The notes under the pieces: generated by a model
The model's input: only the letters and a program-made list of their open reading frames with translations
What the model was told of the DNA's origin: nothing
Database searches by the model: none
Assembly: GCA_000990585.1 (NCBI GenBank)
Contig: LBQD01000002.1
Coordinates: forward strand, 250,408-314,407
DNA: 64,000 nt
Source: Candidatus Moranbacteria bacterium GW2011_GWE2_35_2-
Lineage (GTDB): Bacteria; Patescibacteriota; Minisyncoccia; Moranbacterales; UBA9337
Direction: 5' to 3'
Translations under genes and position numbers: made by a program
Part shown: positions 1 through 64,000 of the stretch, in pieces
Layout: the number at the start of each line of letters is the position of its first letter
Numbering within the stretch: position 1 is the first letter of the stretch

Positions 1-1297
1 ATAAATGGCGTAATCCGATATTGAGGTTTCCGGTTATGCTCAAATATGAATATAAAATGATGAATCCGAAGATGGAATATTGAAAAAGAGAGGTTCGCAT
101 GAAATGTGATATTCTGTTCCAGCTAATTTTCCAAAAATTTTTATTCCAAGGAATGCGCTCCATGACTTGATATAGAGTGAAAAATAAAGTGAATAAGATA
201 AGAAACAAGAAAGGAATTGTTTCTTTGATGAGAAATACTGTCGGAAAATAAGCGCCGAAAGCAGTAGAAGAAACTTCCCCTAGGAAATAAGCTCCATTTC
301 CACCAGCGACTCTTTTAAAAACCATAGAAACTCCCAATCCATACATACTGAGCGGGCGAGTGATAGTATTTTCATTTAGCCACATTAGTGTTTGGTTAGT
401 AAGAACGCTCTTCGTGTTGGAATCTTGCGTGCTAAAATAATAATTTATTGATCGGGAAATTTCTTCTTGCGGCATTTTGTACATATTAAAAGCATAAACA
501 ACCCAGATTATAATGATTGAAATGGAAAAAGCAACTAATCCTTTTCCTAAATATCGGAAGAAAATTTCAAAGCGTGAATTTCGGTTTTCGATTTTGCAAA
601 AAAGCGGATATGTCAAAAGAATTAATCCGTAAATCGGAAGCGCTATTATGGATGAAAATTTTGCTAAATGAAAAAGTCCCAGAAATATTCCTCCGACGAA
701 TACGTTCTTCCAAGACGGTTTACGGATGAATTTGAGAAAATAATAAAAAGAAAAAGTTAAAAAAGCGGCAATGCCAATGTCGGTCGTTACATAGTGATTG
801 TGTCCGAGAATATTCGGGTTAAAGCAGTAGAAAGTGAGGGCGGCAAGTCCGGTGATAATTCCAGCAGTTCTTTTTGTCCAGCGAAAAATAAAGAGTCCCA
901 GTAAAACGGAAATAATGACAATCGGAACTCGCGACCAAAAAATTATTTTATCCGGGTCGTTTCCGGATTGATAGAGAAGCGAGCGTCCAGCATCCCATTG
1001 ACCATTGATATCCTCGGTCCAAAATTTTTGCACGGTATCAAAATTCAAGTTTAGGAAAAGTAATGGAAAGGCTGAAATATCTTTGATGAGAGGTGGATGT
1101 TCCGGATTGAGACGCATATCGTTTTGAGTGAGATAGGAATATCCTGCCGGTATGTGAGCGACTTCATCGAAGGTAGCGCTGTCATTATTGGCATTAAGTA
1201 AAGAAATTGAAATGAATATTGCCATAATGAGGGCGATAATCCATCGATATTTTTTCTTGAGAAATGATTCAGTTTTTGTGATTGTTTTGCTTTCCAT
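1..1297 (-). CDS. Partial (3' end outside window) membrane glycosyltransferase, GT39/PMT-like (dolichyl/undecaprenyl-phosphate sugar dependent)
   Basis: Open frame on the minus strand from an ATG near 1297 running off the window start. The six-frame track omits edge-truncated ORFs, and no other ORF of 60 aa or more is listed here on the minus strand. My translation begins MESKTITK..FDEVAHIPAGYSY.., with a DE-containing motif and multiple hydrophobic helices, as in the PMT/ArnT superfamily. Confidence 0.4.
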   Translation of the reverse strand, partial: MESKTITKTESFLKKKYRWIIALIMAIFISISLLNANNDSATFDEVAHIPAGYSYLTQNDMRLNPEHPPLIKDISAFPLLFLNLNFDTVQKFWTEDINGQWDAGRSLLYQSGNDPDKIIFWSRVPIVIISVLLGLFIFRWTKRTAGIITGLAALTFYCFNPNILGHNHYVTTDIGIAAFLTFSFYYFLKFIRKPSWKNVFVGGIFLGLFHLAKFSSIIALPIYGLILLTYPLFCKIENRNSRFEIFFRYLGKGLVAFSISIIIIWVVYAFNMYKMPQEEISRSINYYFSTQDSNTKSVLTNQTLMWLNENTITRPLSMYGLGVSMVFKRVAGGNGAYFLGEVSSTAFGAYFPTVFLIKETIPFLFLILFTLFFTLYQVMERIPWNKNFWKISWNRISHFMRTSLFQYSIFGFIILYSYLSITGNLNIGLRHL

Positions 1298-1348
1298 TTT
1301 GGTTAATATTATGGTGTATTTTTTGAAATAAATATGAATATATAATTT

Positions 1349-2935
1349 TTACCTGAAAACGCAGAATTTGGTATCAAATTTAATAGCTTTGTCAGTGCTA
1401 ATTCCTTTTAGTTGGGAAAGTGGATAATATTTTTTTAGAATTTCAATCATTGAGTCGTTTTTGTTTGTTAGGATGAAAACCGGATTAGTTAATTTTCTTT
1501 CATCAAGAAATGATTTAATTTCTTGGGGATGAACATAGTGGATATTTTGCGCTTGATAGTTAAAAAGTTTTATGGGAATTCTTTGCATATTTTCCGCAAC
1601 AACCACTTTTTCCCTCTCGGCGGGAAGTTCTTGAATGAATTTTGCCATCAATAGCAGGCTTGATTCAAATGATTGATGTTGGGATGGATTGTTTGTCCAA
1701 AAGTAATGATATTTGACTACATCGAAAATTCCCACAAAAACCAGTAAGGCGATAATAAAAGAAAAGAAAAATGTTTTAGTTGAAGGATTGAAATCGTCCG
1801 CTTTTCCTAAAATCCAAAGAATGGGAACAGTAGCAATAATGAAAACAACAGGAAGTGTTCCGATGGCGCGCAGGGCGTGAGGCAGACCTTCGGCGGTGAG
1901 AAATTCCGGGGCTAGCATTGAAAAAAACCAAACCAGTAAAAACGCATACATAAAAAGTTTTTGGTCGCGGATGTCGTGGCGAATGCGAAGCCAAAAAAGA
2001 TGGAAAAATTTTACAATTAAATAGATAAGTCCGATGAGAAATGAGATTCCTACTAATGGATTGAGAATCGGATAGGGAGGATAGTTGTGGCGCCAATTTT
2101 GATCGCCCCAAAAATTGTATTTTGCCAAGCTTAATCCGAAACTTCTTCCGATTGTTGAAAGGAGGTTTCCTTTGTTAACTTCGGGAGAAAAAACCGAAAT
2201 TGAAGCCGAGCGCGACTCGAGAAATTCCGGATGGGTATAAAATGTCCAAAGTATTGGTCCGGAGGAGATTAACATAAAAATAATAAAGACTATTGCTTGC
2301 TTCCAGTAGCTGTGAAAAAGATGTTTTTTTACTAAAAGAAGTCCTAGGAATAGAACGATAAGAATTACCGGAGCGATGCGAAAAGCGATGTAGGTGTGCA
2401 AGCCTATTCCGAAAATAAAACCGGAAACGGCGAATTGCCAGAAACTTTTCGTGCGGATGGCGCGCAAAAGAAAATAAAAAGAAAACGTTAAAACAAAAGG
2501 AAGTATTATGGCGCGAAAAGAGATGCGGGAAAAATTGATTGACCAAAAAGAAAAGGCGGTTAGGTATGCAGCGAAAAGTCCGGCGCGCGGAGTGCGGAAA
2601 ACTTCCTTGGCAAGAAGGAAAACTCCTAAAACTGTGAGAGTTCCGAAGATAATAGAGGGCAGCTTGAGTCCCAAAACGCTCACACCAAGTATTTGGAATG
2701 AAAGCGCGATAAGGTTCATAAACAATCCCTCGCGTCCGTTATTGTCCTGGTAAAACCATTGAAATGGTTGTTCGCCAAGATTGACTTTAATGGCATCGAT
2801 TCCGTTGACGGCCTCATCGGGATATATTCCGGCGGGAGCGCCTTCAATATTCCAGAAACGAACGAAGAATGCGGCGGCAAGTATTGTCAGTAGTATTAGC
2901 CAGTGAAACCAATTTGTTTTCTGATGCATATTCAT
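1349..2935 (-). CDS. Polytopic membrane glycosyltransferase, ArnT/PMT (GT39/GT83)-like
   Basis: 528 aa with about 12 predicted TM helices. N-terminal periplasmic-loop motif IYPDEAVNG, the DE(x) motif typical of ArnT/PMT-type lipid-carrier-dependent glycosyltransferases. Confidence 0.6.
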   Translation of the reverse strand: MNMHQKTNWFHWLILLTILAAAFFVRFWNIEGAPAGIYPDEAVNGIDAIKVNLGEQPFQWFYQDNNGREGLFMNLIALSFQILGVSVLGLKLPSIIFGTLTVLGVFLLAKEVFRTPRAGLFAAYLTAFSFWSINFSRISFRAIILPFVLTFSFYFLLRAIRTKSFWQFAVSGFIFGIGLHTYIAFRIAPVILIVLFLGLLLVKKHLFHSYWKQAIVFIIFMLISSGPILWTFYTHPEFLESRSASISVFSPEVNKGNLLSTIGRSFGLSLAKYNFWGDQNWRHNYPPYPILNPLVGISFLIGLIYLIVKFFHLFWLRIRHDIRDQKLFMYAFLLVWFFSMLAPEFLTAEGLPHALRAIGTLPVVFIIATVPILWILGKADDFNPSTKTFFFSFIIALLVFVGIFDVVKYHYFWTNNPSQHQSFESSLLLMAKFIQELPAEREKVVVAENMQRIPIKLFNYQAQNIHYVHPQEIKSFLDERKLTNPVFILTNKNDSMIEILKKYYPLSQLKGISTDKAIKFDTKFCVFR

Positions 2936-3024
2936 TTTTTTGTTTTTATTTTTAAAAAATCATAACTATGAATATTATAGCACAAATTTTGTTGGAAACG
3001 TAATGTTGTGGTATAATTTTTTAT

Positions 3025-6000
3025 ATGAGTGATAAAAAAACTTTTAAACTTGGAAGCGGGGATGCCGATAGAAATTTAGAAGAATTAAAAAAAATCCTTC
3101 CGGCAGAAAAAAATGGTTCGGAGATTTTGGAAATGGAAGAAAAAAAAATCGAGCGGATGTATGATGAAATTTCCGAAATTATTGGAAATACTTTTGAAGG
3201 TGAATTCAGAGAAAAAACAAAAAATATTTTCAGAAAAGATGCGGAGAATAAAGTAAAAGAAATAATAGATAATACGGAAAAGTTTGTATGCACAAAGGCG
3301 AAATCGGAAAAATGGTATGAAACGGATTTGTCAGAGGAAGATATGAAAAATAAAGTTAAGGAATGTATAAGAACAAATCTCAACAGTATTTCAGGAATAA
3401 AGAAATCAAAACTTTTTAAGGCTGCTGTTTTGGAGGCTGTTAAGGGACAAAAAAACGAAAAAGAAACGGAAAAAGGGATTAAAGAGGTGGCTGAAAAGGG
3501 AATAAAAAATGAGGATGTGAAAAATGAAGCTAAGGAAAAAGAATGGACAAAAAAAGACAAAGAACGTGAGGCGTTTTTCAAACTGGAAGGTGAATTCGGG
3601 AAAATAGGGACGGGATATGTGTATCAGCCGGAAGCCGGAGAAAAACAAAAAATTAAGATTAAATCTTATAAAATTATTTTTAATAAGAAAGGTGGAATTG
3701 ATTGGAATAATACGGAAGTGTTGTTTTTGCGCAATGGAAAACCAGACAGAAAAACCGTTGAAACTTTTCGCAATATTGTAGGCAAATCGAAAAAAATCGA
3801 AAAAAATCGAAAAGAAATTCCGCAAGAAATTGAAAATGAATTTCATTTATACGAAAAGTGGATTCCTGTCGATCGAAGTAAAGCAGGTTTTCGAATTGCT
3901 GATTATAATAATGGTGATTTTACTCTGGTATTTGATGTAAATAGAAAAAAACAAGACGAAAGAATAAAAAAAGTAAACATTAAAGAATTACGTCAAAGAA
4001 TTAAAGATGGAAAATATCAAATTGAAAGCTTGGTGGCAAGTGATGCAAATCTGAAGGTAAATCCTGGTAAAAAAAATAAGGATATGGATGCGGTTGGCGA
4101 TAGTGAAAATGTTGAAAAAAAGGAATATGACGCGGCGGAGTATTTGCATTTGACGGAAAAAACTTTTGGCGAGGATGGAAAGCAGATGACAAATTTGGAT
4201 TTTGCCAAAGCGGTTTTGTATTCTCAAGTTGGAAATTGGAAAGAATTGGATGCCGGTACTCCCCAAGAACGGGAGATAATCATCAATGACAAAATCCGGA
4301 AATTTTTTGTTGAAATGGGAGTTGCGGTGCATGGGTTAATTAAAAATGTTAAAGATAATGAAGGGCAAAAAGAACTTCAATTAAACGAAAAACCTGATTT
4401 GGACGGAAAAGCAACTCTTTTTCTTTTGAAAAAAGCGGGAATTGAAGTTAAATCTGATTCAAAAAAAGGAAATATTAAATATGTCATCCCTGGAACTCAT
4501 GCAATCGGTAAAATAACATTTGACAGTGGAATGGTGGATGGAGTGGAAATTCGTAAGGAACAAAATGAAAAAGGCGAATGGGTAATTTCCGTTATCGCGG
4601 ATCATCATGGCGATACATCGCCGCGGGACACGTCCGCTGCGGATGTTGCGTATCAAACTTTTTCTAAACTGGGGCTTTTTGAGGAATATTTCCAGAAAGA
4701 CGAAAAAAACAAAGAAAACTTGGAAAAATTGGTGCAGTTTATCAACCGAATCGACAATTTTGATTATCCGAACGGAAAAGAATATTTCGAAAATTATTTT
4801 CAGAATTCTTGGGATACGATTATGGGAGTTTCAAGAATGCTCGGACCGCAAAATTTTTTGGATTTTTTTGCCGATGGGCGCAGCATTGACGATGTTTCTA
4901 GAAGTATTTCTGAAATGCGTTTGTTGAAAAAGGATATGAGGCGGTATGGAATTTTGCAATTAAGGGATGTAAAGGACGCAGAAAAAGTAGATGAAATATT
5001 GAAAAATCAACAAATTGATCCGGAAAAAATCAAAAAAGGTGAGGAACTAACGAAAGAGCAAATGGCTGGTCTTGGCAAGGCGGGATTTCACTATGATAAA
5101 ACCAGAAAAGTGATTAGGGAATATGTAGATGTCAGACAAATGCAAGAAGAAAGAGTCAAGGAATCCCAGGCGGTTTTGATGGAAATGGAAAAAGACGGGC
5201 TTATTATTGAATCGGATCGTTTCGGGAAAATTGCGGTGGATATTGACGGTCGAGTCGAAACCGGTTCGGAGGCGGCGAGGGCTTTTGGGTGCGAAGCTTT
5301 TGTCCTTTGGAATCCGGAATATAATCGTTTTAGTGTCAATACTCTCGGCGGGAAAGAATTGATTGATCTTGTTGGGAATCTTTTGGCAAATAAATATAAT
5401 CAAGGGGTGGAAGTGCGAAAAACAATGTGGATAAAATCTCTTGCGGAAAAGGATGAGCCTTTGAATATAAAACTAGAAGATATTTTGGGTGAACTTACGG
5501 ACGGGAAATTTGCGCCGACAGGGAAATTGAAAGAGTATATTGAAAACGGGGAAAAATGGGGTGAAGAAGTGGAAAAAGGAGATGGAAGGGATGAAGAAAA
5601 AAAGGTGGCGAAGGAGAGCGAGAAAGACAAGGCTGAAGTTGTTTTTGATGAGAAAGGGGAATTGGAATTGGCAGATGGGATTGAAAGGGAGAACGCGAAA
5701 GAGAATATGAATATGGAAACAAGCGCAGAAACGGCAGTGGAAAGACCGGCTTTTGAAGCGGGAAATATGCCTTTGGCGGATTTTGAAAGGATGCAAAGAG
5801 AATTGGATGCCAGTCGGGAATTTTATGTGAAGTATAATCATGAATTCGAAAAGAAAAGGAATAATTTGGAAAAATATTTTGGAAAAATTGAAAATCCAAA
5901 TTTTTTCGGACAGGCGCAAGAAGAGGTGAAGAATTTGAAAGATTTGTATGATAAAAAATCAAAAGAATATGTAAAAGAATATTTGGCGACTATGCGAAAA

Positions 6001-6846
6001 TTTTATGAAGAAAATGATAAATTAAAGGGTAGAGTACTCGAGGAAGCTATGATGGAAGAGGCGAGATATTTGGGGCTTAGGGATGCAATAAAAAGCGAGA
6101 AATTAAAAGATCAAGCAGAGTTGGAAATTGAAAGTGGAAGTAGTGGAAAAATAATTGAAAGTTTTAGAAACACATTCAAAAGCAGATTGAAATCCGCTTG
6201 GGAGGGATTTTGGGGCGGTGCGAAAAGAAGCGCCAGGGTAGCGGAATATGTTGTCAAATCAGAAGCGGATGATATTAAACAAAATATAGGAGCGATAAAT
6301 ATAGGAGCGGAAATGGCAGTGGATGCAATTGAAACGGCAGCATCTTCGACAAAAAGAAATATTCGCAAGGAAATATTGAACAGACGGCAAATTGGAAGAA
6401 AAAGAAATGAAGAAACAAAGAAGGATGAGTCGATAGTAGATGTTGAAATTCCAAGAGAAGAAAGCGGCGCTGATAATTTCGCGGATGTTGAAATAGAGAA
6501 AGAAAGCGAGCCAATAGCGGAAGAAAGCAAGAAAACGGAAATAAAGAAAGAAGATTTGACAGAGAAAATTTTTATTCAAAGGATTATGAATAATGATCGT
6601 TCTGTTTGGAATGAATATAAAGGTAAAAATATAAAAAGTATTATCAAGGGAAGCGATCCAAGAAGGGAAGATAAAAAGAAATTTTTCAGCAATTTGGGGA
6701 AAATTATAGATTTTTCCAGAGAAGATTTAGGCGGGGATTTTATGAATAATGAAATAAAAGTTGGAAATTGGCTTTTGCGAATATTCGGAGAGGCGGAAAG
6801 GAGGAAAAAAGTAAAAGATATATTTGAGATTATTGAAGGTGAATAA
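3025..6846 (+). CDS. Large (1273 aa) highly charged K/E-rich hypothetical protein with no TM segments and predicted coiled-coil regions. It is the first gene of the T4SS-like module.
   Basis: Long uninterrupted ORF. An extended -10 (TGgTATAAT, 3008-3016) lies 8 nt upstream of the ATG with no SD, which suggests a leaderless start. Composition is lysine/glutamate rich. There is an internal short tandem DNA repeat aaatcgaaaa x3 at 3781-3815. Confidence 0.6.
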   Translation: MSDKKTFKLGSGDADRNLEELKKILPAEKNGSEILEMEEKKIERMYDEISEIIGNTFEGEFREKTKNIFRKDAENKVKEIIDNTEKFVCTKAKSEKWYETDLSEEDMKNKVKECIRTNLNSISGIKKSKLFKAAVLEAVKGQKNEKETEKGIKEVAEKGIKNEDVKNEAKEKEWTKKDKEREAFFKLEGEFGKIGTGYVYQPEAGEKQKIKIKSYKIIFNKKGGIDWNNTEVLFLRNGKPDRKTVETFRNIVGKSKKIEKNRKEIPQEIENEFHLYEKWIPVDRSKAGFRIADYNNGDFTLVFDVNRKKQDERIKKVNIKELRQRIKDGKYQIESLVASDANLKVNPGKKNKDMDAVGDSENVEKKEYDAAEYLHLTEKTFGEDGKQMTNLDFAKAVLYSQVGNWKELDAGTPQEREIIINDKIRKFFVEMGVAVHGLIKNVKDNEGQKELQLNEKPDLDGKATLFLLKKAGIEVKSDSKKGNIKYVIPGTHAIGKITFDSGMVDGVEIRKEQNEKGEWVISVIADHHGDTSPRDTSAADVAYQTFSKLGLFEEYFQKDEKNKENLEKLVQFINRIDNFDYPNGKEYFENYFQNSWDTIMGVSRMLGPQNFLDFFADGRSIDDVSRSISEMRLLKKDMRRYGILQLRDVKDAEKVDEILKNQQIDPEKIKKGEELTKEQMAGLGKAGFHYDKTRKVIREYVDVRQMQEERVKESQAVLMEMEKDGLIIESDRFGKIAVDIDGRVETGSEAARAFGCEAFVLWNPEYNRFSVNTLGGKELIDLVGNLLANKYNQGVEVRKTMWIKSLAEKDEPLNIKLEDILGELTDGKFAPTGKLKEYIENGEKWGEEVEKGDGRDEEKKVAKESEKDKAEVVFDEKGELELADGIERENAKENMNMETSAETAVERPAFEAGNMPLADFERMQRELDASREFYVKYNHEFEKKRNNLEKYFGKIENPNFFGQAQEEVKNLKDLYDKKSKEYVKEYLATMRKFYEENDKLKGRVLEEAMMEEARYLGLRDAIKSEKLKDQAELEIESGSSGKIIESFRNTFKSRLKSAWEGFWGGAKRSARVAEYVVKSEADDIKQNIGAINIGAEMAVDAIETAASSTKRNIRKEILNRRQIGRKRNEETKKDESIVDVEIPREESGADNFADVEIEKESEPIAEESKKTEIKKEDLTEKIFIQRIMNNDRSVWNEYKGKNIKSIIKGSDPRREDKKKFFSNLGKIIDFSREDLGGDFMNNEIKVGNWLLRIFGEAERRKKVKDIFEIIEGE

Positions 6847-6896
6847 TGTTTAAGGAGATTTGCGTTTCTGATTATAAAGATTGAGCATTTTAAAAA

Positions 6897-7163
6897 ATGT
6901 ATCCAAAAAATATGAAGTCGTTATCCGAAAGAAAAGAAGAATTGCAAAATGAGTTTGAAACAATCGTTGTTGGACGGTTTTTGAATTTACTCAAAAAAAA
7001 GATGGAATTTGAATCATGGAAAATACTTCAGCAGATGGTTGAAAATGGAGAGAAACCGGAAATAATAAAAAATTTCTTGCAATCAAAAGTTGATAATTAT
7101 CAAGATTTGTTGCAAAATATAGTCAGTGAGATGGAGAGTGATATGAAAAACAATAATTTTTAA
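6897..7163 (+). CDS. Small acidic hypothetical protein (88 aa)
   Basis: ORF between the large protein and the ATPase on the same strand. No recognisable motifs. Confidence 0.3.
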   Translation: MYPKNMKSLSERKEELQNEFETIVVGRFLNLLKKKMEFESWKILQQMVENGEKPEIIKNFLQSKVDNYQDLLQNIVSEMESDMKNNNF

Positions 7164-7176
7164 TTGATATAAGATT

Positions 7177-7614
7177 ATGTCGGAAGAAACAAAGAAAAAT
7201 TTGGAACCGATCGAAGATGGAGATTTGAATTTGGAAAAGAAGTTTGGTGTGGCTGGATCAGAATTGGAAGAATCCAAAGAAAGAATAAACCTTGAAAATT
7301 CTGTCGTCAAAGAAGTTTCCAGCGCGGAAAAAGACAATACTTATTTACAGATGCTTTCTAAAATCAAAACACAAAGCAATGATAATAAAAACGAAGAGGA
7401 AATAAGATCCGATGCGGAGAAGGTTTATGATGCTCAGTCGGATGCTGAAAGTCATGTGAAAAAAATGGTGGATTTGGCAATGAATAAGGGAGTAGTTCAT
7501 GCGGTTAAAGTTGCTCGCCATCTAGAGGATAACTATGTGTTGGATATGTTTCATGATCAACTTTTGACCGATGAATTGCATAGCGCACTGACAGAAAAGG
7601 GTTTGATAAAATAA
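7177..7614 (+). CDS. Small acidic hypothetical protein (145 aa)
   Basis: ORF co-directional in the same cluster, helical and acidic. No recognisable motifs. Confidence 0.35.
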   Translation: MSEETKKNLEPIEDGDLNLEKKFGVAGSELEESKERINLENSVVKEVSSAEKDNTYLQMLSKIKTQSNDNKNEEEIRSDAEKVYDAQSDAESHVKKMVDLAMNKGVVHAVKVARHLEDNYVLDMFHDQLLTDELHSALTEKGLIK

Positions 7615-7749
7615 TAAAATGTAAAAAATCAAATCTCAAAATAACAATCAAAAATAAAAAATAAATGAAAGCGGAAAATGTACAAAATGATTTCGTATTT
7701 ATGCTGTAATTTTTCATTTTGAACTTATTTAAAATAAAACAAAAAACAA

Positions 7750-10233
7750 ATGAATAGTTTTGATTTGAATTTAATTTTTTATCCACTACTTGCCGCCTTG
7801 TCTTTGATGACTTTTGTAACGGGTGTGTTTTTGGTTGTGCGCAGTTTTATTTCTTTTCGCGTTCAAATAAACTATTCTATGAATATGGATTTGGAGGTTA
7901 TTCGAGTGACGAAAAAAAATTATGCCAAAGGAGAATCCATGGATAATGGAGAAAGATGGAAAGAAGAAATCGGAGCAATGGAGCAATTACTTTCAACTCT
8001 GGCGAATATTAATAGAAATAAATCATTTTTTTCCGGAATTTTTTATGATGCTCCTTATATTTCTTTTGAAATTGCCAATCCTTCCGATAGTGAAGAGATA
8101 TTTTTCTATTTGGCAGTTCCTAAAAAATTCAAAGAACGCGTAGAAAAGCAGATTCATAGTTTTTTTCCGGATGCGTCTATAGAAAAGAATCCGGACTATA
8201 CCATATTTTCTCCCGGAAGTTTTACTTCAGCGGCAACTTTAGTATTGAAAAATAAGCATGAACTTCCCATTAAAACTTATGAAAATATGGAAACCGATCC
8301 GCTTAATGAAATTTCCAATGCGCTTAGCAAATTAAATACCAAGGAAGAAGGGGCGGCACTTCAAATAGTGCTCAGTCCTGCCGGGTCAGCATGGAGAGAA
8401 TCCGGTAAAGATATTGCGCATAAGATGCAACAAGGACAGCGACTCAAAGATGTCGGTTCAAATTCTTTTTTGAAAGATGTGAGCAGGGGGGTGGGAAAAG
8501 AAATGCAAAATATTGTTATGAAGCCAACGGGAGTGGTAGCGGATTCGAAAAATATTTTGGATAATGAAAAAGCTTTTCAACTTACTCCCGAGGAGCAAGA
8601 ATTGGTGAAATCTATTGAAAGAAAATCCAACAAGACCGGATTTTTGGTTAATATTCGATTGCTTGCTAGTGCTCGAACGCAGGAAAGAGCGGACGAAATT
8701 TTGGCGCATTTGGAAAATGCTTTTTCTCAATTTGAAAATCCGGAAGTGAATAATTTTAAGATTAAAAAAAGAACCAAGAAAAAGGATATTGCCTATCATT
8801 ATATTTTTCGAAATTTTAATGAGGAAAATTCTTTGATTTTGAATGTGGAAGAAGTGGCAAGTATTTTCCATTTTCCAATTTCCACGACTGAAACGCCTAA
8901 AATAAAATGGCTCAAGTCCGGAGCAGCGGCTCCACCGGTAAATATTCCGCAAGAAGGTGTTCTGCTTGGATATAATGATTATCGCGGGCAGAAAACCGAT
9001 ATTTATTTGGGAGACGGAGATAGAAGAAGGCATCTTTATACAATTGGACAAACCGGTGTCGGAAAATCAAATTTTCTGCAAGAAATGGTCAAACAGGATA
9101 TTAAAAATGGAAAAGGAGTTTGTTATATTGATCCTCACGGTGATGCAGTTGAAGACATACTTTCCTGTATTCCCAAAGAGCGCGCTGAAGATGTGATTAT
9201 TTTTAATCCGGCTGACACAGAGCGTCCTTTCGGTCTTAATATGCTTGAGTATTCTCGACCGGAAGAGAAGACTTTTGTGATCAATGAGATGATTGGAATT
9301 TTTGATAAACTTTATGATTTGAAAGCGACCGGAGGTCCGATGTTTGAACAATATGCCCGTAATGCAATGATGCTTATTATGGAGCATCCGGAGTCAGGAT
9401 CCACATTATTGGAAATTTCCAAGGTTTTGGCAGATGAAGATTTTCGAAAAATGAAATTGGAACACTGTGTTAATCCGGTTGTGCGGGATTTCTGGATCAA
9501 GGAAGCGGAAAAAGCCGGAGGAGAAGCGGCACTGGCGAATATGGTTCCGTATATTACTTCTAAGCTCACTACTTTTGTTGCTAATGATATGATGCGCCCG
9601 ATAATTTCTCAGCAGAAAAGTACTTTGAATTTTCGACAAATTATGGATGACAAAAAAATATTGCTTGTTAATCTTTCTAAAGGAAAATTGGGTGAAATAA
9701 ACAGCCACTTACTTGGAATGGTGATCGTGGGAAAAATTTTAATGGCAGCTCTTTCTCGCGTGGATATGCCGGAAGTTGAAAGAAAAGATTTTTATTTATA
9801 CATTGATGAGTTTCAAAATGTTACCACTGACTCTATCTCTCAAATTTTATCCGAAGCGCGAAAATATAAACTCAATCTTATTATAGCTCATCAATTTATC
9901 GGACAGCTTAGTGAAGAAATTTCCAAAGCAGTTTTTGGAAATGTCGGATCAATATGTGCTTTTCGAGTAGGACCGGAGGATGCGGAATTTTTGGAAAAAC
10001 AATTTGCTCCGGTTTTTTCTTCAAACGATTTGGTAAATGTGGATAATTATAATGCTTTTGCTAAAATTTTGGTCAATAATGAGTCAACTAAGCCGTTCAA
10101 TATTAAAACTTATCCTCCAACTTCCGGTGATCAAGAATTGGCAAACAATTTCAAAGAATTGTCGCGCTTGAAATATGGAAGAGATATTTCTATCATTAAT
10201 AAAGAAATTATAGAAAGAGGAAAAGCAAGATAA
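7750..10233 (+). CDS. Type IV secretion-type P-loop ATPase (TraG/VirD4/VirB4 superfamily; coupling-protein-like) with an N-terminal TM anchor
   Basis: N-terminal TM helix (IFYPLLAALSLMTFVTGVFLVV). Walker A is HLYTIGQTGVGKSNF and Walker B is YLYIDEFQNV. The downstream motif KLNLIIAHQFIGQLSEEISKAVFGNVGS resembles the TraG/VirD4/VirB4 QxxxQL...G motif. Confidence 0.6.
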   Translation: MNSFDLNLIFYPLLAALSLMTFVTGVFLVVRSFISFRVQINYSMNMDLEVIRVTKKNYAKGESMDNGERWKEEIGAMEQLLSTLANINRNKSFFSGIFYDAPYISFEIANPSDSEEIFFYLAVPKKFKERVEKQIHSFFPDASIEKNPDYTIFSPGSFTSAATLVLKNKHELPIKTYENMETDPLNEISNALSKLNTKEEGAALQIVLSPAGSAWRESGKDIAHKMQQGQRLKDVGSNSFLKDVSRGVGKEMQNIVMKPTGVVADSKNILDNEKAFQLTPEEQELVKSIERKSNKTGFLVNIRLLASARTQERADEILAHLENAFSQFENPEVNNFKIKKRTKKKDIAYHYIFRNFNEENSLILNVEEVASIFHFPISTTETPKIKWLKSGAAAPPVNIPQEGVLLGYNDYRGQKTDIYLGDGDRRRHLYTIGQTGVGKSNFLQEMVKQDIKNGKGVCYIDPHGDAVEDILSCIPKERAEDVIIFNPADTERPFGLNMLEYSRPEEKTFVINEMIGIFDKLYDLKATGGPMFEQYARNAMMLIMEHPESGSTLLEISKVLADEDFRKMKLEHCVNPVVRDFWIKEAEKAGGEAALANMVPYITSKLTTFVANDMMRPIISQQKSTLNFRQIMDDKKILLVNLSKGKLGEINSHLLGMVIVGKILMAALSRVDMPEVERKDFYLYIDEFQNVTTDSISQILSEARKYKLNLIIAHQFIGQLSEEISKAVFGNVGSICAFRVGPEDAEFLEKQFAPVFSSNDLVNVDNYNAFAKILVNNESTKPFNIKTYPPTSGDQELANNFKELSRLKYGRDISIINKEIIERGKAR

Positions 10234-10275
10234 ATTTTTTAATTAACCTAAATTTCAATTACTAATTTTTAAAAT

Positions 10276-10689
10276 ATGAAAAAAAATATTTTTAACAGGA
10301 AAAGTAATGTTTATATGATTATTATTTTTTCTTTTGTAATCGCATTTGGTTTTTTCCAGTCTGTTTTGGCGCAAAGTTATGTACCGATGGAAAAATTACC
10401 CGGTTCTCCAGGAGCGGCAAATCTCAAGGATTATGTGTTGGCGATTTATAATTTTGCTATTTGGACAGTTGGAATCGCGGCATTTTTTATGATTTCAATT
10501 GGTGGTTTTTGGTATTTTACGGCAGCAGGAAATACGTCCAAGACTGCTAAGGCAAAAGAAATAATCGGTGATGCGCTTTTGGGGGTAATAGTTTCTATGA
10601 TAGCATGGTTGATTTTATATGTGATCAATCCTGATTTGGTGAACGTTAATTTAAGTAGTCTTGGAGAAGGATTGAGGATTAGTCAATAA
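10276..10689 (+). CDS. TrbC/VirB2-like T4SS pilin (signal peptide plus two hydrophobic helices)
   Basis: 137 aa. N-terminal signal peptide ending ..SVLAQS, followed by two long hydrophobic segments separated by a short polar loop (AAGNTSKTAKAKE). This is the classic VirB2/TrbC topology, and it lies immediately downstream of the T4SS-type ATPase. Confidence 0.45.
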   Translation: MKKNIFNRKSNVYMIIIFSFVIAFGFFQSVLAQSYVPMEKLPGSPGAANLKDYVLAIYNFAIWTVGIAAFFMISIGGFWYFTAAGNTSKTAKAKEIIGDALLGVIVSMIAWLILYVINPDLVNVNLSSLGEGLRISQ

Positions 10690-10701
10690 ATATTTTTAAT
10701 A

Positions 10702-11718
10702 ATGAATAAAAAAAATCAGATAATTTGCGTCGGTTCTTCTTGTAAAGACACTTTTTTTCCTACAGGTGATGGTGTTGTTGTTGATACCCCGAGCGATTTG
10801 TTGGCGCAAAAAAAAATTTATTTTGAATTGGGGGCTAAATATAAAGTCGATCAAATATGTGAAGCGCCGGGAGGTTGCGCAGCTAATGTGGCTCAGGGAT
10901 TGGCACGGTTGGAAATTGACGCAGGAGCGCTAACTAAAATTGGCGGAGATTTAGTCGGAAAATGGATAGTGGATGAATTAAAAAAGGAAAACGTGGATGT
11001 TGAATTTGTGCAAATTGACAAAAAATGCCGAACTGACTTGTCATCAATTATTGTTGATACAAAAACCAAAGATCATATTATTTTTTGGAATCGTGATTCA
11101 AATGAAAAGCTGGAAATTTCTTCGGAAAAAATTCCTTCAGCGGAATGGATTTTTGTAAGTGCACTTAATGGAAATTGGCGAGTTCATTTGGATATAATAA
11201 TTGAAATGGCGAAGAAAAAAGATATGAAAATAGCTTTGAATCCCGGACAAAAAAATATTCATGATGACGCGAAAAAAGTTTTAGAAGCAATAAAAAATTC
11301 TCAAATTTTGATTTTGAATAAAGACGAAGCAATTGAAATAATTTCCGAGTCCGGACATTGGAAAGGAGGTAATATTAATTTAAACAATGAGAAATTTTTA
11401 TTGAAAGAATTTTTAAATTTGGGGTGTAGTGCCGTTGTTATCACGGACGGAAATCGCGGAGCGTGGGGATCTGATGGTAAGAGTAATTATTTTTGTCCGG
11501 GAATTAAGGTGGATACCGTGGATACTCTTGGAGCGGGAGATGCATTTACAAGTGGATTTTTGGCGGCGTATTTGAAAGAAAAGGATATTCAAGAGTGTCT
11601 TCGTTGGGGGGCGGCAAATGGAAGTAATGTTGCGAAATTTTATGGAGCGAAAAATGGACTTTTGAGAATAAATGAGATTGAAGCGAGAATTGAGAATATA
11701 GAAATTAAAATTTTTTAA
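10702..11718 (+). CDS. PfkB-family carbohydrate/nucleoside kinase (ribokinase-like)
   Basis: C-terminal DTLGAGDAFTSGF anion-hole motif and a GG dipeptide region typical of the ribokinase/PfkB fold. Confidence 0.7.
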   Translation: MNKKNQIICVGSSCKDTFFPTGDGVVVDTPSDLLAQKKIYFELGAKYKVDQICEAPGGCAANVAQGLARLEIDAGALTKIGGDLVGKWIVDELKKENVDVEFVQIDKKCRTDLSSIIVDTKTKDHIIFWNRDSNEKLEISSEKIPSAEWIFVSALNGNWRVHLDIIIEMAKKKDMKIALNPGQKNIHDDAKKVLEAIKNSQILILNKDEAIEIISESGHWKGGNINLNNEKFLLKEFLNLGCSAVVITDGNRGAWGSDGKSNYFCPGIKVDTVDTLGAGDAFTSGFLAAYLKEKDIQECLRWGAANGSNVAKFYGAKNGLLRINEIEARIENIEIKIF

Positions 11719-11725
11719 AAGAGAT

Positions 11726-12991
11726 ATGGGAATTTTTTCAAAAATATTTAGTGGAGGAAAGAAACTAGATTATGTTCTAGCTTTGGATATTGGAACAGAA
11801 GTGGTTAAAGCGCTTGTTTTTAGAATTGATAAAGATGGTAAAAAAGGTGTTGTGATTGGCGTAGGCAGAGCGCGTCAGAAAATGGGAAATATGCAAAGCG
11901 GAGCAATTTCTGATATCTCGGGTGTTATTGTTTCTGCTCGTGAAGCGATTGAAATTGCCAAAGAAAAATCCGGAGTAAAGAAAATCAAGAACGCGGTGGT
12001 GGGTATCGCCGGAGAATTAGTGAAAGGAATAACAACAACTGTTCATTATGAAAGAGTACGACCGGAAGTAAAAATAGATTTGCCGGAATTGAAAAATATT
12101 ATTGAAAAAGTTCAGCAAAAAGCTTATGAGAGGATTCGAAAACAATTAGCATGGGAAACTAATCAAGAGGGAATTGATGTGAAGTTAATTAATGCAGCGA
12201 TTTCCAATGTAAGTATTGATGGTTATCAAATAACTAATCCGCTTGGATTTCAAGGTCGGGATGTTTCCATTAGCGTGTTTAATGCTTATGCTCCGATGAT
12301 TCATTTGGGTGCAGTGGAAACTATTGCTGATGAGTTGGGTATTGCCTTGATTAGTATTGTTGCTGAGCCGTATGCTGTGGCGCGCAGTGTTGGTTATGAA
12401 GGAGAATTTGATTTTGGGGCAATCTTTATTGATATTGGAGGTGGAACGACAGATATTGCTGTGGTGCGCAATGGAGGATTGGAAGGAACAAAGATGTTTG
12501 CCTTGGGAGGGCGTTCTTTCACTAAACGATTAGCAAGGGAGGCGGGTATTAGTTTTGAGGAAGCCGAGGATTTGAAAATAAAATATTCCGAAAGAAAATT
12601 AGACAAAGGTACGACTGCAAAAATTGAGGAAATATTGCAGAATGATTGCGACGTTTGGCTTAGTGGAGTAGAGCTTTCATTAGAAGAATTTGCTGAGACA
12701 GATCTTTTGCCGTCGAGAATCCTTCTTTGCGGTGGAGGCAGCGCACTTCCCGGAATTAAGAAGGCCTTAGCATCATCAGGATGGACAAAAAAATTATCTT
12801 TCAGTAAAACTCCGGAAATAAATTTCTTGCAACCAAGAGATGTGGTAGATATAATAGACAGTACGCAAGAACTTTTTAGTCCGCAGGATGTTACTCCAAT
12901 GGGATTGGCGACTCTAGTTTTGGATTTTGTGAACGAAGAGAGGGTGATGGCAGGAATTCTCAAAAGAGCAATGAATAATATTGATAAATAA
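11726..12991 (+). CDS. Actin-fold ATPase of the FtsA/PilM family (most likely cell division protein FtsA)
   Basis: Phosphate-1 motif LALDIGTEVVKALV and phosphate-2/adenosine motif IFIDIGGGTTDIAVV. 421 aa with a C-terminal amphipathic tail, consistent with FtsA. Confidence 0.6.
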   Translation: MGIFSKIFSGGKKLDYVLALDIGTEVVKALVFRIDKDGKKGVVIGVGRARQKMGNMQSGAISDISGVIVSAREAIEIAKEKSGVKKIKNAVVGIAGELVKGITTTVHYERVRPEVKIDLPELKNIIEKVQQKAYERIRKQLAWETNQEGIDVKLINAAISNVSIDGYQITNPLGFQGRDVSISVFNAYAPMIHLGAVETIADELGIALISIVAEPYAVARSVGYEGEFDFGAIFIDIGGGTTDIAVVRNGGLEGTKMFALGGRSFTKRLAREAGISFEEAEDLKIKYSERKLDKGTTAKIEEILQNDCDVWLSGVELSLEEFAETDLLPSRILLCGGGSALPGIKKALASSGWTKKLSFSKTPEINFLQPRDVVDIIDSTQELFSPQDVTPMGLATLVLDFVNEERVMAGILKRAMNNIDK

Positions 12992-13013
12992 TTTTTATAA
13001 ATTAAAATAGTAT

Positions 13014-14873
13014 ATGCATAAAACATTTTATATTGATATTGATGAAGAAGTGACATCTATCATTGATCGTTTGAGAAAATCTTCCGTTAAGGAAAATATT
13101 TTGGTTATTCCACAACGCTCCTTGATTTTACAAAGCATAGTTAATTTGAAATTGCTTGAAAAAGAGGCAACAAAGAATAAAAAACAGATAATGATTATAA
13201 CACAAGATTCTCACGGACAAGCTTTGGTTGAAAAAGCGGGAATTTTAGTGCAATCGTCGATGGAGGGTATTGAAGAAGACAATGTTGTTAGAGAAGATTT
13301 TGAGCCGAAAATAAACGATGCGAACATTAAAGATAGGCTATTAGAAAATATGGAAAAGAAGGAAAAATTAAAAAGACTGGGGAGCGGTGAATTTTTTGAC
13401 ATATCTTCAAAGAAAAAAACAAACAATCTAAGAGCAGAAGTAACCGAACAGGTAGATATAAAAAAAACTGATATTTTTCCAGAGATGGCAGAATATAATC
13501 TTGCTACCGAATTTAAGGCTAAAAAAGATAATTCAACGAGAGATAATATTGAAAAGTTGGATTTAAAAAGAGAAAGGGAATTGGAAAAGTTATTTGGAAA
13601 ATCCAGTATAAAAAAGAAGGAAGAAATTTCGGAAAATGTGTCAAAGATAAATAATTTTGATTATGGTAATCAAAATTCGGATAATTATAGTAAAAAAGTT
13701 TCCGGAAGGGTAAAGAAAATTTTTTCTTTATTGGGAATTGTTTGTTTTTTTTCCATTTTGGCGGTTGCCGCTTATCTATTTTTGCCGAAGGTTGATATTG
13801 AAGTTTATCCTCAAACAAATATCAAGGAGGATGATCTTGAAATAGTAGGAGTTTCTAACGGTAATTTTGGTTTGGACGGAAAAAAATTAATTGTTTCTAG
13901 TCGGGTTGTAGAGGCGGATTCTTCTGTTGTTTTTTCTTTTGACGCAACCGGACAGAAAGATGTTTCAGATCAAAAAGCGCATGGAACGGTTGTTGTGTAT
14001 AATGAATATAGTGCTGCTTCCCAACAATTAGTGGCGACAACAAGATTGCTTACGGAAGATGGAAAACTTTTTCGCTTAGTTGCGGGTGTTGTTGTTCCGG
14101 GAATTTCTGAAATTGAAGGAAAGATTGAACCCGGGAAAATAGAAGTAGAAGTGGTAGCTGATCAATCGGGCGAAGAATATAATATAGAAGAAAGTAAATT
14201 TTCTATCATCGGATTTAAGGGCGGGCCAAAATACGAAAAGATACATGCTCGTTCAATAGCTAAAATGATTGGCGGAGGTGGTAATGGAGAAAAGTTAAGT
14301 TCGATTTCCGAAGAAGATGTTAAATTAGCAAAACAAAAAACAGAGGAAAGTGCCCGTGGTCAATTGATGGAAAAAATAAAAGGAAAATTGGGCGAAGGAG
14401 AAATTATATTGGATGCTTCAATAAAGGAAGATATTGTCAGCTCTGCGGCTTCGCCGGGAGAAGGGATGGTGGCAGATAGCTTTAATTATCAAATTGATTT
14501 AAAAGCTAAAGCAGTTGTAGTTTCGCAGAAAAAAATCGATGAATTGGTTGCGGAATATTTTTCAAATAAAATTGATTCAGAAATGATTATTGCCCAAAAT
14601 AAAATTGAATACGGAAATATTGATGTGGATTTTGAAAAAGACAGTCTTATTGCTCGTGTTCATGCCGAATCGCTTTTTCAGGCAAAAATAGATGAAGAAA
14701 AATTAAAAGTGGAAATTTTAGGAAAAAGTACCAATCATTTGAAAGAAATTATTGATGAAGATACTAAGATAAAAAAGATAGAGATGATTTTTTATCCGGA
14801 TTTTTTACGAGGAAGAATTCCTTCGCAAGGTAAATGGGTGAATCTGGAGATAATCAAGCCGACTTTCGAATAA
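13014..14873 (+). CDS. Bitopic membrane protein (619 aa), K/E-rich cytoplasmic N-domain, single TM, large extracytoplasmic domain; function unknown
   Basis: Single hydrophobic helix IFSLLGIVCFFSILAVAAYLFL near residue 240. No catalytic motifs recognised. Immediately follows the FtsA-like gene. Confidence 0.45.
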   Translation: MHKTFYIDIDEEVTSIIDRLRKSSVKENILVIPQRSLILQSIVNLKLLEKEATKNKKQIMIITQDSHGQALVEKAGILVQSSMEGIEEDNVVREDFEPKINDANIKDRLLENMEKKEKLKRLGSGEFFDISSKKKTNNLRAEVTEQVDIKKTDIFPEMAEYNLATEFKAKKDNSTRDNIEKLDLKRERELEKLFGKSSIKKKEEISENVSKINNFDYGNQNSDNYSKKVSGRVKKIFSLLGIVCFFSILAVAAYLFLPKVDIEVYPQTNIKEDDLEIVGVSNGNFGLDGKKLIVSSRVVEADSSVVFSFDATGQKDVSDQKAHGTVVVYNEYSAASQQLVATTRLLTEDGKLFRLVAGVVVPGISEIEGKIEPGKIEVEVVADQSGEEYNIEESKFSIIGFKGGPKYEKIHARSIAKMIGGGGNGEKLSSISEEDVKLAKQKTEESARGQLMEKIKGKLGEGEIILDASIKEDIVSSAASPGEGMVADSFNYQIDLKAKAVVVSQKKIDELVAEYFSNKIDSEMIIAQNKIEYGNIDVDFEKDSLIARVHAESLFQAKIDEEKLKVEILGKSTNHLKEIIDEDTKIKKIEMIFYPDFLRGRIPSQGKWVNLEIIKPTFE

Positions 14874-14888
14874 ATTTTATTTGCGGAC

Positions 14889-14916
14889 TTGACAAAAAAA
14901 ATGAGCGTGGTAGACT
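14889..14916 (+). promoter_or_regulatory. Candidate sigma70 promoter (TTGACA-16-TAGACT)
   Basis: Seen directly in the intergenic region upstream of rpoB. Confidence 0.35.
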
Positions 14917-14925
14917 GCTAATTAC

Positions 14926-14953
14926 TTGAAAAAAAGTGGCGGATTATTATAAT
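14926..14953 (+). promoter_or_regulatory. Candidate sigma70 promoter (TTGAAA-16-TATAAT) upstream of rpoB
   Basis: Near-consensus -35 and perfect -10 hexamers with 16-nt spacing, about 100 nt upstream of the rpoB start region. Confidence 0.45.
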
Positions 14954-15053
14954 TTGCCAGAAAAGAAAATACGTTGCCAATCTTTGAAGCTAAATGTTGC
15001 GCATCAATCAAATATAATTAAATACAACCTTAATAGATCTCATTAACTAACCC

Positions 15054-18000
15054 TTGTCTCTAAGAAAAATCCGCGAAGCAAGGGGTATTGTGAGAGTTGT
15101 TTTTATGCTTAAAAGTGAAAAAACCCTGAGAGTTAAAGGGGAGTTTAGCAGTGCGTCTTCTCTTTCAAAGAGAAAATCTCCCAAGAAAGTCCCAATGGTT
15201 TCGTTGCCTAATTTGATTGAAGCGCAAACCGATTCTTATCGGTGGTTTTTGGAAAAAGGATTTCAGGAATTGTTGGATGAAATAAATCCGATTACTGATT
15301 TTGCAGGAAAGGATTTGGAAATATCTATTTCTGATTATTATCTTGATGAGCCGAAGTATGATGAAATTACGGCAAAAAACAAAAATATTTCTTTCGAAGC
15401 GCCGCTTCGAGCCAAGGCATCTTTGTTAATCAAAAGAACCGGGGAAATCAGAGAACAAGAAATATATCTTGGAGATTTTCCGATAATGACAGATCGTGGA
15501 ACATTCGTGGTAAATGGAGTAGAAAGAGTAGTTGTAAGTCAGCTTATTCGCAGTCCGGGAGTTTTTTTCACGATGAATTATCAAAAAGGAAAAAAACTTT
15601 TCGGAGCTAAAATTATTCCTAATCGCGGAGCATGGCTTGAGATTGATACGGATTTTGACGGAGTTATTTCGGTTAAAATAGACCGAAAAAGGAAAGTTCC
15701 AATAACGGCGTTGCTTCGGGCTTTTGGGTATGGAAGCGATGAAAAATTGCGCAAGATTTTTACTGATACCGATAACGGAGATACGAAGTATATTGAAGAA
15801 ACTATTAGTAAAGATATTTCAAAAAATCAAGGAGAAGGTTATAAGGAAGTATATAAAAGAATTCGTCCGGGTGATTTTGCTACCGAAGAAAATGCCAAAC
15901 AGATGATTGATTCGATGTTTTTTAATTTTGAAAGATATGATTTTGGGAGTGTCGGACGTTATCGCTTGAATCAACGTTTGCGTGTGGATAGAAAAAATAA
16001 TGAAGAAAGTCGCGTGCTTAATGTTGAGGATTTGATTTTGATCATTAAAGAAGTTATAAAGCTCAATAACGATCCTTTGGCACAAGCTGATGATATCGAC
16101 CATTTGGGAAATCGTAGAGTGCGTGGTGTTGGAGAGTTGGTACAAAACAAGCTTCGCGTAGGAATGGCAAGAATGATTCGAAATATCAAAGACCGAATGA
16201 GTACTTGTGATGTTATTACGGTTGTTCCCGGACAATTAGTAAATTCCAGACCGATTGCTGCCGCAATTAAAGAGTTTTTTTCTAGTTCCCAGTTGTCGCA
16301 GTTTATGGATCAAGTGAATCCTTTGGCTGAGTTGGAGCACAAAAGAAGACTTAGTGCGATGGGTCCCGGAGGACTTACTCGTGAAAGAGCTGGATTTGAG
16401 GTGCGTGATGTGCATCATTCTCATTATGGAAGAATTTGTCCAGTACAAACTCCTGAAGGTCCGAATATTGGCTTAGTTGGACATATGGCGACTTATGCTC
16501 GAATAAATAAATTCGGATTTTTGGAAACTCCTTATCGAAAAATAGAACAGGAAGTAGAAAATAAAGTTAAGATGCTGATAAATAAAATTTTGGGAGAAAA
16601 TATTTCCGGTGTTGCCAAAAAAGGAGAGAAAATTGATAATGTATTGGCCGAAAAAATCGTTAAATCAAAAAAAGACAAAGTTAAAGTATTTCCTTTTATT
16701 ACTGAGACAATAGAATATATAGATGCAACTGTTGAAGATCGTAAAATTATTGCGCATGCCGGGATTGAGATAGATAAAGACGGAAATATTATGGAAAGTA
16801 TGGTGGAAGCCAGAGTGAAAGGGCATCCGGAAATGATTGAAGTGGATAAATTGGATTATATTGATGTTTCTGCCAAGCAATGTATTTCTGTGGCAACTTC
16901 AATGATTCCGTTTTTGGAACACGATGATGCTAACCGCGCTCTTATGGGATCGAATATGCAACGTCAAGCTGTTTCTTGTGTTGTTCCGGAGGCACCGGTT
17001 GTGGGAACGGGCATTGAAGATAAAGCGGCGGCTGATTCCGGACAGGTAGTTATTTCCTACGGGGATGGGACGGTTATTGAGGTTGATGCGCGCCACATTA
17101 TTGTGAAGGAAAAAACGCCAGTTGGATCAAAAAAATCAAGTTTTAATCGAGAATATATTTTGCAAAGTTTCATTAAATCCAATGCGTTTACGAGTATGAA
17201 TCAAATTCCGCGCGTAAAAAAAGGAGATGATGTTCATAAAGGACAACTTTTGGCGGATGGAGCTTCTACTGATCATGGGGAATTGGCTTTGGGACAAAAT
17301 GTAATGGTGGCGTTTATTCCTTGGGAAGGTTATAACTTTGAAGACGCGATTATTGTTTCCGAAAGAGTGCTTCAGGCTGACAGATATAGCTCAATCCATA
17401 TTGAGGATTTTTCTGTTGAAGTTCGCGACACAAAGCTTGGACCGGAAGTAGTGACTCGCGATATTCCGAACATTGGAGAGGAACGTCTGAAAAATTTGGA
17501 TGAAACAGGAATAATTCGTATTGGAGCGGAAGTTTCTTCCGGAGATATTATGGTTGGAAAAATTACCCCGAAAGGTGAAGGAGATCTTACTGCTGAAGAA
17601 AGATTACTCAGAGCGATTTTCGGAGAAAAATCCAGAGATGTTAAAGATTCTTCACTTTATCTTCCTCATGGTGAGCATGGTAAGGTTGTGGATATTAAAA
17701 TATTTTCTCGTGAGCAAGGAGATAAGCTTTCAACCGGAGTAATTCAAAAAATACAGGTTTCCGTGGCACAACTTCGAAAAATTTCCGTTGGAGATAAATT
17801 GGCCGGACGACATGGAAATAAGGGTGTTATTTCCCGTATTGCTCCTGTGGAAGATATGCCGTATCTTCCGGATGGAAATCCTGTGGATATTATTTTGAAT
17901 CCGTTAGGAGTGGCCAGTCGTATGAATATCGGTCAGATTTTGGAAACTCACCTTGGGTGGGCGGCAAAGCAACTTGGATATAATATCGCAACGCCGGCTT

Positions 18001-18500
18001 TGGACGGAGTAAGTGAAGATTATATTAAAGAAGAATTGAAGAAAGCTGGATTGCCCGAGGATGGAAAAGTGCGCTTGGTAAATGGAAAAACAGGAGAATA
18101 TTATGATAACCCGTCAACTGTGGGGATTATGTATATTATGAAATTGAACCATTTGGTTGATGATAAATTGCATATGCGTTCAATCGGACCGTACTCGTTA
18201 ATCACTCAGCAACCATTAGGAGGAAAAGCTCAATTCGGAGGACAGAGATTCGGAGAAATGGAAGTGTGGGCATTGGAAGGTTATGGCGCGGCACATACTT
18301 TACAGGAGATGCTTACAATCAAGTCCGATGATGTGATGGGAAGATCTAAAGCGTACGAATCTATTATTAAGGGTGAACCGATTACTAGTCCTAATATCCC
18401 GGCTTCTTTCCACGTTTTGGTAAATGAACTTAAAGGACTTTGCTTGAATGTTCAGCTTTTAGGAGGTCACAGAGAAAGTGGAGAAAAAGAAGATGAATAA
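15054..18500 (+). CDS. rpoB: DNA-directed RNA polymerase subunit beta
   Basis: Unmistakable conserved blocks (e.g. PNLIEAQTDSYRWFL, GDKLAGRHGNKGVIS, NPLGVASRMNIGQILE). The track start at 15054 is a TTG. The true start may be the ATG at 15105 (MLKSEK..). Confidence 0.95.
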   Translation: MSLRKIREARGIVRVVFMLKSEKTLRVKGEFSSASSLSKRKSPKKVPMVSLPNLIEAQTDSYRWFLEKGFQELLDEINPITDFAGKDLEISISDYYLDEPKYDEITAKNKNISFEAPLRAKASLLIKRTGEIREQEIYLGDFPIMTDRGTFVVNGVERVVVSQLIRSPGVFFTMNYQKGKKLFGAKIIPNRGAWLEIDTDFDGVISVKIDRKRKVPITALLRAFGYGSDEKLRKIFTDTDNGDTKYIEETISKDISKNQGEGYKEVYKRIRPGDFATEENAKQMIDSMFFNFERYDFGSVGRYRLNQRLRVDRKNNEESRVLNVEDLILIIKEVIKLNNDPLAQADDIDHLGNRRVRGVGELVQNKLRVGMARMIRNIKDRMSTCDVITVVPGQLVNSRPIAAAIKEFFSSSQLSQFMDQVNPLAELEHKRRLSAMGPGGLTRERAGFEVRDVHHSHYGRICPVQTPEGPNIGLVGHMATYARINKFGFLETPYRKIEQEVENKVKMLINKILGENISGVAKKGEKIDNVLAEKIVKSKKDKVKVFPFITETIEYIDATVEDRKIIAHAGIEIDKDGNIMESMVEARVKGHPEMIEVDKLDYIDVSAKQCISVATSMIPFLEHDDANRALMGSNMQRQAVSCVVPEAPVVGTGIEDKAAADSGQVVISYGDGTVIEVDARHIIVKEKTPVGSKKSSFNREYILQSFIKSNAFTSMNQIPRVKKGDDVHKGQLLADGASTDHGELALGQNVMVAFIPWEGYNFEDAIIVSERVLQADRYSSIHIEDFSVEVRDTKLGPEVVTRDIPNIGEERLKNLDETGIIRIGAEVSSGDIMVGKITPKGEGDLTAEERLLRAIFGEKSRDVKDSSLYLPHGEHGKVVDIKIFSREQGDKLSTGVIQKIQVSVAQLRKISVGDKLAGRHGNKGVISRIAPVEDMPYLPDGNPVDIILNPLGVASRMNIGQILETHLGWAAKQLGYNIATPALDGVSEDYIKEELKKAGLPEDGKVRLVNGKTGEYYDNPSTVGIMYIMKLNHLVDDKLHMRSIGPYSLITQQPLGGKAQFGGQRFGEMEVWALEGYGAAHTLQEMLTIKSDDVMGRSKAYESIIKGEPITSPNIPASFHVLVNELKGLCLNVQLLGGHRESGEKEDE

Positions 18501-18551
18501 ATTTTCAAAATAACTTTTTAAGTACTTAAATTTTTTCAAGGGATAAATTTT

Positions 18552-21500
18552 ATGGAAAAAAATACTAAAGTAAGTGATTTCAATAGTGTGCGCCTAAAAT
18601 TGGCTAGTCCGGAGGATATTTTGGATTGGTCGCACGGAGAAGTTACTAAGCCGGAAACCATCAATTATCGCACTCAACGTTATGAAAAAGATGGGCTTTT
18701 CTGTGAGAAAATTTTTGGTCCGCATAAGGACTGGGAATGTTATTGTGGAAAGTATAAAAGAATTCGTTATAAAGGAATAGTTTGCGACAAATGCGGTGTG
18801 GAGGTGACACGTTCAGTTGTGCGTCGAGAAAGAATGGGACATATCAAATTGGCAGTTCCTGTTTCGCATATTTGGTTTTTGCGCGGAGTTCCGTCAAAAA
18901 TCGGATTAGCTTTAGGGATGTCCTATCAAGAGTTGGAAAAAGTTGTATATTTTTCCGCTTATTTGGTGACGGATGTAAACGAACAAGCAAAAAATTCTGC
19001 TTTGGATCAATTGGAGATTGAGAATAAGAAAAAACAGAAAGAGATTAAAAAATCCAACCAAAATGACGAAACTAAAGAAGAAATGTTGGAGGAACTGCAC
19101 AGTTTATATCGATCAACAAAGGAAGATTTGAAAAATTTGCATTATCTCCAGATTCTTTCCGAAATGGAATATTTCAATCTATCTTCTAGTTTCGCTCAAG
19201 TTTTTAGCGCCGGAATCGGAGCCGAAGCAGTCCGTAGTGCTTTGGAAAATATGAATATTCCTAAGACTGTTGAAGAGTTGAAAAAAGAAATTGATTCTGA
19301 AAAAACAGTTGATAAGAAAAAAATTCTCAAAAGACTCAAGCTTTTGCAGGGATTTGAAAAGGCAGAATTGAAATTAGAATGGATGTTTCCGACAATTATT
19401 CCAGTTATTCCGCCAGATCTACGTCCGATGGTGGCTCTTGACGGAGGAAGATTTGCAACATCCGACCTTAATGATTTGTATCGTCGAATTATCAATAGAA
19501 ATAATCGTTTGAAAAAATTGATTACTCTTGGTGCTCCGGAAGTTATTACCAGAAATGAAAAAAGAATGTTACAAGAAGCAGTAGATTCTCTTTTTGACAA
19601 TAGTATTAGAAGAGGACAGGCTTCCGTTGCCGCTTCTACCGGACAACGCAGACCGTTGCGTTCTTTGGCGGATTCTCTAAAAGGAAAACAAGGAAGATTT
19701 CGTCAAAATCTTTTGGGAAAACGTGTGGATTACTCCGGACGAAGTGTTATTGTTGTTGGTCCTCAACTAAAATTGCATCAGGTTGGTTTGCCGAAAAAAA
19801 TGGCATTGGAACTTTTTAAACCGTTTATTATTAATAAACTTATTGAAAAGGAATATGCTTTTAATATTCGTACTGCCGGTAGAATGGTAGAAGCGGAAAC
19901 TGAGGAGGCGTATGAAATTTTGGATGAGATTATTGAACATCACTATGTCTTGCTAAATCGCGCGCCGACACTTCATCGTTTGTCAATCCAGGCTTTTCAA
20001 CCGGTTTTAATTGAAGGAAAAGCAATTCGAGTTCATCCGATGGTTTGTGCAGCTTTTAATGCGGATTTCGACGGCGACCAGATGGCGGTTCATGTTCCAC
20101 TTACGCGAAAAGCTCGCGAGGAAAGTGCCAATATGATGCTTTCTTCAAAGAATTTGCTCAAGCCTGCTAGTGGAGATCCAATTGCTACTCCGTCGCTAGA
20201 TATTGTTTTGGGAATATATTACCTTACACATATTCGATCAGATGCCAAAAAAGCTGTTAAGATTTTTTCTTCTATTGAAGAAGCGATTTTAGCATATGAA
20301 AATGCGGCGGTAAAAATAAACGAACCAGTTAAATTGTTGTTCGAAGGAGAAATAATTGAAACTTCTGTCGGAAGAATATTGCTTAATGATACTCTTCCTG
20401 AACAATTGCGATTTGTTAATCGTGAGTTGACCAAAAAAGAAATCAAAGAATTGGTTTCTCAAATGTTGGAAACTATCGGTCAAGATGAAACCGCTCGTTA
20501 TATTGATCTTATTAAAAATTTGGGATTTAAAGCTGCTTCCAAATCGGGAATCAGCTGGGGAATGGATGATTTGAAAATTCCACCGGAAAAAGCGGCAATT
20601 ATAAAAGAACACGAAAATAAAGTATCTGTGGTAAAAAACCAGTTTAATATGGGGCTTTTAACCAATGAAGAGAGAAGAAATAAGACGATTGAAATTTGGA
20701 ATGAAGCTAAAAACAGAATTACTGATGTGGTGCGAGGTTCATTGGATAAAGAGGGTCCGGTTTATGCTATGGTTTATTCAAAGGCACGTGGAAGCGAGTC
20801 GGTTGTCGTTCAGATGACCGGTATGAAAGGTTTGATGGCAGGAGCAACCGGAGAAACTATTGAGTTGCCGGTTAAGAGTTCATTCAAAGAAGGTTTCAAT
20901 GTTTTGGAATATTTTATGTCCACCCATGGAGCTAGAAAAGGTATGGCAGATACCGCTCTTCGAACCGCGACAGCCGGATATCTGACCAGAAGACTGGTAG
21001 ATGTTTCTCAAGATGTTATTATTCAAGAAGAAGATTGTAAAGATAAAGAAGGGATTTATTTATATCGAGAAGATTCGGATAAAATCGGACAAAGCTTTGC
21101 CAGTCGAGTGGGCGGAAGAGTGGTTTTGGATGCAGTGGTTGATCCGAATACGGGTGGAACTATCGTTGCCAAAGGAGAATTGGTGAGTAAAATGCAGGCA
21201 TTAGAGATTGAGAAACTTAAAATAGAGAAGGTAAAAATCCGAAGTGTGGTTTCTTGTAAATCAAAAAAAGGAATCTGTCGAAAGTGTTATGGAGTGGATT
21301 TGGGAAGAGGCAAATTGGTAGAAATCGGAGAAGCAGTAGGAGTAGTGGCAGCACAGGCAATTGGAGAACCGGGAACTCAGCTTACTATGCGTACCTTTCA
21401 TATTGGAGGTGTTGCGGGATCAGATATTACTCAAGGTCTTCCTCGCGTAGAAGAAATTTTCGAAGCGCGTCCTCCAAAAGGAGAAGCTTTGATTTCTGAA

Positions 21501-22130
21501 GTTGATGGAAGGGTAAAGGATATTATCAATGACGGAGGAAAATCAGTGATTATTCAGATCGAATCTTCCAATAAGAAGATGAAAGAATATCAAGTCCCGG
21601 TAAGTCTTACATTAAAAGTTGAAAAAGGAGAGATGGTTGGAAAGGGCACTCAATTAGTAGAAGGAAATGTCGACCTTAAAAAGCTGTACAAAATTCTTGG
21701 ACAAGAAGAGATGCATCGTTATATTATTCGAGAAATTCAAGAAATTTATGCTGCTCAAGGAGAAGGAATCAATGACAAGCATATTGAAGTTATTGTTCGT
21801 CAAATGATCAGCAGAATTAAGGTTGAAGATTCGGGAGATACTGCAATATTGGCGGGAGATATTATTGACAAAACATCTTTTAATATTGCTAATGAAGAGG
21901 CTAGGGCTGCGGGAAAGAAAATAGCCAAAGGAGAGACCGAAGTTTTGGGAATTACTCGCGTAGCTCTTTCAACTGAATCATTTCTTAGTGCCGCTTCTTT
22001 CATTGAAACCGCACGTGTTTTGATTGGAGCGTCGGTTGAAGGAAAAGAAGACAAACTTCGAGGGCTCAAAGAAAATGTTATTATCGGAAGATTGATTCCT
22101 GCTGGAACAGGATTTCGAAAGACCGAATAG
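18552..22130 (+). CDS. rpoC: DNA-directed RNA polymerase subunit beta'
   Basis: N-terminal zinc-binding CYCGKYK..CDKCGVEV, the NADFDGDQMAVHVP catalytic motif and the rest of the conserved beta' architecture. Confidence 0.95.
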   Translation: MEKNTKVSDFNSVRLKLASPEDILDWSHGEVTKPETINYRTQRYEKDGLFCEKIFGPHKDWECYCGKYKRIRYKGIVCDKCGVEVTRSVVRRERMGHIKLAVPVSHIWFLRGVPSKIGLALGMSYQELEKVVYFSAYLVTDVNEQAKNSALDQLEIENKKKQKEIKKSNQNDETKEEMLEELHSLYRSTKEDLKNLHYLQILSEMEYFNLSSSFAQVFSAGIGAEAVRSALENMNIPKTVEELKKEIDSEKTVDKKKILKRLKLLQGFEKAELKLEWMFPTIIPVIPPDLRPMVALDGGRFATSDLNDLYRRIINRNNRLKKLITLGAPEVITRNEKRMLQEAVDSLFDNSIRRGQASVAASTGQRRPLRSLADSLKGKQGRFRQNLLGKRVDYSGRSVIVVGPQLKLHQVGLPKKMALELFKPFIINKLIEKEYAFNIRTAGRMVEAETEEAYEILDEIIEHHYVLLNRAPTLHRLSIQAFQPVLIEGKAIRVHPMVCAAFNADFDGDQMAVHVPLTRKAREESANMMLSSKNLLKPASGDPIATPSLDIVLGIYYLTHIRSDAKKAVKIFSSIEEAILAYENAAVKINEPVKLLFEGEIIETSVGRILLNDTLPEQLRFVNRELTKKEIKELVSQMLETIGQDETARYIDLIKNLGFKAASKSGISWGMDDLKIPPEKAAIIKEHENKVSVVKNQFNMGLLTNEERRNKTIEIWNEAKNRITDVVRGSLDKEGPVYAMVYSKARGSESVVVQMTGMKGLMAGATGETIELPVKSSFKEGFNVLEYFMSTHGARKGMADTALRTATAGYLTRRLVDVSQDVIIQEEDCKDKEGIYLYREDSDKIGQSFASRVGGRVVLDAVVDPNTGGTIVAKGELVSKMQALEIEKLKIEKVKIRSVVSCKSKKGICRKCYGVDLGRGKLVEIGEAVGVVAAQAIGEPGTQLTMRTFHIGGVAGSDITQGLPRVEEIFEARPPKGEALISEVDGRVKDIINDGGKSVIIQIESSNKKMKEYQVPVSLTLKVEKGEMVGKGTQLVEGNVDLKKLYKILGQEEMHRYIIREIQEIYAAQGEGINDKHIEVIVRQMISRIKVEDSGDTAILAGDIIDKTSFNIANEEARAAGKKIAKGETEVLGITRVALSTESFLSAASFIETARVLIGASVEGKEDKLRGLKENVIIGRLIPAGTGFRKTE

Positions 22131-22156
22131 TTAAGAAGATACTTTTAGATAAAAAA

Positions 22157-22186
22157 CACTTCGACTAAAAATCGAGGTGTTTTTTG
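22157..22186 (+). terminator. Rho-independent terminator after rpoC
   Basis: 8-bp stem CACTTCGA/TCGAGGTG (one G-U wobble), loop ctaaaaa, followed by TTTTTT. Confidence 0.6.
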
Positions 22187-22210
22187 AGTTATCCACAGAG
22201 AAGATGGTTG

Positions 22211-22252
22211 CAGTGATTATTATGCACTGTTATAATATCAGTGTAATAATCA
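22211..22252. promoter_or_regulatory. Overlapping dyad-symmetry operator candidate (CAGTG-N9-CACTG-N9-CAGTG; also TGATTATTA...TAATAATCA) with an embedded TATAAT, upstream of lexA
   Basis: Read directly from the sequence: gCAGTGattattatgCACTGttataatatCAGTGtaataatca. Lies 15-55 nt upstream of the lexA ATG at 22267. Confidence 0.45.
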
Positions 22253-22266
22253 TTAAAATAAAAAAT

Positions 22267-22926
22267 ATGAAACTAACGGGAAAACAGCAATCAATCTTGG
22301 AATCTGTTCGCGAGTATGTTGAACAGCGAAGAGAAAATCCAACTAGTTATCGATTACAAAAATATTTGTCAGATATGGGGGTGGGCGATAGCCTTAAATC
22401 GGTGATGCAAGTAATTGAGGCATTGGAAAAGAAGGGATTGGTAAAAAGAGATGAAAAGAGAAAATTATATATAGTGGAAAATAAAAGATATGCCAATTGG
22501 AAAAATATTTTTTCCATTCCGATATATGGTTTGGCATCTTGCGGAGAAGCATTAGCTTATGCGGAAGATAATGTTGACGGATATTTGCAAATTTCCAAAA
22601 GTCTTTTTCGCAAAACTGAGCCGGCAAAACTTTTTGCCGTCAAAGCATTGGGAGATTCGATGGATAAAGAGAAAATCAATGATGGGGATTATGTGGTTTT
22701 TGAAAAATATGAAAATCAGGGAGATTTGGAAGGGAAAATCGTGGTGGCAGTTATCAACGGAATGGCAACAATTAAGAGGTTTAAGAAGGTTGGTGGCGGA
22801 ATAATCGGACTTTTTCCGAATTCCGCCAATAAAAGCCATCAGCCTATTTTTATTCATCAAAGCGATTCAGTTATGATTGCCGGAGTTTTTAAAAGAGTAT
22901 TGCCGGTAAAATATGTAAGTTTGTAA
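22267..22926 (+). CDS. lexA: LexA-like SOS repressor (N-terminal wHTH plus C-terminal S24 peptidase domain)
   Basis: N-terminus MKLTGKQQSILESVREYV.. fits the LexA DNA-binding domain. Candidate cleavage region is GLASCGEA. S24 catalytic motifs are present: GDSM (Ser) and a Lys in TIKRF. The track ORF starts at a GTG inside the rpoC terminator (22177); the ATG at 22267 is the more likely start. Confidence 0.75.
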   Translation: MKLTGKQQSILESVREYVEQRRENPTSYRLQKYLSDMGVGDSLKSVMQVIEALEKKGLVKRDEKRKLYIVENKRYANWKNIFSIPIYGLASCGEALAYAEDNVDGYLQISKSLFRKTEPAKLFAVKALGDSMDKEKINDGDYVVFEKYENQGDLEGKIVVAVINGMATIKRFKKVGGGIIGLFPNSANKSHQPIFIHQSDSVMIAGVFKRVLPVKYVSL

Positions 22927-22930
22927 AAAT

Positions 22931-23155
22931 ATGAAAAAAATATATAAACAAAGTACCGATAGTTGGTATTTGGAAAGAATTGTTTTTTTGGTGTCGGGAG
23001 TTTTTATTGTTATTTCATCAGTTTTAACGCTAGTAGGTTTTTCCGGATGGGTGTATTTTACTTTTTTGATTGGGATAATGTTGATAAATTTCGCTTTTTT
23101 TGGATATTGCCCGATGGCAATTTTACTATCAAAAAACGGAGTTAAAGAGAAGTAA
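22931..23155 (+). CDS. Small two-TM membrane protein, DUF2892/YgaP-C-like (G-x-CP motif)
   Basis: 74 aa with two hydrophobic helices and the motif FFGYCPMAILL. Confidence 0.45.
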   Translation: MKKIYKQSTDSWYLERIVFLVSGVFIVISSVLTLVGFSGWVYFTFLIGIMLINFAFFGYCPMAILLSKNGVKEK

Positions 23156-23184
23156 AAATTATAAAAAAATCCCTTATTTAAGCC

Positions 23185-23214
23185 AAAAGTCGACACTTGC
23201 TGTTGACTTTTTTG
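23185..23214 (+). terminator. Candidate rho-independent terminator
   Basis: Hairpin AAAAGTCGACA / TGTTGACTTTT (one mismatch) followed by a T-run. Confidence 0.4.
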
Positions 23215-23380
23215 CTTAGATGTGCTAGTATAGACAGTTGAATATAGATAGTAATATCTTTATCCAACCCAGTATTTAGACGAGTTCTTAGACAAACTGG
23301 ACAGTCTCAGACCAAAGGTTTTTCCAAGTAGTTTGAGCCATTCGGGATGCGTTCTCGAATGATAACTATTAAAGCATTTT

Positions 23381-23923
23381 TTGATGCGTATAATTAGTAT
23401 TTTCCTGAGCGTGCCTGTGCTTTGGATGATGATTTTTCCTCAAACAGCCTTGGCTGCGCCAGAAGATAATACTAATACAAAAACAGAAAATAAAAATATT
23501 TCAGAAGAAGTAAAAATTCCCTACAATTATTTTGGTTACCAACCGGTAAAAGTGAAAACCCGGGAAGAAATCAAGAATGATTTGGCATTAGCCAGATGGA
23601 GAAGAAAACAGTCTCATTTGTGGTTAAATTTGCCGAAAGGGGAATTTACAATTAACGCTTCCGCATATACGGCAGCCGCTGATGAATGTGGTAAGTCTGA
23701 TGGAATTACTGCTAGTGGACTCAAGGTTTCCGAAAAAAGAACTTTGGCTTGTCCGCCTAATTTCCCTTTTGGGGCTAAAATTCAGATTGATGGAATGGGT
23801 GTATATAGTTGCGAGGACCGCGGAGGAGCGATTAAGGGTAACCATATAGATATTTATATGGAGACCAAAACCGAGGCGTTTGCTTTCGGAAGAAGAAATT
23901 TGATTGCTCAGGTCGTGCAATAA
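23381..23923 (+). CDS. Secreted 3D-domain protein (MltA/YuiC-like cell-wall-binding/lytic domain)
   Basis: Signal peptide present. C-terminal 3D-domain signature SAYTAAADECGKSDGITASG...ACPPNFPFGAKIQI..YSCEDRGGAIKGNHIDIYM with the three conserved Asp residues. Confidence 0.65.
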   Translation: MMRIISIFLSVPVLWMMIFPQTALAAPEDNTNTKTENKNISEEVKIPYNYFGYQPVKVKTREEIKNDLALARWRRKQSHLWLNLPKGEFTINASAYTAAADECGKSDGITASGLKVSEKRTLACPPNFPFGAKIQIDGMGVYSCEDRGGAIKGNHIDIYMETKTEAFAFGRRNLIAQVVQ

Positions 23924-23953
23924 AAATAAATAAAGGATGGTTTAAATAGAAAA

Positions 23954-23978
23954 CCCCGACGTAACGTCGGGGTTTTTC
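23954..23978 (+). terminator. Rho-independent terminator
   Basis: CCCCGACG-taa-CGTCGGGG perfect GC-rich hairpin followed by TTTTT. Confidence 0.8.
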
Positions 23979-24019
23979 GTTGACTGCGTGGTAATTTTTT
24001 GGTAGGATACTTTACAGAT

Positions 24020-24090
24020 GGTCCGATGGCGGAGTGGTTACGCAACGGTCTGCAAAACCGTGTACGCCGGTTCAATTCCGGCTCGGACCT
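24020..24090 (+). tRNA. tRNA-Cys (anticodon GCA)
   Basis: Acceptor stem GGTCCGA/TCGGACC, anticodon stem ACGGT/ACCGT with loop CTGCAAA, T-arm GCCGG-TTCAATT-CCGGC. No encoded CCA. Confidence 0.8.
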
Positions 24091-24103
24091 CGTTTTAAAA
24101 TAT

Positions 24104-24187
24104 GCCGCGGTGATGAAATTGGTATACATAGGAGACTTAAAATCTCCCGGTAGTGATACCGTGTGGGTTCGAGTCCCGCCCGCGGCA
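24104..24187 (+). tRNA. tRNA-Leu (anticodon TAA) with long variable arm
   Basis: Acceptor GCCGCGG/CCGCGGC, anticodon stem GGAGA/TCTCC with loop CTTAAAA, long variable arm, T-loop TTCGAGT. Confidence 0.8.
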
Positions 24188-24197
24188 CATATTGCAA

Positions 24198-24785
24198 TTA
24201 TTTTTCTTTCTTTATTTTCTCCAAAACTTCGGGGATTTTTTTGAAGTCTTGGATGAGAGTTTGGCGTATGTTTCCGTTATACAGGGCGGCGGCAGGGTGG
24301 TAAAGGGTGAAAAAATTTCTTTCTCCCAGTCCTTTGATTTTTCGAACAAATAATTTTCCGTGCGCCTCGGATATTTTTTCTTCGGAAATGAAGCGTTCCA
24401 TTGAATGGCGCCCAAGTGTGATGATTATTTTCGGATTAATTATTTTTACTTGTTGTTCTAGCCACGGCCAGCAAAGTTTGATTTCTTCTGGAAGAGGATC
24501 ACGATTTTTTGGCGGTCGACACTTGCAAACATTGGCAATGTAAACGTCTTCACGCTTAAGTTTGATGACTGCAAGCATTTCATTTAAAAATTTTCCGGCG
24601 GCGCCGACAAACGGGCGCCCAGTTTCATCTTCTTTTTTTCCGGGAGCTTCTCCGACAAACATAATTTTCGCGTTAGGGTTGCCTTCACCAAAAACCACAC
24701 GCGAGCAGTTTTTTCGCAAAGAGCATTTTGAACATTTCGACATTTTTTCATTCAGTTTGCCTAATTGTTCTTGTTTGGATGGCAT
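24198..24785 (-). CDS. Uracil-DNA glycosylase, family 4 (4Fe-4S type)
   Basis: Motifs GEGNPNAKIMFVGEAPG and HPAAALY, plus Cys residues for the Fe-S cluster (CSKCSL..C, CRPP). Confidence 0.8.
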   Translation of the reverse strand: MPSKQEQLGKLNEKMSKCSKCSLRKNCSRVVFGEGNPNAKIMFVGEAPGKKEDETGRPFVGAAGKFLNEMLAVIKLKREDVYIANVCKCRPPKNRDPLPEEIKLCWPWLEQQVKIINPKIIITLGRHSMERFISEEKISEAHGKLFVRKIKGLGERNFFTLYHPAAALYNGNIRQTLIQDFKKIPEVLEKIKKEK

Positions 24786-24792
24786 ATTATTT

Positions 24793-25341
24793 TCATTTCA
24801 AATCATGAACGCGAATCAAATCAAATTTGTTATTTTCTATATTCCAAATGGCAAAAGTTGGCGGGAAAATTTCTCCGGCGACGTTGCCGGGATTGAGCAT
24901 TGTGCAATTGCCCACTTTCTCTGTCCAGGGTTTGTGCGTATGTCCGTAAAAAACGAAATCATATTTTCCGCTCTCGCAAAGCTTTTTGGCAATGTCCGGG
25001 AAATGAACAAAGGCTGTTTTCTTCCTATCAATGGAGGTTTCTCCATGATTTTTGAATAATTTGGCGTTTTTGTATTTTGGAATAAACTCAAAATTTTCAA
25101 GCTGTCCGTCGTCCATATTTCCGAAAGTAAAAAAAATCTCGCCGGAAAAATTGTCGCACAAAAAATCCAAAGTTTCCTCGGAAGCCAAATCCCCGCAACA
25201 GATTATTTTTTTAATTGAATTTCGAGCGCAATAATCCAAAACCTTTTTTAAATTGGTTTCATTGTTATGGATGTCGGAAATGATAGCGATTTTTGTGCTC
25301 GAAGTAAATATATTTTTTTTCATATGTTTAAATTTTAGCAA
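24793..25341 (-). CDS. Metallophosphoesterase (YfcE/MJ0936-like phosphodiesterase)
   Basis: Motifs ISDIHNN, CCGDL, GNMD and YGHTH of the calcineurin-like phosphoesterase family. Confidence 0.7.
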   Translation of the reverse strand: MLKFKHMKKNIFTSSTKIAIISDIHNNETNLKKVLDYCARNSIKKIICCGDLASEETLDFLCDNFSGEIFFTFGNMDDGQLENFEFIPKYKNAKLFKNHGETSIDRKKTAFVHFPDIAKKLCESGKYDFVFYGHTHKPWTEKVGNCTMLNPGNVAGEIFPPTFAIWNIENNKFDLIRVHDLK

Positions 25342-25402
25342 GAATTTTTTTGTTTTTCCAGTATTTTTACATATTTCTTAACTTTATCCACAGCATTTTA
25401 AT

Positions 25403-25723
25403 TTGTCAGAAAGCTTTTTTTGGGGTATTATTAGTGGAAATATTGGCGCAACAAAATATTGCGATGCGGCAGGAAATAATTGCAAGGCGATAACGGAGAT
25501 GAGTAATGGAACTGTTAGTGTAGTAAATGAAGGGAGAATACCTGCTAATGGTAGTTTTGGTTCATCTGGTCCGAAAAATTTAGGAGTTCATGATTTTTGT
25601 TTTTTTACTGATTTAACTTATAGTAGTGATGCTGGTCAATGTCGACTTTATAAAAGTGGATCGAATTGGTACATTCAGAGTTATTTAGGTGCTAGGTGTG
25701 GTGCTTATTGTGCTGATATCTAA
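25403..25723 (+). CDS. Hypothetical Cys-rich small protein (106 aa, TTG start in the track); doubtful gene
   Basis: Non-repetitive sequence with 6 Cys. No ATG start with an RBS. Lies next to palindrome copy 1. Confidence 0.2.
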   Translation: MSESFFWGIISGNIGATKYCDAAGNNCKAITEMSNGTVSVVNEGRIPANGSFGSSGPKNLGVHDFCFFTDLTYSSDAGQCRLYKSGSNWYIQSYLGARCGAYCADI

Positions 25724-25774
25724 TATTTTACCTGGAATAATTGTAATAGTAATAGTTTAGTCTTGTTTTGTTTT

Positions 25775-25809
25775 TTAATCAAGATATGGCAATTGCAATA
25801 TCTTGATTA
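25775..25809. promoter_or_regulatory. Palindromic motif copy 1: TTAATCAAGATATGGC-AATT-GCAATATCTTGATTA (15-bp arms, one mismatch)
   Basis: Read directly from the sequence. The core GCAATTGC is flanked by TTAATCAA / TTGATTAA. Confidence 0.6.
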
Positions 25810-25874
25810 GATAGATTGTGGGGAAAATTATTATTTTTTGGATTTTTTATTCAGGTTAAATGATAACATTTTAA

Positions 25875-26537
25875 TCACAAATTGAAAAATTCTTCAATTT
25901 TTTCTTGGTGTAAAAGTTTTTCCGCGGTTATAATCTCGATGTTTTTTTGGACATTGAAAAGTTCGGAAATAAATAGGATTTCATCTTCGCATTCATAAGG
26001 ATAAACCCATACGCTTTTTTGTATTTGGTAGAATCCCAATTCTTTGATTTTTCTTCTCAATGCTTCGCGCGCTTGGTGGTATCTTTTCGGTTTGGCTGGA
26101 ATATCAAAAATCAAGATTCGCCATTTTTTGTCCCATTTTTTCGGTTTTGCGATATCTAAAAGATCAAAGGAAAATTCTTTGATTCTTTTTTGTCCCTTAT
26201 TGGTTAAGCGTACTTCGTATTTTTCTTTTCCTATTTTAATAATCTCAATTAATTTTCTTTGTTTCAAGTTATTGAAAGCGGTTTGTATTTGTTTCTTGGA
26301 ATATTTCTTGTGTTTTTTGAATTTTCCCATTCCGGAAAGTATATTCGGAGCGGCTGCCGCGACAACGAAAAGGGGAGCGGCGAGAACGGCAGCCAGTAAA
26401 AATTTTCCGGCAGTGGCAGTAATGCCGTCATTATACAAAAATTTATCTTCAATTGTCTTTTTGATGTTAATTACTTCTTTTCTCTTTTTTGTTTGTTTTT
26501 TTTGCATGATTATATTTTTTGGTTTCCGATAATGCAA
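25875..26537 (-). CDS. Membrane-anchored PaaX-family-like transcriptional regulator (wHTH plus PaaX C-terminal domain)
   Basis: N-terminal Ala-rich hydrophobic helix. wHTH-like region EVRLTNKGQKRI. C-terminal WDKKWRILIFDIPAKPKRYHQAREALRRKIKELGFYQIQKSVWVYP matches the PaaX C-terminal pattern (W..YDIP...R..LR..L..LGFG.L..SVW..P). The track start is a TTG; an ATG 10 codons in (near 26507) is more likely. Confidence 0.5.
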   Translation of the reverse strand: MHYRKPKNIIMQKKQTKKRKEVINIKKTIEDKFLYNDGITATAGKFLLAAVLAAPLFVVAAAAPNILSGMGKFKKHKKYSKKQIQTAFNNLKQRKLIEIIKIGKEKYEVRLTNKGQKRIKEFSFDLLDIAKPKKWDKKWRILIFDIPAKPKRYHQAREALRRKIKELGFYQIQKSVWVYPYECEDEILFISELFNVQKNIEIITAEKLLHQEKIEEFFNL

Positions 26538-26545
26538 ATAATTGT

Positions 26546-26581
26546 TTAATCAATCTATGGCAATTGCGAATAATTGATTAA
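26546..26581. promoter_or_regulatory. Palindromic motif copy 2 (TTAATCAATCTATGGCAATTGCGAATAATTGATTAA) immediately upstream of the PaaX-like gene
   Basis: Same GCAATTGC core and TTAATCAA/TTGATTAA ends as copy 1. Confidence 0.55.
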
Positions 26582-26652
26582 CTCTTCCATGGTTGATTTT
26601 TTTAAAAATAGTTCTGAGAAAATATATTAAACTTAATGCAATTATACATTCT

Positions 26653-26686
26653 TAATCAAAATATTGCAATTGCCACAGATTGATTA
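26653..26686. promoter_or_regulatory. Palindromic motif copy 3 (TTAATCAAAATATTGCAATTGCCACAGATTGATTA)
   Basis: Same architecture as copies 1 and 2, about 105 bp further upstream of the regulator gene. Confidence 0.55.
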
Positions 26687-26720
26687 TTAAAGGTGATTTA
26701 TGGAAAGTATTTTTTTTATT

Positions 26721-27557
26721 TCATTTTTGATTGATATTATTGCGCAATGATTTTAAGAGTTGGATGTCTTCTTTGACTTTTTCGTGTTCGGTTTCGAGGA
26801 TTAGGTTGATGTTATTTTCTTCGGCGAATTTTATTATTTTTTCAAAAGCTTTCATTCCGATTTCTCCTTTTCCGATGTGTTCATGGCGGTCGATGTGAGA
26901 GGCGCAATCAGATTTGCTGTCATTGGCATGGATCAGTTTAACTTTTTCCAAGCCAATTTCTTGGTCGATTTTTTTGAGGGTATTCTCAAAATCCCGCCAG
27001 TCGTATCCGCTGGCGAAACTGTGCTGGGTGTCCAGGCAAATTCCGTTGAGTTTCGGGTGGTTTACGTTTTTGATTATTTCGGATATTTGCGAAAAAGTCG
27101 CACCAATAATTTTTCCTGCTCCCGCGCTATTTTCAATAAGAAGTTCGGCGGATCCGTCATAATTGTTTAATGTTTTGGTCAACATTTCGGAAACTTTTTT
27201 TGTGGCTTCTTGTTCGGAAAGTTCGCCGGCACTGCCAAGATGAGTCATTACATATTTTGCTCCCAGAAGACTGGCACGTTCCAGTTCATCGCGTACAACG
27301 CTTGCGCTGCCATAGCGGATACGATTATTGGTGGAAGTGAAATTGATGTAGTAGGGAGTATGGATATATATTGTGGAAATTTTAAATTTTAAATTTTCAG
27401 TTTTAAATGACAGGATGATATTTTTTGTAAGTTCAAGGGCTTTGCCGCCTTGCGGTGAGCGAGTAAAAATTTGCATTATTTCACACTTCAAATCCGCTGC
27501 TCTTTGGGGAGCTTTATTAATTCCTCCGGCAATAGAAATATGGCAACCTATTTTCAT
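26721..27557 (-). CDS. nfo: Endonuclease IV (AP endonuclease, xylose-isomerase-like TIM barrel)
   Basis: Conserved His/Asp/Glu metal-ligand blocks: HxxY early, LLIEN, CLDTxH and ILETE. Confidence 0.85.
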   Translation of the reverse strand: MKIGCHISIAGGINKAPQRAADLKCEIMQIFTRSPQGGKALELTKNIILSFKTENLKFKISTIYIHTPYYINFTSTNNRIRYGSASVVRDELERASLLGAKYVMTHLGSAGELSEQEATKKVSEMLTKTLNNYDGSAELLIENSAGAGKIIGATFSQISEIIKNVNHPKLNGICLDTQHSFASGYDWRDFENTLKKIDQEIGLEKVKLIHANDSKSDCASHIDRHEHIGKGEIGMKAFEKIIKFAEENNINLILETEHEKVKEDIQLLKSLRNNINQK

Positions 27558-27743
27558 AGTAGAAAGATTAATATTTATAAATATATCTTAGCATAAAATA
27601 ATAAAAAATCTTTTTATAAAGCTGCTCTAATTTCTAATTTATAATTTCTAATTTCTAAACAAGTTCTAATTTAGTAATGAATTAATTTTTAAATTTAATT
27701 ATTGAAAATTGCTTGAAAATTGAAAATTGTGAATTGAAAATTT

Positions 27744-28706
27744 TTAGATTATTTTCCATCCGCTTGCATCTTCTACTATTTTTCCTTTTATTTCAAATCC
27801 GCTGGCGAGCTTGTGTCCGCCACCACCAAAAAGATGGGCGATTTCAGAAACGTCAATGCCCTTATATTGTTCACTGCGAAGACTTCCTTTAATGGTTTTA
27901 TTATCTCGCTGAGACAGGACAAGTGAAAAGCTGGTGCCTGGAACGGCATTAAGAATTGAAGCGATTTGCGCAATATCATCAGTTGAAGCTTCACATTGTT
28001 TTATATCTTCTTGTGTGAGGACGGTGACAATCATTTTGTTTTTCGGATTGATGCGAGCTTTTTCAAAAGCTCTTCCCCAAAGCTTAAGAGTGGTTATTTT
28101 TTTGTTGGAGAATACTGAGCCGACTATTTTGGAAACGGAGGCTCCTTTTTTAATAAGTTTGGAGGCGATTTCCATTACGTCAGCGGTAGTATTGGAGTGC
28201 TGAAGATTTCCTGTATCGCTGATTATGCCTAATAGTAAACAATTGGCAATTTTTAAATTTGTTTCGGCATTTATTGAAACTAAAAATTTATAAATAATTT
28301 CGCAAACAGAAGAATATTGCGAATCAACAATCCGCAAGTCGGCTGTCAGTGTGATATCCGGATGATGGTCGATAATAATGGAAACTTGTTTAGGATTAAG
28401 TAGCGGATATATTTTTTCAAATCCGCGTTCAACGCTATCACAGGCGATTATGGAATCGTATGAATTTATATTCAGATTATCCGGATAATTGAATTTTCCC
28501 GGAACTATTTCTGCTAGATATTCTGGAAACGGGTCAAAGCAGGCGATATCGATATGCTTTCCCAGTTTTTTCAGATATTCTTGTAATGCCAAAACAGATC
28601 CAACGGTATCTCCGTCCGGACGACTATGAGCAAAAAGAAGTATTCGTGAAGAATTCTCGATTATATATTGAAGAGTTTTAAATTCAGTGCTGAATTCATT
28701 TTTCAT
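27744..28706 (-). CDS. nrnA: DHH-family phosphoesterase NrnA-like (oligoribonuclease/pAp phosphatase)
   Basis: Motifs HSRPDGDTVGS, IIIDHHP and GGGGH (DHHA1). Confidence 0.8.
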   Translation of the reverse strand: MKNEFSTEFKTLQYIIENSSRILLFAHSRPDGDTVGSVLALQEYLKKLGKHIDIACFDPFPEYLAEIVPGKFNYPDNLNINSYDSIIACDSVERGFEKIYPLLNPKQVSIIIDHHPDITLTADLRIVDSQYSSVCEIIYKFLVSINAETNLKIANCLLLGIISDTGNLQHSNTTADVMEIASKLIKKGASVSKIVGSVFSNKKITTLKLWGRAFEKARINPKNKMIVTVLTQEDIKQCEASTDDIAQIASILNAVPGTSFSLVLSQRDNKTIKGSLRSEQYKGIDVSEIAHLFGGGGHKLASGFEIKGKIVEDASGWKII

Positions 28707-28755
28707 CGGTTGCTATGTAAGAGACTTTTCGGACAACTCACAATTCAAGTGGCTG

Positions 28756-29085
28756 TTAAATTTTCTTTAATATTTTTTCAATTGCATCAGCTTCCGCTTT
28801 GGTGGCGTCCGGTTTGAATCTTATTTTAGGGATAATTCTTGTCGGCATTTTTCGGTTTAATGAGCCTTGTATGGCATATATCTCCTTTTTGAGAGTATTT
28901 ATGACATAGGCAGTTTCTTTTTCCGGAAAGATGCTGACAGACACTTGAGAGTAGCGCAAATCACTGCTCGTGTCAACTTTGGAGACAGTCACTAAAACTC
29001 CTGGCTTAAGGCTAAGTTGGCGGGAAATAATTTCAGAAATATGTTTACTTATCAGGCTATTGATTTTTTCAACGCGCAAAGACAT
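28756..29085 (-). CDS. rbfA: Ribosome-binding factor A
   Basis: 109 aa KH-like protein with RbfA-like conserved positions, immediately downstream of infB, which is the conserved gene order. Confidence 0.75.
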   Translation of the reverse strand: MSLRVEKINSLISKHISEIISRQLSLKPGVLVTVSKVDTSSDLRYSQVSVSIFPEKETAYVINTLKKEIYAIQGSLNRKMPTRIIPKIRFKPDATKAEADAIEKILKKI

Positions 29086-29091
29086 AATTTT

Positions 29092-30888
29092 TTATATTTT
29101 TCTTTTAACATCTTCTTCTTTGAAGAATTTAAGAATATCACCTTCTTTGATTTTAATATTTCCGTCAAAGGTTATTCCGCATTCATTTCCTTGTTTAACT
29201 TCATCAGTATCTTTCATATTTTGTTGAAGATTCGTGAGTTTTCCTGTTCCGATAATTTCTCCGTCTCGCTGCACCTCAATGTTCACTGATTTTATCGCCT
29301 TTCCTTCGATAATTCTTCCACCGATAATCATGTCGTGTTTTCCTGTTTTGAATATTGCTAAAACTTTCAATTTTCCAAAATCAGTCCGGATAATTTCCGG
29401 TGGAAGTAAGTCGGAAAGTTTTGATCGTACATCTTCCACGAGCTCATAAATTATTCCGAATGTTTTTACTTCTACCCCGGAATTTTCCGCCATTCTTTTG
29501 GCGACAGAGGTAGCATTAACATTGAATCCCATAATTATTGCATTGCTGCTGCCAGCGACTTTTACGTCCGATTCGGTTATATTTCCAACCCCCATAGCCA
29601 CATATTCAATCGCGACCTCGTCCGATTTGAGTGTGGATAATATTTGTTCGATAGCCTCTAATGAACCCTGAACATCAGATTTGATTATAATATTAAGTTT
29701 TTTTATTTTCTCATTGTCAATACTTTTAAAAAGATTTTGTTTACTAGCATCTTTTTTTGTTCCGGATATTTTTTCCGCAGTCTTCTCTGATTTTATTTTA
29801 GATATTGATTTTTTGCTGGCTACTTGCACGATATCATTTACATTAGGAGTGGTATTTAGTCCTATAATGATTGCGGGTGTTGATGGTGAAGCGCTCTCGA
29901 TGCTTTTCCCGGAGAAATCTTCAATTCTTTTTATTCTTCCATAAGTGTGTCCGGCAGTAATATCTTGCCCGACTTTTAGAGTTCCGGTTTTAACCAGAAC
30001 AGTGGAAACCGGACCTTTTTTAGGATCAAGGTTGGATTCCAAAACAACTGCCAAACCGTCTCTTTTGGCATCAGCTTTCAAATCTTCCACTTCAGCCAAA
30101 AGTAAAACTCTTTCTAATAAATCATCAATTCCGATATTATTTTTCGCACTGATTTCAACTGACATATATTTTCCTCCCCAGTCTTCCACCATTATTTCAT
30201 TTTCCGCCAGTTCTTGTTTTACTCTTTGTGCATTAGCTTCCGGTTTGTCGATTTTGTTGATGGCGATTAATGTGGGTATTTTCCTTTCTTTTAAATATTT
30301 AATTACTTCTTTGGTTTGAGGGCGAACGCCGTCATCAGCTGCCACAACAAGAATAGCAATATCTGCAATACTAACACCACGTTCGCGCATAGCGGAAAAG
30401 GCTTCGTGTCCGGGAGTGTCAACGAATGTGATTATTTTTCCTCGTTTTCGCGCTTGATAGGCGCTGATATGTTGAGTGATTCCTCCAAGTTCTTTGGCAG
30501 CTACACTTGTTTTGCGGATAGTATCCAAAAGGGTGGTTTTTCCATGATCAACATGCCCTAATATTGTTACTATCGGGGCTCGTTCTTGAAGGTTTTTTCC
30601 TGCTTCTTTTTCCTTCTTACAAATATCGATTAATTTCTCTAGAGTGATAATTTCTCCATCGGAAATATCCAAATCTTGTTCGGTCGTAAATCCCAAATCT
30701 TGCGCAATAATACTAGCCGTTTCAAAATCAATTTCTTCATTAATTGTTGCCATAATTCCGTTTTCCATCAATTCTTTGATTACTTCTGAAACAGGCATTT
30801 TTAAAATATCGGCGAATTTTTTTACACTCACGATTGGAGGTATGCTGGCTATTTTTTGAGGTTGTTGTTGACTGTTAATTTGGGTCAT
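29092..30888 (-). CDS. infB: Translation initiation factor IF-2 (short form)
   Basis: GTP-binding motifs ILGHVDHGKTTLLD, DTPGH and NKID, plus the C-terminal beta-barrel domains. Confidence 0.9.
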   Translation of the reverse strand: MTQINSQQQPQKIASIPPIVSVKKFADILKMPVSEVIKELMENGIMATINEEIDFETASIIAQDLGFTTEQDLDISDGEIITLEKLIDICKKEKEAGKNLQERAPIVTILGHVDHGKTTLLDTIRKTSVAAKELGGITQHISAYQARKRGKIITFVDTPGHEAFSAMRERGVSIADIAILVVAADDGVRPQTKEVIKYLKERKIPTLIAINKIDKPEANAQRVKQELAENEIMVEDWGGKYMSVEISAKNNIGIDDLLERVLLLAEVEDLKADAKRDGLAVVLESNLDPKKGPVSTVLVKTGTLKVGQDITAGHTYGRIKRIEDFSGKSIESASPSTPAIIIGLNTTPNVNDIVQVASKKSISKIKSEKTAEKISGTKKDASKQNLFKSIDNEKIKKLNIIIKSDVQGSLEAIEQILSTLKSDEVAIEYVAMGVGNITESDVKVAGSSNAIIMGFNVNATSVAKRMAENSGVEVKTFGIIYELVEDVRSKLSDLLPPEIIRTDFGKLKVLAIFKTGKHDMIIGGRIIEGKAIKSVNIEVQRDGEIIGTGKLTNLQQNMKDTDEVKQGNECGITFDGNIKIKEGDILKFFKEEDVKRKI

Positions 30889-30926
30889 TATTATGAAATT
30901 ATTATAATATTTAAAATGTAATTTTC

Positions 30927-31439
30927 TTAACTTTTCTTTTTTGAAGCGCTGGCAATATTGATAGCATTTTTTTCTTCTTCGGTGAGGGCGTATTTTTCTG
31001 ATTTTCCTTCTAGGATTGGCTTGCTATATACTCTTGTTCCTTCTCGCGTATGCAGAGAAGATATAACAATTCCGGATTTGTTTCCGTCCAGTAGTGCTAT
31101 GGCAAAACTTTGATTTCCTCCTAATTCTTTGAATGGATTGAAGCGTACGACTGCAACTTTATGCAATCCGTGATGGGCGAGAGTATATATTTTGTTCGAG
31201 GCTTCGAAGAGTTCTTGTATATCCTTATCCAGACTCTTGATTTCTTTTTGTTGAGAGAGAATTATCTGTTCGAGATCGTTTCCATTTTTGCCGGAAAAGA
31301 AAGACCGACTAGTATGATTTATTTTTTTTATCTTAAAAAACAGTATAAAAATTAATATTAAGGATAATAAAATAAAAAAAGTTATTAAAATAACCAGTGC
31401 AGTTAAATTGGAAGCGACAAAATTTTCCAAAAATGTCAT
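30927..31439 (-). CDS. Small N-terminally membrane-anchored protein, possibly DUF4446-like
   Basis: 170 aa with an N-terminal TM and the conserved-looking block RFNPFKELGGNQSFAIALLD..GIVISSLHTREGTRVY. The family assignment is from memory and is weak. Confidence 0.35.
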   Translation of the reverse strand: MTFLENFVASNLTALVILITFFILLSLILIFILFFKIKKINHTSRSFFSGKNGNDLEQIILSQQKEIKSLDKDIQELFEASNKIYTLAHHGLHKVAVVRFNPFKELGGNQSFAIALLDGNKSGIVISSLHTREGTRVYSKPILEGKSEKYALTEEEKNAINIASASKKKS

Positions 31440-31505
31440 ATTTTTTTTATTTATTCCTATAACACTTTACAAGCGTAGCACTTATTTTTGGCAGTGTAAA
31501 GCGAA

Positions 31506-33005
31506 TTATTGCTCAAGTAGGTTTATATGAGAAAGTTGAATAATATCGCCTGATTCTTCATAATTGTTAAAATAAAGAAAATTTTGAAAAAAGTCATAGA
31601 CAATCTTTGGATTGTCATATTGAAGCAATAGAATATCTTCCATATTCAAGCGATCGCGCAGGTCTGTTTCAACTATTTTTATCGCTTTTCCGACAGAAAA
31701 AATGACGTGTTCATAATCAGAAAACCAATGAACATTGCTTATTTTTTGTGAGAAACGTGTAATACTTTTTGTTTCATTTTCTAATCTTATTGGCTGAGTA
31801 TCCCAATCGCGCGTGTAATAAGTGAATATCTCGTAGTCATCCCAAAATAAAAGTTTTTTTCCGTCATTGGAAAATTGAACGCTGTTAATATTTTCCGCCA
31901 GTTGGTAAAAATAATTTCTGTATTGTCCGTTGTTATGAATATACAGTTTTCCATCAGCAAGAATAATCATTCGATCTTTGTCATATACGATTATGCGAAA
32001 GTCATTACTTTCGGCAATATTTTCAATCGGTTGCGTGGTTATTTGCTCGGAAGATTCTCCGTTTTGAAGTTTGGCGCGATATATGATTCCGTTGTCTTTT
32101 TTGAAATAGTAGACATAAGAGCTGGAAAGATCGTAGCCGGAAATATTTTCGGCAATTATTTTATTATCATTTGGATCAGAAAGATTTATTCGATATAGAT
32201 TGTTTCGAGAAAGATAAAATACAAAATTTCTACTATTAGGATCCCAGCGCACTTTCTGCAAATCATCTTTTTGGGATAAATTATTGATATTAATGCTTTC
32301 CTTGGATTTAATATCGACTATGAAATAATCGGCTTGATTGATTTGGTGAGATGTTTCAAATTCGTCCGTGGATATATTTTTTGAAGGCGTATTTATTTTT
32401 TTTGTTGGAATAATTATCTTATCTCCTTGTGGTGACCATTCAATATTCTCCCTTTCATTTTTTGAAAATGAATATTCCGAAGATGAGAAAACAGATTGGG
32501 AAATATTTTTATCAATGTTTAATATTCTTACGATAAAATCGTTATTTTCTTTTTTATCTTGAACCAATGCAATATTCTTGTTTTTTGGAGAAATAAAAAA
32601 ATTATCCACGTATGGAGTTGAAAAAGTTTGTTTGGTATATTCTTCTTTGACAAGAAAAACATTCCAAAATTCTACCGAAAGTCCGCTATGGACGGATGTT
32701 TTTTTCTTCCACGGGTGATATCCAGCAAGAGAGATTTCCACGGAATGTTGTCCCGGACGAATTCCGTCAATATGATAAGAATAATTTAGGAAGTTGAATT
32801 TTCTTTCAGATGACTCATCTGAGTCGATTTTAATATTGACTCTTTGCGGGATTGCCTTTGCTGTGATTGATCCAGAATAAATGAAAATTCCCCGTGCGGT
32901 ATTATAACGATAGCCAATGGTATAAAGAATCACCAAAGGAGCGGTTATTAAAAAGAAAACCACTAAAATCCAAAAAAATATTCGCCTTTTTGTGATACTT
33001 GTCAT
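31506..33005 (-). CDS. Membrane-anchored protein with a PEGA-like domain and a beta-propeller-like repeat region
   Basis: N-terminal TM. PEGA-like motif IDGIRPGQHSVEISLAGYHPWKK. The remainder is rich in repeated beta-strand-like segments. Confidence 0.4.
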   Translation of the reverse strand: MTSITKRRIFFWILVVFFLITAPLVILYTIGYRYNTARGIFIYSGSITAKAIPQRVNIKIDSDESSERKFNFLNYSYHIDGIRPGQHSVEISLAGYHPWKKKTSVHSGLSVEFWNVFLVKEEYTKQTFSTPYVDNFFISPKNKNIALVQDKKENNDFIVRILNIDKNISQSVFSSSEYSFSKNERENIEWSPQGDKIIIPTKKINTPSKNISTDEFETSHQINQADYFIVDIKSKESININNLSQKDDLQKVRWDPNSRNFVFYLSRNNLYRINLSDPNDNKIIAENISGYDLSSSYVYYFKKDNGIIYRAKLQNGESSEQITTQPIENIAESNDFRIIVYDKDRMIILADGKLYIHNNGQYRNYFYQLAENINSVQFSNDGKKLLFWDDYEIFTYYTRDWDTQPIRLENETKSITRFSQKISNVHWFSDYEHVIFSVGKAIKIVETDLRDRLNMEDILLLQYDNPKIVYDFFQNFLYFNNYEESGDIIQLSHINLLEQ

Positions 33006-33100
33006 AGTATTGTTTAATTCTTCAAATAATACGTCAAAAATCTTTTTTTGTCCACAGTTATTATAGCATGATTTTTATGGTATAATTTGTTTGTTGTATT

Positions 33101-34183
33101 TTGAATAATTGGATGATTTATGAAATGATGAAAAATAAACTAAGAGAAATCGGTTTGGCGCTTGTGATTATTGCATTGTCTGGCGGGGCATGGTTTTTAC
33201 TGCATCAGTCCGTAATAAATTCTAGTATCAATGACTGGATTGTTCCGGGGATATTTTTTTCTGCTGTTTTTGTTTTTTGGATAGTGGCGGTAATTTTGAT
33301 TAAAAAAACTTCACATATTGCGACAGTATTTTTTCTTTCTTTGATTCCAAGCTTATTTTTTGTATTTGATATCGGGCACTTTTTGGTATTATCCATAGCT
33401 TTTTTGTTTTTATTGATGGCAGCTACAAGAATTGAAAGAGAATTGACAACCTCTGTAAAAATAAATCTATGGAGGACAGTTCGCCTTGGAAGAATAATGA
33501 TGGTTTTCGCGCTGTCTTTGGCTATCAGTAGTCATTATTATTTTGAAATAAAAAATAATAATGCGCATCACAATATTCCTGATTTTAATCTGGGAAATGC
33601 TAATGAGAAAATTATTACAAAAGTCGTTTCATTTATTTATCCGGAAATTGATTTTTCAGAGGAAAATAAACTTACAGTAGATGAATTTATTTTGCAAGCG
33701 CAACAAAAAAAAATGAATACAGATTCAGATGATAAAAAAGAAATTGAAGGAATTATAGCTGAGCAATTTGGAGAAAACATAACCGAACAGCAGAAAAAAG
33801 AAATCATTGAAAATTATCAAAATCAAAGTGAGGAGTTTGCTGAGAAGAATAATGAATTGATTTTACGCAAGGGTCGAAAGCAAATCTCTGATTTAATTAA
33901 ACGTCCGGTGCGAGGGGATGAAGAAGTTGCTAGTGTTTTTTCACAAATGATTAGCACGAAGATTGAAGATTTTATTAATTTTGATGCCGGAAAAAGTAGT
34001 TATGGCAGCGCTTCATATTTGCCGGTTATTTTGACATTCCTTCTTTTTCTTTCTATTTTATCTTTCGGATCTTTTTTTGGACCGTTATGGGTAATGTTGG
34101 CGCAAGTTATTTTTTGGCTGATGGTAAAATTGAGATGGGTTAAAATAAATAAAATAATGGTTGAGCAGGAAGTGATTGAATGA
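33101..34183 (+). CDS. Polytopic membrane protein of unknown function
   Basis: 360 aa with several TM helices at both ends and an acidic central region. Confidence 0.4.
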   Translation: MNNWMIYEMMKNKLREIGLALVIIALSGGAWFLLHQSVINSSINDWIVPGIFFSAVFVFWIVAVILIKKTSHIATVFFLSLIPSLFFVFDIGHFLVLSIAFLFLLMAATRIERELTTSVKINLWRTVRLGRIMMVFALSLAISSHYYFEIKNNNAHHNIPDFNLGNANEKIITKVVSFIYPEIDFSEENKLTVDEFILQAQQKKMNTDSDDKKEIEGIIAEQFGENITEQQKKEIIENYQNQSEEFAEKNNELILRKGRKQISDLIKRPVRGDEEVASVFSQMISTKIEDFINFDAGKSSYGSASYLPVILTFLLFLSILSFGSFFGPLWVMLAQVIFWLMVKLRWVKINKIMVEQEVIE

Positions 34184-34335
34184 CATATTTTTCAAAAAAT
34201 TGATAAAGAAAAAAAGAAAATGGACAGATTATAGATATGAAAACGTGATTACTTATTAGCACTCTGCGCTGGGGATTGCTAATTTTTGTTTTTAGGTATA
34301 CAATAAATTGTGAATTATATTTTTTTTATATGTAT

Positions 34336-35424
34336 ATGACAAACGATTATTACAAAGTATTAGGTGTAGATAAAGGTGCTTCTGATGATGAAATAAAGAA
34401 AGCTTATCGTAAGTTGGCGCACAAATATCATCCGGACAAATCAGGGGGGGATGAAGCGAAATTTAAGGAGATAAACGAAGCTTATCAAGTGCTTTCTGAT
34501 AAAGCCAAGCGTGCGCAATACGATCAATTCGGATCAAACTTCAATCAGGCTGGAGGTGGCGGACAAGGTTTTTCCGGTTTCGATTTTTCCGGTTTTCAAG
34601 GCTTTAGCGGACAACAAAGCGGTTTTGAGTTTGGCGGCGGAGATTTTTCTGATATTTTTTCTGATATTTTTGGCGGCGGAAGGGGAAGTTCGCATCAAAA
34701 AGCAGGACAAGATATTCAAGTGGATGCGGAAATTTCTTTCGAAGAAATGATAAAAGGGGTAAAAAAAGAATTCAAGCTGTACAAAAGAGTGGTTTGTGAT
34801 AGGTGTCATGGAACGGGCGGGGAACTGGGAGAGAAGGAGGAATCTTGCCCGACATGCAAAGGAAGAGGGAAAGTTCAAAGAACGGTGCGCAGTATTTTAG
34901 GAACTTTTTCTCAGACATCAACTTGCCCGACTTGCCATGGAAAAGGAAAAATATATTCTAAAAAATGCAGCAAATGCGGAGGGGATGGACGAGTACGACA
35001 AGAAGAAATTATACAAGTGGAAATTCCGGCAGGAATATTTTCTGGTCAAACTATTTCGGTGCGTGGAAAGGGCGAGGCAGGAGAGCAAGGGGCTCCGGCA
35101 GGAGATTTATACGTGAACGTGCATGTGCATCCCCATGAGAAATTTAAAAGAGAAGAATTTGATATTTTATCAACGGAAAAGATTAGTTTTTCACAAGCCG
35201 CATTGGGAGACAAAATCGAAGTAGAAACTGTTAATGGAAGGGTGAAAATGAAAATTCCCGATGGAACTCAATCGGGCGAGCTTTTCCGAATTCGAGATAA
35301 AGGGGTGCCGAAGTTGAATGGCAGAGGGCGAGGCGATCATTTAGTGAAGATAGTTGTTGAAATTCCGAAAAAACTTTCGCGCGAGCAGAAAAAATTGATT
35401 GAGCAATTGAAAAATACGAAGTAG
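34336..35424 (+). CDS. dnaJ: Molecular chaperone DnaJ
   Basis: J-domain DYYKVLGV...[17 protein letters not shown]-rich linker, and four CxxCxGxG zinc-finger repeats. The track start at 34276 is upstream in frame; the ATG at 34336 (MTNDYYK) is preferred. Confidence 0.9.
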
Positions 35425-35445
35425 GGATTCTTATAATTTTTTTAA

Positions 35446-36030
35446 TTAGTTATTATTGTTGTCAATTATCTCTTCTGTAATTCTGTTCTGACACATTTTG
35501 GAGATATTAAAATCTTCGATTTTTTCACAAATGGCATAATTTTTTTTTGAAATCGCCAGATCGCAGAGACAATAATCTTCTTCTAATCCTTCCTTATCTT
35601 CGCATTCTTCTTCGGAGTTGATATTGGTAAACTCTCCTATTCCGCAAACTTTTTGGCAATAAATTAAATCTTCCTTGTTGCTGGAAAAATTTTTACAGTT
35701 ATTTTCACAATCATCTTTTATTATTTTCAAAAAAGATTCTTTTGGTTTTTGATTTTCTTCGCTTAAATCTTCTTGCATATCCTTTTCCTCAAATAGATCT
35801 TCCTTTTTATCATCTTCATTTAAGAATTCACCGGGAGTGTCTTTTTCTGTGGATATAACATTTTCATTATTAAGAGTCGGTTGATTTTCAAATTGATTTA
35901 TTGTTTGATTTTCTTGGAATTTTTTTTCGGATGAAAAATATCTGTCTTTTATAGATTTTCCCAATAAAATAAAGACAATGGAAATTACAATTATAAATAA
36001 AAGCCAAAATATTTTTTCATATTTTTTCAT
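35446..36030 (-). CDS. Secreted/anchored acidic protein with a Cys-rich C-terminal domain (about 10 Cys); unknown function
   Basis: N-terminal TM or signal anchor. C-terminal CENNCKN..YCQKVCG..CEDK..YCLCD..CEK..MCQN. Confidence 0.4.
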   Translation of the reverse strand: MKKYEKIFWLLFIIVISIVFILLGKSIKDRYFSSEKKFQENQTINQFENQPTLNNENVISTEKDTPGEFLNEDDKKEDLFEEKDMQEDLSEENQKPKESFLKIIKDDCENNCKNFSSNKEDLIYCQKVCGIGEFTNINSEEECEDKEGLEEDYCLCDLAISKKNYAICEKIEDFNISKMCQNRITEEIIDNNNN

Positions 36031-36036
36031 ATTTTC

Positions 36037-37470
36037 TTAATAAACTTTTTGAAATCTTACTTTATAAAAATAATAACGCAGGATGTCTAATTCATTGTAA
36101 TCATAATCACTGGCAAGACGAAGCGCTCCATTGGCGGATAATCCAACCATATGATTTCCGGCAGCTTCCAGCTCATTAGTGCTCAAACTCGGATGTTTCC
36201 CATATGGATCGCGCACTGATTGACACCATGGATAAAGAGTAGAACCCCAGCGTTCTTGAAAGCTTTTGGTTTTTCCGTTTGTCCAAGAAGAATAGGGAGA
36301 AAGAGCTATTTCGTCTCCATACATCATTATTTTTCCGGAAGTATTTTGGGTAGCTTTTTTGATTTGCAAGTGATTATCTATTTCTTTTTCCGGAATGCCA
36401 ACTTCCCAATCGTATCCATGATAAATTTGATTGGAAGAAGTATTTATAACAATAAACCCTTGAGAGGCATATTGAGTGCTCCATCTAATTTTCCAATAAC
36501 CGTAAGTTCTAAACATAATTGTCATAGCTTCATTATAATTTGCATCGCCTGTGCCTGTGATTTCACCGATTCCCCAAATATAATGTTCTAAGGGAAGCGT
36601 GTTGATTATCCATATCCTGTCCCCGTCGGCTACGGGTGAATCGTAAAAATGTGCTTTGATTTTTCCTCGATAGCGGTCAAAGTTTGAATTTGGTCGATTT
36701 AAATCGAAAATAATAGAAGAATTATTTCCATCAGCTGCTTCAAAATATATATTCGATCCGGCATTGGTTTCCGCTATTGAATCATATACTTTTAGATTGC
36801 CATTGGAAAGGTATTGAATTTTAGTATGGGTATTTGCCTTTATTATTCCCAATGATTTTCCTGATTCATCTTTTATTCTATAATTTTTATTAGCGGTTAT
36901 GCGAATATAGGTTTCATCCCTCAAATCCGATTTGGTATAGCTGTAAAGGCCAATGGAAATATTCGGTCCAAGCGGACCGCTTTTTAGCGTTGCTTCACCA
37001 AGACCTCCGTTTTTTTGACTTCTTAAATAGCGACTATGACCATCTTTCCATTTGTTTTTTCCATATTTCTTCCCTTTTTCATACTTTTTTTTGTTGTATT
37101 TTTCGTATTTGGAATAACGGCTGTATTTTTTATATGGAATGACATATTTTTTATATTTTGAATATTTTTTATAGTCATCATAAAAGGTTGCATAGCTTGG
37201 ATAAGATTGCGGATTTTTTTTATAAAGTTTGTATTTTTTGTAATTTTCTTTTGCTGCGGTTTTTTTTGCTGAATTTTCAAATCCGTATTTTTCCTTATAT
37301 TTTTTATATTTTTTATATTTTGAATATTTATCTTTTTTTTGATATTTGAGGTAAAGTTCGTATTTTTGGTAGGCGTCATAATCCGGATCCGTTACTGCTG
37401 TCGCTGTTGGAATTTGGGGAAACAAAAAAACCGCAAATAAGATAATTTTGATTATGGTCTTGAAAGGCAT
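36037..37470 (-). CDS. SpoIID/LytB-domain protein with an N-terminal Tyr/Lys-rich low-complexity region
   Basis: Signal peptide. KYKKY-type repeats (residues ~35-130). C-terminal SpoIID-like block NTLPLEHYIWGIGEI. Confidence 0.55.
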   Translation of the reverse strand: MPFKTIIKIILFAVFLFPQIPTATAVTDPDYDAYQKYELYLKYQKKDKYSKYKKYKKYKEKYGFENSAKKTAAKENYKKYKLYKKNPQSYPSYATFYDDYKKYSKYKKYVIPYKKYSRYSKYEKYNKKKYEKGKKYGKNKWKDGHSRYLRSQKNGGLGEATLKSGPLGPNISIGLYSYTKSDLRDETYIRITANKNYRIKDESGKSLGIIKANTHTKIQYLSNGNLKVYDSIAETNAGSNIYFEAADGNNSSIIFDLNRPNSNFDRYRGKIKAHFYDSPVADGDRIWIINTLPLEHYIWGIGEITGTGDANYNEAMTIMFRTYGYWKIRWSTQYASQGFIVINTSSNQIYHGYDWEVGIPEKEIDNHLQIKKATQNTSGKIMMYGDEIALSPYSSWTNGKTKSFQERWGSTLYPWCQSVRDPYGKHPSLSTNELEAAGNHMVGLSANGALRLASDYDYNELDILRYYFYKVRFQKVY

Positions 37471-37616
37471 TTGTTTTTGTTGATTATTTTTGATTGAAAA
37501 TAGATTTTCTTTATTATAGCATATTTTTCAGTATTGTTGATTGGATTTTGCTATGATTTAGGGTTTGAGATATAATATTACATAGTATGGAGTATAAAAT
37601 ATAAAACACATAAAAA

Positions 37617-39710
37617 ATGTTTGGAATATTTGGAAATAAAAATAAAAAAGAAAAAAAGTTGGAGAAATTTTTTAATCCTTCTTCGGTGGCGGTTGTCGGA
37701 GCGACACCCAAATCGGGCAAAGTGGGAAATGTGATTGCCAAGAATCTTTTAGAGTTGGGATATTCTGGCAAGGTTTTTTTGGTAAATCCAAGACATGATG
37801 AATTGTTTGGTCGCAAGTGTTATAAAAGCCTGGAGGAAATAGAAGATGTGGTTGATTTGGCGATTGTGGCGATTCCGGCTGATTTTGTTGTTGATACGGT
37901 TGCGAATTCTTCCGGTAAAATTAAGAATTTTGCGATAGTTTCCGCCGGATTTTCCGAAATAGGACAGGTGGGAAAAGAACGTGAGGAAAGATTGAAAATA
38001 ATCGCCAAGGAGAATGGTTTGAATATTCTGGGACCCAATTGTCTTGGGTTTATTAATCCAGAAATAAAACTTAATGCGTCGTTTGCCGGCGGGATGCCCC
38101 AGGCGGGAAATGTGGCGTTTATTTCTCAATCAGGAGCTTTGGCAGTGGCGCTTATGGACATCGCGGAAAAAGAAAATATCAAGTTTTCAAATTTGGTTTC
38201 TGTTGGAAATAAAATGCAAATGAGTGAGGCGGAGTTGATTGAATACTTCGGAGAAGATAAGAATGTCGATGTGATTGGATTATATTTGGAGGGGATTAAT
38301 GATGGAGAAAAATTTGTGGAAGTTGCGCGCAGGGTTTCGGCAAAAAAACCAATCATTATTCTTAAAGCCGGAAAAACAGATAGGGCGCAAAAAGCAATTT
38401 CGTCGCATACCGGAGCTTTAGCGGGGAGCGACGCTATAATAAACGAAGCTTTTGTCAAGGCTGGAGTTATTCGCGCCGAAAATTTGGAAAACTTTTTTGA
38501 TTTAATAGAAGTAATATCCAAATCATCGGCAGTGAAAAATGAAAATGTGATTGTAGTGACGAATGCCGGCGGACCGGGAGTTTTGACGACCGATGCTTTT
38601 GAAAATAAAAAAATAAAATTGGCTGAGATTGAGAATAAGACGAAAGAGAAACTTATGGAATTTTTGCCAAGCGAATCTTCGGTAGAAAATCCGATTGATC
38701 TTTTGGGCGATGCGGATGAAATTCGTTATTCCAAAACTTTGGAAGCTTGCAATGATGCGAAGGCAGGTTCAATACTTTGTCTTCTTACTCCGCAAGATCA
38801 AACTCCGGTTGAAAAAATTGCGGAAAAAATTATTGATTTTAAAAAACAAACTGATAAAAATGTACTGGTAGCTTTTATCGGAGGAGAAAAAATCGAACAG
38901 GCTTTGAAGATTTTGCAAGAAAATGAGATTCCTAATGTTCCGTTTCCTGATCGGGCGGTTGCGGCTTTGGATAAATATTACAAATGGGGAAAAAACAAAA
39001 AATCCCCGGATAATATTATTGGGATGAAAAAGAAAGAATCGCGCGCTAAAAAAGTCAAAGAAATTATTTTAAAAGCGAAAAATAGCGGACGTACGGCGTT
39101 GTTGTTTTCGGAGACTGTGGAAATTATGAAATTATACGGGATTAATATGGTTGATTTTGCAAATGCGAAAGACGGAATACTTGGCGGTTTAAATTTTGGA
39201 TTTCCGATGGTTGCTAAAGTAGACAGTGATAAGACTTTACATAAGACCGACAAAGAAGGGTTGATTCTGGGAATTAATAATCAGGAGGAATTAGAAAAAG
39301 GGATTGAGAAGTTGCGTGTCAATTTTCCTGGAGAAAATTTAATTATTCAACCGATGCAAAATATCAAGATGGAGCTGATTGTCGGAATTAAACGCGATGA
39401 AACTTTTGGACCGGTAGTGGTTTATGGGTTGGGCGGGATTTATACGGAAATTTTCAAACAGGTGAATTTTTTGATTGTTCCTATGAATAAAGAAGAAATT
39501 CGCCGGCATTTGCTTGCAAGTAATATTGGATTTCTATTCCGCTCGACTCGCGGGCAAAAACCTTTTGATGCCGGTGAGATGGTAGATATTTTGCATTCGG
39601 TTATGGAACTGGCGCAAGAATCTGAATCAATTTTGGAATTTGATATTAATCCACTGCTTGTCTATAATGACAAAAAATCAGTGGCAGTAGACGTGAAAAT
39701 TATAATATAG
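37617..39710 (+). CDS. Acetyl-CoA synthetase (ADP-forming) / acyl-CoA synthetase (NDP-forming), fused alpha and beta domains
   Basis: CoA-binding N-terminus FFNPSSVAVVGATPKSGKVGN, a succinyl-CoA-synthetase-like flavodoxin domain, and a C-terminal ATP-grasp domain. Confidence 0.75.
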   Translation: MFGIFGNKNKKEKKLEKFFNPSSVAVVGATPKSGKVGNVIAKNLLELGYSGKVFLVNPRHDELFGRKCYKSLEEIEDVVDLAIVAIPADFVVDTVANSSGKIKNFAIVSAGFSEIGQVGKEREERLKIIAKENGLNILGPNCLGFINPEIKLNASFAGGMPQAGNVAFISQSGALAVALMDIAEKENIKFSNLVSVGNKMQMSEAELIEYFGEDKNVDVIGLYLEGINDGEKFVEVARRVSAKKPIIILKAGKTDRAQKAISSHTGALAGSDAIINEAFVKAGVIRAENLENFFDLIEVISKSSAVKNENVIVVTNAGGPGVLTTDAFENKKIKLAEIENKTKEKLMEFLPSESSVENPIDLLGDADEIRYSKTLEACNDAKAGSILCLLTPQDQTPVEKIAEKIIDFKKQTDKNVLVAFIGGEKIEQALKILQENEIPNVPFPDRAVAALDKYYKWGKNKKSPDNIIGMKKKESRAKKVKEIILKAKNSGRTALLFSETVEIMKLYGINMVDFANAKDGILGGLNFGFPMVAKVDSDKTLHKTDKEGLILGINNQEELEKGIEKLRVNFPGENLIIQPMQNIKMELIVGIKRDETFGPVVVYGLGGIYTEIFKQVNFLIVPMNKEEIRRHLLASNIGFLFRSTRGQKPFDAGEMVDILHSVMELAQESESILEFDINPLLVYNDKKSVAVDVKIII

Positions 39711-39733
39711 AAAATTTTTAATTTGCCTGAAAA

Positions 39734-41437
39734 ATGAATTGGAAAGTTTTTCCGAAAATCGAAATAGAAAAAAAAGAATTATACAATCTCCATCCGGTCG
39801 CGCTGGAGATTCTTTTTCGTCGCGGAATTAAGACACAAAAAGAAATTGAAAGTTTTTTGCATCCGGATTATGAGAATGATTTGAGCGATCCATTGGAGTT
39901 TTTCGGAATGAAAAAGGTCGTGGAGAGAATTGGTCAGGCGCGTGAAAAAAAGGAGAAAGTTTTGATTTTTGGAGATTATGACGCGGATGGTATTACGGCT
40001 TCTCTTGTTTTGACGCAGGTGTTGAGTTGGCTGGGAGTCGAGGCGCAGTCATATATTCCCAATAAAGAGCTGGAAGGATATGGAATGAATATGGCGGCGG
40101 TGGAGAAATTTTCCGAGGAAGGAATCAATTTGATTATTACGGTTGATTGCGGAATAACAAGTATCGCCGAAGTGGCGCGTGCCAAGGAGTTGGGAATGGA
40201 TGTGATTATCACCGATCATCATCACGTTCCGGAGAATATTCCTTTGGCGTATGCAGTGATAAATCCGAAGTTGAAGGATAATGCCTGTGATTGCGGAGAT
40301 TTGGCGGGAGTCGGGGTAGCTTTCAAATTGGCGCAAGCGCTTTGCGGGAAATTTTTACCGGAAAAAGAGGATCAACTTAAATGGCTTTTGGATTTGGTGG
40401 CGATCGGAACAGTGGCGGATTGCGTTTCTTTGGTAGGAGAAAACCGAACATTGGTAAAATATGGACTGGTGGTTCTTTCTAAAACTAGAAGAGTGGGAAT
40501 TTTGGAACTTTTCAAAGTTGGAAGAATCCAAATTGATGAAGATAATTTTCCGGATACGCAAAAAATTTCTTTTCAAATTGCTCCGCGAATTAATGCGGCT
40601 GGGAGGATGGATCATGCTAAGATTGCTTTTGATCTTCTTTTGGAAAATGATCCGGTACGCGCGCGTGAGATGGCATTGGAAGTGGAAGCGCACAATCAAA
40701 ATCGGCAGAAAATAACCAAACAGGTGGTAGATGAAGCAATGGCGGAAGCGGAAGAAAAATTTAAAAATAAAAAAATTATTTTTTCCAGAAGTGAGCATTT
40801 TCCAGTGGGAATCGTGGGACTGGCGGCAGGTAGAGTGGCGAACAAATACAACCGTCCGATGGGGATTTTTAGGAAAGAAAAGGATGTTAGTATTGGATCT
40901 TTTCGGAGTATTCCCTTGGTTGATATTATTGAAGTTATCGGAGAATGCGGTGAATTTTTGGAAAAATTCGGCGGACATAGCCAGGCGGCGGGAGTAACGG
41001 TGAAAAATGAAAATTTCGATAAATTTTGCGCTAAGATGGACAGGGTGATCGAAAAAAAATTGGAAGGTGTGGATATTTCTCTGGAGATAAAAATTGATGC
41101 CGAGCTTTCCGCTGAGGATATTGGATTTAAATTGTCTGATGAAATCAGAAGGATGGAACCTTTTGGGCAAGGAAATTCTGAGCCGGTTTTTGCGATTCGA
41201 AATATGATTGTGCAGGATTTGAAATGGGTAGGCAACGGAGAAAAACATTTGAAGCTATTCCTTCGTCCCGATGACGACTCGCCAAGAATTTTTGAAGCAA
41301 TCGGCTTTGGTATGCCGGACGAATTCCGCACTGTCAAACAAGGAGACAAAGCGGATGTCGCGTTCAATCTCCAACAAGACCAATGGAACGGAAGCAAAAA
41401 ACTCCAATTGAGAATCATTGATTTGAAAGTTCTGTAA
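39734..41437 (+). CDS. recJ: Single-stranded-DNA-specific exonuclease RecJ
   Basis: DHH motifs IFGDYDADGITAS, ITDHHH and DHHA1 GGH..AAG. Confidence 0.85.
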   Translation: MNWKVFPKIEIEKKELYNLHPVALEILFRRGIKTQKEIESFLHPDYENDLSDPLEFFGMKKVVERIGQAREKKEKVLIFGDYDADGITASLVLTQVLSWLGVEAQSYIPNKELEGYGMNMAAVEKFSEEGINLIITVDCGITSIAEVARAKELGMDVIITDHHHVPENIPLAYAVINPKLKDNACDCGDLAGVGVAFKLAQALCGKFLPEKEDQLKWLLDLVAIGTVADCVSLVGENRTLVKYGLVVLSKTRRVGILELFKVGRIQIDEDNFPDTQKISFQIAPRINAAGRMDHAKIAFDLLLENDPVRAREMALEVEAHNQNRQKITKQVVDEAMAEAEEKFKNKKIIFSRSEHFPVGIVGLAAGRVANKYNRPMGIFRKEKDVSIGSFRSIPLVDIIEVIGECGEFLEKFGGHSQAAGVTVKNENFDKFCAKMDRVIEKKLEGVDISLEIKIDAELSAEDIGFKLSDEIRRMEPFGQGNSEPVFAIRNMIVQDLKWVGNGEKHLKLFLRPDDDSPRIFEAIGFGMPDEFRTVKQGDKADVAFNLQQDQWNGSKKLQLRIIDLKVL

Positions 41438-41514
41438 TTTTTGGAATTTTTTTACAAACTGATTGTTGGGTAGATAGAGAAAATCAGATTAGTTTTATAT
41501 TTTGGTATTTTTCA

Positions 41515-41553
41515 AATATTACCATATTACGAAATATGGTAATATTTTTTTAT
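41515..41553 (+). terminator. Long AU-rich hairpin (14-bp perfect inverted repeat AATATTACCATATT/AATATGGTAATATT) plus T7; candidate terminator after recJ
   Basis: Seen directly. Shares the TTACCAT...ATGGTAA core with the palindrome at 55900. Confidence 0.5.
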
Positions 41554-41709
41554 TCTTGTTTTTTCATCTCTTTTTGTACATCTTCTTTACTTTTGGACGG
41601 TTTTTGTTTAGTATGTTTCAAAAGAGGAGATTGTTCGTTTACAGATGAATATGTGAATTTTAGGATGTTCTATGAAGTTTTCAACTAACTCAAGAATGAG
41701 GAGGGTAAG

Positions 41710-42699
41710 ATGATAAAAGTGAGGGGTATTGAATTGGGTAATGTTTTCACGGCTTCTGGAGCAAGAGGGTTTTTCGGCGAAGGTTATTGGCATCATCACA
41801 TTTTTCAGTGGCTACTTCCCGGCTTCGATTTTTACGGTTCCACTTTTATTGCAAAGACGGTCACAATGCATGAGCGGATGCCGAATATGGATGAAAGGGG
41901 TGGAAATATGGGGAATCTGCCTCTTAATCATAAGACGCTAAAGCCCATAGAATGGATTCCTGATTGTATTCACGTGTCATTGCTTGAAGGAGAAGTTCTT
42001 AATGCTGTCGGGTTGACGGGACTTAAGGCGGAGGATATGTTTCGTCTTGGTCAGTGGCAACATATAGGAAAAACTTTCGGAATTTCCTTTATGGCGCTGG
42101 GAATAACGCGAGAAGATCGCCTCGAAGAAACGTTGGATTTTTACAGAATTTTCAAGGAATATCTCCCTGGATTTTCTGCACCTGTTTTTTTGCAGATTAA
42201 CAAATCTTGCCCGAATACTAGTCATAATCCTGCGAAACTCACTGAAGATATTGTAGGGGAGTTGGAGGTCATAAACGGACTGGATATTCCGATTGGAATT
42301 AAAATAAACGTCTTGACTCCAATCAAGTCAATAAAGGAAGTAGCTGATTCGGGGCTTTGCGATTTTATCGAAATTCCCAATACTCTCCCATACGGAAAAT
42401 CTTCTAGTATTTGTTGGATGAAGAAATATGGGGCAAAATCTCCATTAAGAAAATATGGAGGAGGTGGGTATTCCGGACCGGAAAATTTTCGATTGGCCAT
42501 CGAATGGATCTGGGAGTTGAGGCAAAGAGGAATAAAGATTCCTATCATTTGCGGAGGAGTGTCGTGCAAGGATGATGTTGAATTGGCAAATATAGCCGGA
42601 GCAAATGCTGTGGCGTTTGCTCGCATAACGATGTCGCCGTTCCATGCATGGAAAATAAAAGGCATAATTAAATATGCCAATGAAATTTTCGGAGGTTAA
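41710..42699 (+). CDS. pyrD: Dihydroorotate dehydrogenase-like TIM-barrel protein (class 1 DHOD family)
   Basis: Motif INKSCPNT (the N-x-SCPN active-site loop), a GGGGYSG FMN-binding-like loop, and a strong RBS GAGGAGGG. Overlaps pyrC by the stop/start. Confidence 0.6.
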   Translation: MIKVRGIELGNVFTASGARGFFGEGYWHHHIFQWLLPGFDFYGSTFIAKTVTMHERMPNMDERGGNMGNLPLNHKTLKPIEWIPDCIHVSLLEGEVLNAVGLTGLKAEDMFRLGQWQHIGKTFGISFMALGITREDRLEETLDFYRIFKEYLPGFSAPVFLQINKSCPNTSHNPAKLTEDIVGELEVINGLDIPIGIKINVLTPIKSIKEVADSGLCDFIEIPNTLPYGKSSSICWMKKYGAKSPLRKYGGGGYSGPENFRLAIEWIWELRQRGIKIPIICGGVSCKDDVELANIAGANAVAFARITMSPFHAWKIKGIIKYANEIFGG

Positions 42700-42701
42700 T
42701 A

Positions 42702-43790
42702 ATGAATACTTTTACGATTAGAAAGCCGGATAACCCGCACGGACATCTGCGGTTGGGGTTTATGATGCAAAGGGTGTTGCCTTTTGCGGATCGAATTTTC
42801 AGTCGGTATGTGGTGATGGGAAATACTTTTCCCAGGCTGATTGAAACCGGCGAAGACGTGGATGTGTATAGGAGGAATATTATGGCATGCGCTATGCCGG
42901 GATTTTGTCCGGTTATGTCGATCATGCTCACAGAGAGGACGACTTCGGAAATTTTACGCGAAGCGTATGATGCCGGAGCGCGGTATGTGAAGTTTATCGG
43001 AAAGGGGGTTTCAACCAATTCCGATGAGGGGATATCTTTCTTTGGCCTGAAGAAGAAATATCCCGTTCTCCGGGAGGTGGAAAAAATTTGTCTCGACACT
43101 AAAAAGGAAGATATGATTTTTTCAGTTCACCCCGAGCTTAATGAAAATAGCAAGGGGGAAAGAATCCCATATATCTATCGGGAGGAGGCATCTTTGCCTT
43201 TTTGCAGACAACTGGTGGAAGATTTTCCTGGGCTTAAAATTATCTTTGAACATCTTTCGACCAGAGAGATGATTGAATTTGTCAAAAGTACCCCGCCGAA
43301 TGTAGCAGGTACTTTGACACCGATGAGCGCTATTGTCGCTTATGAAGAAGTTTGCAATGAGGCGGGAGAAGTTATTAATCCTTTGAAATTCTTTAAGCCT
43401 GTTGCTAAAAGAATTGACGATATGATTGCTGTGCGCGAAACAATGGTGAGCGGGAATCCGAAATTTTTCGTGATACCGGATTCAGCACCTCATGAAATGC
43501 ACAAAAAGCAGTTGCATCTTCTTAAAGGCAAGAAGCCTGCTGCAGGAGTTTTTTCAGATCCGGTTTTTATGCCGTTGGTTACGGATATTTTCTTTTCGGA
43601 AATTTCTGACTCGGAACTTGCCAGACAGCGACTGGAAGATGCTACGTCGCGTTTTTGGGCGGAATTTATGAGATTACCTCTTAATATTGAAACCATCACC
43701 CTGAAACGTGAGGAATGGACAGTTCCATTTGAATATGGAGGAATTCCAATTTTTATGGGAGGACAAACTTTAAACTGGCAAGTGGTTTGA
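42702..43790 (+). CDS. pyrC: Dihydroorotase (homodimeric type II, PyrC-like)
   Basis: N-terminal IRKPDNPHGHLR matches E. coli PyrC RRPDDWHLHLR. Length and the metal-ligand His/Asp pattern are consistent. Confidence 0.65.
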   Translation: MNTFTIRKPDNPHGHLRLGFMMQRVLPFADRIFSRYVVMGNTFPRLIETGEDVDVYRRNIMACAMPGFCPVMSIMLTERTTSEILREAYDAGARYVKFIGKGVSTNSDEGISFFGLKKKYPVLREVEKICLDTKKEDMIFSVHPELNENSKGERIPYIYREEASLPFCRQLVEDFPGLKIIFEHLSTREMIEFVKSTPPNVAGTLTPMSAIVAYEEVCNEAGEVINPLKFFKPVAKRIDDMIAVRETMVSGNPKFFVIPDSAPHEMHKKQLHLLKGKKPAAGVFSDPVFMPLVTDIFFSEISDSELARQRLEDATSRFWAEFMRLPLNIETITLKREEWTVPFEYGGIPIFMGGQTLNWQVV

Positions 43791-43875
43791 AAATTCCGCG
43801 TGCGTTTTTTTTGAAAGATTGTGTAGCATTGCTTACACAATCTTTTTTAATTTTATTTGCCCGTAAATCGTTTGG

Positions 43876-44325
43876 ATGGTAAAATTATTACATATGGAAA
43901 AAATTGTGATGTTTACTGATGGCGGGTCGCGGGGGAATCCCGGACCGGCGGCAGTCGGAGTTTGGATTGAAACTCTTGGGAAAAAATTTGGAGAATGTAT
44001 CGGAAAAAAAACCAACAACGAAGCGGAATACGAGGCGCTTATTTTGGGTTTGCAAAAAACAAAAGTACTGTTGGGAAAAACCAAAGCCAAGCAATCGGAA
44101 ATTGAATGTTTTTTGGATAGCGAATTAGTAGTTAAACAGCTCACGCACAAGTACAAATTAAAAGAAGAGCGGATTCAGAAATATTTTATTGAGATTTGGA
44201 ATTTGATGCTGGATTTTGGAAAAGTTTCATTTTTTCACGTGCCGAGAGAAAAAAATAAAATTGCCGATGAAATGGTTAATTTGGCACTGGATGAAAAAGA
44301 GAAACAAGTTTCTTTAAATTTCTAA
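43876..44325 (+). CDS. rnhA: Ribonuclease HI
   Basis: Motifs FTDGGSRGNPGPAA, NNEAEYEAL and the C-terminal D for RNase H. The probable start is an internal ATG (MEKIVMF..). Confidence 0.75.
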   Translation: MVKLLHMEKIVMFTDGGSRGNPGPAAVGVWIETLGKKFGECIGKKTNNEAEYEALILGLQKTKVLLGKTKAKQSEIECFLDSELVVKQLTHKYKLKEERIQKYFIEIWNLMLDFGKVSFFHVPREKNKIADEMVNLALDEKEKQVSLNF

Positions 44326-44362
44326 AATTATTTTAGGACTTATACGTTCAAGAAATATTCGT

Positions 44363-44488
44363 CCGGTTTTCCGAAAAAATATCTTTTTCTCCGACCCTTT
44401 CGAGGGACACGGGCAGCTACGAAAAAAACATTTTTTCGGAAAACCTAATGCTTTTTGTCGAAGCGCGTAAGCCGTATATTTAATATCA
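44363..44488 (+). ncRNA. Copy A of a duplicated ~120-nt structured 5' leader element (long outer stem GGTTTTCCGAAAAAA/TTTTTTCGGAAAACC enclosing a UUCG-capped hairpin)
   Basis: Direct comparison with 48569-48687 gives about 85% identity with structure-preserving differences. Lies immediately upstream of the efflux operon ATG. Confidence 0.45.
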
Positions 44489-45484
44489 ATGAGTAAAACA
44501 AAAAAAAGAATTATTTGGATTGTTGTTATTGCGATTATTGTCGGTGGATTTTGGTATTTTAAATCGAAGGGACCGGCAGTTGAATATATAACCGAAGAAG
44601 TGAAAAAAGGAAACATCGAAAGAACGGTTTCAGTTACTGGCGTGATGGTTTCGGAAAATCAAGTCGATTTGGCTTTTGAGCTTTCCGGACGCGTCGAAGC
44701 GGTGGATGTTTCCGTAGGAGATATTATTTCACAAGGACAGTTTATTGCCGGGTTGGATGATGGTATTTTAAATTCTCAACTGCAAGAAGTTCAACTGGCT
44801 TTGAATATTCAGATTGAAGCGGAAAAATTAGCCAGAAGAAATTGGAATTCTCTTAAGCCCGAAGAAAGACAGACGCAAAAAGATACCTCAGAAAAATCGC
44901 GCGCGGCGGTACGAACCGCAACAAATCAATTGGCGCGAGCTAAGCTTTATTCTCCAGTTGATGGAATTGTAACAGCGGTAAATATTAAAGAGGGAGAGGT
45001 GGCGACTGTCGGTGTGGCAGTTATTTCTGTGGCAAGTGAGGGTAATTTGGAAATTGAATCTAATATTCCTGAATCGGATATTGCTGAAGTGAAGCTGGGG
45101 CAAAAAGCCGAAGTAGTTTTTGATGCGCTTTCCAATGAGGATGTCTTTGAAGCTGAGGTGGTGGAAATTGATCCTGCTTCGACTGTTATCCAAGGAGTGG
45201 TATATTATCGGACAAAAATGAAATTAATTAGAGGTGATGAGAGAATAAAAATCGGAATGAGTCTGGATGCGGATATTTTGACGGCAAAAAAGGAAAATGT
45301 TTTGATGATTCCCGAGCGAGCGATCAAGACTGAAAACGGAGTTAAGACTGTGGAAATTTTGTTAGCTGAAAAAAATGAGACGGAAAAAGTTGAAATAGAA
45401 GTTGGTCTCAGTGGGGATGGAGGAATGATCGAAGTTTTTTCTGGATTGAAAGAGAAGGATAGAGTAGTGACGTTTGTGAAATAA
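44489..45484 (+). CDS. Efflux transporter periplasmic adaptor subunit (HlyD/MacA family)
   Basis: N-terminal TM anchor, coiled-coil hairpin, and a lipoyl/beta-barrel motif YSPVDGIV. Confidence 0.75.
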   Translation: MSKTKKRIIWIVVIAIIVGGFWYFKSKGPAVEYITEEVKKGNIERTVSVTGVMVSENQVDLAFELSGRVEAVDVSVGDIISQGQFIAGLDDGILNSQLQEVQLALNIQIEAEKLARRNWNSLKPEERQTQKDTSEKSRAAVRTATNQLARAKLYSPVDGIVTAVNIKEGEVATVGVAVISVASEGNLEIESNIPESDIAEVKLGQKAEVVFDALSNEDVFEAEVVEIDPASTVIQGVVYYRTKMKLIRGDERIKIGMSLDADILTAKKENVLMIPERAIKTENGVKTVEILLAEKNETEKVEIEVGLSGDGGMIEVFSGLKEKDRVVTFVK

Positions 45485-45494
45485 TTTTCAAAAT

Positions 45495-46223
45495 ATGTCG
45501 CTTATTCAAGTTGAAAATCTTTGCAAAATATATGATAACGAAGGTGTAAAAACTCAGGCGGTTTGCGGAGTTAATTTTGTTGTGGAAGAGGGTGATTTTG
45601 TGGCGATAATGGGACCGTCCGGAAGCGGAAAATCGACTCTGATGCAAATTTTGGGATTTCTTGATAGACCGACTAGTGGAAAATATTTTTTTGATGGAAA
45701 AAATACTAATGAATTTTCCGATGATTATTTGGCGGATTTGCGAAATAGAAAAATCGGATTTATTTTTCAAACTTTTAATTTGTTGCCGCGAACAACTGTC
45801 TTTGAAAATGTAGAATTACCGTTGCTTTACGACCGAAAAATAATCGGGCGCGATCGGAGTAATGAGGAGAAAATTAAAGAAGCCTTGAATTCGGTTATGA
45901 TGGAGCATCGGATGAATTATTTTTCCAATCAGCTTTCAGGAGGGGAAAAACAAAGAGTGGCGATTGCCAGGGCGTTGGTGAATAATCCAAGTTTAATTTT
46001 TGCTGACGAGCCGACTGGAAATTTGGATTCTAAATCGGGAACACAAATAATGAAAATCTTGCAAAAATTAAATGATGAGGGAAAGACAATTATTTTGGTA
46101 ACTCACGAAACTTTCACTGCTCGGCACGCCAAAAGAATTTTGTATGTAAAAGATGGAAATATTATTTCCGATGAAATTGTTAGAGAGCGAAGAATTGCCA
46201 AAGATGGAGAGATGCTTAAATAA
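45495..46223 (+). CDS. ABC transporter ATP-binding protein (MacB/LolD-type)
   Basis: Walker [10 protein letters not shown], signature LSGGEKQR, Walker [12 protein letters not shown] and the H-loop. Confidence 0.85.
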
Positions 46224-46310
46224 ATTTATAGTTTGAAATTTTTAATTTTGTAATTATTTAATTTTAAATTCAATTTAAATTTCGAATTAAAAATTATAAA
46301 TTAATCTGTT

Positions 46311-47558
46311 ATGCAGATTTTGAATCCCATTAAAATTTCATATAAGAATTTGGTGGCGGCGAAATTCCGCTCCTTTTTGACTATCTTGGGAATAATTATC
46401 GGAGTAGCTTCAGTAATTGTGATTATGGCGGTCGGGCTTTCAGCGCAGGAACTGATTTTGGATCAGATTCGCGGTATTGGATCGAATTTAATCGGGGTGC
46501 TTCCGGGTGCTTCGGAAGAAAACGGACCCCCTACAACAGCTTTGGGGATTTCCATAACGACGCTTACCTACGATGATTTGCAGGCAATGAAGGATCAAAG
46601 AAATATTCCTGAAGTCGAAGATGCTGCCGGATATGTTATGGGCACGAGTAAAATAAAATACGAGGAAGCGGATTTTACTTTTTCTTTTACTGGTACGACA
46701 GCGAGCTATGTTAATGTTGAGAACGCGGAAATGGAGGTGGGAAGATTTTTGAATGAAGAGGAGGAGATAAATCTTTCTCGTGTGGCGGTATTGGGAAGCG
46801 AGGTAGCGAAAGAAATATTTGGAACAGAAAATCCCTTGAATAAGAAAATAAAAATAGACGATAATAATTTTGCGGTTATTGGGGTTTTGAAAAGTCGGAG
46901 TAGTGCTGCTTTTGGAACATCCAGCCAGAATGATACAGTATATATCCCTCTGCGCACTGCGCAGAACTTGCTTTTGGGAATTAACCATCTTGGTTTTGCG
47001 AGATTAAAGGTAAGAGATAGTGATTTAATTCCGATTGCTATTGAGAATACAAAAATAACCTTGCGTGATCAGCATGATATTGATGATCCGGCTGACGATG
47101 ATTTTTCGGTGCGTGATCAAGCGGCGGCGGTTGAAACGATTTCTAATATAACGGACGCTCTGAGATATTTTCTTTTAGCCATCGGAACTATTTCGCTAGT
47201 TGTCGGAGGAGTGGGGATTATGAATGTGATGCTTATTGCGGTAAATCAAAGGATTCGCGAGGTGGGACTTCGTAAGGCGATTGGCGCTAGGAATATCGAT
47301 ATTGCTTTGCAATTTCTGGTAGAGTCGGCGACCATATCTTTTTTGGGCGGAGCGATTGGAATTATCATTGGGATTTTACTTTCTTTTGTAATTTCAATTG
47401 TCATTCAGGTATTGGGGTATACTTGGCCGTTTTTGATTTCCTTTTGGTCGGTAATTGTGGCGGCATTGGTTTCAATAGTAATCGGAATTATTTTCGGAAT
47501 GTATCCTGCCCGTAAAGCTTCGCAAGTTTCTCCAATGGAGGCGCTCCGATATGAATAG
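46311..47558 (+). CDS. ABC transporter permease, FtsX/MacB-like
   Basis: N-terminal TM, a large periplasmic domain, and a C-terminal 3-TM FtsX domain. Confidence 0.8.
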   Translation: MQILNPIKISYKNLVAAKFRSFLTILGIIIGVASVIVIMAVGLSAQELILDQIRGIGSNLIGVLPGASEENGPPTTALGISITTLTYDDLQAMKDQRNIPEVEDAAGYVMGTSKIKYEEADFTFSFTGTTASYVNVENAEMEVGRFLNEEEEINLSRVAVLGSEVAKEIFGTENPLNKKIKIDDNNFAVIGVLKSRSSAAFGTSSQNDTVYIPLRTAQNLLLGINHLGFARLKVRDSDLIPIAIENTKITLRDQHDIDDPADDDFSVRDQAAAVETISNITDALRYFLLAIGTISLVVGGVGIMNVMLIAVNQRIREVGLRKAIGARNIDIALQFLVESATISFLGGAIGIIIGILLSFVISIVIQVLGYTWPFLISFWSVIVAALVSIVIGIIFGMYPARKASQVSPMEALRYE

Positions 47559-47727
47559 AATTTCACAGTTTAATTTTTCGTTCACAAAAATCCTTGCAGG
47601 CAGAATTTGTCGGGGATTTTTTTATTTTGAATTTTATTGAAATAAAGTGTAAAATGAAAGAAAGAGTAAAATGCAAAGATAATTTCTTTGTGATTAGTAT
47701 GATATTAGCAAGTTTCACTAGGAAAAA

Positions 47728-47865
47728 ATGGATTTCTTGAAGAAGATTCTCGATCGTAATCGCCGGAGGAAAGTGGGGAGTGACTGCAAAATGCAGGATG
47801 ACCGGGAAGATCTAAAGATCCTCGGTTTTTTAACTGGCAAAATTGCGCTGTTGACAAGCTGTTAG
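47728..47865 (+). CDS. Candidate 45-aa basic micro-ORF (MDFLKKILDRNRRRKVG..) in the GC-rich island
   Basis: AGGAAAAA RBS 7 nt upstream. The GC content is locally elevated. Overlaps the downstream promoter. Speculative. Confidence 0.2.
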   Translation: MDFLKKILDRNRRRKVGSDCKMQDDREDLKILGFLTGKIALLTSC

Positions 47866-47879
47866 TTTTGATGTATACT
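47851..47879 (+). promoter_or_regulatory. Consensus sigma70 promoter TTGACA-17-TATACT
   Basis: Seen directly. Drives the Arg-rich micro-ORF. Confidence 0.5.
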
Positions 47880-47938
47880 TGGATCTCGTAAATGGGTCAT
47901 TGTTTTTCATATTAAAATTCCCAACTATAAGGAGCTAT

Positions 47939-48046
47939 ATGGGAGCGATCAGGGGCAGAGGGAGAAAAAGACGGAGACGAAAAAATTTTTGGAGCCTGCT
48001 TGAACGGGCAATGTCATTTTTCTTTATATCAAGAAAAAGGACGTAA
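47939..48046 (+). CDS. Candidate 35-aa arginine-rich peptide (MGAIRGRGRKRRRRKNFWSLLERAMSFFFISRKRT)
   Basis: SD AAGGAG 5 nt upstream of the ATG, the consensus promoter upstream, and an intrinsic terminator downstream. Confidence 0.3.
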   Translation: MGAIRGRGRKRRRRKNFWSLLERAMSFFFISRKRT

Positions 48047-48071
48047 TCCGTTTCTTTCTCCCATTTATCGA

Positions 48072-48111
48072 AATCCTCCAGGGCACTGCCACGGAGGATT
48101 TTATTTTTTTC
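48072..48111 (+). terminator. Rho-independent terminator (AATCCTCC/GGAGGATT stem plus U-run)
   Basis: Seen directly. A second hairpin plus T7 follows at about 48127-48160. Confidence 0.5.
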
Positions 48112-48222
48112 AAAAAAGCAGAACAGACTGAGGAGAAATTGCTCCTGGCCTGTTTTTTTATGCAAGATGTGTTAAGATGTTAAATAAACGGGGGTTATTT
48201 TTGTGATTTTTGAAATTTAGGT

Positions 48223-48516
48223 ATGAAAACTTTTGGGATAATTTTGTTTATTATTTTCTTGCTTTTGGGTGGGACTTGGATTGTGCTTTCTGGGATGCAT
48301 AAGGATGAGAAGGTTTTTGAGATTGTGAAAGACGAAAGTGGTTCCTGGAGTATTAAATTTGGCAAGACAGAGGGTGAATTTTTGAAGAATATGGCGAAAA
48401 AAGTTGAAAATTTGATTTATCGCGAAGCAACTAAACACAATCCGGAAGGAGATTTTCTTCCGGATCAAATTGATGATAGGATAAAAGAAGAGGTGAAAAA
48501 TAGAATTGCAGAGTAA
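48223..48516 (+). CDS. Small N-terminally anchored hypothetical protein (97 aa)
   Basis: N-terminal TM followed by a charged soluble domain. Confidence 0.4.
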   Translation: MKTFGIILFIIFLLLGGTWIVLSGMHKDEKVFEIVKDESGSWSIKFGKTEGEFLKNMAKKVENLIYREATKHNPEGDFLPDQIDDRIKEEVKNRIAE

Positions 48517-48568
48517 TTTTTTTTGGTAATTTCAAAATATAGGATCTGCGCGATCATAAGATGCTTGA

Positions 48569-48687
48569 CCGGTTTTCCGAAAAATATCTTTTTCTCCGGT
48601 TCTTTCGAGGGACACGGACAGCTGCGAAAAAAACATTTTTCGGAAAACCTGACACTTTTTATTTAATTGCGTAAGTTATAAAATATT
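48569..48687 (+). ncRNA. Copy B of the duplicated ~120-nt structured leader element
   Basis: See copy A. Lies immediately upstream of the ATG at 48688. Confidence 0.45.
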
Positions 48688-49014
48688 ATGTTAAACAAAA
48701 TTGCAAAACATACAAATAAAATTTTGGTTTTTGTTATTAATATTCTCTTGGTAATTGTCGGATCTTTTATTATTAAAAACAGGGACAAGCATATTTCTAT
48801 TGAGGTGGATACGGAAAAGGATTTATCTCCGGTAAGTTCGGATATTTTGGCAGATCAAGAGAAAATTTCGGTGGACAGGGAAAATAAGCTTCGCGATCTC
48901 AACTCTACTCCGAAAGAAATTCAACAAAAAGAAGTCACTACAACTACTACGACTACAACCACTGTGCCAAAGCCAAGCAAATCTTCCAGTGATAAAACAA
49001 CTAAAAGTTCATAA
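48688..49014 (+). CDS. Small membrane-anchored protein with a poly-Thr tract
   Basis: N-terminal TM, a TTTTTTTTT run, and a Ser/Lys-rich tail. Confidence 0.4.
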   Translation: MLNKIAKHTNKILVFVINILLVIVGSFIIKNRDKHISIEVDTEKDLSPVSSDILADQEKISVDRENKLRDLNSTPKEIQQKEVTTTTTTTTTVPKPSKSSSDKTTKSS

Positions 49015-49029
49015 TATAGTACTAACTAT

Positions 49030-49422
49030 ATGAAAAATATGAAAAAAAGAATACTTTATTTATTTTTAATAATAATATTAATTGTCGGTTTTTCTTTGTG
49101 GTCGGGTAGACATCACGGATTATTAAGTATTAATGGATTTGTAATGACGGCTTGGGCGGATGATGATGAAGATGATGATGAAAAAGATGATGATGAAGAT
49201 GATGAAGATGATGAAGATGATGAATATCGCTCAACTTCAACTTCATCCAGTAGTAGTTCTGGAAATACATCCGTAAAAACAAATGTGGATACACAAATAA
49301 CTGTCTTTAAGGATAGTGACGGCGATGGATTGTTGAATAAAGATGATCCGCATCCGGATATGGCGGAAATATATATTGTCAAAGATGACAATCGAAATGG
49401 GATTGTGGATTCTTTTGAGTAG
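49030..49422 (+). CDS. Secreted acidic protein with poly-Asp/Glu and poly-Ser tracts and a DxDGDG calcium-binding-like motif
   Basis: Signal anchor, DDDEDDDEKDDDEDDEDDEDDE, SSSSSS, and DSDGDGLLNKDD. Confidence 0.45.
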   Translation: MKNMKKRILYLFLIIILIVGFSLWSGRHHGLLSINGFVMTAWADDDEDDDEKDDDEDDEDDEDDEYRSTSTSSSSSSGNTSVKTNVDTQITVFKDSDGDGLLNKDDPHPDMAEIYIVKDDNRNGIVDSFE

Positions 49423-49463
49423 TTTTTAATTTTCGGACAATCGCACTAAAATATTTTTGTTGT

Positions 49464-50420
49464 GTGGTTGTCCCTCGCGGTGATTTTATGGGAGAAAAAG
49501 ATATTTTGAAAAAAAAATTTGGGGTGCTGGGGACTGAGATTGAGATTCAAGTTGTTATTGATGAAAATGAAAGGGGCGGGGCGTGGAATAATCTGTTGGA
49601 AGCAAAAGATATTTATCAAAGTAAAGAAAAAGTACTGAGTAGATTTGATAGTAAAAGCGAACTCTCAAAATTAAATGCAAATTTGGGGAAATTTTTTAAG
49701 GTCTCGGATGATATTTTGTATTTGTCAAAAAAAGCATTGGAGTATTATAATATCAGCGATGGAATATTTGATCCGAGAATTTTGGATGCTTTGGAAAAAA
49801 TCGGATATGATCGGGATTTTAAAAACATACAATCCGGAGGGAGCGACGGAAATATTTCCGATTTGAATGGAGACTTGGCTGATGATTTGATTGTTGATGG
49901 CCGCAATATTAAATTTGAAAAAAAGATGGATTTTGCCGGAATTGCCAAGGGATATATTACGGATGAAGTGGCGAAATTTTTAAAAGAGAAAGGTTGGAAA
50001 AATTTTTTAGTTGATTCGGGCGGGGATATGTATGCGAGTGGAACTAATATTAATGGAAGGAAATGGGCATTGAATGTCGAGGGAATCGATGAGAATAATT
50101 TGTTGATTCGAATTTCCGATCAGGGAATTGCTACTTCGGGAATAACGCGGCGCAAATGGAAAACAGGAGAAAAAAGAGTTCATCATTTGATCAATCCAAA
50201 GAAACCGAATGATTTTTATTTTGATTTAAAAACGGTCACGGCAATTTGCGAGAACGCGGAAATGGCGGATTTTTGGGCGAAAGTTTTATTTTTGGGCGGC
50301 ATTAAAAAGGGTTTGCTTTTGGCGGAGGAAAAGGGAATCGAGGCGATTTTTTTGGATTATAATGGAAATTTTCACATAACTAGCGGTGCGAGAAAATTTT
50401 ATTCCGGAAAGAAAAAATAG
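49464..50420 (+). CDS. apbE: FAD:protein FMN transferase (ApbE family)
   Basis: Motifs GIAKGY, VDSGGDMYASG and HHLINPK characteristic of ApbE. The track start is a GTG; the ATG at 49488 is an alternative. Confidence 0.75.
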   Translation: MVVPRGDFMGEKDILKKKFGVLGTEIEIQVVIDENERGGAWNNLLEAKDIYQSKEKVLSRFDSKSELSKLNANLGKFFKVSDDILYLSKKALEYYNISDGIFDPRILDALEKIGYDRDFKNIQSGGSDGNISDLNGDLADDLIVDGRNIKFEKKMDFAGIAKGYITDEVAKFLKEKGWKNFLVDSGGDMYASGTNINGRKWALNVEGIDENNLLIRISDQGIATSGITRRKWKTGEKRVHHLINPKKPNDFYFDLKTVTAICENAEMADFWAKVLFLGGIKKGLLLAEEKGIEAIFLDYNGNFHITSGARKFYSGKKK

Positions 50421-50428
50421 GGATCAGT

Positions 50429-51400
50429 TTGGATAAAAATAATTATTATATTTTTGTCCTTGTATATTTTGTGATTTTAAAGAAAACAAATAACATGAAA
50501 ATGAATATTAAAAACAGGAAGGCGGTCTTAATTTTTAGTGCGTTGCTGATATTGATATTCAGTGCTTTTTCCTATGCGCAAGAGAATGATAAAAATGAGA
50601 ATGAAAAAACGAAAGAGCTTGATTATGGAAATAATTTGATAATCGACAGTGATTTGGACGGACTTACGGATTTGGGAGAAGAGCAGATTTTCGGAACGGA
50701 TAAGCTGAATCCGGATACTGACGGAGATGGAATTTTTGACGGAGTGGAGGTTGTTAATCATAGCGACCCACTTGATGCAATTTCTCCAATGGCAACGGAA
50801 ATTATTACCAATAACGCCAAGGTGGTTGATCGGGAAGTTCCTTGGGCTTGGTATGTGGTGCGCGCCAGCGGATTTGTGTCTTTTATTCTTCTTTGGTGGG
50901 TGATGTTTACGGGATTGGCGATTCGCATTCCGATTTTGAAAAAAATAATCGAGCCGGAATATTCAATGAGTATGCATCGTTGGATTTCGATGCAGGCGAT
51001 TCTTTTTACGTTGATTCATGGAACGGGACTTTTGTTTGATAAGTTTATGAATTTTTCTATTGCTGCAGTTTTTATTCCTTTTGTTTCCGATTTCAAACCA
51101 GAGTTGGTGACGTTGGGAATTTTCGGATTTTATTTGATGATAATTTTAACGCTCACTTCATATTTTCGAAGGTATATTTCTTTCGGGGTTTGGAGGTTTG
51201 TTCATTATTTTAATATTATTTTGTATGCGATCGTGGTGGCGCATGCACTTTTTCTTGGGACGGATATGCAAAATGAAATTGTGAGAAATATTTTCTTAGC
51301 AGTGAACGGTGTTTTGGCGGTTTTAATTGTGATAAATATTATTGTGAAAATTAAAAATGCGCATTTACATAAAAGTCATTCCGAGGTCGTCGATGAATAA
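50429..51400 (+). CDS. Ferric-reductase-like transmembrane heme-binding protein (MsrQ/YedZ-like) with N-terminal thrombospondin-type-3-like Ca-binding repeats
   Basis: Signal peptide. DSDLDGLTD..DTDGDGIFDG repeats. Six TM helices with paired His (HRW.., HG.., HAL..) typical of the ferric reductase TM domain. Confidence 0.5.
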   Translation: MDKNNYYIFVLVYFVILKKTNNMKMNIKNRKAVLIFSALLILIFSAFSYAQENDKNENEKTKELDYGNNLIIDSDLDGLTDLGEEQIFGTDKLNPDTDGDGIFDGVEVVNHSDPLDAISPMATEIITNNAKVVDREVPWAWYVVRASGFVSFILLWWVMFTGLAIRIPILKKIIEPEYSMSMHRWISMQAILFTLIHGTGLLFDKFMNFSIAAVFIPFVSDFKPELVTLGIFGFYLMIILTLTSYFRRYISFGVWRFVHYFNIILYAIVVAHALFLGTDMQNEIVRNIFLAVNGVLAVLIVINIIVKIKNAHLHKSHSEVVDE

Positions 51401-51575
51401 GGTTGAAAAGATTTCCGAAGGGGAGTACAAAGTGAAACTTACCGCTCCGCCGGTTGACGGCAAGGCTAATGATATGTTAATAAAGATATTAGCGGAATAT
51501 TTTGATGTTCCCAAAAGTTCTTTGAATATCGTCGGAGGCAAATCCGCCAGGACGAAAATGGTGGATATTGGGTGA
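51357..51575 (+). CDS. DUF167 (YggU-like) family protein
   Basis: 72 aa with APPVDGKANDMLIKILAEYF..IVGGKSARTKMVDI matching the YggU/DUF167 pattern. Overlaps the previous gene's 3' end. Confidence 0.5.
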   Translation: MRIYIKVIPRSSMNKVEKISEGEYKVKLTAPPVDGKANDMLIKILAEYFDVPKSSLNIVGGKSARTKMVDIG

Positions 51576-51585
51576 TTCCTTACTC

Positions 51586-51613
51586 TTTACAAGAATAGTG
51601 TCGGTGCTATAAT
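51586..51613 (+). promoter_or_regulatory. Candidate sigma70 promoter TTTACA-16-TATAAT
   Basis: Seen directly in the intergenic region after the DUF167 gene. Confidence 0.4.
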
Positions 51614-51619
51614 TTAAAT

Positions 51620-51743
51620 ATGAAAAACAGTTTTCCATTAAACAACAATCAACAGCAAAATAACTGGCCTTTCCGGCAGCTTGTTTTCTGATTATTTTTT
51701 CAAAGAAATAAAATGGAAAACCGGCTGCAGGGTCGGTTTTTTT
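51620..51743 (+). ncRNA. Candidate ~125-nt small RNA (promoter to intrinsic terminator AAAACCG-gctgcagggt-CGGTTTTTTT) with no substantial ORF
   Basis: A promoter and terminator bracket a region with only a 15-codon ORF. An alternative internal pairing CCGGCAGC...GCTGCAGG is possible. Confidence 0.3.
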
Positions 51744-51775
51744 GTTGTTAAACCAAAGAATGACGGAGGTGGGGT

Positions 51776-51946
51776 ATGTGCGAGATGCCGAATGGAAGAA
51801 ATCTTATTATAGTAGATGGAGAGATTTGTGCAGTTAATCCGGGACCAAATTTGGTTCCGGCGACTGCCGAGGAGATCAGGGAGTTTGATCAAAGGAGGGG
51901 ATTTATCCCTCCCAAAGAATTAGTGGATAACGAGATTCCGGTGTGA
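51776..51946 (+). CDS. Candidate 56-aa small protein (MCEMPNGRNLIIVDGEICAVNPGP..)
   Basis: Good SD GGAGGTG 8 nt upstream. Followed by a hairpin plus T-run at about 51965-52010. Confidence 0.3.
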   Translation: MCEMPNGRNLIIVDGEICAVNPGPNLVPATAEEIREFDQRRGFIPPKELVDNEIPV

Positions 51947-52016
51947 AAATTCACAGCAGGTTTCTCGAAAGCCGATTCGGGGCAAATGCTTCAGTCGGTT
52001 TTTTTATTTTTTTTAA

Positions 52017-52056
52017 AACTTGTCAAATGGTCGCATATGCGATTGGTTGACAAGTT
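52017..52056. promoter_or_regulatory. Nested palindrome AACTTGTCAA-atgg-TCGCATATGCGA-ttgg-TTGACAAGTT upstream of comEC
   Basis: A 10-bp outer inverted repeat plus a perfect 12-bp inner palindrome, about 140 bp upstream of comEC. Confidence 0.45.
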
Positions 52057-52197
52057 ATTGATTATTGTGGATTTTTTAAAGACAAAAGTTATAATTAATG
52101 TATATGGATTAAGTCTCTAATAATCTAAGAGTCTGGTTAGGGATGGTTAATATGTAATTTATAATTAATTAGAGCCTTGGTTGTTGATGTATAATTT

Positions 52198-53661
52198 ATG
52201 ACTAAATCGAAAATATTTTTGATTTTATTTTTGAGTTTTTTGATAGGGATTTTTTCGGCTTCTTTTTGGGATGTCGGATTTTTGAATTATTTTCTTGCTT
52301 TGGCAGCGGTGATGGTTTTTGTTTTGGGATATCGGAATAGAATCGGGGTGGTGATTTTTTTTGCGATCCTGTTTTTTTCTTTCGGAATTTGGAAAGTGCA
52401 AAGCGCGCTGGAAAATGTGGCGCGTTTTCAATCGCAAGATGGAATAGAATTTTCCGGAATAGCGACGGTAGTTCGTGAGCCGGAAGAGAAAGAATTTTAT
52501 CAGGAAATCATTGTCAGACCGGAAGACGGAAAATATAAAATTTTGGTGCAAGGGGAAAAATATGCGAGTTGGGAATATGGCGAAGAGATGAATCTGAAAT
52601 GCATCTTGAAAAAACCGGAAAATTTTTCTCCGGATTTTGATTATCGGATGTATCTTGCCAAAGATAAAATATTTTATATTTGCAAAAAACCTCAAGTGAT
52701 GAAAAGTATGGAAGAAAATTCCGGTAATATTATTTTTGTCGGAATATTGAAGCTTAAGAATTTGATGGAGAAAAATGTAAATCGGGTTATTCCTGCTCCA
52801 GAGGCGGCTTTGGCAGATGGACTTTTATTTGGGGGGAATAATCGTCTGTCGAAAGAGTGGCAGGAAAAATTTTCCCGTACCGGCACTAGTCATATTGTGG
52901 CAGTGTCGGGATACAATGTGACGATTATTGCGGAATATTTGATTTGGCTTGGAATACTGCTTGGATTATGGCGACCAAGAGCTTTTTGGTTTGCCTTGGT
53001 CGGAATATTTTTATTTGTGGCAATGATTGGCTTTCCGTCTTCGGCGGTGCGTGCCGGAGTGATGGGTTCACTACTTCTTTGGGCGGTTAAAAATGGAAGG
53101 TTGGCGAATTCGTATAATGCGATTATTTTTTCTGCAGTGGTTATGCTTTTTCTCAATCCGTTTTTGCTTCGTTATGATATTGGATTCCAGCTTTCTTTTT
53201 TGGCGGCGTTGGGAATTATTGCGGCGGCTCCTTTTTGGGAAAAATATTTTGACAAAAAATTTGATGCGCTGGGAATTTTAGAAACGATATTGCTCACGCT
53301 GAGCGCGCAAATTTTTGTTTTGCCGATAATATTGTATAATTTTCATATGATGTCGTGGCTTTCCGTGGTTGTCAATGCTTTGATTCTTCCGATTGTGCCA
53401 CTCACAATGCTTTTGGTTTTTCTGTCTTCTGTTTTGGGTTTCGTGTTCTTTCCGCTTTCAGTGGCGTTGGGTTGGGCGGGATATGTTTTGCTTAGGTATG
53501 AAACCGAGGTGATTGATTTTTTCTCTAAAATAAATCAAGCAAGTTGGCAGACGGAAAAGTTCGGATGGAAGATGGTCGCGGGGTACTATTTTTTTCTGGG
53601 CGGGATTTTTTGGATTTGGAAAAGATATAAAAATAAATCGGGGAAATTATATGAAAAATAA
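52198..53661 (+). CDS. comEC: ComEC/Rec2 competence channel protein (N-terminal DUF4131 plus competence domain), lacking the metallo-beta-lactamase domain
   Basis: Polytopic membrane protein. Conserved competence-domain blocks (SGYNV.., LLFLS.., PLS..). Confidence 0.75.
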   Translation: MTKSKIFLILFLSFLIGIFSASFWDVGFLNYFLALAAVMVFVLGYRNRIGVVIFFAILFFSFGIWKVQSALENVARFQSQDGIEFSGIATVVREPEEKEFYQEIIVRPEDGKYKILVQGEKYASWEYGEEMNLKCILKKPENFSPDFDYRMYLAKDKIFYICKKPQVMKSMEENSGNIIFVGILKLKNLMEKNVNRVIPAPEAALADGLLFGGNNRLSKEWQEKFSRTGTSHIVAVSGYNVTIIAEYLIWLGILLGLWRPRAFWFALVGIFLFVAMIGFPSSAVRAGVMGSLLLWAVKNGRLANSYNAIIFSAVVMLFLNPFLLRYDIGFQLSFLAALGIIAAAPFWEKYFDKKFDALGILETILLTLSAQIFVLPIILYNFHMMSWLSVVVNALILPIVPLTMLLVFLSSVLGFVFFPLSVALGWAGYVLLRYETEVIDFFSKINQASWQTEKFGWKMVAGYYFFLGGIFWIWKRYKNKSGKLYEK

Positions 53662-54511
53662 AAAAGTTATATATTTTTTTGTCGGATTGGGACTGACTTT
53701 ATCCTTGCTTCTGGCGTCGATAATATTTTATTTGCAAAAATCAAATGAATTAAAAGTGGTTTTCCTCAATGTCGGTCAAGGGGATGCGATTTTGATTTCT
53801 CAGGGAAGTAGCCAAGTTTTGGTTGATAGCGGAAAAAGCGGAAAAATTGTTTTGGAAAAGCTGGGAAAATATATTCCTTTTTGGGATCGGCAAATTGAAG
53901 GGATTGTGATTACGCATCCGGATTATGATCATATCGCCGGCTTTGTGGATGTTTTGAAAAATTATGAAGTAAAAACGATCGTCAGAACGGGAGCAAAAAG
54001 TAATTCAAAGACTTTTGAGGCGCTCTCTGAAAAAATTTCCAAGGAAAATGCTCAAAACGTGGAAGCGCGAAGTGGAGTGAAAATGAAATTTTCTCGCGGA
54101 GCGCAGTTGGAGGTAAAATACCCAATTTTTTCCAAGGATATTTTTTCCAAAAATACCAATGATGAAAGTGTCGTGGTTGGGGTTGATTTTGGAGAGAGTA
54201 GTTTTCTTTTGACGGGGGATCTTCCGATGGAAAAAGAGAGCGAGTTGATTTCCGCCACCAAAAATATTAGCGCGAAAGTTTTGAAGGTGGCGCATCATGG
54301 ATCTAAATATTCAACTGGCGATGAATTTCTGAAAATGGTCAATCCGTCGGAAGCGATTATTTCGGTGGGAAAAAACAACTATGGACATCCGACGCCCGAG
54401 GTGGTAGAAAGAATGGAGAGGCATGGAATAAAAATAATGCGAACGGATCAAGTAGGGGATATCGCGTATCGATGCAATGAGAAAAGTTGTGTTTTTAGTT
54501 CAGAGAGGTAA
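53651..54511 (+). CDS. ComEC-type metallo-beta-lactamase-fold domain protein, encoded separately with its own TM anchor
   Basis: MBL motifs LNVGQGDAILI, THPDYDHIAG and VAHHGS. Overlaps the comEC N-part by 11 nt. Confidence 0.75.
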   Translation: MKNKKVIYFFVGLGLTLSLLLASIIFYLQKSNELKVVFLNVGQGDAILISQGSSQVLVDSGKSGKIVLEKLGKYIPFWDRQIEGIVITHPDYDHIAGFVDVLKNYEVKTIVRTGAKSNSKTFEALSEKISKENAQNVEARSGVKMKFSRGAQLEVKYPIFSKDIFSKNTNDESVVVGVDFGESSFLLTGDLPMEKESELISATKNISAKVLKVAHHGSKYSTGDEFLKMVNPSEAIISVGKNNYGHPTPEVVERMERHGIKIMRTDQVGDIAYRCNEKSCVFSSER

Positions 54512-55127
54512 TTTTTTTATGAAAATATTTCAAAAATTGAAAATAAAATGGGATCGAAAATTGTTGCGCTATTTTTTTGTGTTGGCGGCGGTTTTTGGTT
54601 TTTCAATTTGGCAGGGGTATTATTCCGCCAAGCAAAATACGGAAGAAGCGAATTTGATTGGCAAAGAACTTTCTTCCCAATTGGAATTTTTGAAAAACAC
54701 AAATTCATTCGCGCTTTTTCTGATTATTTTTTTGAATAATTATGTGAAATCTTTGGCTGTCCTTTTGATGGGATCTTTTTTCGGGGTCGTTCCTTTTTTG
54801 ATGATTTGGTTTAATGGATCGATTTTGGGAATATTGGTTTTTGTTTCAATGGCGGGGTTGGGCGGAGTTGCCAGTCTGAGCGGAGCGGAAATTTTTTGGT
54901 CGCTTTTTCCGCATGGAGTTTTCGAGGTTCCAGCGTTTTTGCTTGCTGGAGCGTGCGGAGTTTGGCTTGGGGAAAAGTTTTGGCGCAAGATTAGGCACAA
55001 AGAAGTATTTAAACCGAAGTTGAATTATTGTTTGGATATTTTTATAAAAATAGTGACCCCACTACTTTTCTTGGCGGCACTTATTGAGGTTTTTGCGACG
55101 CCGGTAATTGCATTTTTGCTTGGGTAG
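54477..55127 (+). CDS. SpoIIM/DUF95-family membrane protein
   Basis: Motif FPHGVFEVPAFLLAG (the HG.xExPA signature of DUF95/SpoIIM). The likely start is an internal ATG (MKIFQKL, about 54519). Confidence 0.5.
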   Translation: MRKVVFLVQRGNFFMKIFQKLKIKWDRKLLRYFFVLAAVFGFSIWQGYYSAKQNTEEANLIGKELSSQLEFLKNTNSFALFLIIFLNNYVKSLAVLLMGSFFGVVPFLMIWFNGSILGILVFVSMAGLGGVASLSGAEIFWSLFPHGVFEVPAFLLAGACGVWLGEKFWRKIRHKEVFKPKLNYCLDIFIKIVTPLLFLAALIEVFATPVIAFLLG

Positions 55128-55192
55128 TTGATTTTATTTCCTTAGTTTGATATGGTGATTATATTAAAAAATTTAAAAAATATTAAAAACAT

Positions 55193-55807
55193 ATGGAAAA
55201 ACATCCAAAAAATGAGAGAACATTGGTTATTATCAAGCCGGACGGAATTCAAAGAAGCTTGGTGGGGGAAATAATCAAGCGTTATGAGAGAGTTGGTTTG
55301 AAATTGGTTGCAATGAAAATGATGATTCCGACCGAGGATATGGCAGTGAAGCATTATTATGACGTGGGCGGAGATGCGTGGCTTGAGGAAGTTGGGAGAA
55401 AGGCGAGAGCGGCGTATGAGAAAAAAGGAATGACTAGTCCATATGCCACTAATATGGAAAATGGAAAAGCGGTAATGATGAGCAATGCCAAATATTTGAG
55501 TGCGGGTCCGGTGGTGGCGATGATTTGGCAGGGAAATCAAGCTTGCGCATTGGTGCGTAAAATTACCGGCGGAACGGAACCATTGACGGCGGATTTGGGA
55601 TCGATTCGTAGTGATTTTACTTTGGACACATTTGCTTTGGCGGATACAGATCAAAGAAGCGTACGCAATCTTTTGCATGCATCCGGAAATCCTGAGGAGG
55701 CGGAAAAAGAAATTCCGATTTGGTTTGCGGAAAATGAAATTCTCAAATATAAGCACATCCAAGAAGCGATTTTGTATGATGTGAATCTGGACGGAATACT
55801 TGAGTAG
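55193..55807 (+). CDS. ndk: Nucleoside diphosphate kinase (with a ~50-aa insertion)
   Basis: Motifs ERTLVIIKPDG and NLLHASGNPEEAEKEI (the active-site His region). Confidence 0.8.
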   Translation: MEKHPKNERTLVIIKPDGIQRSLVGEIIKRYERVGLKLVAMKMMIPTEDMAVKHYYDVGGDAWLEEVGRKARAAYEKKGMTSPYATNMENGKAVMMSNAKYLSAGPVVAMIWQGNQACALVRKITGGTEPLTADLGSIRSDFTLDTFALADTDQRSVRNLLHASGNPEEAEKEIPIWFAENEILKYKHIQEAILYDVNLDGILE

Positions 55808-55843
55808 GAATTAGGAGTCGGATTATTTTTTTGGGAATGTGAG

Positions 55844-55871
55844 AACCGGCTGGAATATGCCGGTTTTTTTG
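55844..55871 (+). terminator. Rho-independent terminator after ndk
   Basis: AACCGGC-tggaatat-GCCGGTT followed by TTTTTTT. Confidence 0.7.
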
Positions 55872-55899
55872 TATAAGGTATTTACTTTTAAAAAAATAA

Positions 55900-55939
55900 A
55901 ATTTACCATTTAGAAACGGTCGTTTCTAAATGGTAAATT
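55900..55939. repeat. 40-bp near-perfect palindrome AATTTACCATTTAGAAACG-gt-CGTTTCTAAATGGTAAATT
   Basis: 19-bp perfect arms seen directly. No flanking U-run. Confidence 0.6.
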
Positions 55940-55983
55940 GATGGATAGGGAAGGAGGGAATTGGAACAAAGATTTGATTGTGG

Positions 55984-56012
55984 ATAAGTTGGTTTGACAA
56001 TATTTTTTTGTT
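55984..56012 (+). promoter_or_regulatory. Consensus sigma70 promoter TTGACA-17-TAGAAT positioned for a leaderless transcript
   Basis: The -10 ends 6 nt before the ATG at 56019, so the predicted TSS is at about the A of the ATG. Confidence 0.5.
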
Positions 56013-56018
56013 TTACTA

Positions 56019-56108
56019 GAATATGAGTATGAATAATTTATCAGCTAAAATGTTGCTAGCCTATTTGCTAGTCCTCATTCTTGAGGGACATTTTTTGCCG
56101 GTTAAATT
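56019..56108 (+). CDS. Candidate leaderless 29-aa hydrophobic peptide (MNNLSAKMLLAYLLVLILEGHFLPVKLNS); possible type I toxin-like or membrane micro-protein
   Basis: Promoter immediately upstream, terminator 45 nt downstream, a single predicted TM helix. Confidence 0.3.
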
Positions 56109-56152
56109 GAATTCATAATTTTAAGAGTAGTAGCATAGAAAAGAAATTCAAC

Positions 56153-56176
56153 CCGGCAAAAAAGCCGGATTTTTTG
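56153..56176 (+). terminator. Rho-independent terminator CCGGC-aaaaaa-GCCGG plus ATTTTTT (nested in the outer IR AAATTCAAC/GTTGAATTT)
   Basis: Seen directly. Confidence 0.6.
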
Positions 56177-56210
56177 TTGAATTTAAATGTAGCTCTTTAA
56201 CAATCTGTAT

Positions 56211-56247
56211 ACTACAAAATCTTGCGATCGTGAGTGTTTTGTAGTAA
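56211..56247 (+). promoter_or_regulatory. Inverted repeat TACTACAAAA-N17-TTTTGTAGTA upstream of the 63-aa ORF
   Basis: 10-bp perfect arms. The loop contains CGATCG. Confidence 0.35.
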
Positions 56248-56288
56248 ATGGGTTTGGCGAAAAAAATAAAAAAGAGAAGGAGGAAAGT

Positions 56289-56480
56289 ATGGGACCCGTT
56301 TGTTCTAATGGAATAGTTGAGAGTAATCAAAAGATTGTTGCGGCTGGTAATGAATTAGATTCGATACAGCGCCAGATTGACGCAGCTAAGAGGGCTGACG
56401 ATACTGCTCGGGTTGCTGAATTAAGTCGCCAGCTCGAGGGGAAAAAGAATGTTGTTAGAGGCGATAGGCCATATTTTTAA
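56289..56480 (+). CDS. Small helical protein (63 aa) with a strong SD
   Basis: AAGGAGGAAAGT precedes the ATG. Charged, coiled-coil-like sequence (QRQIDAAKRADDTARVAELSRQLEGKK). Confidence 0.4.
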   Translation: MGPVCSNGIVESNQKIVAAGNELDSIQRQIDAAKRADDTARVAELSRQLEGKKNVVRGDRPYF

Positions 56481-56495
56481 TGAGGAGGAATTTTT

Positions 56496-56642
56496 ATGAC
56501 AGATAGCAAATGTTTGTATGAAAACGGTTGTCAGAGCTGTATTGCTATGTGCGCTGTTGGAAAATGTCCGCGAATGCAGGGAGTGGATGTTTTTTCTGCC
56601 TTTGGCAAGAAAAAGGCGTGTATTAAGCTTGCTGGAAAATAA
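56496..56642 (+). CDS. Cys-rich 48-aa peptide (MTDSKCLYENGCQSCIAMCAVGKCPRMQG..) with a strong SD
   Basis: TGAGGAGG 8 nt upstream. Cys in CxxC-like spacing. Followed by a hairpin plus U-run (about 56668-56712). Confidence 0.4.
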   Translation: MTDSKCLYENGCQSCIAMCAVGKCPRMQGVDVFSAFGKKKACIKLAGK

Positions 56643-56715
56643 TATTTTTTTCCATATTATATAAAGGGTTCGGTCGAAAATTTGACCGTTCCCTTTTCTT
56701 TTTTTGTGAATCTTT

Positions 56716-57741
56716 CTATTTTACAATATGCATTTCCATTGTGTCTGCGTTGAGAATGACTGCCATAGAGTGCATTTTTCCGACCATATCTGGCAAATTT
56801 TTCTTGATAATGTCTTGCGTGAGGCGGTTGAGATAGAGCGTGCGTTCTTTGGCGCGCGAAATTTCTGCGGCGTCCGAGTATACCGCGGATGACAAAAGCA
56901 CGAATTCTTTTTGTCCGCTTTTCGCGTTCATATTCGATTTGATGATATTGGCGGCGGTTTGAATCGGTTCGCCGATATTCGGGTCATATGGACCGACAAT
57001 CATTGCAATATTCGGCGTGTGCAGCCAATCAAATCCTTTTCCTACTGCCAAAATCCATTCGCCGTGAACCATTTGTTTGAGAGGCTTGCCAGTGTTTGTT
57101 GTTTGTTTGATGCAACGCATATTTCCTTGTACCAGTGGAATTAAATCAGAAAGAATTCGTTCCGGCATTGATGGATATAATTTTCCAAAAAGTGTTTTCA
57201 AATTTTTTTCATCACTATCTTTGATTGTCGCTACATCCATAATTTGTCCATTTTCTCCATGGAAAATCAAAGCGTCTTTGTCCGTTTCCAGTCCGACCAG
57301 AATTGGAAAAACTACCCCGTTGTTTTCTCCATATGTGCGCAGAATTTGTTTGCGGAATTCTTCTGTGAATCTTTTCGATTCTTCACAGTCATAATGAAAT
57401 CCGGCACATCCGCGATGCTGGTCTCCTTCAGAATAATGATATGTCACCAGGACGAGCGTGCGGTTTCCTTTGGCTACGGCTTTTTTCACATAGCGGTCGA
57501 AAGATTCGTTCAGGAGCGGCCAACCGAGATCGAATTTTCCTCCGATGTTGCGGAAGGGGTGCATAATTCCTAGCGGAGTTTGGGTGACAGTCGGCATATG
57601 AATGCGCCCGTCCATACATTTGAAAACAATCACATTGGTCGGATGTTTTGCCAAATATAGTTCTCTTTCGAGTCGTTGGCTTTGAAACATTTCCGAATGT
57701 TTTTTGTTCAACTCAGTAATGAGTTTGATTTTATTTTCCAT
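56716..57741 (-). CDS. Divergent beta-class carbonic anhydrase-like protein (zinc-site motifs CxDxR and HxxC) with a ~140-aa C-terminal extension
   Basis: VIVFKCMDGRIHMP..FRNIGG and QHRGCAGF, spaced about 60 residues apart as in beta-CAs (compare CSDSRV...HTxCGG). Confidence 0.45.
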   Translation of the reverse strand: MENKIKLITELNKKHSEMFQSQRLERELYLAKHPTNVIVFKCMDGRIHMPTVTQTPLGIMHPFRNIGGKFDLGWPLLNESFDRYVKKAVAKGNRTLVLVTYHYSEGDQHRGCAGFHYDCEESKRFTEEFRKQILRTYGENNGVVFPILVGLETDKDALIFHGENGQIMDVATIKDSDEKNLKTLFGKLYPSMPERILSDLIPLVQGNMRCIKQTTNTGKPLKQMVHGEWILAVGKGFDWLHTPNIAMIVGPYDPNIGEPIQTAANIIKSNMNAKSGQKEFVLLSSAVYSDAAEISRAKERTLYLNRLTQDIIKKNLPDMVGKMHSMAVILNADTMEMHIVK

Positions 57742-57835
57742 AATTTTTTACGTTTTTAATTAGTTTGGACTTTGGATTAGTATGATACATTGTAAGTGTA
57801 TAATAAAGGGTGAAAAAATCAATAATTTTGGGATA

Positions 57836-57864
57836 TTGAAAAAAATAAAAGGGCGTGGTATATT
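57836..57864 (+). promoter_or_regulatory. Sigma70 promoter TTGAAA-17-TATATT with TGn extension
   Basis: Seen directly. Followed by a 65-nt leader containing the GCGGAAAAAATTTTCCGC hairpin and an AAGGAGGG SD. Confidence 0.45.
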
Positions 57865-57935
57865 GCGGAGGAAAACAATAGGGCGGGCGGAAAAAATTTT
57901 CCGCTCAAAAAAATTTTTCAAGGAGGGAATAAATT

Positions 57936-58163
57936 ATGCCTGACATGGGAAAGAAGTGGTTAGCGTTGAGCGAGAAGAGTTCAGCAGGGAAATTGCGGAT
58001 TCCTGCTGCCGGATTGAATGATGGCGTAAGCAGTTTGTATCGCGGGACCGTCTATCATCCCGAGAGCGGAGAGTTGTTGATTCGGGAAGATACTTCGGGT
58101 TGTAGCGGTGAGTTTCCTTCTGCGGGTGGCATTTGCCCGTGCAGCCGGACATACAGCGGGTAA
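57936..58163 (+). CDS. GC-rich 75-aa ORF (C-terminal GCSGEFPSAGGICPCSRTYSG) of unknown function
   Basis: Strong SD, promoter upstream, and locally elevated GC in an AT-rich genome. Confidence 0.35.
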   Translation: MPDMGKKWLALSEKSSAGKLRIPAAGLNDGVSSLYRGTVYHPESGELLIREDTSGCSGEFPSAGGICPCSRTYSG

Positions 58164-58336
58164 TTTTCTTTGGTTCTTTTTTTTGGAGCTTTCGATCAGT
58201 GTTTGCGTGAATCTGCGCAATTAGGTCGATTGCTCCCTTTCTTTTTTTGAAAAATTATATTATGCTGGAAAAGAAATGAAGTAGAGTAGAATAAGACAAA
58301 TAGGACGCATAAGACATATAAGACTTATATAATTTT

Positions 58337-59038
58337 ATGGATAATTTACCAAATCATATTGTAATAATCCCTGATGGAAATCGCCGATGGGCAAGAGAAA
58401 GAAATCTTAAGCCATGGGAGGGGCACGAGGAAGGAGCGAAAAATATCGAGGCGCTGGTGCGCAAGGCGTTGGATTTGAAAATAAAAAATATTTCTTTTTG
58501 GGGATCGTCTTTGGGAAATCTGGAAAAGCGTCCGCTTTTGGAAAAGAAAGCGCTTTTGGATATTTATGACCGGTATTTTGCAAAGTTGATCAATAGTGAG
58601 GAGGTGCGAGAAAATGAGGCGCGAATCAATATTATTGGCAGATGGAGGCAGTATTTCCCTGCTTCATTAATCAAGACACTGGAAGGCGGAATCGAGAAAA
58701 CCAAAAATTACAAAAATTACAATCTGAATTTTTTTCTGGCTTATGACGGAGATGACGATATGCTTGAGGCGGTAAAGAATATCGCAAAAAAAGAATATCG
58801 GGCGGGGGATATAAATGGAGAGATTATTAAGGAAAATTTAATGACGAAGGATTTGCCGGCAGTGGATTATATGATTCGCACGGGAGGCGAGCCTCATTTG
58901 TCGGCGGGATTTTTGATGTGGGATACAGCGGATGCGCAGTTATATTTTTCCGAGAAATATTTTCCTGATTTCGGAGTAAAAGAATTTGAGGAGGCGATCG
59001 CGGAATATCAAAGGAGAGAGAGGAGAAGGGGGGAATAA
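58337..59038 (+). CDS. uppS: Isoprenyl transferase (undecaprenyl diphosphate synthase)
   Basis: Motifs HIVIIPDGNRRWA and the C-terminal RTGGE..SAGFL. Confidence 0.85.
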   Translation: MDNLPNHIVIIPDGNRRWARERNLKPWEGHEEGAKNIEALVRKALDLKIKNISFWGSSLGNLEKRPLLEKKALLDIYDRYFAKLINSEEVRENEARINIIGRWRQYFPASLIKTLEGGIEKTKNYKNYNLNFFLAYDGDDDMLEAVKNIAKKEYRAGDINGEIIKENLMTKDLPAVDYMIRTGGEPHLSAGFLMWDTADAQLYFSEKYFPDFGVKEFEEAIAEYQRRERRRGE

Positions 59039-59106
59039 TTTCTAATTTACCTAATTTCTAATTTCTAATAAATTTACAATCAATTTTTAAAATTGGTTAT
59101 TGATCA

Positions 59107-60189
59107 TTGATAATTATGAAGATTTTTAAGTTAGTTTTTATTCTGCTGATGATGTTTGTTTTTGCATTTCCGGTTTTTGCGCAAGATTCCAAGAAACAGG
59201 CAGTGTATTTTTATGCATCTTGGTGCGCTCACTGCCAGAATGTGGAGGCTTATTTTGAGAAAGAGGGATTTTATGATAAATATGACATTGTGAAGCTTGA
59301 TTATGATAAAGAAGAGAATAAAATTCTTTTGGCAAAAATATTTTCTGCAAAAGGATATAAAAATCTGGGAATTCCCGCGATTATTATTGATAATCAGTTG
59401 ATCTCCGGCGATGAGCCGATAATTAAAAATTTTGTCAAAAGAATAGAGTCTTCTAATGGAACCGCGGTTGATTTTGTGAATGGTTTTGCCGAAGAAGAAA
59501 GCAAAGTAAGTAGTGATGGTTTGTCGTTTCCGGTCTTGATTGGAGCGGCATTGGTGGATGCAATCAATCCTTGTGCGTTTGCCGTGTTGATTATTTTAGT
59601 GGCGACAGTAGTTGGAGCGCAAGGAAGAAAAAAAGCGCTTTGGTCCGGATTGCTTTTTTCACTGGCAGTTTTCATTTCATATTTTTTGATGGGGCTGGGG
59701 TTGTATAAAGTGATTACAATTTTTAATCTTCCAAAGATAATCTCAATTATTGTTGGGGTTTTGGCGATTGTGATTGGACTAGCGAATCTTAAGGATGCTT
59801 TTTGGCACGGAAAAGTTTTTTTGATGGAGGTACCGATGAGTTGGCGACCAAAAATGAAATCAATATTAAAAAATGTTACTAGTCCATTGGGAGCGCTTGG
59901 AGCCGGATTTTTAGTGAGTCTTTTTTTACTTCCTTGTACGAGCGGTCCGTATATTGTCGTACTTGGTCTTTTGGCGGAAAAAGTTCAAATTTCTCGGACA
60001 CTTTTATTGCTTACTGTATATAATTTAATTTTTGTTCTTCCGATGGTGATGATTACCTTGGCGATGTATTTCGGACTTCGCGGAGGAAAAATGGAGCAGT
60101 GGCGAACAAAAAACATACACTTGCTTCATGGCGCCGCCGGAGTTATAATGACAGGGATAGGAGTCTATCTTATAGTCAGTTGGCTATAA
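59107..60189 (+). CDS. Fusion of a periplasmic thioredoxin-like domain (WCAHC) with a CcdA/DsbD-type transmembrane thiol-disulfide transporter
   Basis: Signal peptide. YASWCAHCQ. TM-embedded Cys in NPCAFAVL and LPCTSGP typical of CcdA. Confidence 0.7.
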   Translation: MIIMKIFKLVFILLMMFVFAFPVFAQDSKKQAVYFYASWCAHCQNVEAYFEKEGFYDKYDIVKLDYDKEENKILLAKIFSAKGYKNLGIPAIIIDNQLISGDEPIIKNFVKRIESSNGTAVDFVNGFAEEESKVSSDGLSFPVLIGAALVDAINPCAFAVLIILVATVVGAQGRKKALWSGLLFSLAVFISYFLMGLGLYKVITIFNLPKIISIIVGVLAIVIGLANLKDAFWHGKVFLMEVPMSWRPKMKSILKNVTSPLGALGAGFLVSLFLLPCTSGPYIVVLGLLAEKVQISRTLLLLTVYNLIFVLPMVMITLAMYFGLRGGKMEQWRTKNIHLLHGAAGVIMTGIGVYLIVSWL

Positions 60190-60282
60190 TAATTTTTAAT
60201 TTAAAATTTTTAATTTTTAATGATTTAATTTTGGAAATTCCTAATTAAGTTAAAATTTAGAAATTAGAAATTACGAAGTTAT

Positions 60283-60597
60283 ATGGAAGTAACTTTTACA
60301 GATGCAAATTTTGATCAAGAAGTTATCAAAAGCGAAAAGATTACTTTGGTGGATTTTTGGGCGCCATGGTGCGGACCGTGCCAGATGATGGGACCGATTA
60401 TTGAGGAATTGGCGAAAGAAGTCGGCGATAAGTTCAAGGTCGGAAAATTGAATGTGGATGAAAATCCTGAAACATCCCAAAAATACGGGATAATGTCCAT
60501 TCCGGCCATCAAGATTTTCAAAGGTGGCGAAGTGGTAAAAGAATTTGTCGGAGTGCAAGATAAGGACAGCTTGAAAAATGAACTCGAATCTTTGTAG
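60283..60597 (+). CDS. trxA: Thioredoxin
   Basis: Motif WAPWCGPCQM and the canonical ~105-aa fold. Confidence 0.9.
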   Translation: MEVTFTDANFDQEVIKSEKITLVDFWAPWCGPCQMMGPIIEELAKEVGDKFKVGKLNVDENPETSQKYGIMSIPAIKIFKGGEVVKEFVGVQDKDSLKNELESL

Positions 60598-60628
60598 AAA
60601 ACAAATGTTTTATGAATATATATTCCAA

Positions 60629-60663
60629 CCAACTCCGACTCAATGTCGGAGTTGGTTTTTTTA
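60629..60663 (+). terminator. Rho-independent terminator after trxA
   Basis: CCAACTCCGAC-tcaat-GTCGGAGTTGG followed by TTTTTTT. Confidence 0.8.
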
Positions 60664-60761
60664 TTGACATAACGATGTTTTTTTGCGATAATTTTTTGAA
60701 GAGATGAATTTAAAAAAGTACTTTTATAAAAACCATTCTCCAATAAAAGGAGGTGAAGAGG

Positions 60762-61379
60762 ATGAGTCAAATGGAGAGAAAAATGCTAGAAGATTTCTTG
60801 AAAAAATCTGGGTTTGATAATGCAGATGGTGCGATGGAGGCGCTTGAATTGTATTATCAGATTATGATGAGGGGGAGATTCAAGTTGGCCCCAAAGGAAA
60901 GGATCGACGAGGAGCTTCTCAGGAAGGCTATCCAAGTTGTTACTAAGGATAGGGTGGAAGGAATTCTTCTTATTCCTATGAATAAATTTTTTATTATCAG
61001 AGGAGGGGTAGTGTCTTTTGATGCCTATCTGAAGGGAAATTTCTCTTATATATGGAAAGAGGAATCCAAGAATGATGGAACTCTGACGCTTTTGAGTGAG
61101 CGGTTTTGGGATGGTATTGGACGTGATATTGCTAAAGTTTTTTTTGACAATATCGATGACACTTTTAGTTATAAATACGGTGTCAGTGTCCGAAATGCTC
61201 TGAATAAAAATTTTTTTTATTTCTTGTGGTTTTTTTTGAAAAAGGATGTTGAGCAGACCAAGCGCCTTGAGGCCACGCTTAAGTTCTGGGGAAAGTGCTT
61301 TATCGTAGGAAAGAAAAAAGGTTCGGGAGTTTGGCTGGTTGCGACGAAAAGTATCAAGGAGGATGTTTTGGCTAAATGA
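60762..61379 (+). CDS. Hypothetical protein (about 205 aa) between trxA and trxB
   Basis: RBS AAGGAGGTG. The ATG at 60762 is preferred over the GTG at 60753. No recognisable motifs. A terminator hairpin GAGGGAT/ATCCCTC plus T6 lies at 61378-61412. Confidence 0.45.
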   Translation: MSQMERKMLEDFLKKSGFDNADGAMEALELYYQIMMRGRFKLAPKERIDEELLRKAIQVVTKDRVEGILLIPMNKFFIIRGGVVSFDAYLKGNFSYIWKEESKNDGTLTLLSERFWDGIGRDIAKVFFDNIDDTFSYKYGVSVRNALNKNFFYFLWFFLKKDVEQTKRLEATLKFWGKCFIVGKKKGSGVWLVATKSIKEDVLAK

Positions 61380-61508
61380 GGGATCAGCGAGAAATCGCCA
61401 TCCCTCTTTTTTATTTGAAATTTTGTCTTGCGAATGGTAGTATTATGAATAAGTGTGAGATATTTGGTATAATGTATTAAGTATAAAAAATTAACAAAAA
61501 ACAGAATT

Positions 61509-62438
61509 ATGGAGAATGAAAAGAAGATGTATGATTTGATTATTATCGGGGCGGGACCGGCCGGGTTGGGAGCCTCGATTTATGCTTCAAGGTATAAGCT
61601 GGATCATATTGTGATTGGAAATGAAATCGGCGGGCAGGTAGTGGAAGCCTCTGAAATAGAAAATTGGGCGGGAGAAGTTTCTATTCCGGGAAAAACTTTG
61701 ATGGAAAAATTCGAGCACCACGCGCGTCATTTCGGAGTAAAAATTATCCAATCGGATGTATCTTCGGTGGCAAAAGCAGAAGAAGGATTTGAGATTATGG
61801 CGGGTGGAGAAAAATATTTGGCAAAAAGTTTGATTTTGGCGCTGGGAATGAAACCGAGAAAAATGAATGTTCAAGGAGAAGACAAATTTGTCGGCAAGGG
61901 TGTGTCATATTGCGCGACTTGCGACGCGATGTTTTTTCGAGAAAAAGATGTGGTGGTGATCGGAGGAGGGGATGCGGCGGCAACCGCGGCGATTCATTTG
62001 ACTGAATTTGCCAAAAGCGTAAAGCTTGTTTATCGCGATGCGTATAACTGGGAGCCATCTTGGGATGAACAGATTGAAAAAAGCGGAAAAATCGAGAAAA
62101 TAAAAATGAATAGCGTGAAAGAAATTTCCGGCGATGCAAAAGTTTCCGGAATTGTTTTGGACGTTGATGGTCAGGAGAAAAAAATAGACGTACAAGGAGT
62201 TTTTATTGAAGTGGGAACTACTCCCGGAGTGGCGATTGCGCAAGGACTTGGCGTGGCATTGGATGAGCAAAGTTATATCGTTGTCGACCAAACGCAAGCG
62301 ACTAATGTGGAAAATGTCTACGCCGCCGGAGACGTAACAACCGGATCAAACAAATTCCGCCAAATAATCACCGCAGTCGCCGAGGGGGCTGTAGCGGCGG
62401 GATCGATTTATAAAAAGCTAAAGATTAATAAAAAATAA
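61509..62438 (+). CDS. trxB: Thioredoxin-disulfide reductase
   Basis: FAD motif DLIIIGAGPAGL, redox-active CATCD, and the NADPH GGGDAA motif. Confidence 0.9.
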   Translation: MENEKKMYDLIIIGAGPAGLGASIYASRYKLDHIVIGNEIGGQVVEASEIENWAGEVSIPGKTLMEKFEHHARHFGVKIIQSDVSSVAKAEEGFEIMAGGEKYLAKSLILALGMKPRKMNVQGEDKFVGKGVSYCATCDAMFFREKDVVVIGGGDAAATAAIHLTEFAKSVKLVYRDAYNWEPSWDEQIEKSGKIEKIKMNSVKEISGDAKVSGIVLDVDGQEKKIDVQGVFIEVGTTPGVAIAQGLGVALDEQSYIVVDQTQATNVENVYAAGDVTTGSNKFRQIITAVAEGAVAAGSIYKKLKINKK

Positions 62439-62501
62439 AACGTAGTTTTGTTCCGATGCTTGTAAAAATTATTATTAAGTGATAATATATCATTGTAAAT
62501 A

Positions 62502-63521
62502 ATGATTTTAAACAAAATGAAAAAGAAAAATACGGAAAAAAACTTGCCAAACAAAGGTGAAGTTATCATCTATAAAACTTCAAAAAATGAAGTCGCTTTG
62601 GATGTGCGGTTGGAAAATGAAACGGTGTGGTTGACGCAAAAGCAAATTGCCATACTTTTTAACACCGAAAGAAGCGTTATTACGAAGCATTTGAGGAATA
62701 TTTTTGTATCAGGTGAATTAAAAGAAAAAAGCAATGTGCAAAAAATGCACATTGCAAATTCTGATAAGCCGGTAAATTTTTATGGCTTGAATGCTATTAT
62801 TTCAGTTGGCTATCGTGTTAATTCTAAGCGTGCTACTGAATTCAGAATTTGGGCTACTGAAATTTTGAGGGATTATTTAATTAGAGGCTATGTGCTGAAC
62901 GATAAAAAACTTCTCGATGCAAAAGAAAAATTATTAGAATTAAAAAACACAATTAATTTTTTGCAAGAAAAATCCAAAAGCAATTCATTGGCTGGACAAG
63001 AAAGTGAGATTTTGGATTTGCTTTCGAATTACGCCAAAACTTTATCTATTCTTGAAAAATATGACAAAGAGAAATTGGAAGCGCCAAAAGGCAGTAAGAG
63101 TAAATTTGTTTTGAAATATGATAATTGTCTGAAAATAATTTCTGAATTGAAAGAGAACTTGATCACCAAGAAAGAAGCTAGTAGTCTTTTCGGCAGTGAA
63201 CGTGGCGGAAGTTTTGAAGGAATAATAAAAGGATTATATCAGACTTTTGGCGGCAAAGAATTGTATGCAAGCTTTGAAAGCAAGGCTGCGCATTTGTTGT
63301 ATTTGATAATTAAAGATCATCCTTTTTCCGATGGTAACAAAAGAACCGGCGCTTTTTTGTTTGTGTATTTTTTGGACAAAACTAATTATTTGTATCGAAA
63401 ATCAGGCGAAAAGAAAATCAATGATAATGCCTTGGCGGCATTGGCGCTTTTGGTTGCGGAAAGTAATCCAAAAGAAAAAGAGGTGATGGTGAAAATAATA
63501 ATGAATTTAATAACAGAATAA
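62502..63521 (+). CDS. RhuM-like N-terminal domain fused to a Fic/Doc-family domain (Doc-type motif HPFSDGNKRTG)
   Basis: The C-terminal HxFx(D)GNKR motif is the Doc/Fic active-site signature. Confidence 0.65.
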   Translation: MILNKMKKKNTEKNLPNKGEVIIYKTSKNEVALDVRLENETVWLTQKQIAILFNTERSVITKHLRNIFVSGELKEKSNVQKMHIANSDKPVNFYGLNAIISVGYRVNSKRATEFRIWATEILRDYLIRGYVLNDKKLLDAKEKLLELKNTINFLQEKSKSNSLAGQESEILDLLSNYAKTLSILEKYDKEKLEAPKGSKSKFVLKYDNCLKIISELKENLITKKEASSLFGSERGGSFEGIIKGLYQTFGGKELYASFESKAAHLLYLIIKDHPFSDGNKRTGAFLFVYFLDKTNYLYRKSGEKKINDNALAALALLVAESNPKEKEVMVKIIMNLITE

Positions 63522-63526
63522 AACTT

Positions 63527-64000
63527 ATGCATAAATCAATTGAGTTATCAAAAAAGTTGGGCGGGAAGATCGAGGTTTGTTCCAAGCAGAAATTGACCAA
63601 GGATAATTTGGCGGTTTTGTATACGCCCGGAGTGGCGGAGGTTTCCAAGGCGGTGGCAAAAAACAAAAAATTGTCTTTTGAATATACGATTCGCAAAAAT
63701 ACCGTGGCGGTGGTTTCAGATGGTAGTGCGGTCTTGGGGTTGGGAAATTTGGGGGCGATCGGTGCACTTCCTGTAATGGAAGGCAAAGCGTTACTTTTTA
63801 AAGAATTAGGAGGAGTGGATGCGTTTCCGATTGTTCTTGATACGCAAGATACAGAAGAAATCATCAAAATCGTCAAGGCGATCGCACCGACTTTTGGAGG
63901 AATAAACTTGGAAGATATTTCAGCTCCGCGATGTTTTGAAATCGAAGAAAGACTCAAAAAAGAATTAGATATTCCGGTTTTTCATGATGACCAGCACGGG
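63527..64000 (+). CDS. NAD(P)-dependent malic enzyme, N-terminal part (truncated by the window end)
   Basis: LAVLYTPGVAEV..VAVVSDGSAVLGLGNLG..ALPVMEGKALLFK matches the malic enzyme N-domain. Confidence 0.7.
   Translation, partial: MHKSIELSKKLGGKIEVCSKQKLTKDNLAVLYTPGVAEVSKAVAKNKKLSFEYTIRKNTVAVVSDGSAVLGLGNLGAIGALPVMEGKALLFKELGGVDAFPIVLDTQDTEEIIKIVKAIAPTFGGINLEDISAPRCFEIEERLKKELDIPVFHDDQHG

What the first reader, a model, noticed from the sequence alone, without database searches (positions are those of the whole stretch)
47561..48222. GC-rich 650-bp island with a promoter and terminator bracketing an arginine-rich 35-aa micro-ORF
Base composition visibly shifts toward GC relative to the flanks. 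Within the island there is a 45-codon ORF with an RBS, a perfect TTGACA-17-TATACT promoter, and an AAGGAG-led ORF encoding MGAIRGRGRKRRRRKNFWSLLERAMSFFFISRKRT. Two successive intrinsic terminators follow. A compact stand-alone unit like this suggests a small toxic or regulatory peptide, a structured sRNA, or a horizontally acquired fragment. I checked by eye for RNase P, SRP and tmRNA signatures and found none convincing.
Basis: seen in the sequence. Interest (0 to 1): 0.55.

Follow-up and report, generated by a model that had tools for sequence, protein, structure and literature searches.

The report
Small arginine-rich gene in Moranbacteria spacer
The "island" is an ordinary-composition 664-base spacer in an uncultured groundwater bacterium; it holds a tiny unannotated gene for a very basic 35-residue peptide, also present in two related species and of unknown function.

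Summary
The sequence features are real, but the region is not GC-rich: 0.361 against a window mean of 0.369. The spacer 47559-48222 lies between a MacB/FtsX permease gene and a 97-aa membrane-protein gene. The organism is a Candidatus Moranbacteria (CPR) bacterium from Rifle groundwater.

No Rfam family, tRNA or tmRNA matches. The useful part is 47851-48110. It holds a TTGACA-17-TATACT promoter, a 53-nt leader, AAGGAG, ATG, a 35-codon ORF (MGAIRGRGRKRRRRK...) and a strong terminator.

The same unit occurs in two related lineages: L091/L092 (MGEIRKKGRRRRIGKK..., 30 aa) and L097 (20 aa, frameshifted). A positional analogue occurs in L090. It always lies just upstream of the 97-aa gene cluster, while the genes further upstream differ. 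The -35 box, the SD-ATG block, the Arg-rich first ~16 codons and the terminator are kept. The C-terminus and the RNA fold are not.

The 45-codon ORF has no homologue and contains a terminator, so it is probably spurious.

Best reading: a stand-alone, probably translated micro-gene for a basic, RNA- or ribosome-binding peptide. It resembles bS22, but the profile tests failed. An sRNA, an attenuator or a toxin role is not excluded. Interest is modest.

The parts
47569..47631 (+). Intrinsic terminator after the MacB/FtsX permease gene (hairpin 47586-47621 plus U-run), preceded by a short relic (TTTAATTTTTCGTTCAC). The whole stretch is a second, partial copy of the 3' end of the micro-gene unit.
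   Evidence: It is 88% identical over 65 nt to L091 1644-1708 and L097 1836-1900, where it directly follows the micro-ORF. nhmmer with the unit profile gives E 2.5e-8. The fold is -11.7 kcal/mol.
47728..47865 (+). 45-codon ORF (MDFLKKILDRNRRRK...). Probably not a gene.
   Evidence: Its only database match is itself, from the same species. There is no Pfam or NCBIfam hit and no tblastx match in relatives. A hairpin with U6 lies inside it, and its stop codon overlaps the next -35 box.
47800..47837 (+). Hairpin followed by UUUUUU. A moderate terminator-like site in a species-specific stretch (47632-47850).
   Evidence: Fold -11.7 kcal/mol, z -1.4. No homologue of 47632-47850 in any fetched locus.
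47851..47879 (+). Sigma-70-type promoter TTGACA-17-TATACT of the micro-gene. The start of transcription is predicted near 47886.
   Evidence: 11/12 match. TTGACA is invariant, and the -10 box is TATCCT, TATCCT and TATAGT at the same spacing in L091, L097 and L090. Homology between L091 and L097 begins at the -35 box.
47886..47938 (+). Predicted 5' leader. It holds the conserved AAAWUCCC (47914-47923) and the AAGGAG Shine-Dalgarno (47929-47934). UCCCA can pair with the UGGGA that overlaps the start codon, but weakly.
   Evidence: Alignment. The hairpins are only -4.4 to -6.8 kcal/mol and not significant. A Shine-Dalgarno is rare in this genome: about 2-3 of 43 long ORFs have one.
47939..48046 (+). 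Micro-ORF of 35 codons plus stop, net charge +12. The N-terminal motif is MG-x-I-R-x-x-G-R-x-R-R-R.
   Evidence: Homologues are L091 1556-1648 (30 aa) and L097 1744-1806 (20 aa). Peptide similarity between the window and L091 exceeds all 3000 shuffles. tblastx also finds the match.
47960..48062 (+). Four-way RNA junction. The Arg-codon tract GGGAGAAAAAGACGGA (47960-47975) pairs with UCCGUUUCUUUCUCCC (48047-48062) and encloses three hairpins.
   Evidence: -40.5 kcal/mol, z -4.9; inverted repeat I4. L091 and L097 have an analogous 14-15-bp helix, but in a different register. L090 has none.
48070..48110 (+). Terminator T1 of the micro-gene, homologous to the L091/L097 terminator.
   Evidence: -18.7 kcal/mol, z -4.9, followed by UAUUUUUUU. 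Aligned with the relatives.
48120..48160 (+). Second intrinsic terminator, T2.
   Evidence: -15.2 kcal/mol, U7.
48166..48222 (+). Upstream region of the 97-aa gene, with a likely extended -10 promoter TGTTAAGAT (48170-48178). This is an inference.
   Evidence: 68% identity over 66 nt to the region upstream of the same gene in L097 (TGCTAAAAT there), E 8e-6.

Best explanation
The spacer holds one real element: a stand-alone, monocistronic micro-gene at 47851-48110.

A near-consensus sigma-70 promoter would start a transcript of about 225 nt near 47886, and a strong intrinsic terminator (T1, backed up by T2) would end it. A canonical AAGGAG, which is rare in this Shine-Dalgarno-poor genome, sits four bases before an ATG. 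I think the ORF is translated into a 35-residue peptide with net charge +12. Its conserved part is the arginine-rich N-terminus, MG-x-I-R-x-x-G-R-x-R-R-R.

The most likely activity is binding of RNA, either the ribosome or an mRNA, through that arginine-rich helix. This is how the small ribosomal proteins bS22 and eL41 and arginine-rich-motif peptides work. In the mRNA the Arg-codon tract is locked in a long helix with the sequence next to the stop codon. That helix probably limits or gates translation, or stabilises the transcript.

Shown: the anatomy, the conservation of the unit, its independence from its neighbours, and the absence of any known RNA family.

Inferred: transcription, translation and the RNA-binding role.

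Rough confidence by layer:
- independent conserved unit, 0.8
- translated, 0.55-0.6
- RNA or ribosome binding, 0.3-0.4
For: UNIT AND CONSERVATION
- Promoter, Shine-Dalgarno, ORF and terminators are all present.
- The unit is conserved in L091/L092 and L097. blastn of 47851-47985 against L097 gives 65% over 142 nt, E 3e-8. nhmmer finds only these loci in about 1 Mb of Moranbacteria DNA.
- The best-conserved blocks are TTGACA and AAGGAGYTATATGGGAG.
- Flanking spacer sequence cannot be aligned, and L091-L097 homology starts at the -35 box.

SIGNS OF TRANSLATION
- The peptide N-termini align (MGAIRGRGRKRRRR against MGEIRKKGRRRRIG). They differ by synonymous changes (ATC/ATT, GGG/GGA, AGA/AGG), R/K exchanges and a one-codon indel.
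- Similarity exceeds every composition-preserving shuffle.
- ORFs with a Shine-Dalgarno and such an Arg-rich start are rare: only two others turned up in 1.04 Mb on both strands.
- Only about 2-3 of 43 long ORFs in the window have a Shine-Dalgarno, so a conserved AAGGAG is not background.

INDEPENDENCE
- In L091 and L097 the unit ends at a terminator shared with a convergent gene.
- The 97-aa gene has its own conserved upstream element.

RNA-BINDING LEAD
- Local alignment to M. smegmatis bS22 (sequence confirmed in PDB) scores above shuffles: p 0.0014 for L091 and 0.014 for the window.
- True bS22 proteins of three phyla share only 19% identity and were missed by annotation (PMC10618245).
Against: - There are only two independent lineages. 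L091 and L097 are 87% identical even at fourfold sites, so no real test of coding against RNA constraint is possible.
- The C-terminal half is not conserved. A 1-nt indel cuts it off at 20 aa in L097. Amphipathicity is inconsistent across the family.
- There are no homologues among 5.8 billion proteins or 1.84 billion representatives, other than the L091 ORF itself.
- No gene caller called this ORF in eight assemblies of this species.
- bS22 membership fails the profile tests: Pfam, NCBIfam, PDB phmmer, and my own 3-sequence bS22 profile with p 0.07-0.2.
- The K+R fraction is 37-50%, against 55-61% in bS22.
- The unit is missing from the equivalent place in L100, L093, L101 and L001. That is unlike a core ribosomal protein.
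- Strong RNA folds overlap the ORF, so an RNA-level function remains possible.
Confidence: 0.4

Rival explanations
1. Non-coding or dual-function small RNA. The ~225-nt transcript acts as RNA. Its purine-rich tract or its stems are the functional part, and the ORF is incidental.
For: - The folds are well below shuffled controls: 47880-48165 z -5.1; core 47950-48070 -40.5 kcal/mol, z -4.9; L091 and L097 ORF regions z -3.6 and -3.2.
- Three one-sided compatible changes keep the long helix between L091 and L097.
- The leader is conserved about as well as the ORF.
- The C-terminus is dispensable in L097.
Against: - The long helix is in a different register in the window than in L091, and it is absent in L090 (z +0.4).
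- No Rfam family matches, even at E<=10.
- The most conserved block is exactly SD plus ATG plus the first codons.
Confidence: 0.2
2. Translated, but as a membrane-active cationic peptide: a small toxin, or a leaderless bacteriocin-like peptide. It might be handled by the adjacent MacAB-type exporter or belong to the accessory module seen in relatives.
For: - The charge is high and the tail is hydrophobic or aromatic.
- L091 residues 11-28 form a strongly amphipathic helix (hydrophobic moment 0.83, p 0.008). L090 gives 0.76.
- In the window and in L090 the unit follows the MFP-ABC-FtsX exporter genes.
- Distribution is patchy and evolution is fast. The unit is linked with a Cys-rich peptide and a UvrA-like ATPase.
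Against: - The window peptide is not amphipathic (p 0.62), and the L097 peptide lacks the tail altogether.
- No peptide has a hydrophobic stretch long enough to span a membrane.
- No antisense promoter was found for a type I antitoxin.
- In L091 and L097 the exporter is not adjacent.
Confidence: 0.15
3. An arginine-codon leader peptide of a ribosome-mediated attenuator. It would control read-through of T1 and T2 into the 97-aa gene cluster.
For: - Seven Arg codons fall within ten (residues 5-14).
- The Arg tract pairs with the sequence right after the stop codon.
- A terminator follows 24 nt later, and the downstream genes run in the same direction in the window and in L090.
Against: - I found no mutually exclusive antiterminator pairing. 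The long helix and T1 coexist in the minimum-energy and centroid folds.
- In L091 and L097 the unit runs into the 3' end of a convergent gene.
- The downstream genes have their own promoter-like elements.
- The downstream genes have no link to arginine.
Confidence: 0.1
4. A functionless scar of rearrangement: leftover pieces, including duplicated terminators, where an accessory module was lost.
For: - The spacer sits at a synteny breakpoint.
- Relatives carry a 1.4-1.5-kb UvrA-like ATPase gene and a Cys-rich peptide gene here, and the window lacks both.
- A partial second copy of the unit's 3' end lies at 47569-47631.
- 47632-47850 is an orphan stretch.
Against: - The promoter hexamers, SD-ATG block, Arg-rich codons and terminator are retained across species whose neighbouring spacer DNA cannot be aligned.
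- There is no trace of the ATPase in the spacer.
Confidence: 0.1

Closest known systems
Small ribosomal subunit protein bS22 (Pfam COX24_C/DUF1713), with its analogues eL41 and mS38
   Same: - About 30 residues, starts MG, and is very basic.
- Often missed by annotation.
- Position-specific similarity to the M. smegmatis protein is above shuffled controls.
- Known members are very divergent from one another: 19% identity across three phyla (PMC10618245).
   Different: - The K+R fraction is lower: 37-50% against 55-61%.
- The C-terminus is hydrophobic.
- No profile match.
- Patchy distribution, fast evolution, and truncation in one species.
- Ribosome binding is untested.
Arginine-rich-motif RNA-binding peptides, such as the N-terminus of phage lambda N (own knowledge)
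   Same: A short run of arginines at the N-terminus. Structured hairpins and terminators lie in the same transcript.
   Different: There is no sequence homology and no phage context. There is no identified target hairpin. The resemblance is in composition only.
Leader peptides of amino-acid attenuators (trp, his, leu type; own knowledge)
   Same: A short ORF with a run of one amino acid's codons, followed closely by an intrinsic terminator. The codon tract is base-paired with a downstream segment.
   Different: No alternative antiterminator was found. There is no consistent regulated gene, and in two relatives the unit converges on another gene.
rpsU (bS21) of Flavobacteriia: the one gene with a strong SD in an SD-blind lineage, autoregulated through the anti-SD (PMC9976891, PMC13000453)
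   Same: A small basic protein gene with an unusually strong SD, in a genome where most genes lack one.
   Different: No homology to bS21. It is not known whether this organism's ribosomes ignore SD sequences. This is only an analogy.
Type I toxin genes and other small stand-alone ORFs with their own promoter and terminator
   Same: A compact promoter-sORF-terminator unit, lineage-restricted and unannotated.
   Different: The peptide is not hydrophobic, and no antisense RNA promoter was detected.

Membership tests
Known housekeeping or regulatory RNAs (RNase P, SRP, 6S, tmRNA, riboswitches; Rfam 15) | Match to the family covariance model at or near its gathering score | tested here: not met
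   The gathering scan of the window found only two tRNAs. The E<=10 scan of 47400-48700 gave only chance-level miRNA and sRNA hits, 14-21 bits against cut-offs of 30-106. ARAGORN found no tmRNA.
bS22 (COX24_C/DUF1713) | Length about 30-33 aa with a basic N-terminal start (MG or MP) | tested here: met
   The peptides are 35, 30 and 20 aa, and all start MG. Reference sequences came from PDB and PMC10618245.
bS22 (COX24_C/DUF1713) | Recognised by the family profile or by sequence search against solved bS22 chains | tested here: not met
   No Pfam or NCBIfam hit at E<=1. phmmer against PDB gave nothing at E<=10. My own 3-sequence bS22 profile scored 2-4 bits, p 0.07-0.2 against shuffles. Caveat: phmmer with the Msm protein listed none of the chains deposited for other phyla.
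bS22 (COX24_C/DUF1713) | Pairwise similarity to a solved bS22 beyond composition | tested here: inconclusive
   Smith-Waterman against Msm bS22: L091 scores 52 against shuffles of 29+-5 (p 0.0014). The window gives p 0.014, L097 0.056 and L090 0.27. The comparison was chosen post hoc.
bS22 (COX24_C/DUF1713) | Basic along its whole length (55-61% K+R) and strongly conserved within a lineage | tested here: not met
   K+R is 37-50%, with a hydrophobic tail. The window and L091 peptides are 37% identical, while the neighbouring 97-aa protein is 75% identical. The unit is absent from the equivalent locus in L100, L093 and L101.
bS22 (COX24_C/DUF1713) | Occupies the 16S pocket formed by h2, h27, h44 and h45 | not testable with these tools
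   This needs ribosome structures or binding assays.
Ribosome-mediated attenuator | Short ORF with a run of regulatory codons, followed by an intrinsic terminator | tested here: met
   Seven Arg in residues 5-14. T1 starts 24 nt after the stop codon.
Ribosome-mediated attenuator | Mutually exclusive terminator and antiterminator pairings | tested here: not met
   The long helix and T1 coexist in the minimum-energy and centroid structures. By eye I found no conserved alternative pairing. Suboptimal folds were not enumerated.
Ribosome-mediated attenuator | A regulated downstream gene in the same orientation in all members | tested here: not met
   In L091 and L097 the unit converges on the ATPase gene.
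Type I toxin-antitoxin | Hydrophobic membrane peptide plus an overlapping or adjacent antisense RNA | tested here: not met
   Mean hydrophobicity is -0.4 to -0.66 and there is no long hydrophobic stretch. No minus-strand promoter-like site lies within 47700-48222.
Pseudogene of the UvrA-like ATPase that fills this slot in relatives | Residual translated similarity to the 465/501-aa protein | tested here: not met
   tblastn with word size 2 and no filter: the best E is 0.55, and the hits are scattered short matches in all frames.

The most novel reading that the evidence does not exclude
The micro-gene encodes a so far unrecognised small ribosome-binding protein of some CPR bacteria, an analogue of bS22/eL41. 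Its unusually strong Shine-Dalgarno, in a genome that mostly lacks them, would mark a feedback loop through the ribosome, as for rpsU in Flavobacteriia.
Probability: 0.1. Interest if true: 0.65.

Novelty: new member of a known kind. Interest (0 to 1): 0.33.

Why it matters
If the peptide is made, it adds an unannotated, lineage-restricted micro-protein to the very small proteomes of CPR bacteria. In those genomes nearly every gene is expected to count, and small basic proteins such as bS22 have repeatedly been missed. The case also shows that a strong promoter, Shine-Dalgarno and terminator around a tiny ORF can be checked by comparing neighbouring species. As it stands, the family is narrow (three or four species) and its function is unknown, so the practical weight is modest.

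Tried and rejected
KNOWN RNAs
- Rfam at gathering score and at E<=10, and ARAGORN: nothing.

GC ISLAND
- Rejected by direct counts.

HOMOLOGUES THROUGH THE UPSTREAM PERMEASE
- 80 Moranbacteria loci were fetched. None has the spacer or the downstream genes, and synteny stops at 47558.

POPULATION VARIATION
- Eight assemblies of the same species are identical over all 664 nt, so they carry no information.

DNA PATTERN SCANS
- The metagenome scan with AAGGAGYTATATGGGAGNNATYAG gave one chance hit in an unrelated high-GC contig.
- Two viral-contig scans gave nothing.
- Phage and plasmid blastn gave nothing.

PROTEIN SEARCHES
- Searches with the peptide profile returned only the L091 ORF.
- The 45-aa ORF matched only itself.

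REJECTED READINGS
- Pseudogene of the UvrA-like ATPase.
- The minus-strand 76-aa ORF 47935-48165: it contains both terminators, has no promoter, and is not conserved.
- A tblastx hit in L037: it lies antisense inside a 227-aa gene, so it is chance.
- A conserved amphipathic helix: not consistent across the family.
- A hairpin sequestering the start codon: too weak to claim.
- An 11-nt complementarity, seen by eye, between the Arg tract and the repeated upstream element. About that many such matches are expected by chance in 64 kb.

NOT RUN
- Structure prediction. A 35-residue helix would not discriminate between the hypotheses.

Full report
WHAT THE WINDOW IS

The flanking genes and exact-protein look-ups place the window in a Candidatus Moranbacteria (CPR/Patescibacteria) genome from Rifle groundwater, for example LBSZ01000001.1. 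The finding covers a 664-nt spacer, 47559-48222. It lies between the last gene of an MFP / ABC ATPase / MacB-FtsX permease operon (44489-47558) and a 97-aa membrane-protein gene (48223-48516). That gene heads a cluster of small proteins, ApbE and a ferric-reductase-like protein.

CHECK OF THE OBSERVATION

- The promoter TTGACA-17-TATACT (47851-47879) is one of eight sites at >=11/12 in the window. Simulated sequence gives about 1.5.
- The GC claim fails. The spacer is 0.361 GC against 0.369 for the window, and it is poorer than the upstream gene. Only 47750-48100 reaches 0.427, the 89th percentile.
- No Rfam family matches at gathering score or at E<=10, and ARAGORN finds no tmRNA.

STRUCTURE IN THE SINGLE SEQUENCE

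- The plus strand of 47880-48165 folds at -89.4 kcal/mol, z -5.1.
- Without the terminators, 47950-48070 forms a four-way junction at -40.5 kcal/mol, z -4.9. In it the Arg-codon tract GGGAGAAAAAGACGGA (47960-47975) pairs with UCCGUUUCUUUCUCCC (48047-48062), right after the stop codon.
- T1 (48070-48110) is a strong terminator: -18.7 kcal/mol, z -4.9. T2 is also good.

FINDING RELATIVES

- Anchoring on the permease gave 80 Moranbacteria loci. None contains the spacer or the downstream genes. In the closest species (L001, permease 90% identical) synteny ends at 47558.
- Eight assemblies of the same species are identical over the spacer.
- Anchoring on the 97-aa protein worked. It has eight homologue clusters, and I fetched their contigs.
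- In most relatives the slot upstream of the 97-aa gene holds two things. One is a 465/501-aa truncated UvrA-like ATPase (NCBIfam UvrA E 1.5e-109, but below cut-off). The other is a Cys-rich 51-52-aa peptide gene.
- The window has neither, and the spacer holds no detectable remnant of the ATPase.

THE CONSERVED UNIT

Sensitive blastn, tblastx and nhmmer show that 47851-48110 has homologues in L091/L092 (1466-1712) and L097 (1650-1904). Shared features:
- TTGACA, a 17-nt spacer and TATCCT.
- A leader with AAAAATCCC.
- AAGGAGTTATATGGGAG.
- An Arg-rich ORF: MGEIRKKGRRRRIGKKIRKLIKSIKMLFSF in L091, and MGEIRRKGRRRRIGKKIKIL in L097.
- A terminator.

L090 has a positional analogue after its permease: TTGACA promoter, MKRRMKRRRWRRFKRKIKKGLFLAGRFIFG, terminator. 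Neither nhmmer nor the peptide shuffles show homology for it.

Between L091 and L097 the alignment begins exactly at the -35 box. In both, the unit ends at a terminator shared with the convergent ATPase gene, so it serves no downstream gene.

The same terminator, plus the relic TTTAATTTTTCGTTCAC, is present a second time in the window at 47569-47631, directly after the permease. It is 88% identical to the L091 copy. This points to a past duplication or rearrangement.

The unit is absent next to the 97-aa gene in L100, L093 and L101. Its distribution is therefore patchy, and in relatives it follows the accessory ATPase / Cys-peptide module.

PROTEIN OR RNA?

For translation:
- The most conserved block is the SD plus start codon plus the first codons.
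- Differences among the window, L091 and L097 in codons 1-13 include synonymous changes, R/K exchanges and a one-codon indel.
- The peptides are more alike than any composition-preserving shuffle.
- Such ORFs are rare in 1 Mb of related DNA.
- A strong SD is exceptional in this genome. Only about 2-3 of 43 long ORFs have one, and several genes look leaderless.

Against translation:
- The C-terminal halves differ.
- L097 is truncated by a 1-nt indel.
- L091 and L097 are too close to show constraint: 87% identity at fourfold sites against 88-94% in the unit.
- Amphipathicity is inconsistent.
- Two very large protein searches returned only the L091 ORF.

For RNA:
- L091 and L097 also pair their Arg-codon tract with the stop-codon region (z -3.6 and -3.2).
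- However, the register differs from the window, and L090 has no such fold. The helix is recurrent rather than homologous.

THE OTHER PIECES

- The 45-codon ORF (47728-47865) matches only itself. It has a terminator-like hairpin inside it, and its stop overlaps the next -35 box. I regard it as spurious.
- The stretch 47632-47850 has no homologue anywhere.
- The 97-aa gene appears to have its own extended -10 element at 48170-48178, conserved in L097. This is an inference.

COMPARISON WITH KNOWN THINGS

The peptide recalls bS22. I confirmed the M. smegmatis sequence in PDB. I took the Borrelia and Flavobacterium sequences from PMC10618245, which also shows that bS22 is easily missed and only 19% identical across phyla.

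Pairwise similarity to the mycobacterial protein exceeds shuffles: p 0.0014 for L091 and 0.014 for the window. Every profile test fails. The basic fraction is too low, the tail is hydrophobic, and the gene is not conserved like a ribosomal protein. So it may work like bS22 or eL41, but I do not file it as a member.

The attenuator and type I toxin models each fail at least one defining feature (see the membership table).

The strong SD in an SD-poor genome is reminiscent of rpsU in Flavobacteriia (PMC9976891, PMC13000453). That is an analogy only.

VERDICT

The spacer holds a real, unannotated, lineage-restricted micro-gene, plus rearrangement debris. It is not a GC island and not a known RNA. 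Translation into a basic, RNA-binding peptide is the most likely reading (overall about 0.4). The rivals are an sRNA, a membrane-active peptide, an attenuator and a functionless scar. Interest is modest.

Noticed in passing
window 44356-44480 and 48562-48684; also L001 26-150, L100 10341-10465 and 2896-2995, L090 3838-3998 and 29-171: A repeated element of about 125 nt. It is always on the same strand as a gene and just upstream of it: the MFP gene, an FtsE-like ABC gene, an FtsX permease gene, or the 108-aa gene. It folds into a long rod: outer stem GGUUUUCCGAAAAAA/UUUUUUCGGAAAACC, inner CCGGCCC-UUUCGA-GGGACACGG. The L090 copies carry a 37-nt insertion in the apical loop. It is absent between the same genes in L091. 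There is no Rfam match, and only 2 pairs show compensatory change. It is either a MITE-like repeat or a cis-regulatory leader.
   Followed up: partly
whole window, upstream regions of 43 long ORFs: The genome is poor in Shine-Dalgarno sequences. Clear GGAGG-type sites occur only before 41710 and 42702. Several genes have a TATAAT-like box about 7 nt before the start codon (3025, 33101, 52198, 58337), which suggests leaderless mRNAs.
   Followed up: partly
L090 1865-2023; L091 3282-3437: A conserved 51-52-aa Cys-rich peptide, MKPEVRKKYFNPRIEIFSAF...EKAAACCACTACTACR, with no Pfam or NCBIfam match. It looks like a precursor of a modified peptide. In L090 the called 501-aa ATPase ORF starts 32 nt before this gene's stop codon (at 1992), so the two overlap slightly. 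It is not present in the window.
   Followed up: partly
L091 1705-3102 (-), L097 1897-3294 (-), L090 1992-3497 (+), L094 1-1173 (-): A 465-aa truncated UvrA-like double ABC ATPase occupies the slot upstream of the 97-aa gene in relatives. It is in either orientation, and the window lacks it. The best NCBIfam hit is UvrA, E 1.5e-109, far below the equivalog cut-off.
   Followed up: partly
window 47569-47631 versus 48070-48113: There are two diverged copies of the same terminator in the spacer. The copy after the permease is closer (88%) to the L091/L097 micro-gene terminator than the copy that ends the window's own micro-gene. This points to duplication and rearrangement at this site.
   Followed up: yes
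window 49030-49422: The 130-aa protein has an N-terminal membrane helix followed by a long Asp/Glu run and a Ser run. It gives only chance-level family hits.
   Followed up: no
L090 1538-1630: In the L090 analogue a second 30-codon ORF (MSWRRILLNNKKIKRGKNEEKNEEKKVEEI) starts about 4 nt after the -10 box, in a leaderless-like position. It overlaps the Arg-rich ORF in another frame, so which one is translated is open.
   Followed up: no

Follow-up and report, generated by a model that had tools for sequence, protein, structure and literature searches.

A candidate leaderless leader-peptide attenuator ahead of a swappable small-protein cassette in a Moranbacteria genome

The locus, its neighbours and its upstream DNA

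The locus belongs to Candidatus Moranbacteria, an uncultured bacterium from groundwater within the Candidate Phyla Radiation (CPR), and was analysed as part of a stretch of 64,000 nucleotides (64 kb), hereafter the window. For comparison, approximately five related lineages were used, every one of them from a single narrow Moranbacteria clade; the genomes compared are referred to as the window species, Athens, L022, L080, L081 and L082. All features listed by the first-pass annotation (a terminator, a 40-bp palindrome, a promoter, a 29-aa open reading frame (ORF), a second terminator, an inverted repeat, and ORFs for a 63-aa and a 48-aa protein) were recovered in place. The coordinates below count from the first letter of the window.

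55193-55807, plus strand: ndk (nucleoside diphosphate kinase), upstream neighbour (Pfam NDK, E = 1e-36)
55844-55872, plus strand: intrinsic terminator of ndk, with the stem at 55848-55865 and then a T-run
55872-55978, no strand: lineage-specific insertion of ~108 bp, absent from L081 and L082
55979-55987, minus strand: perfect consensus DnaA box (TTATCCACA on the minus strand) at about -50 to -42, with 6 nt between box and -35 hexamer
55994-56022, plus strand: sigma-70-type promoter TTGACA-17-TAGAAT, 11/12 consensus matches
56029-56118, plus strand: putative leaderless leader ORF of 29 codons (MNNLSAKMLLAYLLVLILEGHFLPVKLNS), AUG at the predicted transcription start
56029-56054, plus strand: region 1, 5' strands of the predicted helices P1 (56029-56034) and P2 (56041-56054), from folds and a pair table
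56055-56086, plus strand: predicted hairpins P3 (56055-56072) and P4 (56073-56086), nearly invariant and encoding LLAYLLVLI-x-EG
56087-56116, plus strand: region 2, 3' strands of P2 and P1; 56091-56101 (UUUUUUGCCGG) alternatively pairs with region 3
56153-56175, plus strand: candidate attenuator terminator, with 5' arm and loop as region 3 (56153-56163), 3' arm as region 4 (56164-56168) and a U-run at 56170-56175
56210-56246, plus strand: hairpin H1 of the 5'-UTR (an inverted repeat), with G-U pairs and A/G changes opposite U
56277-56480, plus strand: Shine-Dalgarno (SD) sequence AAGGAGG (56277-56283), 5 nt upstream of the 63-aa gene (56289-56480); dN/dS 0.14-0.28
56482-56642, plus strand: SD sequence GAGGAGG (56482-56488) and Cys-rich 48-aa gene (56496-56642); dN/dS 0.12-0.26
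56664-56706, bidirectional: terminator common to all cargo types, right boundary of the swapped cassette
56716-57741, minus strand: convergent 341-aa CsoSCA-like gene of the carbonic-anhydrase fold (Pfam CsoSCA_cat), a neighbour outside the unit

The cluster is linked to ndk wherever the upstream flank could be recovered, namely in the window species, Athens, L022, L080 and L082, while the L081 contig stops short of where ndk would lie. Further neighbours are SpoIIM, a metallo-beta-lactamase-fold protein, UppS and thioredoxin-fold proteins. The convergent carbonic-anhydrase-like gene, already recognised as such in the first pass, was confirmed by its Pfam match. It is missing at the corresponding position in L082, and synteny via this gene is lost below about 88% identity, so that the lineage set could not be extended by this route. 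Beyond it, the conserved spacer 57742-58336 contains a gene for a 75-aa protein and has no Rfam match. A metagenome scan returned solely one 1.1-kb contig of the L022 type, a DNA-pattern scan of viral contigs gave no match, and a covariance model of the 5' domain detected no extra copy in the window or in 60 loci (top additional match E = 0.31). With regard to the background, the window and Athens genomes form a mosaic in which 100%-identical blocks alternate with ~70%-identical blocks, and the 3.5-kb region holds nine terminator-like sites versus 3.2 in shuffles.

The palindrome at 55900-55939 is real and perfect (40 bp, 19-nt arms, 100% complementary, one copy in the window). However, it falls outside the conserved unit because the ~108-bp insertion that carries it is absent from L081 and L082, where the ndk terminator hairpin directly adjoins the DnaA box; in Athens this position is taken by another AT-rich palindrome. 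A role of the palindrome as operator of the unit was rejected on the same grounds. In every lineage, ndk is less conserved than the promoter, the DnaA box and the ~90 nt at the start of the transcript. Against L082, identity reaches 93% for box and promoter (55979-56022) and 80% for the 5' domain versus 68% for ndk, and the DNA around these elements is intergenic and unalignable in five lineages. Promoter sites of such quality occur eight times in the 64 kb compared to 3.4 times in shuffles. All lineages have the identical DnaA box, whereas the bases separating it from the -35 hexamer vary; a consensus box at this place is a putative binding site of the kind that a DnaA-regulated promoter would carry. 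It is the single box locally; over the whole window, perfect boxes show an enrichment of about 7-fold. A nearby replication origin was considered and rejected, as the GC skew is uniformly positive and only one local box is present.

Leader reading frame and alternative RNA structures

The leader ORF can be read in a longer version of 31 aa (56023-56118), and its ATG at 56029 gives 29 aa. This ATG lies 7 nt past the -10 hexamer, which makes the leaderless start proposed in the first pass plausible; the transcription start, at or adjoining the AUG, we infer from the -10 spacing. An SD-like motif precedes 6 of the 51 window genes, and many have a -10-like hexamer 6-11 nt ahead of their ATG, which makes leaderless translation look ordinary here. 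Start, length and stop of the ORF are preserved in five lineages (the stop TAA is replaced by TAG in L080), with zero indels across 96 nt. The stop codon at 56116-56118 follows 15 nt past region 2, and a presumably translated short ORF that lies over region 1 and stops near region 2 is the arrangement of a leader-peptide attenuator.

Between clades, the peptide reached a dN/dS of 1.3-2.4, and five of five differences between the Athens and L081 ORFs are nonsynonymous. Values above 1 fit a leader peptide better than a functional protein and argue against a conserved toxin. The N-terminal 19 residues (M.MNNLS.K.LLAYLLVLI) are largely kept across lineages, ending in the invariant core LLAYLLVLI, which is coded by the rarest Leu, Val and Ala codons of the genome (TTG CTA GCC TAT TTG CTA GTC CTC). 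Among Leu codons, usage is lowest for CTA (4.4%) and CTC (4.9%); the least used codons for Val and Ala are GTC and GCC. Five of the nine invariant codons specify Leu, three of them being these rarest ones; the cargo shows no evident tie to leucine or to amino-acid metabolism.

The leader terminator (CCGGC-AAAAAA-GCCGG at 56153-56168, followed by T6) was retained with compensatory changes in five lineages. Within the 3' half of the leader ORF, UUUUUUGCCGG is the perfect complement of the terminator 5' arm and loop; in the window, 56091-56101 pairs with 56153-56163 over 11 nt at 100% complementarity. The corresponding helix has 12 perfect base pairs in Athens and 13 including G-U pairing in L081 and L082, and a length of 11 or 12 was reached by none of 5000 dinucleotide shuffles. 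Compensatory changes, several of which rest on a one-base register shift between clades, affect both candidate partners of region 2. In the antiterminator, column 70 with region 3 appears as C-G, U-A or U-G, and column 68 with the first base of the terminator loop as U-A, C-G or U-G, a pair that is relevant to the antiterminator only. In P2, the pairs 16:70 (G-C or A-U), 23:62 (U-A or G-C) and 24:61 (G-C or U-A) are compensated. On a single common register the formal covariation is weak, with one pair changing on both sides and 26 of 500 shuffles attaining the observed score.

A shared four-helix shape was predicted for the 100-nt 5' domain of three lineages (z-scores -4.0, -4.4 and -4.9). Constrained folding gave the same behaviour in four of four lineages: the free RNA formed P1/P2 and the terminator, while blocking the first 30 nt led to the antiterminator and to loss of the terminator. 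For L081, unconstrained folding gives the antiterminator as the minimum-free-energy structure; P1/P2 is favoured over the antiterminator state by about 4-7 kcal/mol in the window and Athens types. If the 3' flank is included, the window-type terminator lengthens (AAUUCAAC/GUUGAAUU) and gives way as minimum-free-energy structure only once about 57 nt are blocked. Judged from these predictions, an intrinsic terminator would lie between promoter and structural genes, and the 2:3 antiterminator and the 1:2 pairing would exclude each other, as in an attenuator.

The best reading, which we favour on balance, is a leaderless leader-peptide transcription attenuator governing a swappable small-protein cassette. 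The strong sigma-70 promoter beside the conserved DnaA box would initiate at or near AUG 56029, and the first ~150 nt of the RNA would act as the attenuator. In undisturbed RNA, P1/P2 would enclose P3 and P4, the terminator at 56153-56175 would form, and an RNA of ~145 nt would be released. A ribosome on the leaderless 29-codon ORF would cover the 5' strand of P1/P2 and free region 2, which should be likeliest during a stall at the invariant run of rare Leu, Val and Ala codons. The freed region 2 (UUUUUUGCCGG) could then pair with the terminator 5' arm and loop (CCGGCAAAAAA), blocking the terminator so that the polymerase reads through, across a presumably stabilising 5'-UTR hairpin, into the two SD-led genes for a 63-aa helical hairpin and a 48-aa Cys4-type protein. 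A ribosome at the stop codon, with region 2 within its footprint, could mask region 2 and favour termination. The ribosome would thus be the sensor, either Leu-tRNA or general translation status the probable signal, and DnaA a possible further input.

An alternative is that the switch is real but that the P1-P4 domain senses a ligand, a protein or another RNA, as in a riboswitch or protein-dependent attenuator, with the ORF being incidental. Several observations point that way: the leader peptide is not under purifying selection, the fold z-scores are typical for structured leaders, the leader is independent of the downstream cargo type, and P3, its loop and P4 are near-invariant in nucleotides. 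The sole P3 substitution (L082) and one P4 substitution (L022) each break a pair and are uncompensated, so pairing does not explain this near-invariance, for which a ligand- or protein-binding site could equally account; P4 plus its U-run is also a possible candidate for an RNA polymerase pause site. However, an Rfam search of the leader found nothing at gathering thresholds and no family even at E <= 10, the best sub-threshold matches being at chance level (Trp_leader with 15 bits versus a gathering threshold of 41). Furthermore, P1/P2 forms first and is the more stable state in the window and Athens types, which makes an active opener such as a ribosome the simpler path to read-through. The AUG at the predicted 5' end, the indel-free ORF, the fixed stop and the rare codons are jointly left unexplained by a ligand or protein sensor, which we therefore consider unlikely.

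Cargo genes and cassette exchange

Both SD-led micro-ORFs are real protein genes, in agreement with the first pass, which had expected standard gene callers largely to miss the locus: their dN/dS is low, and both keep their place in a lineage with just 68% ndk identity. An alternative overlapping frame (56518-56664) is interrupted by a stop codon in L082. The strong SD sequences are what would be expected for genes distant from the 5' end. In the 48-aa protein, C6, C12, C24 and C42 are conserved; its homologue in L082 has 49 aa, and that in L081 has 59 aa and a hydrophobic tail. The near-identity of the 48-aa protein between the window and Athens was dropped as a special feature, given the mosaic of the two genomes.

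Homology and structure prediction yielded few near relatives and no known family. AlphaFold2 predicted two helices for the 63-aa protein (pLDDT 76), a generic helical hairpin with a top Foldseek PDB match of E >= 0.3, while the 48-aa model was unusable (pLDDT 60). The 63-aa protein fell into two 50%-identity clusters only among 1.84 billion representatives, and word-indexed searches with both proteins returned near relatives only. One further real homologue came from a full HMMER profile search, whose remaining hits were spurious coiled-coil giants. All cargo proteins were without significant match in Pfam, NCBIfam, PADLOC, PHROGs and PDB sequences, with DUF1090 and FlgM staying below threshold.

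The arrangement was looked for in relatives as well. Leader, promoter and reading frame are kept in five lineages, but the cargo differs: close relatives carry different small, mostly Cys-rich proteins between the shared leader and the shared terminator, and the swapped cassette spans about 56284-56661. This pattern is compatible with a fast-evolving, possibly conflict-related locus.

The first-pass annotation had assumed two complete units, each bounded by promoter and terminator. A related view is that a stand-alone small RNA of ~145 nt, possibly with a dual function, is followed by an operon transcribed separately from a weak, non-consensus promoter. The neat framing of such an RNA by promoter and terminator speaks for it, and attenuator-derived small RNAs are reported to be capable of acting in trans (PMC6614838). 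TATACT at 56208-56213 is a potential -10 hexamer retained in H1-type lineages, and TTGACA follows the terminator in Athens, L081 and L082. However, TATACT does not occur in Athens and L081, nor TTGACA in the window, and no conserved -35/-10 pair at workable spacing was detected between 56176 and 56288 in any lineage, so that an internal promoter ahead of the 63-aa gene was rejected. Athens and L081 replace H1 by another hairpin (H2), and L082 carries both; the H1 substitutions are consistent exclusively with a hairpin in plus-strand RNA. Such substitutions in the 5'-UTR hairpins imply that the stretch just past the terminator is transcribed. Two independent units would also assign no role to the compensated 2:3 complementarity, and we regard them as somewhat less likely still than a ligand sensor. 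Most likely, 55979-56706 is a single transcription unit, a small operon with one promoter, an attenuating leader and two micro-protein genes, in which the first terminator would be one half of the terminator/antiterminator switch.

It is very improbable that, as the first pass proposed, the 29-aa peptide functions as a hydrophobic toxin or membrane micro-protein of the type I toxin-antitoxin kind, or that the Cys-rich peptides are bacteriocin/RiPP precursors with an immunity partner. The largely kept N-terminus, the hydrophobic tail of the L081 protein and a cargo that is hypervariable among close relatives, as is common for toxin/immunity loci, would suit such a locus; against them stand the dN/dS of the leader peptide, its hydrophobic run of merely 10-11 residues in Athens, L081 and L082, too short for a membrane span, the absence of any promoter-like site on the minus strand of 56120-56300 in a consensus scan for antisense transcription, cargo proteins free of signal peptides and leader-cleavage motifs, the absence of modification, maturation, export and immunity genes nearby, and the empty family searches. 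The locus is most likely a fresh case of a classical regulatory design rather than a toxin or bacteriocin locus.

Relation to known attenuators and significance

The proposed attenuator resembles the enterobacterial leu (leuL), trp and his attenuators in its short leader ORF, in the alternative helices 1:2, 2:3 and 3:4 that end in an intrinsic terminator, and in the position of the stop codon, which would let a terminating ribosome mask region 2. As in the leu leader, the Leu codon run uses the rarest synonymous codons, here CTA and CTC; rare CUA control codons are known from the Salmonella leu attenuator (PMC1183508). However, there is no sequence or Rfam-model similarity to these systems. 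Their ORFs are SD-led, whereas the ORF described here would be leaderless, with 29 codons covering regions 1 and 2, and orphan micro-proteins in a CPR host take the place of amino-acid biosynthesis downstream.

Leaderless leader-peptide attenuators have been documented in Deinococcus deserti (PMC4007540), and leaderless polycysteine short ORFs act as attenuators in mycobacteria (bioRxiv 10.1101/834739). The predicted 5'-terminal AUG, the lack of annotation by gene callers and a stalled ribosome proposed to remodel the downstream RNA are shared with both. Those elements govern tRNA synthetase, amino-acid or cysteine-metabolism genes that match the enriched codon, whereas the cargo here has no recognisable leucine link. 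The mycobacterial case operates at the level of translation by unmasking a ribosome-binding site, whereas here a terminator would be the target. As with rnTrpL/peTrpL of Sinorhizobium meliloti (PMC6614838, PMC7298713), premature termination would release an abundant short RNA with a small ORF. The strong conservation of P3 and P4 makes action of this RNA in trans a possibility, but unlike for rnTrpL/peTrpL there is no evidence of a trans target.

A more far-reaching proposal, which we put forward as improbable speculation, is that the attenuator reports Leu-tRNA charging or general ribosome slowing, and maybe replication via the DnaA box. It would thereby switch on a hypervariable cassette of tiny Cys4-type (possibly metal-binding) and helical-hairpin proteins for strain-specific conflict or host interaction, for example toxin/antidote pairs or ribosome/phage modulators. 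If true, the micro-protein locus would be gated by stress and shuffled by recombination, in a CPR bacterium that is possibly an episymbiont.

To our knowledge, gene regulation in the uncultured CPR bacteria with their minimal genomes is almost uncharted, and our literature search found no description of leader-peptide attenuation in the Candidate Phyla Radiation. For genome scans, the locus suggests that, where a promoter, a tiny hydrophobic ORF and a terminator precede SD-led genes, an attenuator should be tested for before the ORF is taken for a toxin gene. It also provides a sequence-defined example of micro-protein genes that are missed or inconsistently called by annotation pipelines and that are swapped as a cassette among co-occurring relatives. 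If the attenuator reading is true, transcription-translation coupling would serve as a sensor in a CPR lineage, and a classical ribosome-coupled switch would be built on a leaderless ORF in a genome whose genes mostly have no SD sequence.

Layout, distribution and upstream DNA

The host is a Candidatus Moranbacteria (Parcubacteria, Candidate Phyla Radiation) from Rifle groundwater, and the same locus was found in GCA_000989885.1 and GCA_000992055.1. All elements named by the first-pass annotation were present where it had placed them:

55848-55865, terminator of the upstream neighbour ndk, followed by a T-run
55900-55939, perfect 40-bp palindrome
55994-56022, promoter TTGACA-17-TAGAAT
ATG at 56029, 7 nt after the -10 hexamer, leader ORF of 31 codons (29 from the ATG)
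56153-56168, leader terminator, followed by T6
56210-56246, inverted repeat
56289-56480, SD-led 63-aa ORF
56496-56642, SD-led 48-aa ORF
56664-56706, 3' terminator
56716-57741 (-), convergent CsoSCA-like gene of 341 aa

The promoter is one of 8 in 64 kb matching at least 11 of 12 consensus positions, compared with 3.4 in shuffles. The 63-aa protein is identical to UR69_C0002G0294 (GW2011_GWE2_35_2-). As anticipated, gene callers miss such micro-ORFs: the 29/31-codon ORF was annotated in none of the assemblies and the 48-aa gene was called only in some.

The search for relatives yielded five further lineages. Parcubacteria bacterium Athens0714_25 (L016/L017, hereafter Athens) was reached via the 63-aa homologue P0004, the loci L022 and L080 via synteny of the 341-aa gene and a metagenome pattern scan, and L081 via the 341-aa homologue P0006; L021 is a 518-bp contig. 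The most distant lineage (L082/L083) came to light through P0127, the only further real 63-aa homologue that a full HMMER profile search detected among 1.84 billion representatives. Synteny breaks down below approximately 88% identity of the 341-aa protein, and the element is restricted to one narrow clade. Two clearly Moranbacteria-like contigs, L023 (CAZSCV010000008.1, identical with the contig of the Athens-type locus L016) and L030 (DYDB01000006.1), are titled 'Bdellovibrionales' and 'Micavibrio sp.', which look like binning or labelling errors.

The ndk-proximal intergenic DNA is unalignable across lineages. Conservation starts abruptly at TTGTGGATAA and takes in the promoter as well as some 90 bases at the beginning of the transcript. 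Between L082 and the window, identity is 93% over the stretch bounded by the DnaA box and the -10 hexamer, compared with 68% for ndk; the 5' domain of the leader is 80% identical, with one difference in its 27-nt core. The motif TGTGGATAA complements the consensus DnaA box exactly and shows no change in any lineage, and the six bases separating it from the -35 hexamer are variable. In L081 and L082, the ndk terminator directly adjoins the DnaA box, and therefore the ~108-bp insertion (55872-55978) that contains the 40-bp palindrome is absent there; the palindrome is real, yet lies outside the conserved unit. The insertion, with its 19-bp palindrome arms and an orphan GGAGG, is single-copy in the window and may be what is left of a small mobile or hairpin element. 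At the same place, Athens carries an unrelated 34-bp AT-rich palindrome. Perfect DnaA boxes (TTATCCACA) occur six times in the 64-kb window (5426, 10038, 22189, 25384, 29632 and 55979), with about 0.8 expected from composition, and matches with at most one mismatch number 34, with 17.5 expected from shuffles. The GC skew stays positive over the whole window, which therefore contains no replication origin.

Exchangeable cargo in a probable single operon

The 63-aa and 48-aa genes are under purifying selection (dN/dS 0.14-0.28 and 0.12-0.26, respectively) and both are syntenic in L082, so the two SD-led micro-ORFs are real genes. An alternative overlapping ORF (56518-56664) is interrupted by a stop codon in L082. 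A helical hairpin (pLDDT 76) is predicted for the 63-aa protein, which gave no significant structural or family match. For the 48-aa protein the AlphaFold2 model was unreliable; C6, C12, C24 and C42 are conserved in its homologues of L082 (49 aa) and L081 (59 aa), and the three proteins share the motifs C.Y.NGC, G.CP.M and C.KL.

The SD-proximal leader and the 3' terminator are shared among relatives, but the cargo they enclose differs; in the window, the exchanged segment spans about 56284-56661. L021 encodes the 63-aa protein with an unrelated-looking Cys-rich peptide, and L081 a 72-aa Cys-rich protein with the 59-aa homologue; L022 and L080 encode a single 70-aa Arg-rich protein (dN/dS 0.13) that keeps only an RRRAC.KL-like motif. 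Between the window and Athens, dS is 0.64 for the 63-aa gene versus 0.15-0.31 for its neighbours. Across 53600-59100, the comparison with L016 is a mosaic of 100% identical blocks (several hundred bp) and ~70% identical blocks, with the 63-aa gene and intergenic DNA most diverged. The mosaic indicates that these populations have recently recombined and, together with the high dS, points to recombination at the locus. No maturation, export or immunity genes were found nearby, and the cargo matched no defence-system or phage families. In L081, the cargo terminator is separated from the 341-aa gene by a tRNA-Pro(GGG) gene (3660-3731, -), and L082 has at about 2140-2235 a similar sequence with an internal insertion, for which ARAGORN makes no call; the window has neither.

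Real micro-protein genes and fast evolution of the locus thus stand from the first interpretation. Its division into two promoter-bounded units does not, since no conserved -35/-10 pair was found across lineages from the leader terminator to the 63-aa gene. This interval contains a stable hairpin, either H1 (56210-56246; window, L021, L022, L080), a different one at the corresponding position, H2 (Athens, L081), or both (L082). Variants comprise G-U pairs and A/G changes opposite U, with pairing preserved only in the + strand RNA, and the SD stays unpaired in the fold. Of 51 window genes, only 6 (56289, 56496, 57936, 41710, 42702 and, weakly, 18552) show an SD-like motif in the 18 nt ahead of the start; three of the 6 are the small-protein genes flanking the 341-aa gene. 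Strong cargo SDs in such an SD-poor genome fit genes located at least 260 nt from the 5' end, and the best explanation is a single operon. In many window genes, a -10-like (TATAAT-like) hexamer precedes the ATG by 6-11 nt, suggesting that leaderless mRNAs are widespread in this genome.

The spacer 57742-58336 is 97-100% identical to Athens, above the flanking genes. It resembled a non-coding RNA at first, but had no Rfam match; what it holds is another micro-protein locus, the second next to the 341-aa gene:

57936-58163 (+), SD-led gene of a 75-aa Cys-containing protein (MPDMGKKWL...GICPCSR), with a promoter-like site at 57836-57864 and an 86-aa homologue in L082

A probable terminator/antiterminator switch in the leader

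The 100-nt 5' domain has the same architecture in three lineages (fold z-scores -4.0, -4.4 and -4.9). In helix P1, the 5'-terminal AUGAAU pairs with AUUCAU just ahead of the stop codon, and P2 encloses P3 and P4, two hairpins lying side by side. Perfect complementarity links the 3' strand of P2 with the 5' arm plus A-rich loop of the terminator: 11 bp in the window (UUUUUUGCCGG, 56091-56101, with CCGGCAAAAAA, 56153-56163), 12 bp in Athens (UUUUUCGUCGGA with UCCGACGAAAAA) and 13 bp with G-U pairs in L081 and L082. When the upstream sequence was dinucleotide-shuffled 5000 times, no pairing of 11 or 12 bp arose. The pairing is kept between lineages through changes on both sides. One position is C-G, U-A or U-G and co-varies with the terminator 3' arm too; a second (U-A, C-G or U-G) involves the first terminator-loop base, which matters for the antiterminator alone. 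P2 itself varies at 16:70 (G-C/A-U) and, between the window and L082, at 23:62 (U-A/G-C) and 24:61 (G-C/U-A). In a formal count over only about five lineages, 98% of cells were paired in one fixed register versus 32-51% in slid controls, only one pair was altered on both sides and the score was reached by 26 of 500 shuffles.

Folds were run on sequences ending at the U-run, the point of the termination decision. The free RNA of four lineages folded into P1/P2 plus the terminator, and barring the first 30 nt from pairing, as a ribosome seated on the 5' strand would, gave the antiterminator without the terminator in all four. For L081, the unconstrained minimum-free-energy structure is the antiterminator. 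If its 3' flank is included, the window-type terminator gains an outer stem and is favoured until about 57 nt are blocked. A switch of this kind, whatever its sensor, is quite probable. Searching with the leader covariance model gave weak matches in both genomes, at orthologous sites that lie between genes and close to small genes upstream of comEC (window 51616-51705, -, E = 0.31; L016 5271-5360, -, E = 1.2), probably by chance.

Ribosome or ligand as the sensor

The leader ORF is present in all lineages with its ATG, length and stop position kept (no indels in 96 nt; TAG in L080, TAA in most). It is not a conserved peptide gene: dN/dS between clades is 1.3-2.4, compared with 0.04-0.08 for flanking genes, and Athens and L081 differ at five sites, every one of them nonsynonymous. 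The hydrophobic stretch of Athens, L081 and L082 is limited to LLAYLLVLI(A/I), too short for a membrane span. The proposed type I toxin or membrane peptide is therefore unsupported. Invariant core codons (TTG CTA GCC TAT TTG CTA GTC CTC ATT) include the rarest Leu codons CTA and CTC (4.4% and 4.9% of Leu codons), the rarest Val codon GTC and the rarest Ala codon GCC, a parallel to the Salmonella leu attenuator, whose control codons are the rare CUA (PMC1183508).

With regards to the sensor, we prefer the ribosome, and this run of rare codons is one reason. The leader AUG would coincide with the predicted transcription start, and leaderless starts look ordinary in this genome. The stop codon lies 15 nt past region 2 (the stretch 56091-56101 in the window) in every lineage, so a terminating ribosome is within footprint distance and could mask this region. 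For the window and Athens types, the antiterminator is less stable than P1/P2, which also forms earlier, so that P1/P2 apparently has to be opened actively before read-through can occur. A serious rival is that the same switch senses a ligand or protein, as the near-invariance of P3 and P4 is not explained by pairing; single substitutions in P3 (L082) and P4 (L022) each break a pair.

The best explanation is a previously undescribed attenuator with a conserved DnaA box at its promoter. That it is of classical design, controlling the single operon through a leaderless leader peptide with the ribosome as sensor, we consider somewhat better than an even bet; Deinococcus deserti and mycobacteria provide documented cases of leaderless leader-peptide attenuators. 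Although limited by its narrow distribution, the interest of the locus lies in its host lineage and its swappable cargo.

What the first reader, a model, noticed from the sequence alone, without database searches (positions are those of the whole stretch)
56716..57741. Divergent beta-carbonic-anhydrase-like protein with a long C-terminal extension
It has the beta-CA zinc-ligand signatures (CMDGR and HRGCAG, about 60 residues apart, plus FRNIGG). Otherwise it is highly diverged and carries an extra ~140-aa domain. It sits between two Cys-containing small-peptide genes. It could be a carbonic anhydrase, a CS2-hydrolase-like enzyme, or a repurposed beta-CA fold.
Basis: partly seen in the sequence, partly recalled or inferred. 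Interest (0 to 1): 0.5.

Follow-up and report, generated by a model that had tools for sequence, protein, structure and literature searches.

The report
Compact non-carboxysomal CsoSCA-type carbonic anhydrase (CsoSCA2)
This gene from a tiny Moranbacteria (candidate phyla radiation) genome encodes a compact, free-standing relative of the carboxysome carbonic anhydrase; the family was named CsoSCA2 in 2022, so this is an ordinary member of a known family that nobody has yet tested biochemically.

Summary
The ORF is real: window 56716-57741, minus strand, 341 aa. All three quoted motifs are present.

It is not an orphan beta-CA with an unrelated extension. It is a full-length member of CsoSCA2, the compact non-carboxysomal CsoSCA homologs named in PMC9164163. 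That paper already lists Candidatus Moranbacteria among the carriers.

- **HMM:** Pfam CsoSCA_cat scores just above its cut-off. Pro_CA scores below its cut-off.
- **C-terminal domain:** the "extra ~140-aa domain" is the degenerate second beta-CA domain typical of CsoSCA. It has no conserved Cys. It supplies invariant His226 and Glu228, the counterparts of the catalytically critical His397 and Glu399.
- **Zinc ligands (by homology):** Cys42, His102 and Cys112. The His of HRGCAG is not one of them.
- **Missing features:** the carboxysome-targeting N-terminal domain, the vicinal-Cys redox switch and the RuBP-site lysine. This predicts a constitutively active cytosolic enzyme.
- **Flanking small ORFs:** they are lineage-restricted orphans, not conserved partners.

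In other genomes, csoSCA2 repeatedly sits next to ATP synthase, Hyf-like, DabA or SulP genes. None of these is in this window.

Verdict: already known, low to moderate interest.

The parts
56716..57741 (-). csoSCA2 gene: 341-aa compact CsoSCA-type beta-carbonic anhydrase (stop codon at 56716-56718)
57643..57741 (-). Residues 1-33: short N-terminal segment of two helices. It replaces the ~144-aa Rubisco-binding/oligomerisation domain of carboxysomal CsoSCA.
   Evidence: The model has helices at residues 2-21 and 23-32. This matches the description of the compact CsoSCA2 variant in PMC9164163.
57232..57642 (-). Residues 34-170: catalytic beta-CA domain
   Evidence: PF20686 matches residues 82-161 and PF00484 matches residues 38-105. 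The A1 profile aligns to 2FGY at positions 45-170.
57604..57618 (-). Cys42-Met-Asp44-Gly-Arg46: first zinc ligand plus the Asp-Arg dyad (counterparts of CsoSCA Cys173/Asp175/Arg177)
   Evidence: All five residues are invariant in 35 relatives. The stretch aligns to PCADGR of 2FGY.
57436..57438 (-). His102: predicted second zinc ligand (counterpart of CsoSCA His242)
   Evidence: His102 is invariant. It aligns to the His of YHFS in 2FGY. The ligand identity in CsoSCA is given in PMC12646314.
57406..57417 (-). His109-Arg-Gly-Cys112: Cys112 is the predicted third zinc ligand (counterpart of Cys253). His109 corresponds to the non-ligand His250.
   Evidence: Cys112 is invariant. His109 is present in 33 of 35 relatives, with one Asn and one Cys.
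57079..57231 (-). Residues 171-221: connecting strand and helices between the two domains
   Evidence: The model has a strand at residues 167-169 and helices at residues 178-188 and 194-217.
56719..57078 (-). Residues 222-341: degenerate second beta-CA domain with no zinc site
57058..57066 (-). His226-Gly-Glu228: counterparts of CsoSCA His397/Glu399, which position bicarbonate and the active-site water
   Evidence: Both residues are invariant. They align to HAE of 2FGY. Their role in HnCsoSCA is described in bioRxiv 10.64898/2026.04.02.716132.
56671..56688 (+). Terminator-like hairpin in the 73-bp gap between csoSCA2 and the convergent 48-aa ORF
   Evidence: The consensus scan is. This is a pattern match only.
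57789..57816 (-). Weak sigma-70-like promoter match (TTTTCA-16-TACAAT) about 48 bp upstream of the start codon
   Evidence: One search gives 9 of 12 matches. The number of such sites in the region is not above the shuffled expectation, so this is only a candidate.

Best explanation
The gene encodes a cytosolic zinc carbonic anhydrase of the CsoSCA subclass of beta-CAs, in its compact non-carboxysomal form (CsoSCA2).

**Architecture.** One polypeptide forms a pseudo-dimer. The first beta-CA domain is active. The second is a degenerate beta-CA domain that has lost its metal site.

**Catalysis (inferred by homology).**
- Zinc is held by Cys42, His102 and Cys112.
- The Asp44-Arg46 dyad keeps the fourth coordination position free for water or hydroxide.
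- His226 and Glu228, from the second domain, position the water and bicarbonate.
- The enzyme interconverts CO2 + H2O and HCO3- + H+.

**Regulation (inferred).** The protein lacks three features of carboxysomal CsoSCA:
- the N-terminal Rubisco-binding/hexamerisation domain;
- the vicinal-cysteine redox switch;
- the RuBP-site lysine. It has instead the Arg64/Asp238 pair of the constitutively active Halothiobacillus enzyme.

It should therefore be active as made, in a reducing cytoplasm.

**Physiological role (weakest step).** Its likely role in this small-genome fermentative bacterium is to keep CO2 and bicarbonate at equilibrium, for bicarbonate-requiring biosynthetic carboxylations and for proton/pH buffering.

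**What is shown and what is inferred.** The fold, family membership and residue conservation are shown. Metal binding, activity and physiological role are inferred.
For: **HMM.** PF20686 CsoSCA_cat scores 25.4 bits against a cut-off of 21.5.

**Family.** 2037 homologs of 340-365 aa match. In the 50%-identity library, 554 clusters match, 293 of them at E <= 1e-30.

**Conservation.** In 35 relatives down to 43% identity, C42, D44, R46, R64, H102, C112, H226 and E228 are invariant.

**Residue mapping.** The profile of the family hits 2FGY at E 3.4e-8. It places C42/D44/R46/R64/H102/C112/H226/E228/D238 on C173/D175/R177/R196/H242/C253/H397/E399/D409. The roles of those CsoSCA residues are given.

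**Structure.**
- The AF2 model has pLDDT 91.6 and pTM 0.90.
- Foldseek matches 8thm at E 3.8e-17 and 2fgy at E 4.8e-17, with TM-score normalised to the query 0.74-0.79.

**No redox switch.** No family member has a CC pair. The CsoSCA CC position is Tyr/Phe137-Gly138 here.

**Literature.** CsoSCA2 is described with exactly this architecture, and Moranbacteria are listed as carriers. The protein is 44% identical over its full length to the Nitrosomonas oligotropha homolog, the species used to define CsoSCA2.

**Context in autotrophs.** csoSCA2 is adjacent to the inorganic-carbon transporters DabA and SulP, which fits an inorganic-carbon substrate.
Against: - No CsoSCA2 protein has been assayed, according to the papers found. 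Activity rests on homology at 14-20% identity to the characterised enzymes.
- The PF20686 score is only 4 bits above its cut-off. PF00484 (15.9 vs 25.7) and TIGR02701 (30.6 vs 241) are below theirs.
- I could not read model coordinates, so the zinc-site geometry was not measured.
- The window gives no functional context. The neighbours are unrelated housekeeping genes on the opposite strand.
- No clear Shine-Dalgarno sequence precedes the ATG, unlike neighbouring genes.
Confidence: 0.8

Rival explanations
1. CsoSCA2 is not a free equilibrating enzyme. It is an accessory of proton-translocating membrane machinery: F1Fo ATP synthase, a Hyf/complex-I-like module, or DAB. It would deliver or remove protons and bicarbonate locally, or make CO2 hydration directional. 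The copy in this window would be an unlinked member with the same partnership.
For: In 73 species-level loci with a usable gene call:
- csoSCA2 directly follows atpC (10 loci) or atpH (2 loci) on the same strand. Gaps are 9-94 bp in eight of the ten atpC loci and 135-234 bp in the other two.
- In Moraniibacteriota it precedes a NuoB/PF00361/NuoH-K/PF00361/NuoCD-NiFe cluster.
- In about 14-16 Nitrosomonas-type loci it follows DabA plus three PF00361 proteins. In 3 more loci it is convergent with that cluster.
Against: - In this window, and in its 97%-identical relatives L007 and L008, the gene is alone on the opposite strand. No atp, Hyf-like, DabA or SulP gene is within 64 kb.
- Many loci show none of these neighbours.
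- Gene adjacency does not show physical association.
- The protein has no membrane segment or obvious docking extension.
- Carboxysomal CsoSCA is active on its own (PMC9164163).
Confidence: 0.1
2. The beta-CA fold has been repurposed for a related small-molecule hydrolysis, as in carbonyl sulfide hydrolase or CS2 hydrolase, rather than CO2 hydration.
Against: - All residues known to act in CsoSCA catalysis are invariant, including the His/Glu pair from the second domain.
- Relatives neighbour bicarbonate/CO2 transport genes, not sulfur metabolism genes.
Confidence: 0.04
3. It is a bona fide carboxysomal CsoSCA or a remnant of a decayed carboxysome locus.
For: The only Pfam and NCBIfam matches are to carboxysome-shell CA models. 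Some databases label relatives 'carboxysome shell carbonic anhydrase'.
Against: - TIGR02701 scores 30.6 bits against a cut-off of 241.
- The N-terminal domain needed for Rubisco binding and hexamer formation is absent; only 33 residues are present.
- No Rubisco, shell or CsoS2 gene was found among the Pfam-scanned ORFs, which cover most but not all of the ~15 kb upstream and ~6 kb downstream.
- The family is conserved at full length across many phyla, so it is not decaying.
Confidence: 0.01
4. It is a catalytically dead, regulatory or structural beta-CA-like protein.
For: No member of the family has been assayed. One of its two domains is certainly defunct.
Against: The complete catalytic set is invariant across relatives down to 43% identity. 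That pattern is expected for an active enzyme.
Confidence: 0.05

Closest known systems
[quoted passage not shown] 2024, PMC11086599)
   Same: - Length is about 340-365 aa.
- The N-terminus is about 35-40 aa and forms two helices.
- It has an active plus a defunct beta-CA domain, with all catalytic residues present.
- It is encoded outside any carboxysome locus.
- It is 44% identical over its full length to the Nitrosomonas oligotropha representative.
- Moranbacteria are already listed as carriers.
   Different: Nothing of substance differs; this is a member. The published description does not mention the gene neighbourhoods seen here (ATP synthase, Hyf-like, DabA, SulP).
Carboxysomal CsoSCA (Halothiobacillus neapolitanus 2FGY/9G4T; Cyanobium 8THM)
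   Same: - The Cys/His/Cys ligands have about 10-residue His-Cys spacing.
- The Asp-Arg dyad is present.
- The His397/Glu399 counterparts are present.
- The Arg196/Asp409 pair of the constitutively active Hn enzyme is present.

   Different: - Sequence identity is only 14-20%.
- The ~144-aa N-terminal domain (Rubisco-binding peptide, hook motif, hexamerisation) is missing.
- The vicinal Cys283/284 redox switch is missing.
- Several loops are shorter.
- It is not in a cso operon.
- TIGR02701 scores far below its cut-off.

Canonical beta-carbonic anhydrases (Pfam PF00484; e.g. Cab 1G5C, CcaA 5SWC, S. mutans 3LAS)
   Same: - The CxDxR motif and the following RN-GG segment align directly to 3LAS.
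- The chemistry is Cys2His zinc.

   Different: - PF00484 scores below its cut-off (15.9 vs 25.7).
- It is a single chain with a dead second domain, not a homodimer of identical domains.
- The ligand His is not the His of an HxxC motif.

Porphyridium purpureum tandem beta-CA (1DDZ)
   Different: In 1DDZ both repeats keep a zinc site. Here the second has none.
DabA (PF10070), the beta-CA-like subunit of DAB inorganic-carbon pumps
   Same: It is a distant beta-CA-type Cys/His/Cys site. In Nitrosomonas-type genomes, DabA and csoSCA2 are encoded in one cluster.
   Different: There is no PF10070 match. DabA is 800-1080 aa and membrane-complex bound.

Membership tests
Beta-carbonic anhydrase superfamily | Beta-CA alpha/beta fold | tested here: met
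   [not shown]
Beta-carbonic anhydrase superfamily | Cys-x-Asp-x-Arg motif plus a downstream His and Cys as zinc ligands | tested here: met
   C42, D44, R46, H102 and C112 are invariant in 35 relatives. They align to the CsoSCA ligands.
Beta-carbonic anhydrase superfamily | Pfam PF00484 (Pro_CA) at or above its gathering score | tested here: not met
   The score is 15.9 bits against a cut-off of 25.7, and the match covers only residues 38-105.
Beta-carbonic anhydrase superfamily | Zinc binding and CO2 hydration activity | not testable with these tools
   This needs the purified protein. Model coordinates could not be inspected for site geometry.
Carboxysomal CsoSCA (PF20686 / TIGR02701) | CsoSCA catalytic-domain HMM (PF20686) at or above its gathering score | tested here: met
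   The score is 25.4 bits against a cut-off of 21.5, covering residues 82-161. The margin is narrow.
Carboxysomal CsoSCA (PF20686 / TIGR02701) | NCBIfam equivalog TIGR02701 at or above its cut-off | tested here: not met
   The score is 30.6 bits against a cut-off of 241.05.
Carboxysomal CsoSCA (PF20686 / TIGR02701) | Catalytic domain followed by a zinc-less second beta-CA domain (pseudo-dimer) | tested here: met
   The whole-chain superposition covers 323 of 341 residues. The C-terminal domain alone matches CsoSCA and then canonical beta-CAs. That domain has no conserved Cys. A sequence test for the duplication found nothing (hhalign probability 0.2%), as is also the case for CsoSCA itself.
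Carboxysomal CsoSCA (PF20686 / TIGR02701) | His397/Glu399 pair from the C-terminal domain at the active site | tested here: met
   H226 and E228 are invariant and align to HAE of 2FGY.
Carboxysomal CsoSCA (PF20686 / TIGR02701) | ~144-aa N-terminal domain with Rubisco-binding peptide and oligomerisation hook | tested here: not met
   Only 33 residues (two helices) precede the catalytic domain. The papers state that this domain is unique to cso-associated forms.
Carboxysomal CsoSCA (PF20686 / TIGR02701) | Vicinal cysteine redox switch (Cys283/284; present in ~80% of CsoSCA) | tested here: not met
   The aligned position is Tyr137-Gly138. None of the 35 relatives has a CC pair.
Carboxysomal CsoSCA (PF20686 / TIGR02701) | Encoded in a cso operon with Rubisco, CsoS2 and shell genes | tested here: not met
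   The neighbours scanned with Pfam include ComEC, an MBL-fold protein, SpoIIM, Ndk, UppS, thioredoxins, TrxR, an ABC transporter and ApbE. The scan covered most, not all, ORFs from about 41.7 kb to 63.5 kb, and the rest of the window was not scanned.
CsoSCA2, compact variant (PMC9164163) | About 40-aa N-terminus forming two short helices, with shortened loops | tested here: met
   The model has helices at residues 2-21 and 23-32. The protein is 341 aa, against 514 aa for HnCsoSCA.
CsoSCA2, compact variant (PMC9164163) | Active plus defunct domain with all catalytic residues retained | tested here: met
CsoSCA2, compact variant (PMC9164163) | Located outside carboxysome loci | tested here: met
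CsoSCA2, compact variant (PMC9164163) | Full-length homology to named members (e.g. Nitrosomonas oligotropha non-carboxysomal copy) | tested here: met
   It is 44% identical over residues 5-341 to N. oligotropha Nm75 and Nm45 (L031, L038; E about 1e-100 to 1e-102). P0090 agrees. The exact IMG sequence used in the paper was not retrieved.
COS / CS2 hydrolases of the beta-CA fold | Closest structural or sequence relatives are these hydrolases, or a narrowed hydrophobic substrate tunnel is present | tested here: inconclusive
   [not shown]
DabA (PF10070) | PF10070 HMM match | tested here: not met
   There is no match even at E <= 10.

The most novel reading that the evidence does not exclude
CsoSCA2 enzymes may be dedicated partners of chemiosmotic machines.

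In many Patescibacteria the gene is the last gene of the F1Fo ATP synthase operon. In Moraniibacteriota it heads a Hyf/complex-I-like cluster. In nitrifiers it closes a DabA + 3x NuoL/M/N-like cluster.

The enzyme could supply or sink protons and bicarbonate at these complexes. It could, for example, buffer the cytoplasmic face of an ATPase running in reverse in fermentative ultra-small bacteria. The Moranbacteria copy in this window would then be an unlinked member of that partnership.

The recurrent linkage is observed here. The 2022 paper that named the family does not mention it. The functional coupling is pure inference.
Probability: 0.12. Interest if true: 0.6.

Novelty: already known. 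Interest (0 to 1): 0.28.

Why it matters
For this window, the result is a clean annotation. A gene deposited as 'hypothetical protein' is a CsoSCA2-type carbonic anhydrase. Its odd C-terminal half is explained, and the residue roles are assigned.

More broadly, CsoSCA2 is widespread. At least 586 matching stretches were found across species-representative genomes. 554 clusters at 50% identity match the family profile.

CsoSCA2 may be the ancestor from which the carboxysome enzyme arose, yet no member has been assayed. It is retained in genomes under 1 Mb, which argues that CO2/bicarbonate equilibration matters even in fermentative episymbionts.

The residue comparison gives three directly testable predictions:
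- the enzyme is active under reducing conditions;
- it is independent of RuBP;
- its activity depends on His226.

These would help show how the carboxysomal enzyme acquired its regulation.

Tried and rejected
**1. Sequence test for internal duplication.** I ran hhalign of residues 33-170 against 222-341 from the family alignment. Probability was 0.2%, so nothing is detectable. The duplication is supported only by structure.

**2. Conserved partnership with the flanking small Cys-containing ORFs.**
- The 48-aa ORF matched a single database cluster, that of the syntenic relative L008. The 75-aa ORF matched only its own cluster. This is out of 5.8 billion clusters.
- tblastn finds them only in the syntenic relative L008.
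- A 97%-identical strain (L007) has different sequence in their place.
- They are rejected as functional partners.

**3. RNA gene hidden under the 75-aa ORF region.** Rfam at gathering threshold finds only two tRNAs in the whole window, both elsewhere.

**4. Informative domain fusions.** The longer family members (P0141 at 704 aa, P0156, P0205, P0193, P0203) show no second Pfam domain.

**5. Carboxysome remnant.** Rejected; see the rival explanations.

**6. Link to the nearby thioredoxin/TrxR genes through the CsoSCA redox switch.** Rejected, because the switch cysteines are absent from the whole family.

**7. Partner genes in this window.** I searched for ATP synthase, Hyf-like, DabA and SulP genes. 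There were no tblastn hits.

**8. Active-site superposition at atomic level.** Not possible, because model coordinates are not exposed by the tools.
Full report
**Observation**

It lies at window 56716-57741 on the minus strand, is 341 aa, starts with ATG, and includes its stop codon. The motifs CMDGR (residues 42-46), FRNIGG (63-68) and HRGCAG (109-114) are present. I checked them codon by codon against the DNA.

The gene is the only minus-strand gene in a long run of plus-strand genes. An identical protein is deposited as a hypothetical protein of Candidatus Moranbacteria bacterium GW2011_GWE2_35_2-, on a 788-kb contig.

**Family**

- Pfam gives CsoSCA_cat (PF20686) at 25.4 bits, just above its 21.5-bit cut-off.
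- The general beta-CA model PF00484 reaches only 15.9 bits, against a cut-off of 25.7.
- The NCBIfam carboxysome-shell CA equivalog TIGR02701 scores 30.6 bits, against a cut-off of 241.
- A database search finds 2037 relatives, nearly all 340-365 aa. They come from Patescibacteria (Moraniibacteriota, Magasanikbacteria, Uhrbacteria, Parcubacteria) and from Nitrosomonas, Nitrospira, Thiobacillus, Azoarcus and others.
- A profile search of a 50%-identity library finds 554 clusters, 293 of them at E <= 1e-30.
- At least 586 matching stretches in species-representative genomes encode a relative.

**Structure**

With a 35-sequence alignment (A1), AlphaFold gives a confident model with pLDDT 91.6 and pTM 0.90.

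- Foldseek's only strong hits are the solved CsoSCA structures: 8thm at E 3.8e-17 and 2fgy at E 4.8e-17, with TM-score normalised to the query 0.74-0.79. Next comes the tandem beta-CA 1ddz.

**Active site**

The family profile aligns to 2FGY at E 3.4e-8. The 2FGY chain carries a 28-residue tag. After allowing for that offset, the window residues map onto CsoSCA as follows.

| Window residue | CsoSCA counterpart |
|---|---|
| Cys42 | Cys173 |
| Asp44 | Asp175 |
| Arg46 | Arg177 |
| Arg64 | Arg196 |
| His102 | His242 |
| His109 | His250 |
| Cys112 | Cys253 |
| His226 | His397 |
| Glu228 | Glu399 |
| Asp238 | Asp409 |

Cys173, His242 and Cys253 are the zinc ligands in the solved CsoSCA structures (PMC12646314). 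His397 and Glu399 position bicarbonate and the active-site water (bioRxiv 10.64898/2026.04.02.716132).

In the 35-sequence alignment, C42, D44, R46, R64, H102, C112, H226 and E228 are invariant. H109 is replaced by Asn once and by Cys once. The HRGCAG motif therefore does contain a ligand, Cys112. The ligand His is most likely His102, not His109. This rests on homology and conservation. I could not measure the geometry in the model.

**The C-terminal 'extension'**

The domain has no conserved cysteine. Its only Cys in the window protein, C210, is His in most relatives. It therefore cannot form a Cys2His site.

It is the degenerate second beta-CA domain of the CsoSCA pseudo-dimer, not an unrelated addition. 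It is functionally integrated through His226/Glu228. A profile-profile comparison of the two halves found no sequence signal of the duplication (probability 0.2%).

**What is missing relative to the carboxysomal enzyme**

- Only 33 residues (two helices) precede the catalytic domain. CsoSCA has a ~144-aa N-terminal domain that binds Rubisco and drives hexamer formation. That domain is reported to be unique to cso-operon forms.
- The regulatory vicinal cysteines (Cys283/284), which make CsoSCA inactive when reduced, align to Tyr137-Gly138. No family member has a CC pair.
- At the RuBP-dependent site of the Cyanobium enzyme (Lys469), the window protein has Asp238 paired with Arg64. This is like the constitutively active Halothiobacillus enzyme, which has Arg196 and Asp409.
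- No carboxysome, Rubisco, ATP synthase, DabA or SulP gene was found among the neighbours scanned or by tblastn across the 64-kb window.

Together these predict an unregulated enzyme that is active in a reducing cytoplasm.

**Literature**

Sutter, Kerfeld and Scott (PMC9164163) named the non-carboxysomal homologs CsoSCA2. They describe a compact variant with a ~40-aa two-helix N-terminus, an active plus a defunct domain, and all catalytic residues. They remark that these proteins have not been studied. They list Candidatus Moranbacteria (nine genomes) among the carriers.

Pulsford et al. (PMC11086599) call them 'smaller uncharacterized non-cso isoforms'. A 2025 PNAS paper uses them as an outgroup. 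A search for 'CsoSCA2' finds no experimental study.

The window protein is 44% identical over its full length to the Nitrosomonas oligotropha homolog, the species used to illustrate CsoSCA2. It is therefore an ordinary member of a known family.

**Surroundings in the window**

Neighbouring genes, from upstream to downstream:
- ComEC and an MBL-fold protein.
- SpoIIM-like protein.
- Nucleoside diphosphate kinase.
- UppS.
- A thioredoxin-domain membrane protein.
- Thioredoxin.
- Thioredoxin reductase.

Further out lie an ABC/MacB transporter, ApbE and a ferric-reductase-like protein.

The gene is flanked by three small plus-strand ORFs with strong ribosome-binding sites:
- 63 aa at 56289-56480.
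- 48 aa with 6 Cys at 56496-56642.
- 75 aa with 3 Cys at 57936-58163.

The 48-aa ORF matched a single database cluster (that of L008), and the 75-aa ORF matched only its own cluster. Both are conserved only in the syntenic relative L008. In L007, whose CA is 97% identical, different sequence stands in their place. They do not accompany csoSCA2 in any other locus. They are not functional partners of the CA.

**Surroundings in the family (seen in passing)**

I fetched 79 loci from species-representative genomes. I called ORFs, clustered the neighbours and named the clusters with Pfam. Six loci gave no usable gene call, leaving 73. Four contexts recur.

- **(A) ATP synthase, in Patescibacteria.** csoSCA2 follows atpC on the same strand in 10 loci (L015, L016, L017, L019, L020, L023, L028, L043, L054, L067). 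Gaps are 9-94 bp in eight of them and 135-234 bp in L019 and L020. It follows atpH in 2 more loci (L021, L024).
- **(B) Hyf/complex-I-like, in Moraniibacteriota.** csoSCA2 precedes NuoB-like, PF00361, NuoH+K, PF00361 and NuoCD/NiFe-large-subunit-like genes (L001, L009, L011, L016, L018).
- **(C) DAB, in Nitrosomonas and related betaproteobacteria.** DabA (PF10070, 797 bits) and three PF00361 proteins precede csoSCA2 on the same strand in about 14-16 loci. The cluster is convergent with csoSCA2 in 3 more loci.
- **(D) SulP, in Nitrospira.** A SulP transporter directly precedes csoSCA2 in 6 loci.

Contexts C and D support an inorganic-carbon substrate. Contexts A and B suggest a link to proton-translocating machinery. 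The paper that named the family does not mention ATP synthase or SulP contexts. None of these contexts applies to the window gene or its closest relatives L007 and L008.

**Mechanism and rivals**

- **Best explanation (confidence about 0.8):** a constitutive cytosolic CsoSCA2-type zinc carbonic anhydrase. The fold, family and residue conservation are shown. Zinc binding, activity and role are inferred.
- **Accessory of ATP synthase, Hyf-like or DAB complexes (about 0.1):** supported by family context but not by this locus.
- **Catalytically dead or regulatory protein (about 0.05).**
- **COS/CS2-type hydrolase (about 0.04).**
- **Carboxysomal enzyme or carboxysome remnant (about 0.01):** contradicted by tests.

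**Verdict**

The interpretation as a beta-CA is right, but three details are wrong: the nature of the extra domain, the identity of the ligand His, and the significance of the small ORFs.

The feature is an already-known kind. Interest is low to moderate. What interest there is comes from the lack of any biochemical study of the family and from the recurrent linkage to chemiosmotic machinery seen elsewhere.

Noticed in passing
L015, L016, L017, L019, L020, L023, L028, L043, L054, L067 (csoSCA2 at about 10001-11020 in most); L021, L024: In 10 Patescibacteria-type species genomes, csoSCA2 is the gene immediately after atpC (F1 epsilon) on the same strand. Gaps are 9-94 bp in eight of them and 135-234 bp in L019 and L020, so it looks like the last gene of the ATP synthase operon. 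In 2 more genomes it follows atpH (OSCP). The 2022 paper that named CsoSCA2 does not mention this.
   Followed up: partly
L001 6328-11026; L009, L011 11137-18384; L016; L018: In Moraniibacteriota 60-78% identical to the window protein, csoSCA2 is followed on the same strand by a Hyf/complex-I-like cluster. The cluster has a NuoB-like gene (PF01058), PF00361, a NuoH+NuoK fusion, PF00361 and a NuoC/D-NiFe large-subunit-like gene. L016 has both this cluster downstream and the atp operon upstream.
   Followed up: partly
L027, L029-L034, L037-L039, L047, L052, L055, L069 (e.g. L031 2033-11017); convergent in L045, L077, L083: In Nitrosomonas and related betaproteobacteria, csoSCA2 closes a cluster of DabA (PF10070, ~1070 aa) plus three paralogous PF00361 (NuoL/M/N-like) proteins. 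This DAB-type locus has three antiporter-like subunits and a second, soluble CA.
   Followed up: partly
L035 7940-15934; L036, L044, L056, L060, L076: In Nitrospira, a SulP-family transporter directly precedes csoSCA2. Two sigma-54-type response regulators and a sensor kinase follow it.
   Followed up: partly
L014 10001-12200; L020 10001-12300: Two csoSCA2 paralogs lie in tandem on the same strand in one Moraniibacteriota genome and in one CPR-like genome labelled 'Gammaproteobacteria'.
   Followed up: no
window 56289-56480, 56496-56642, 57936-58163 (all + strand): Three small ORFs (63, 48 and 75 aa) each have an AGGAGG-type ribosome-binding site. The 48-aa one has 6 Cys. The 48-aa and 75-aa ORFs have no relatives outside this lineage in 5.8 billion clusters. 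A strain with a 97%-identical CA gene (L007) has unrelated sequence at both positions, so these intergenic stretches are hypervariable.
   Followed up: partly
window 55900-55939: A 40-nt near-perfect palindrome (18-bp stem, AATTTACCATTTAGAAAC...GTTTCTAAATGGTAAATT) followed by a T-run lies in the gene-poor stretch downstream of ndk. Several further terminator-like hairpins lie between 55848 and 56171. The scan found 8 sites against 2.5 expected from shuffles.
   Followed up: no
window 55808-56288: About 480 bp between ndk and the first small ORF have no convincing ORF. The stretch holds a strong promoter-like site (TTGACA-17-TAGAAT at 55994-56022). No Rfam family matches at gathering threshold.
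   Followed up: no
L008 (CAZSCV010000008.1, labelled Bdellovibrionales) and L011 (DYDB01000006.1, labelled Micavibrio): MAGs labelled as predatory bacteria carry contigs with Moranbacteria-type csoSCA2 (97% and 76% identity). L008 is also syntenic with the window. This is probably a binning mix-up.
   Followed up: no
window 59107-62438: A cluster of thiol-redox genes lies just downstream: a thioredoxin-domain protein with a long membrane region, thioredoxin, an unannotated 208-aa protein and thioredoxin reductase. There is no evident link to the CA, because the CsoSCA redox-switch cysteines are absent from it.
   Followed up: partly
window 62502-63521: A 339-aa protein combines RhuM-family and Fic/DOC domains.
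   Followed up: no
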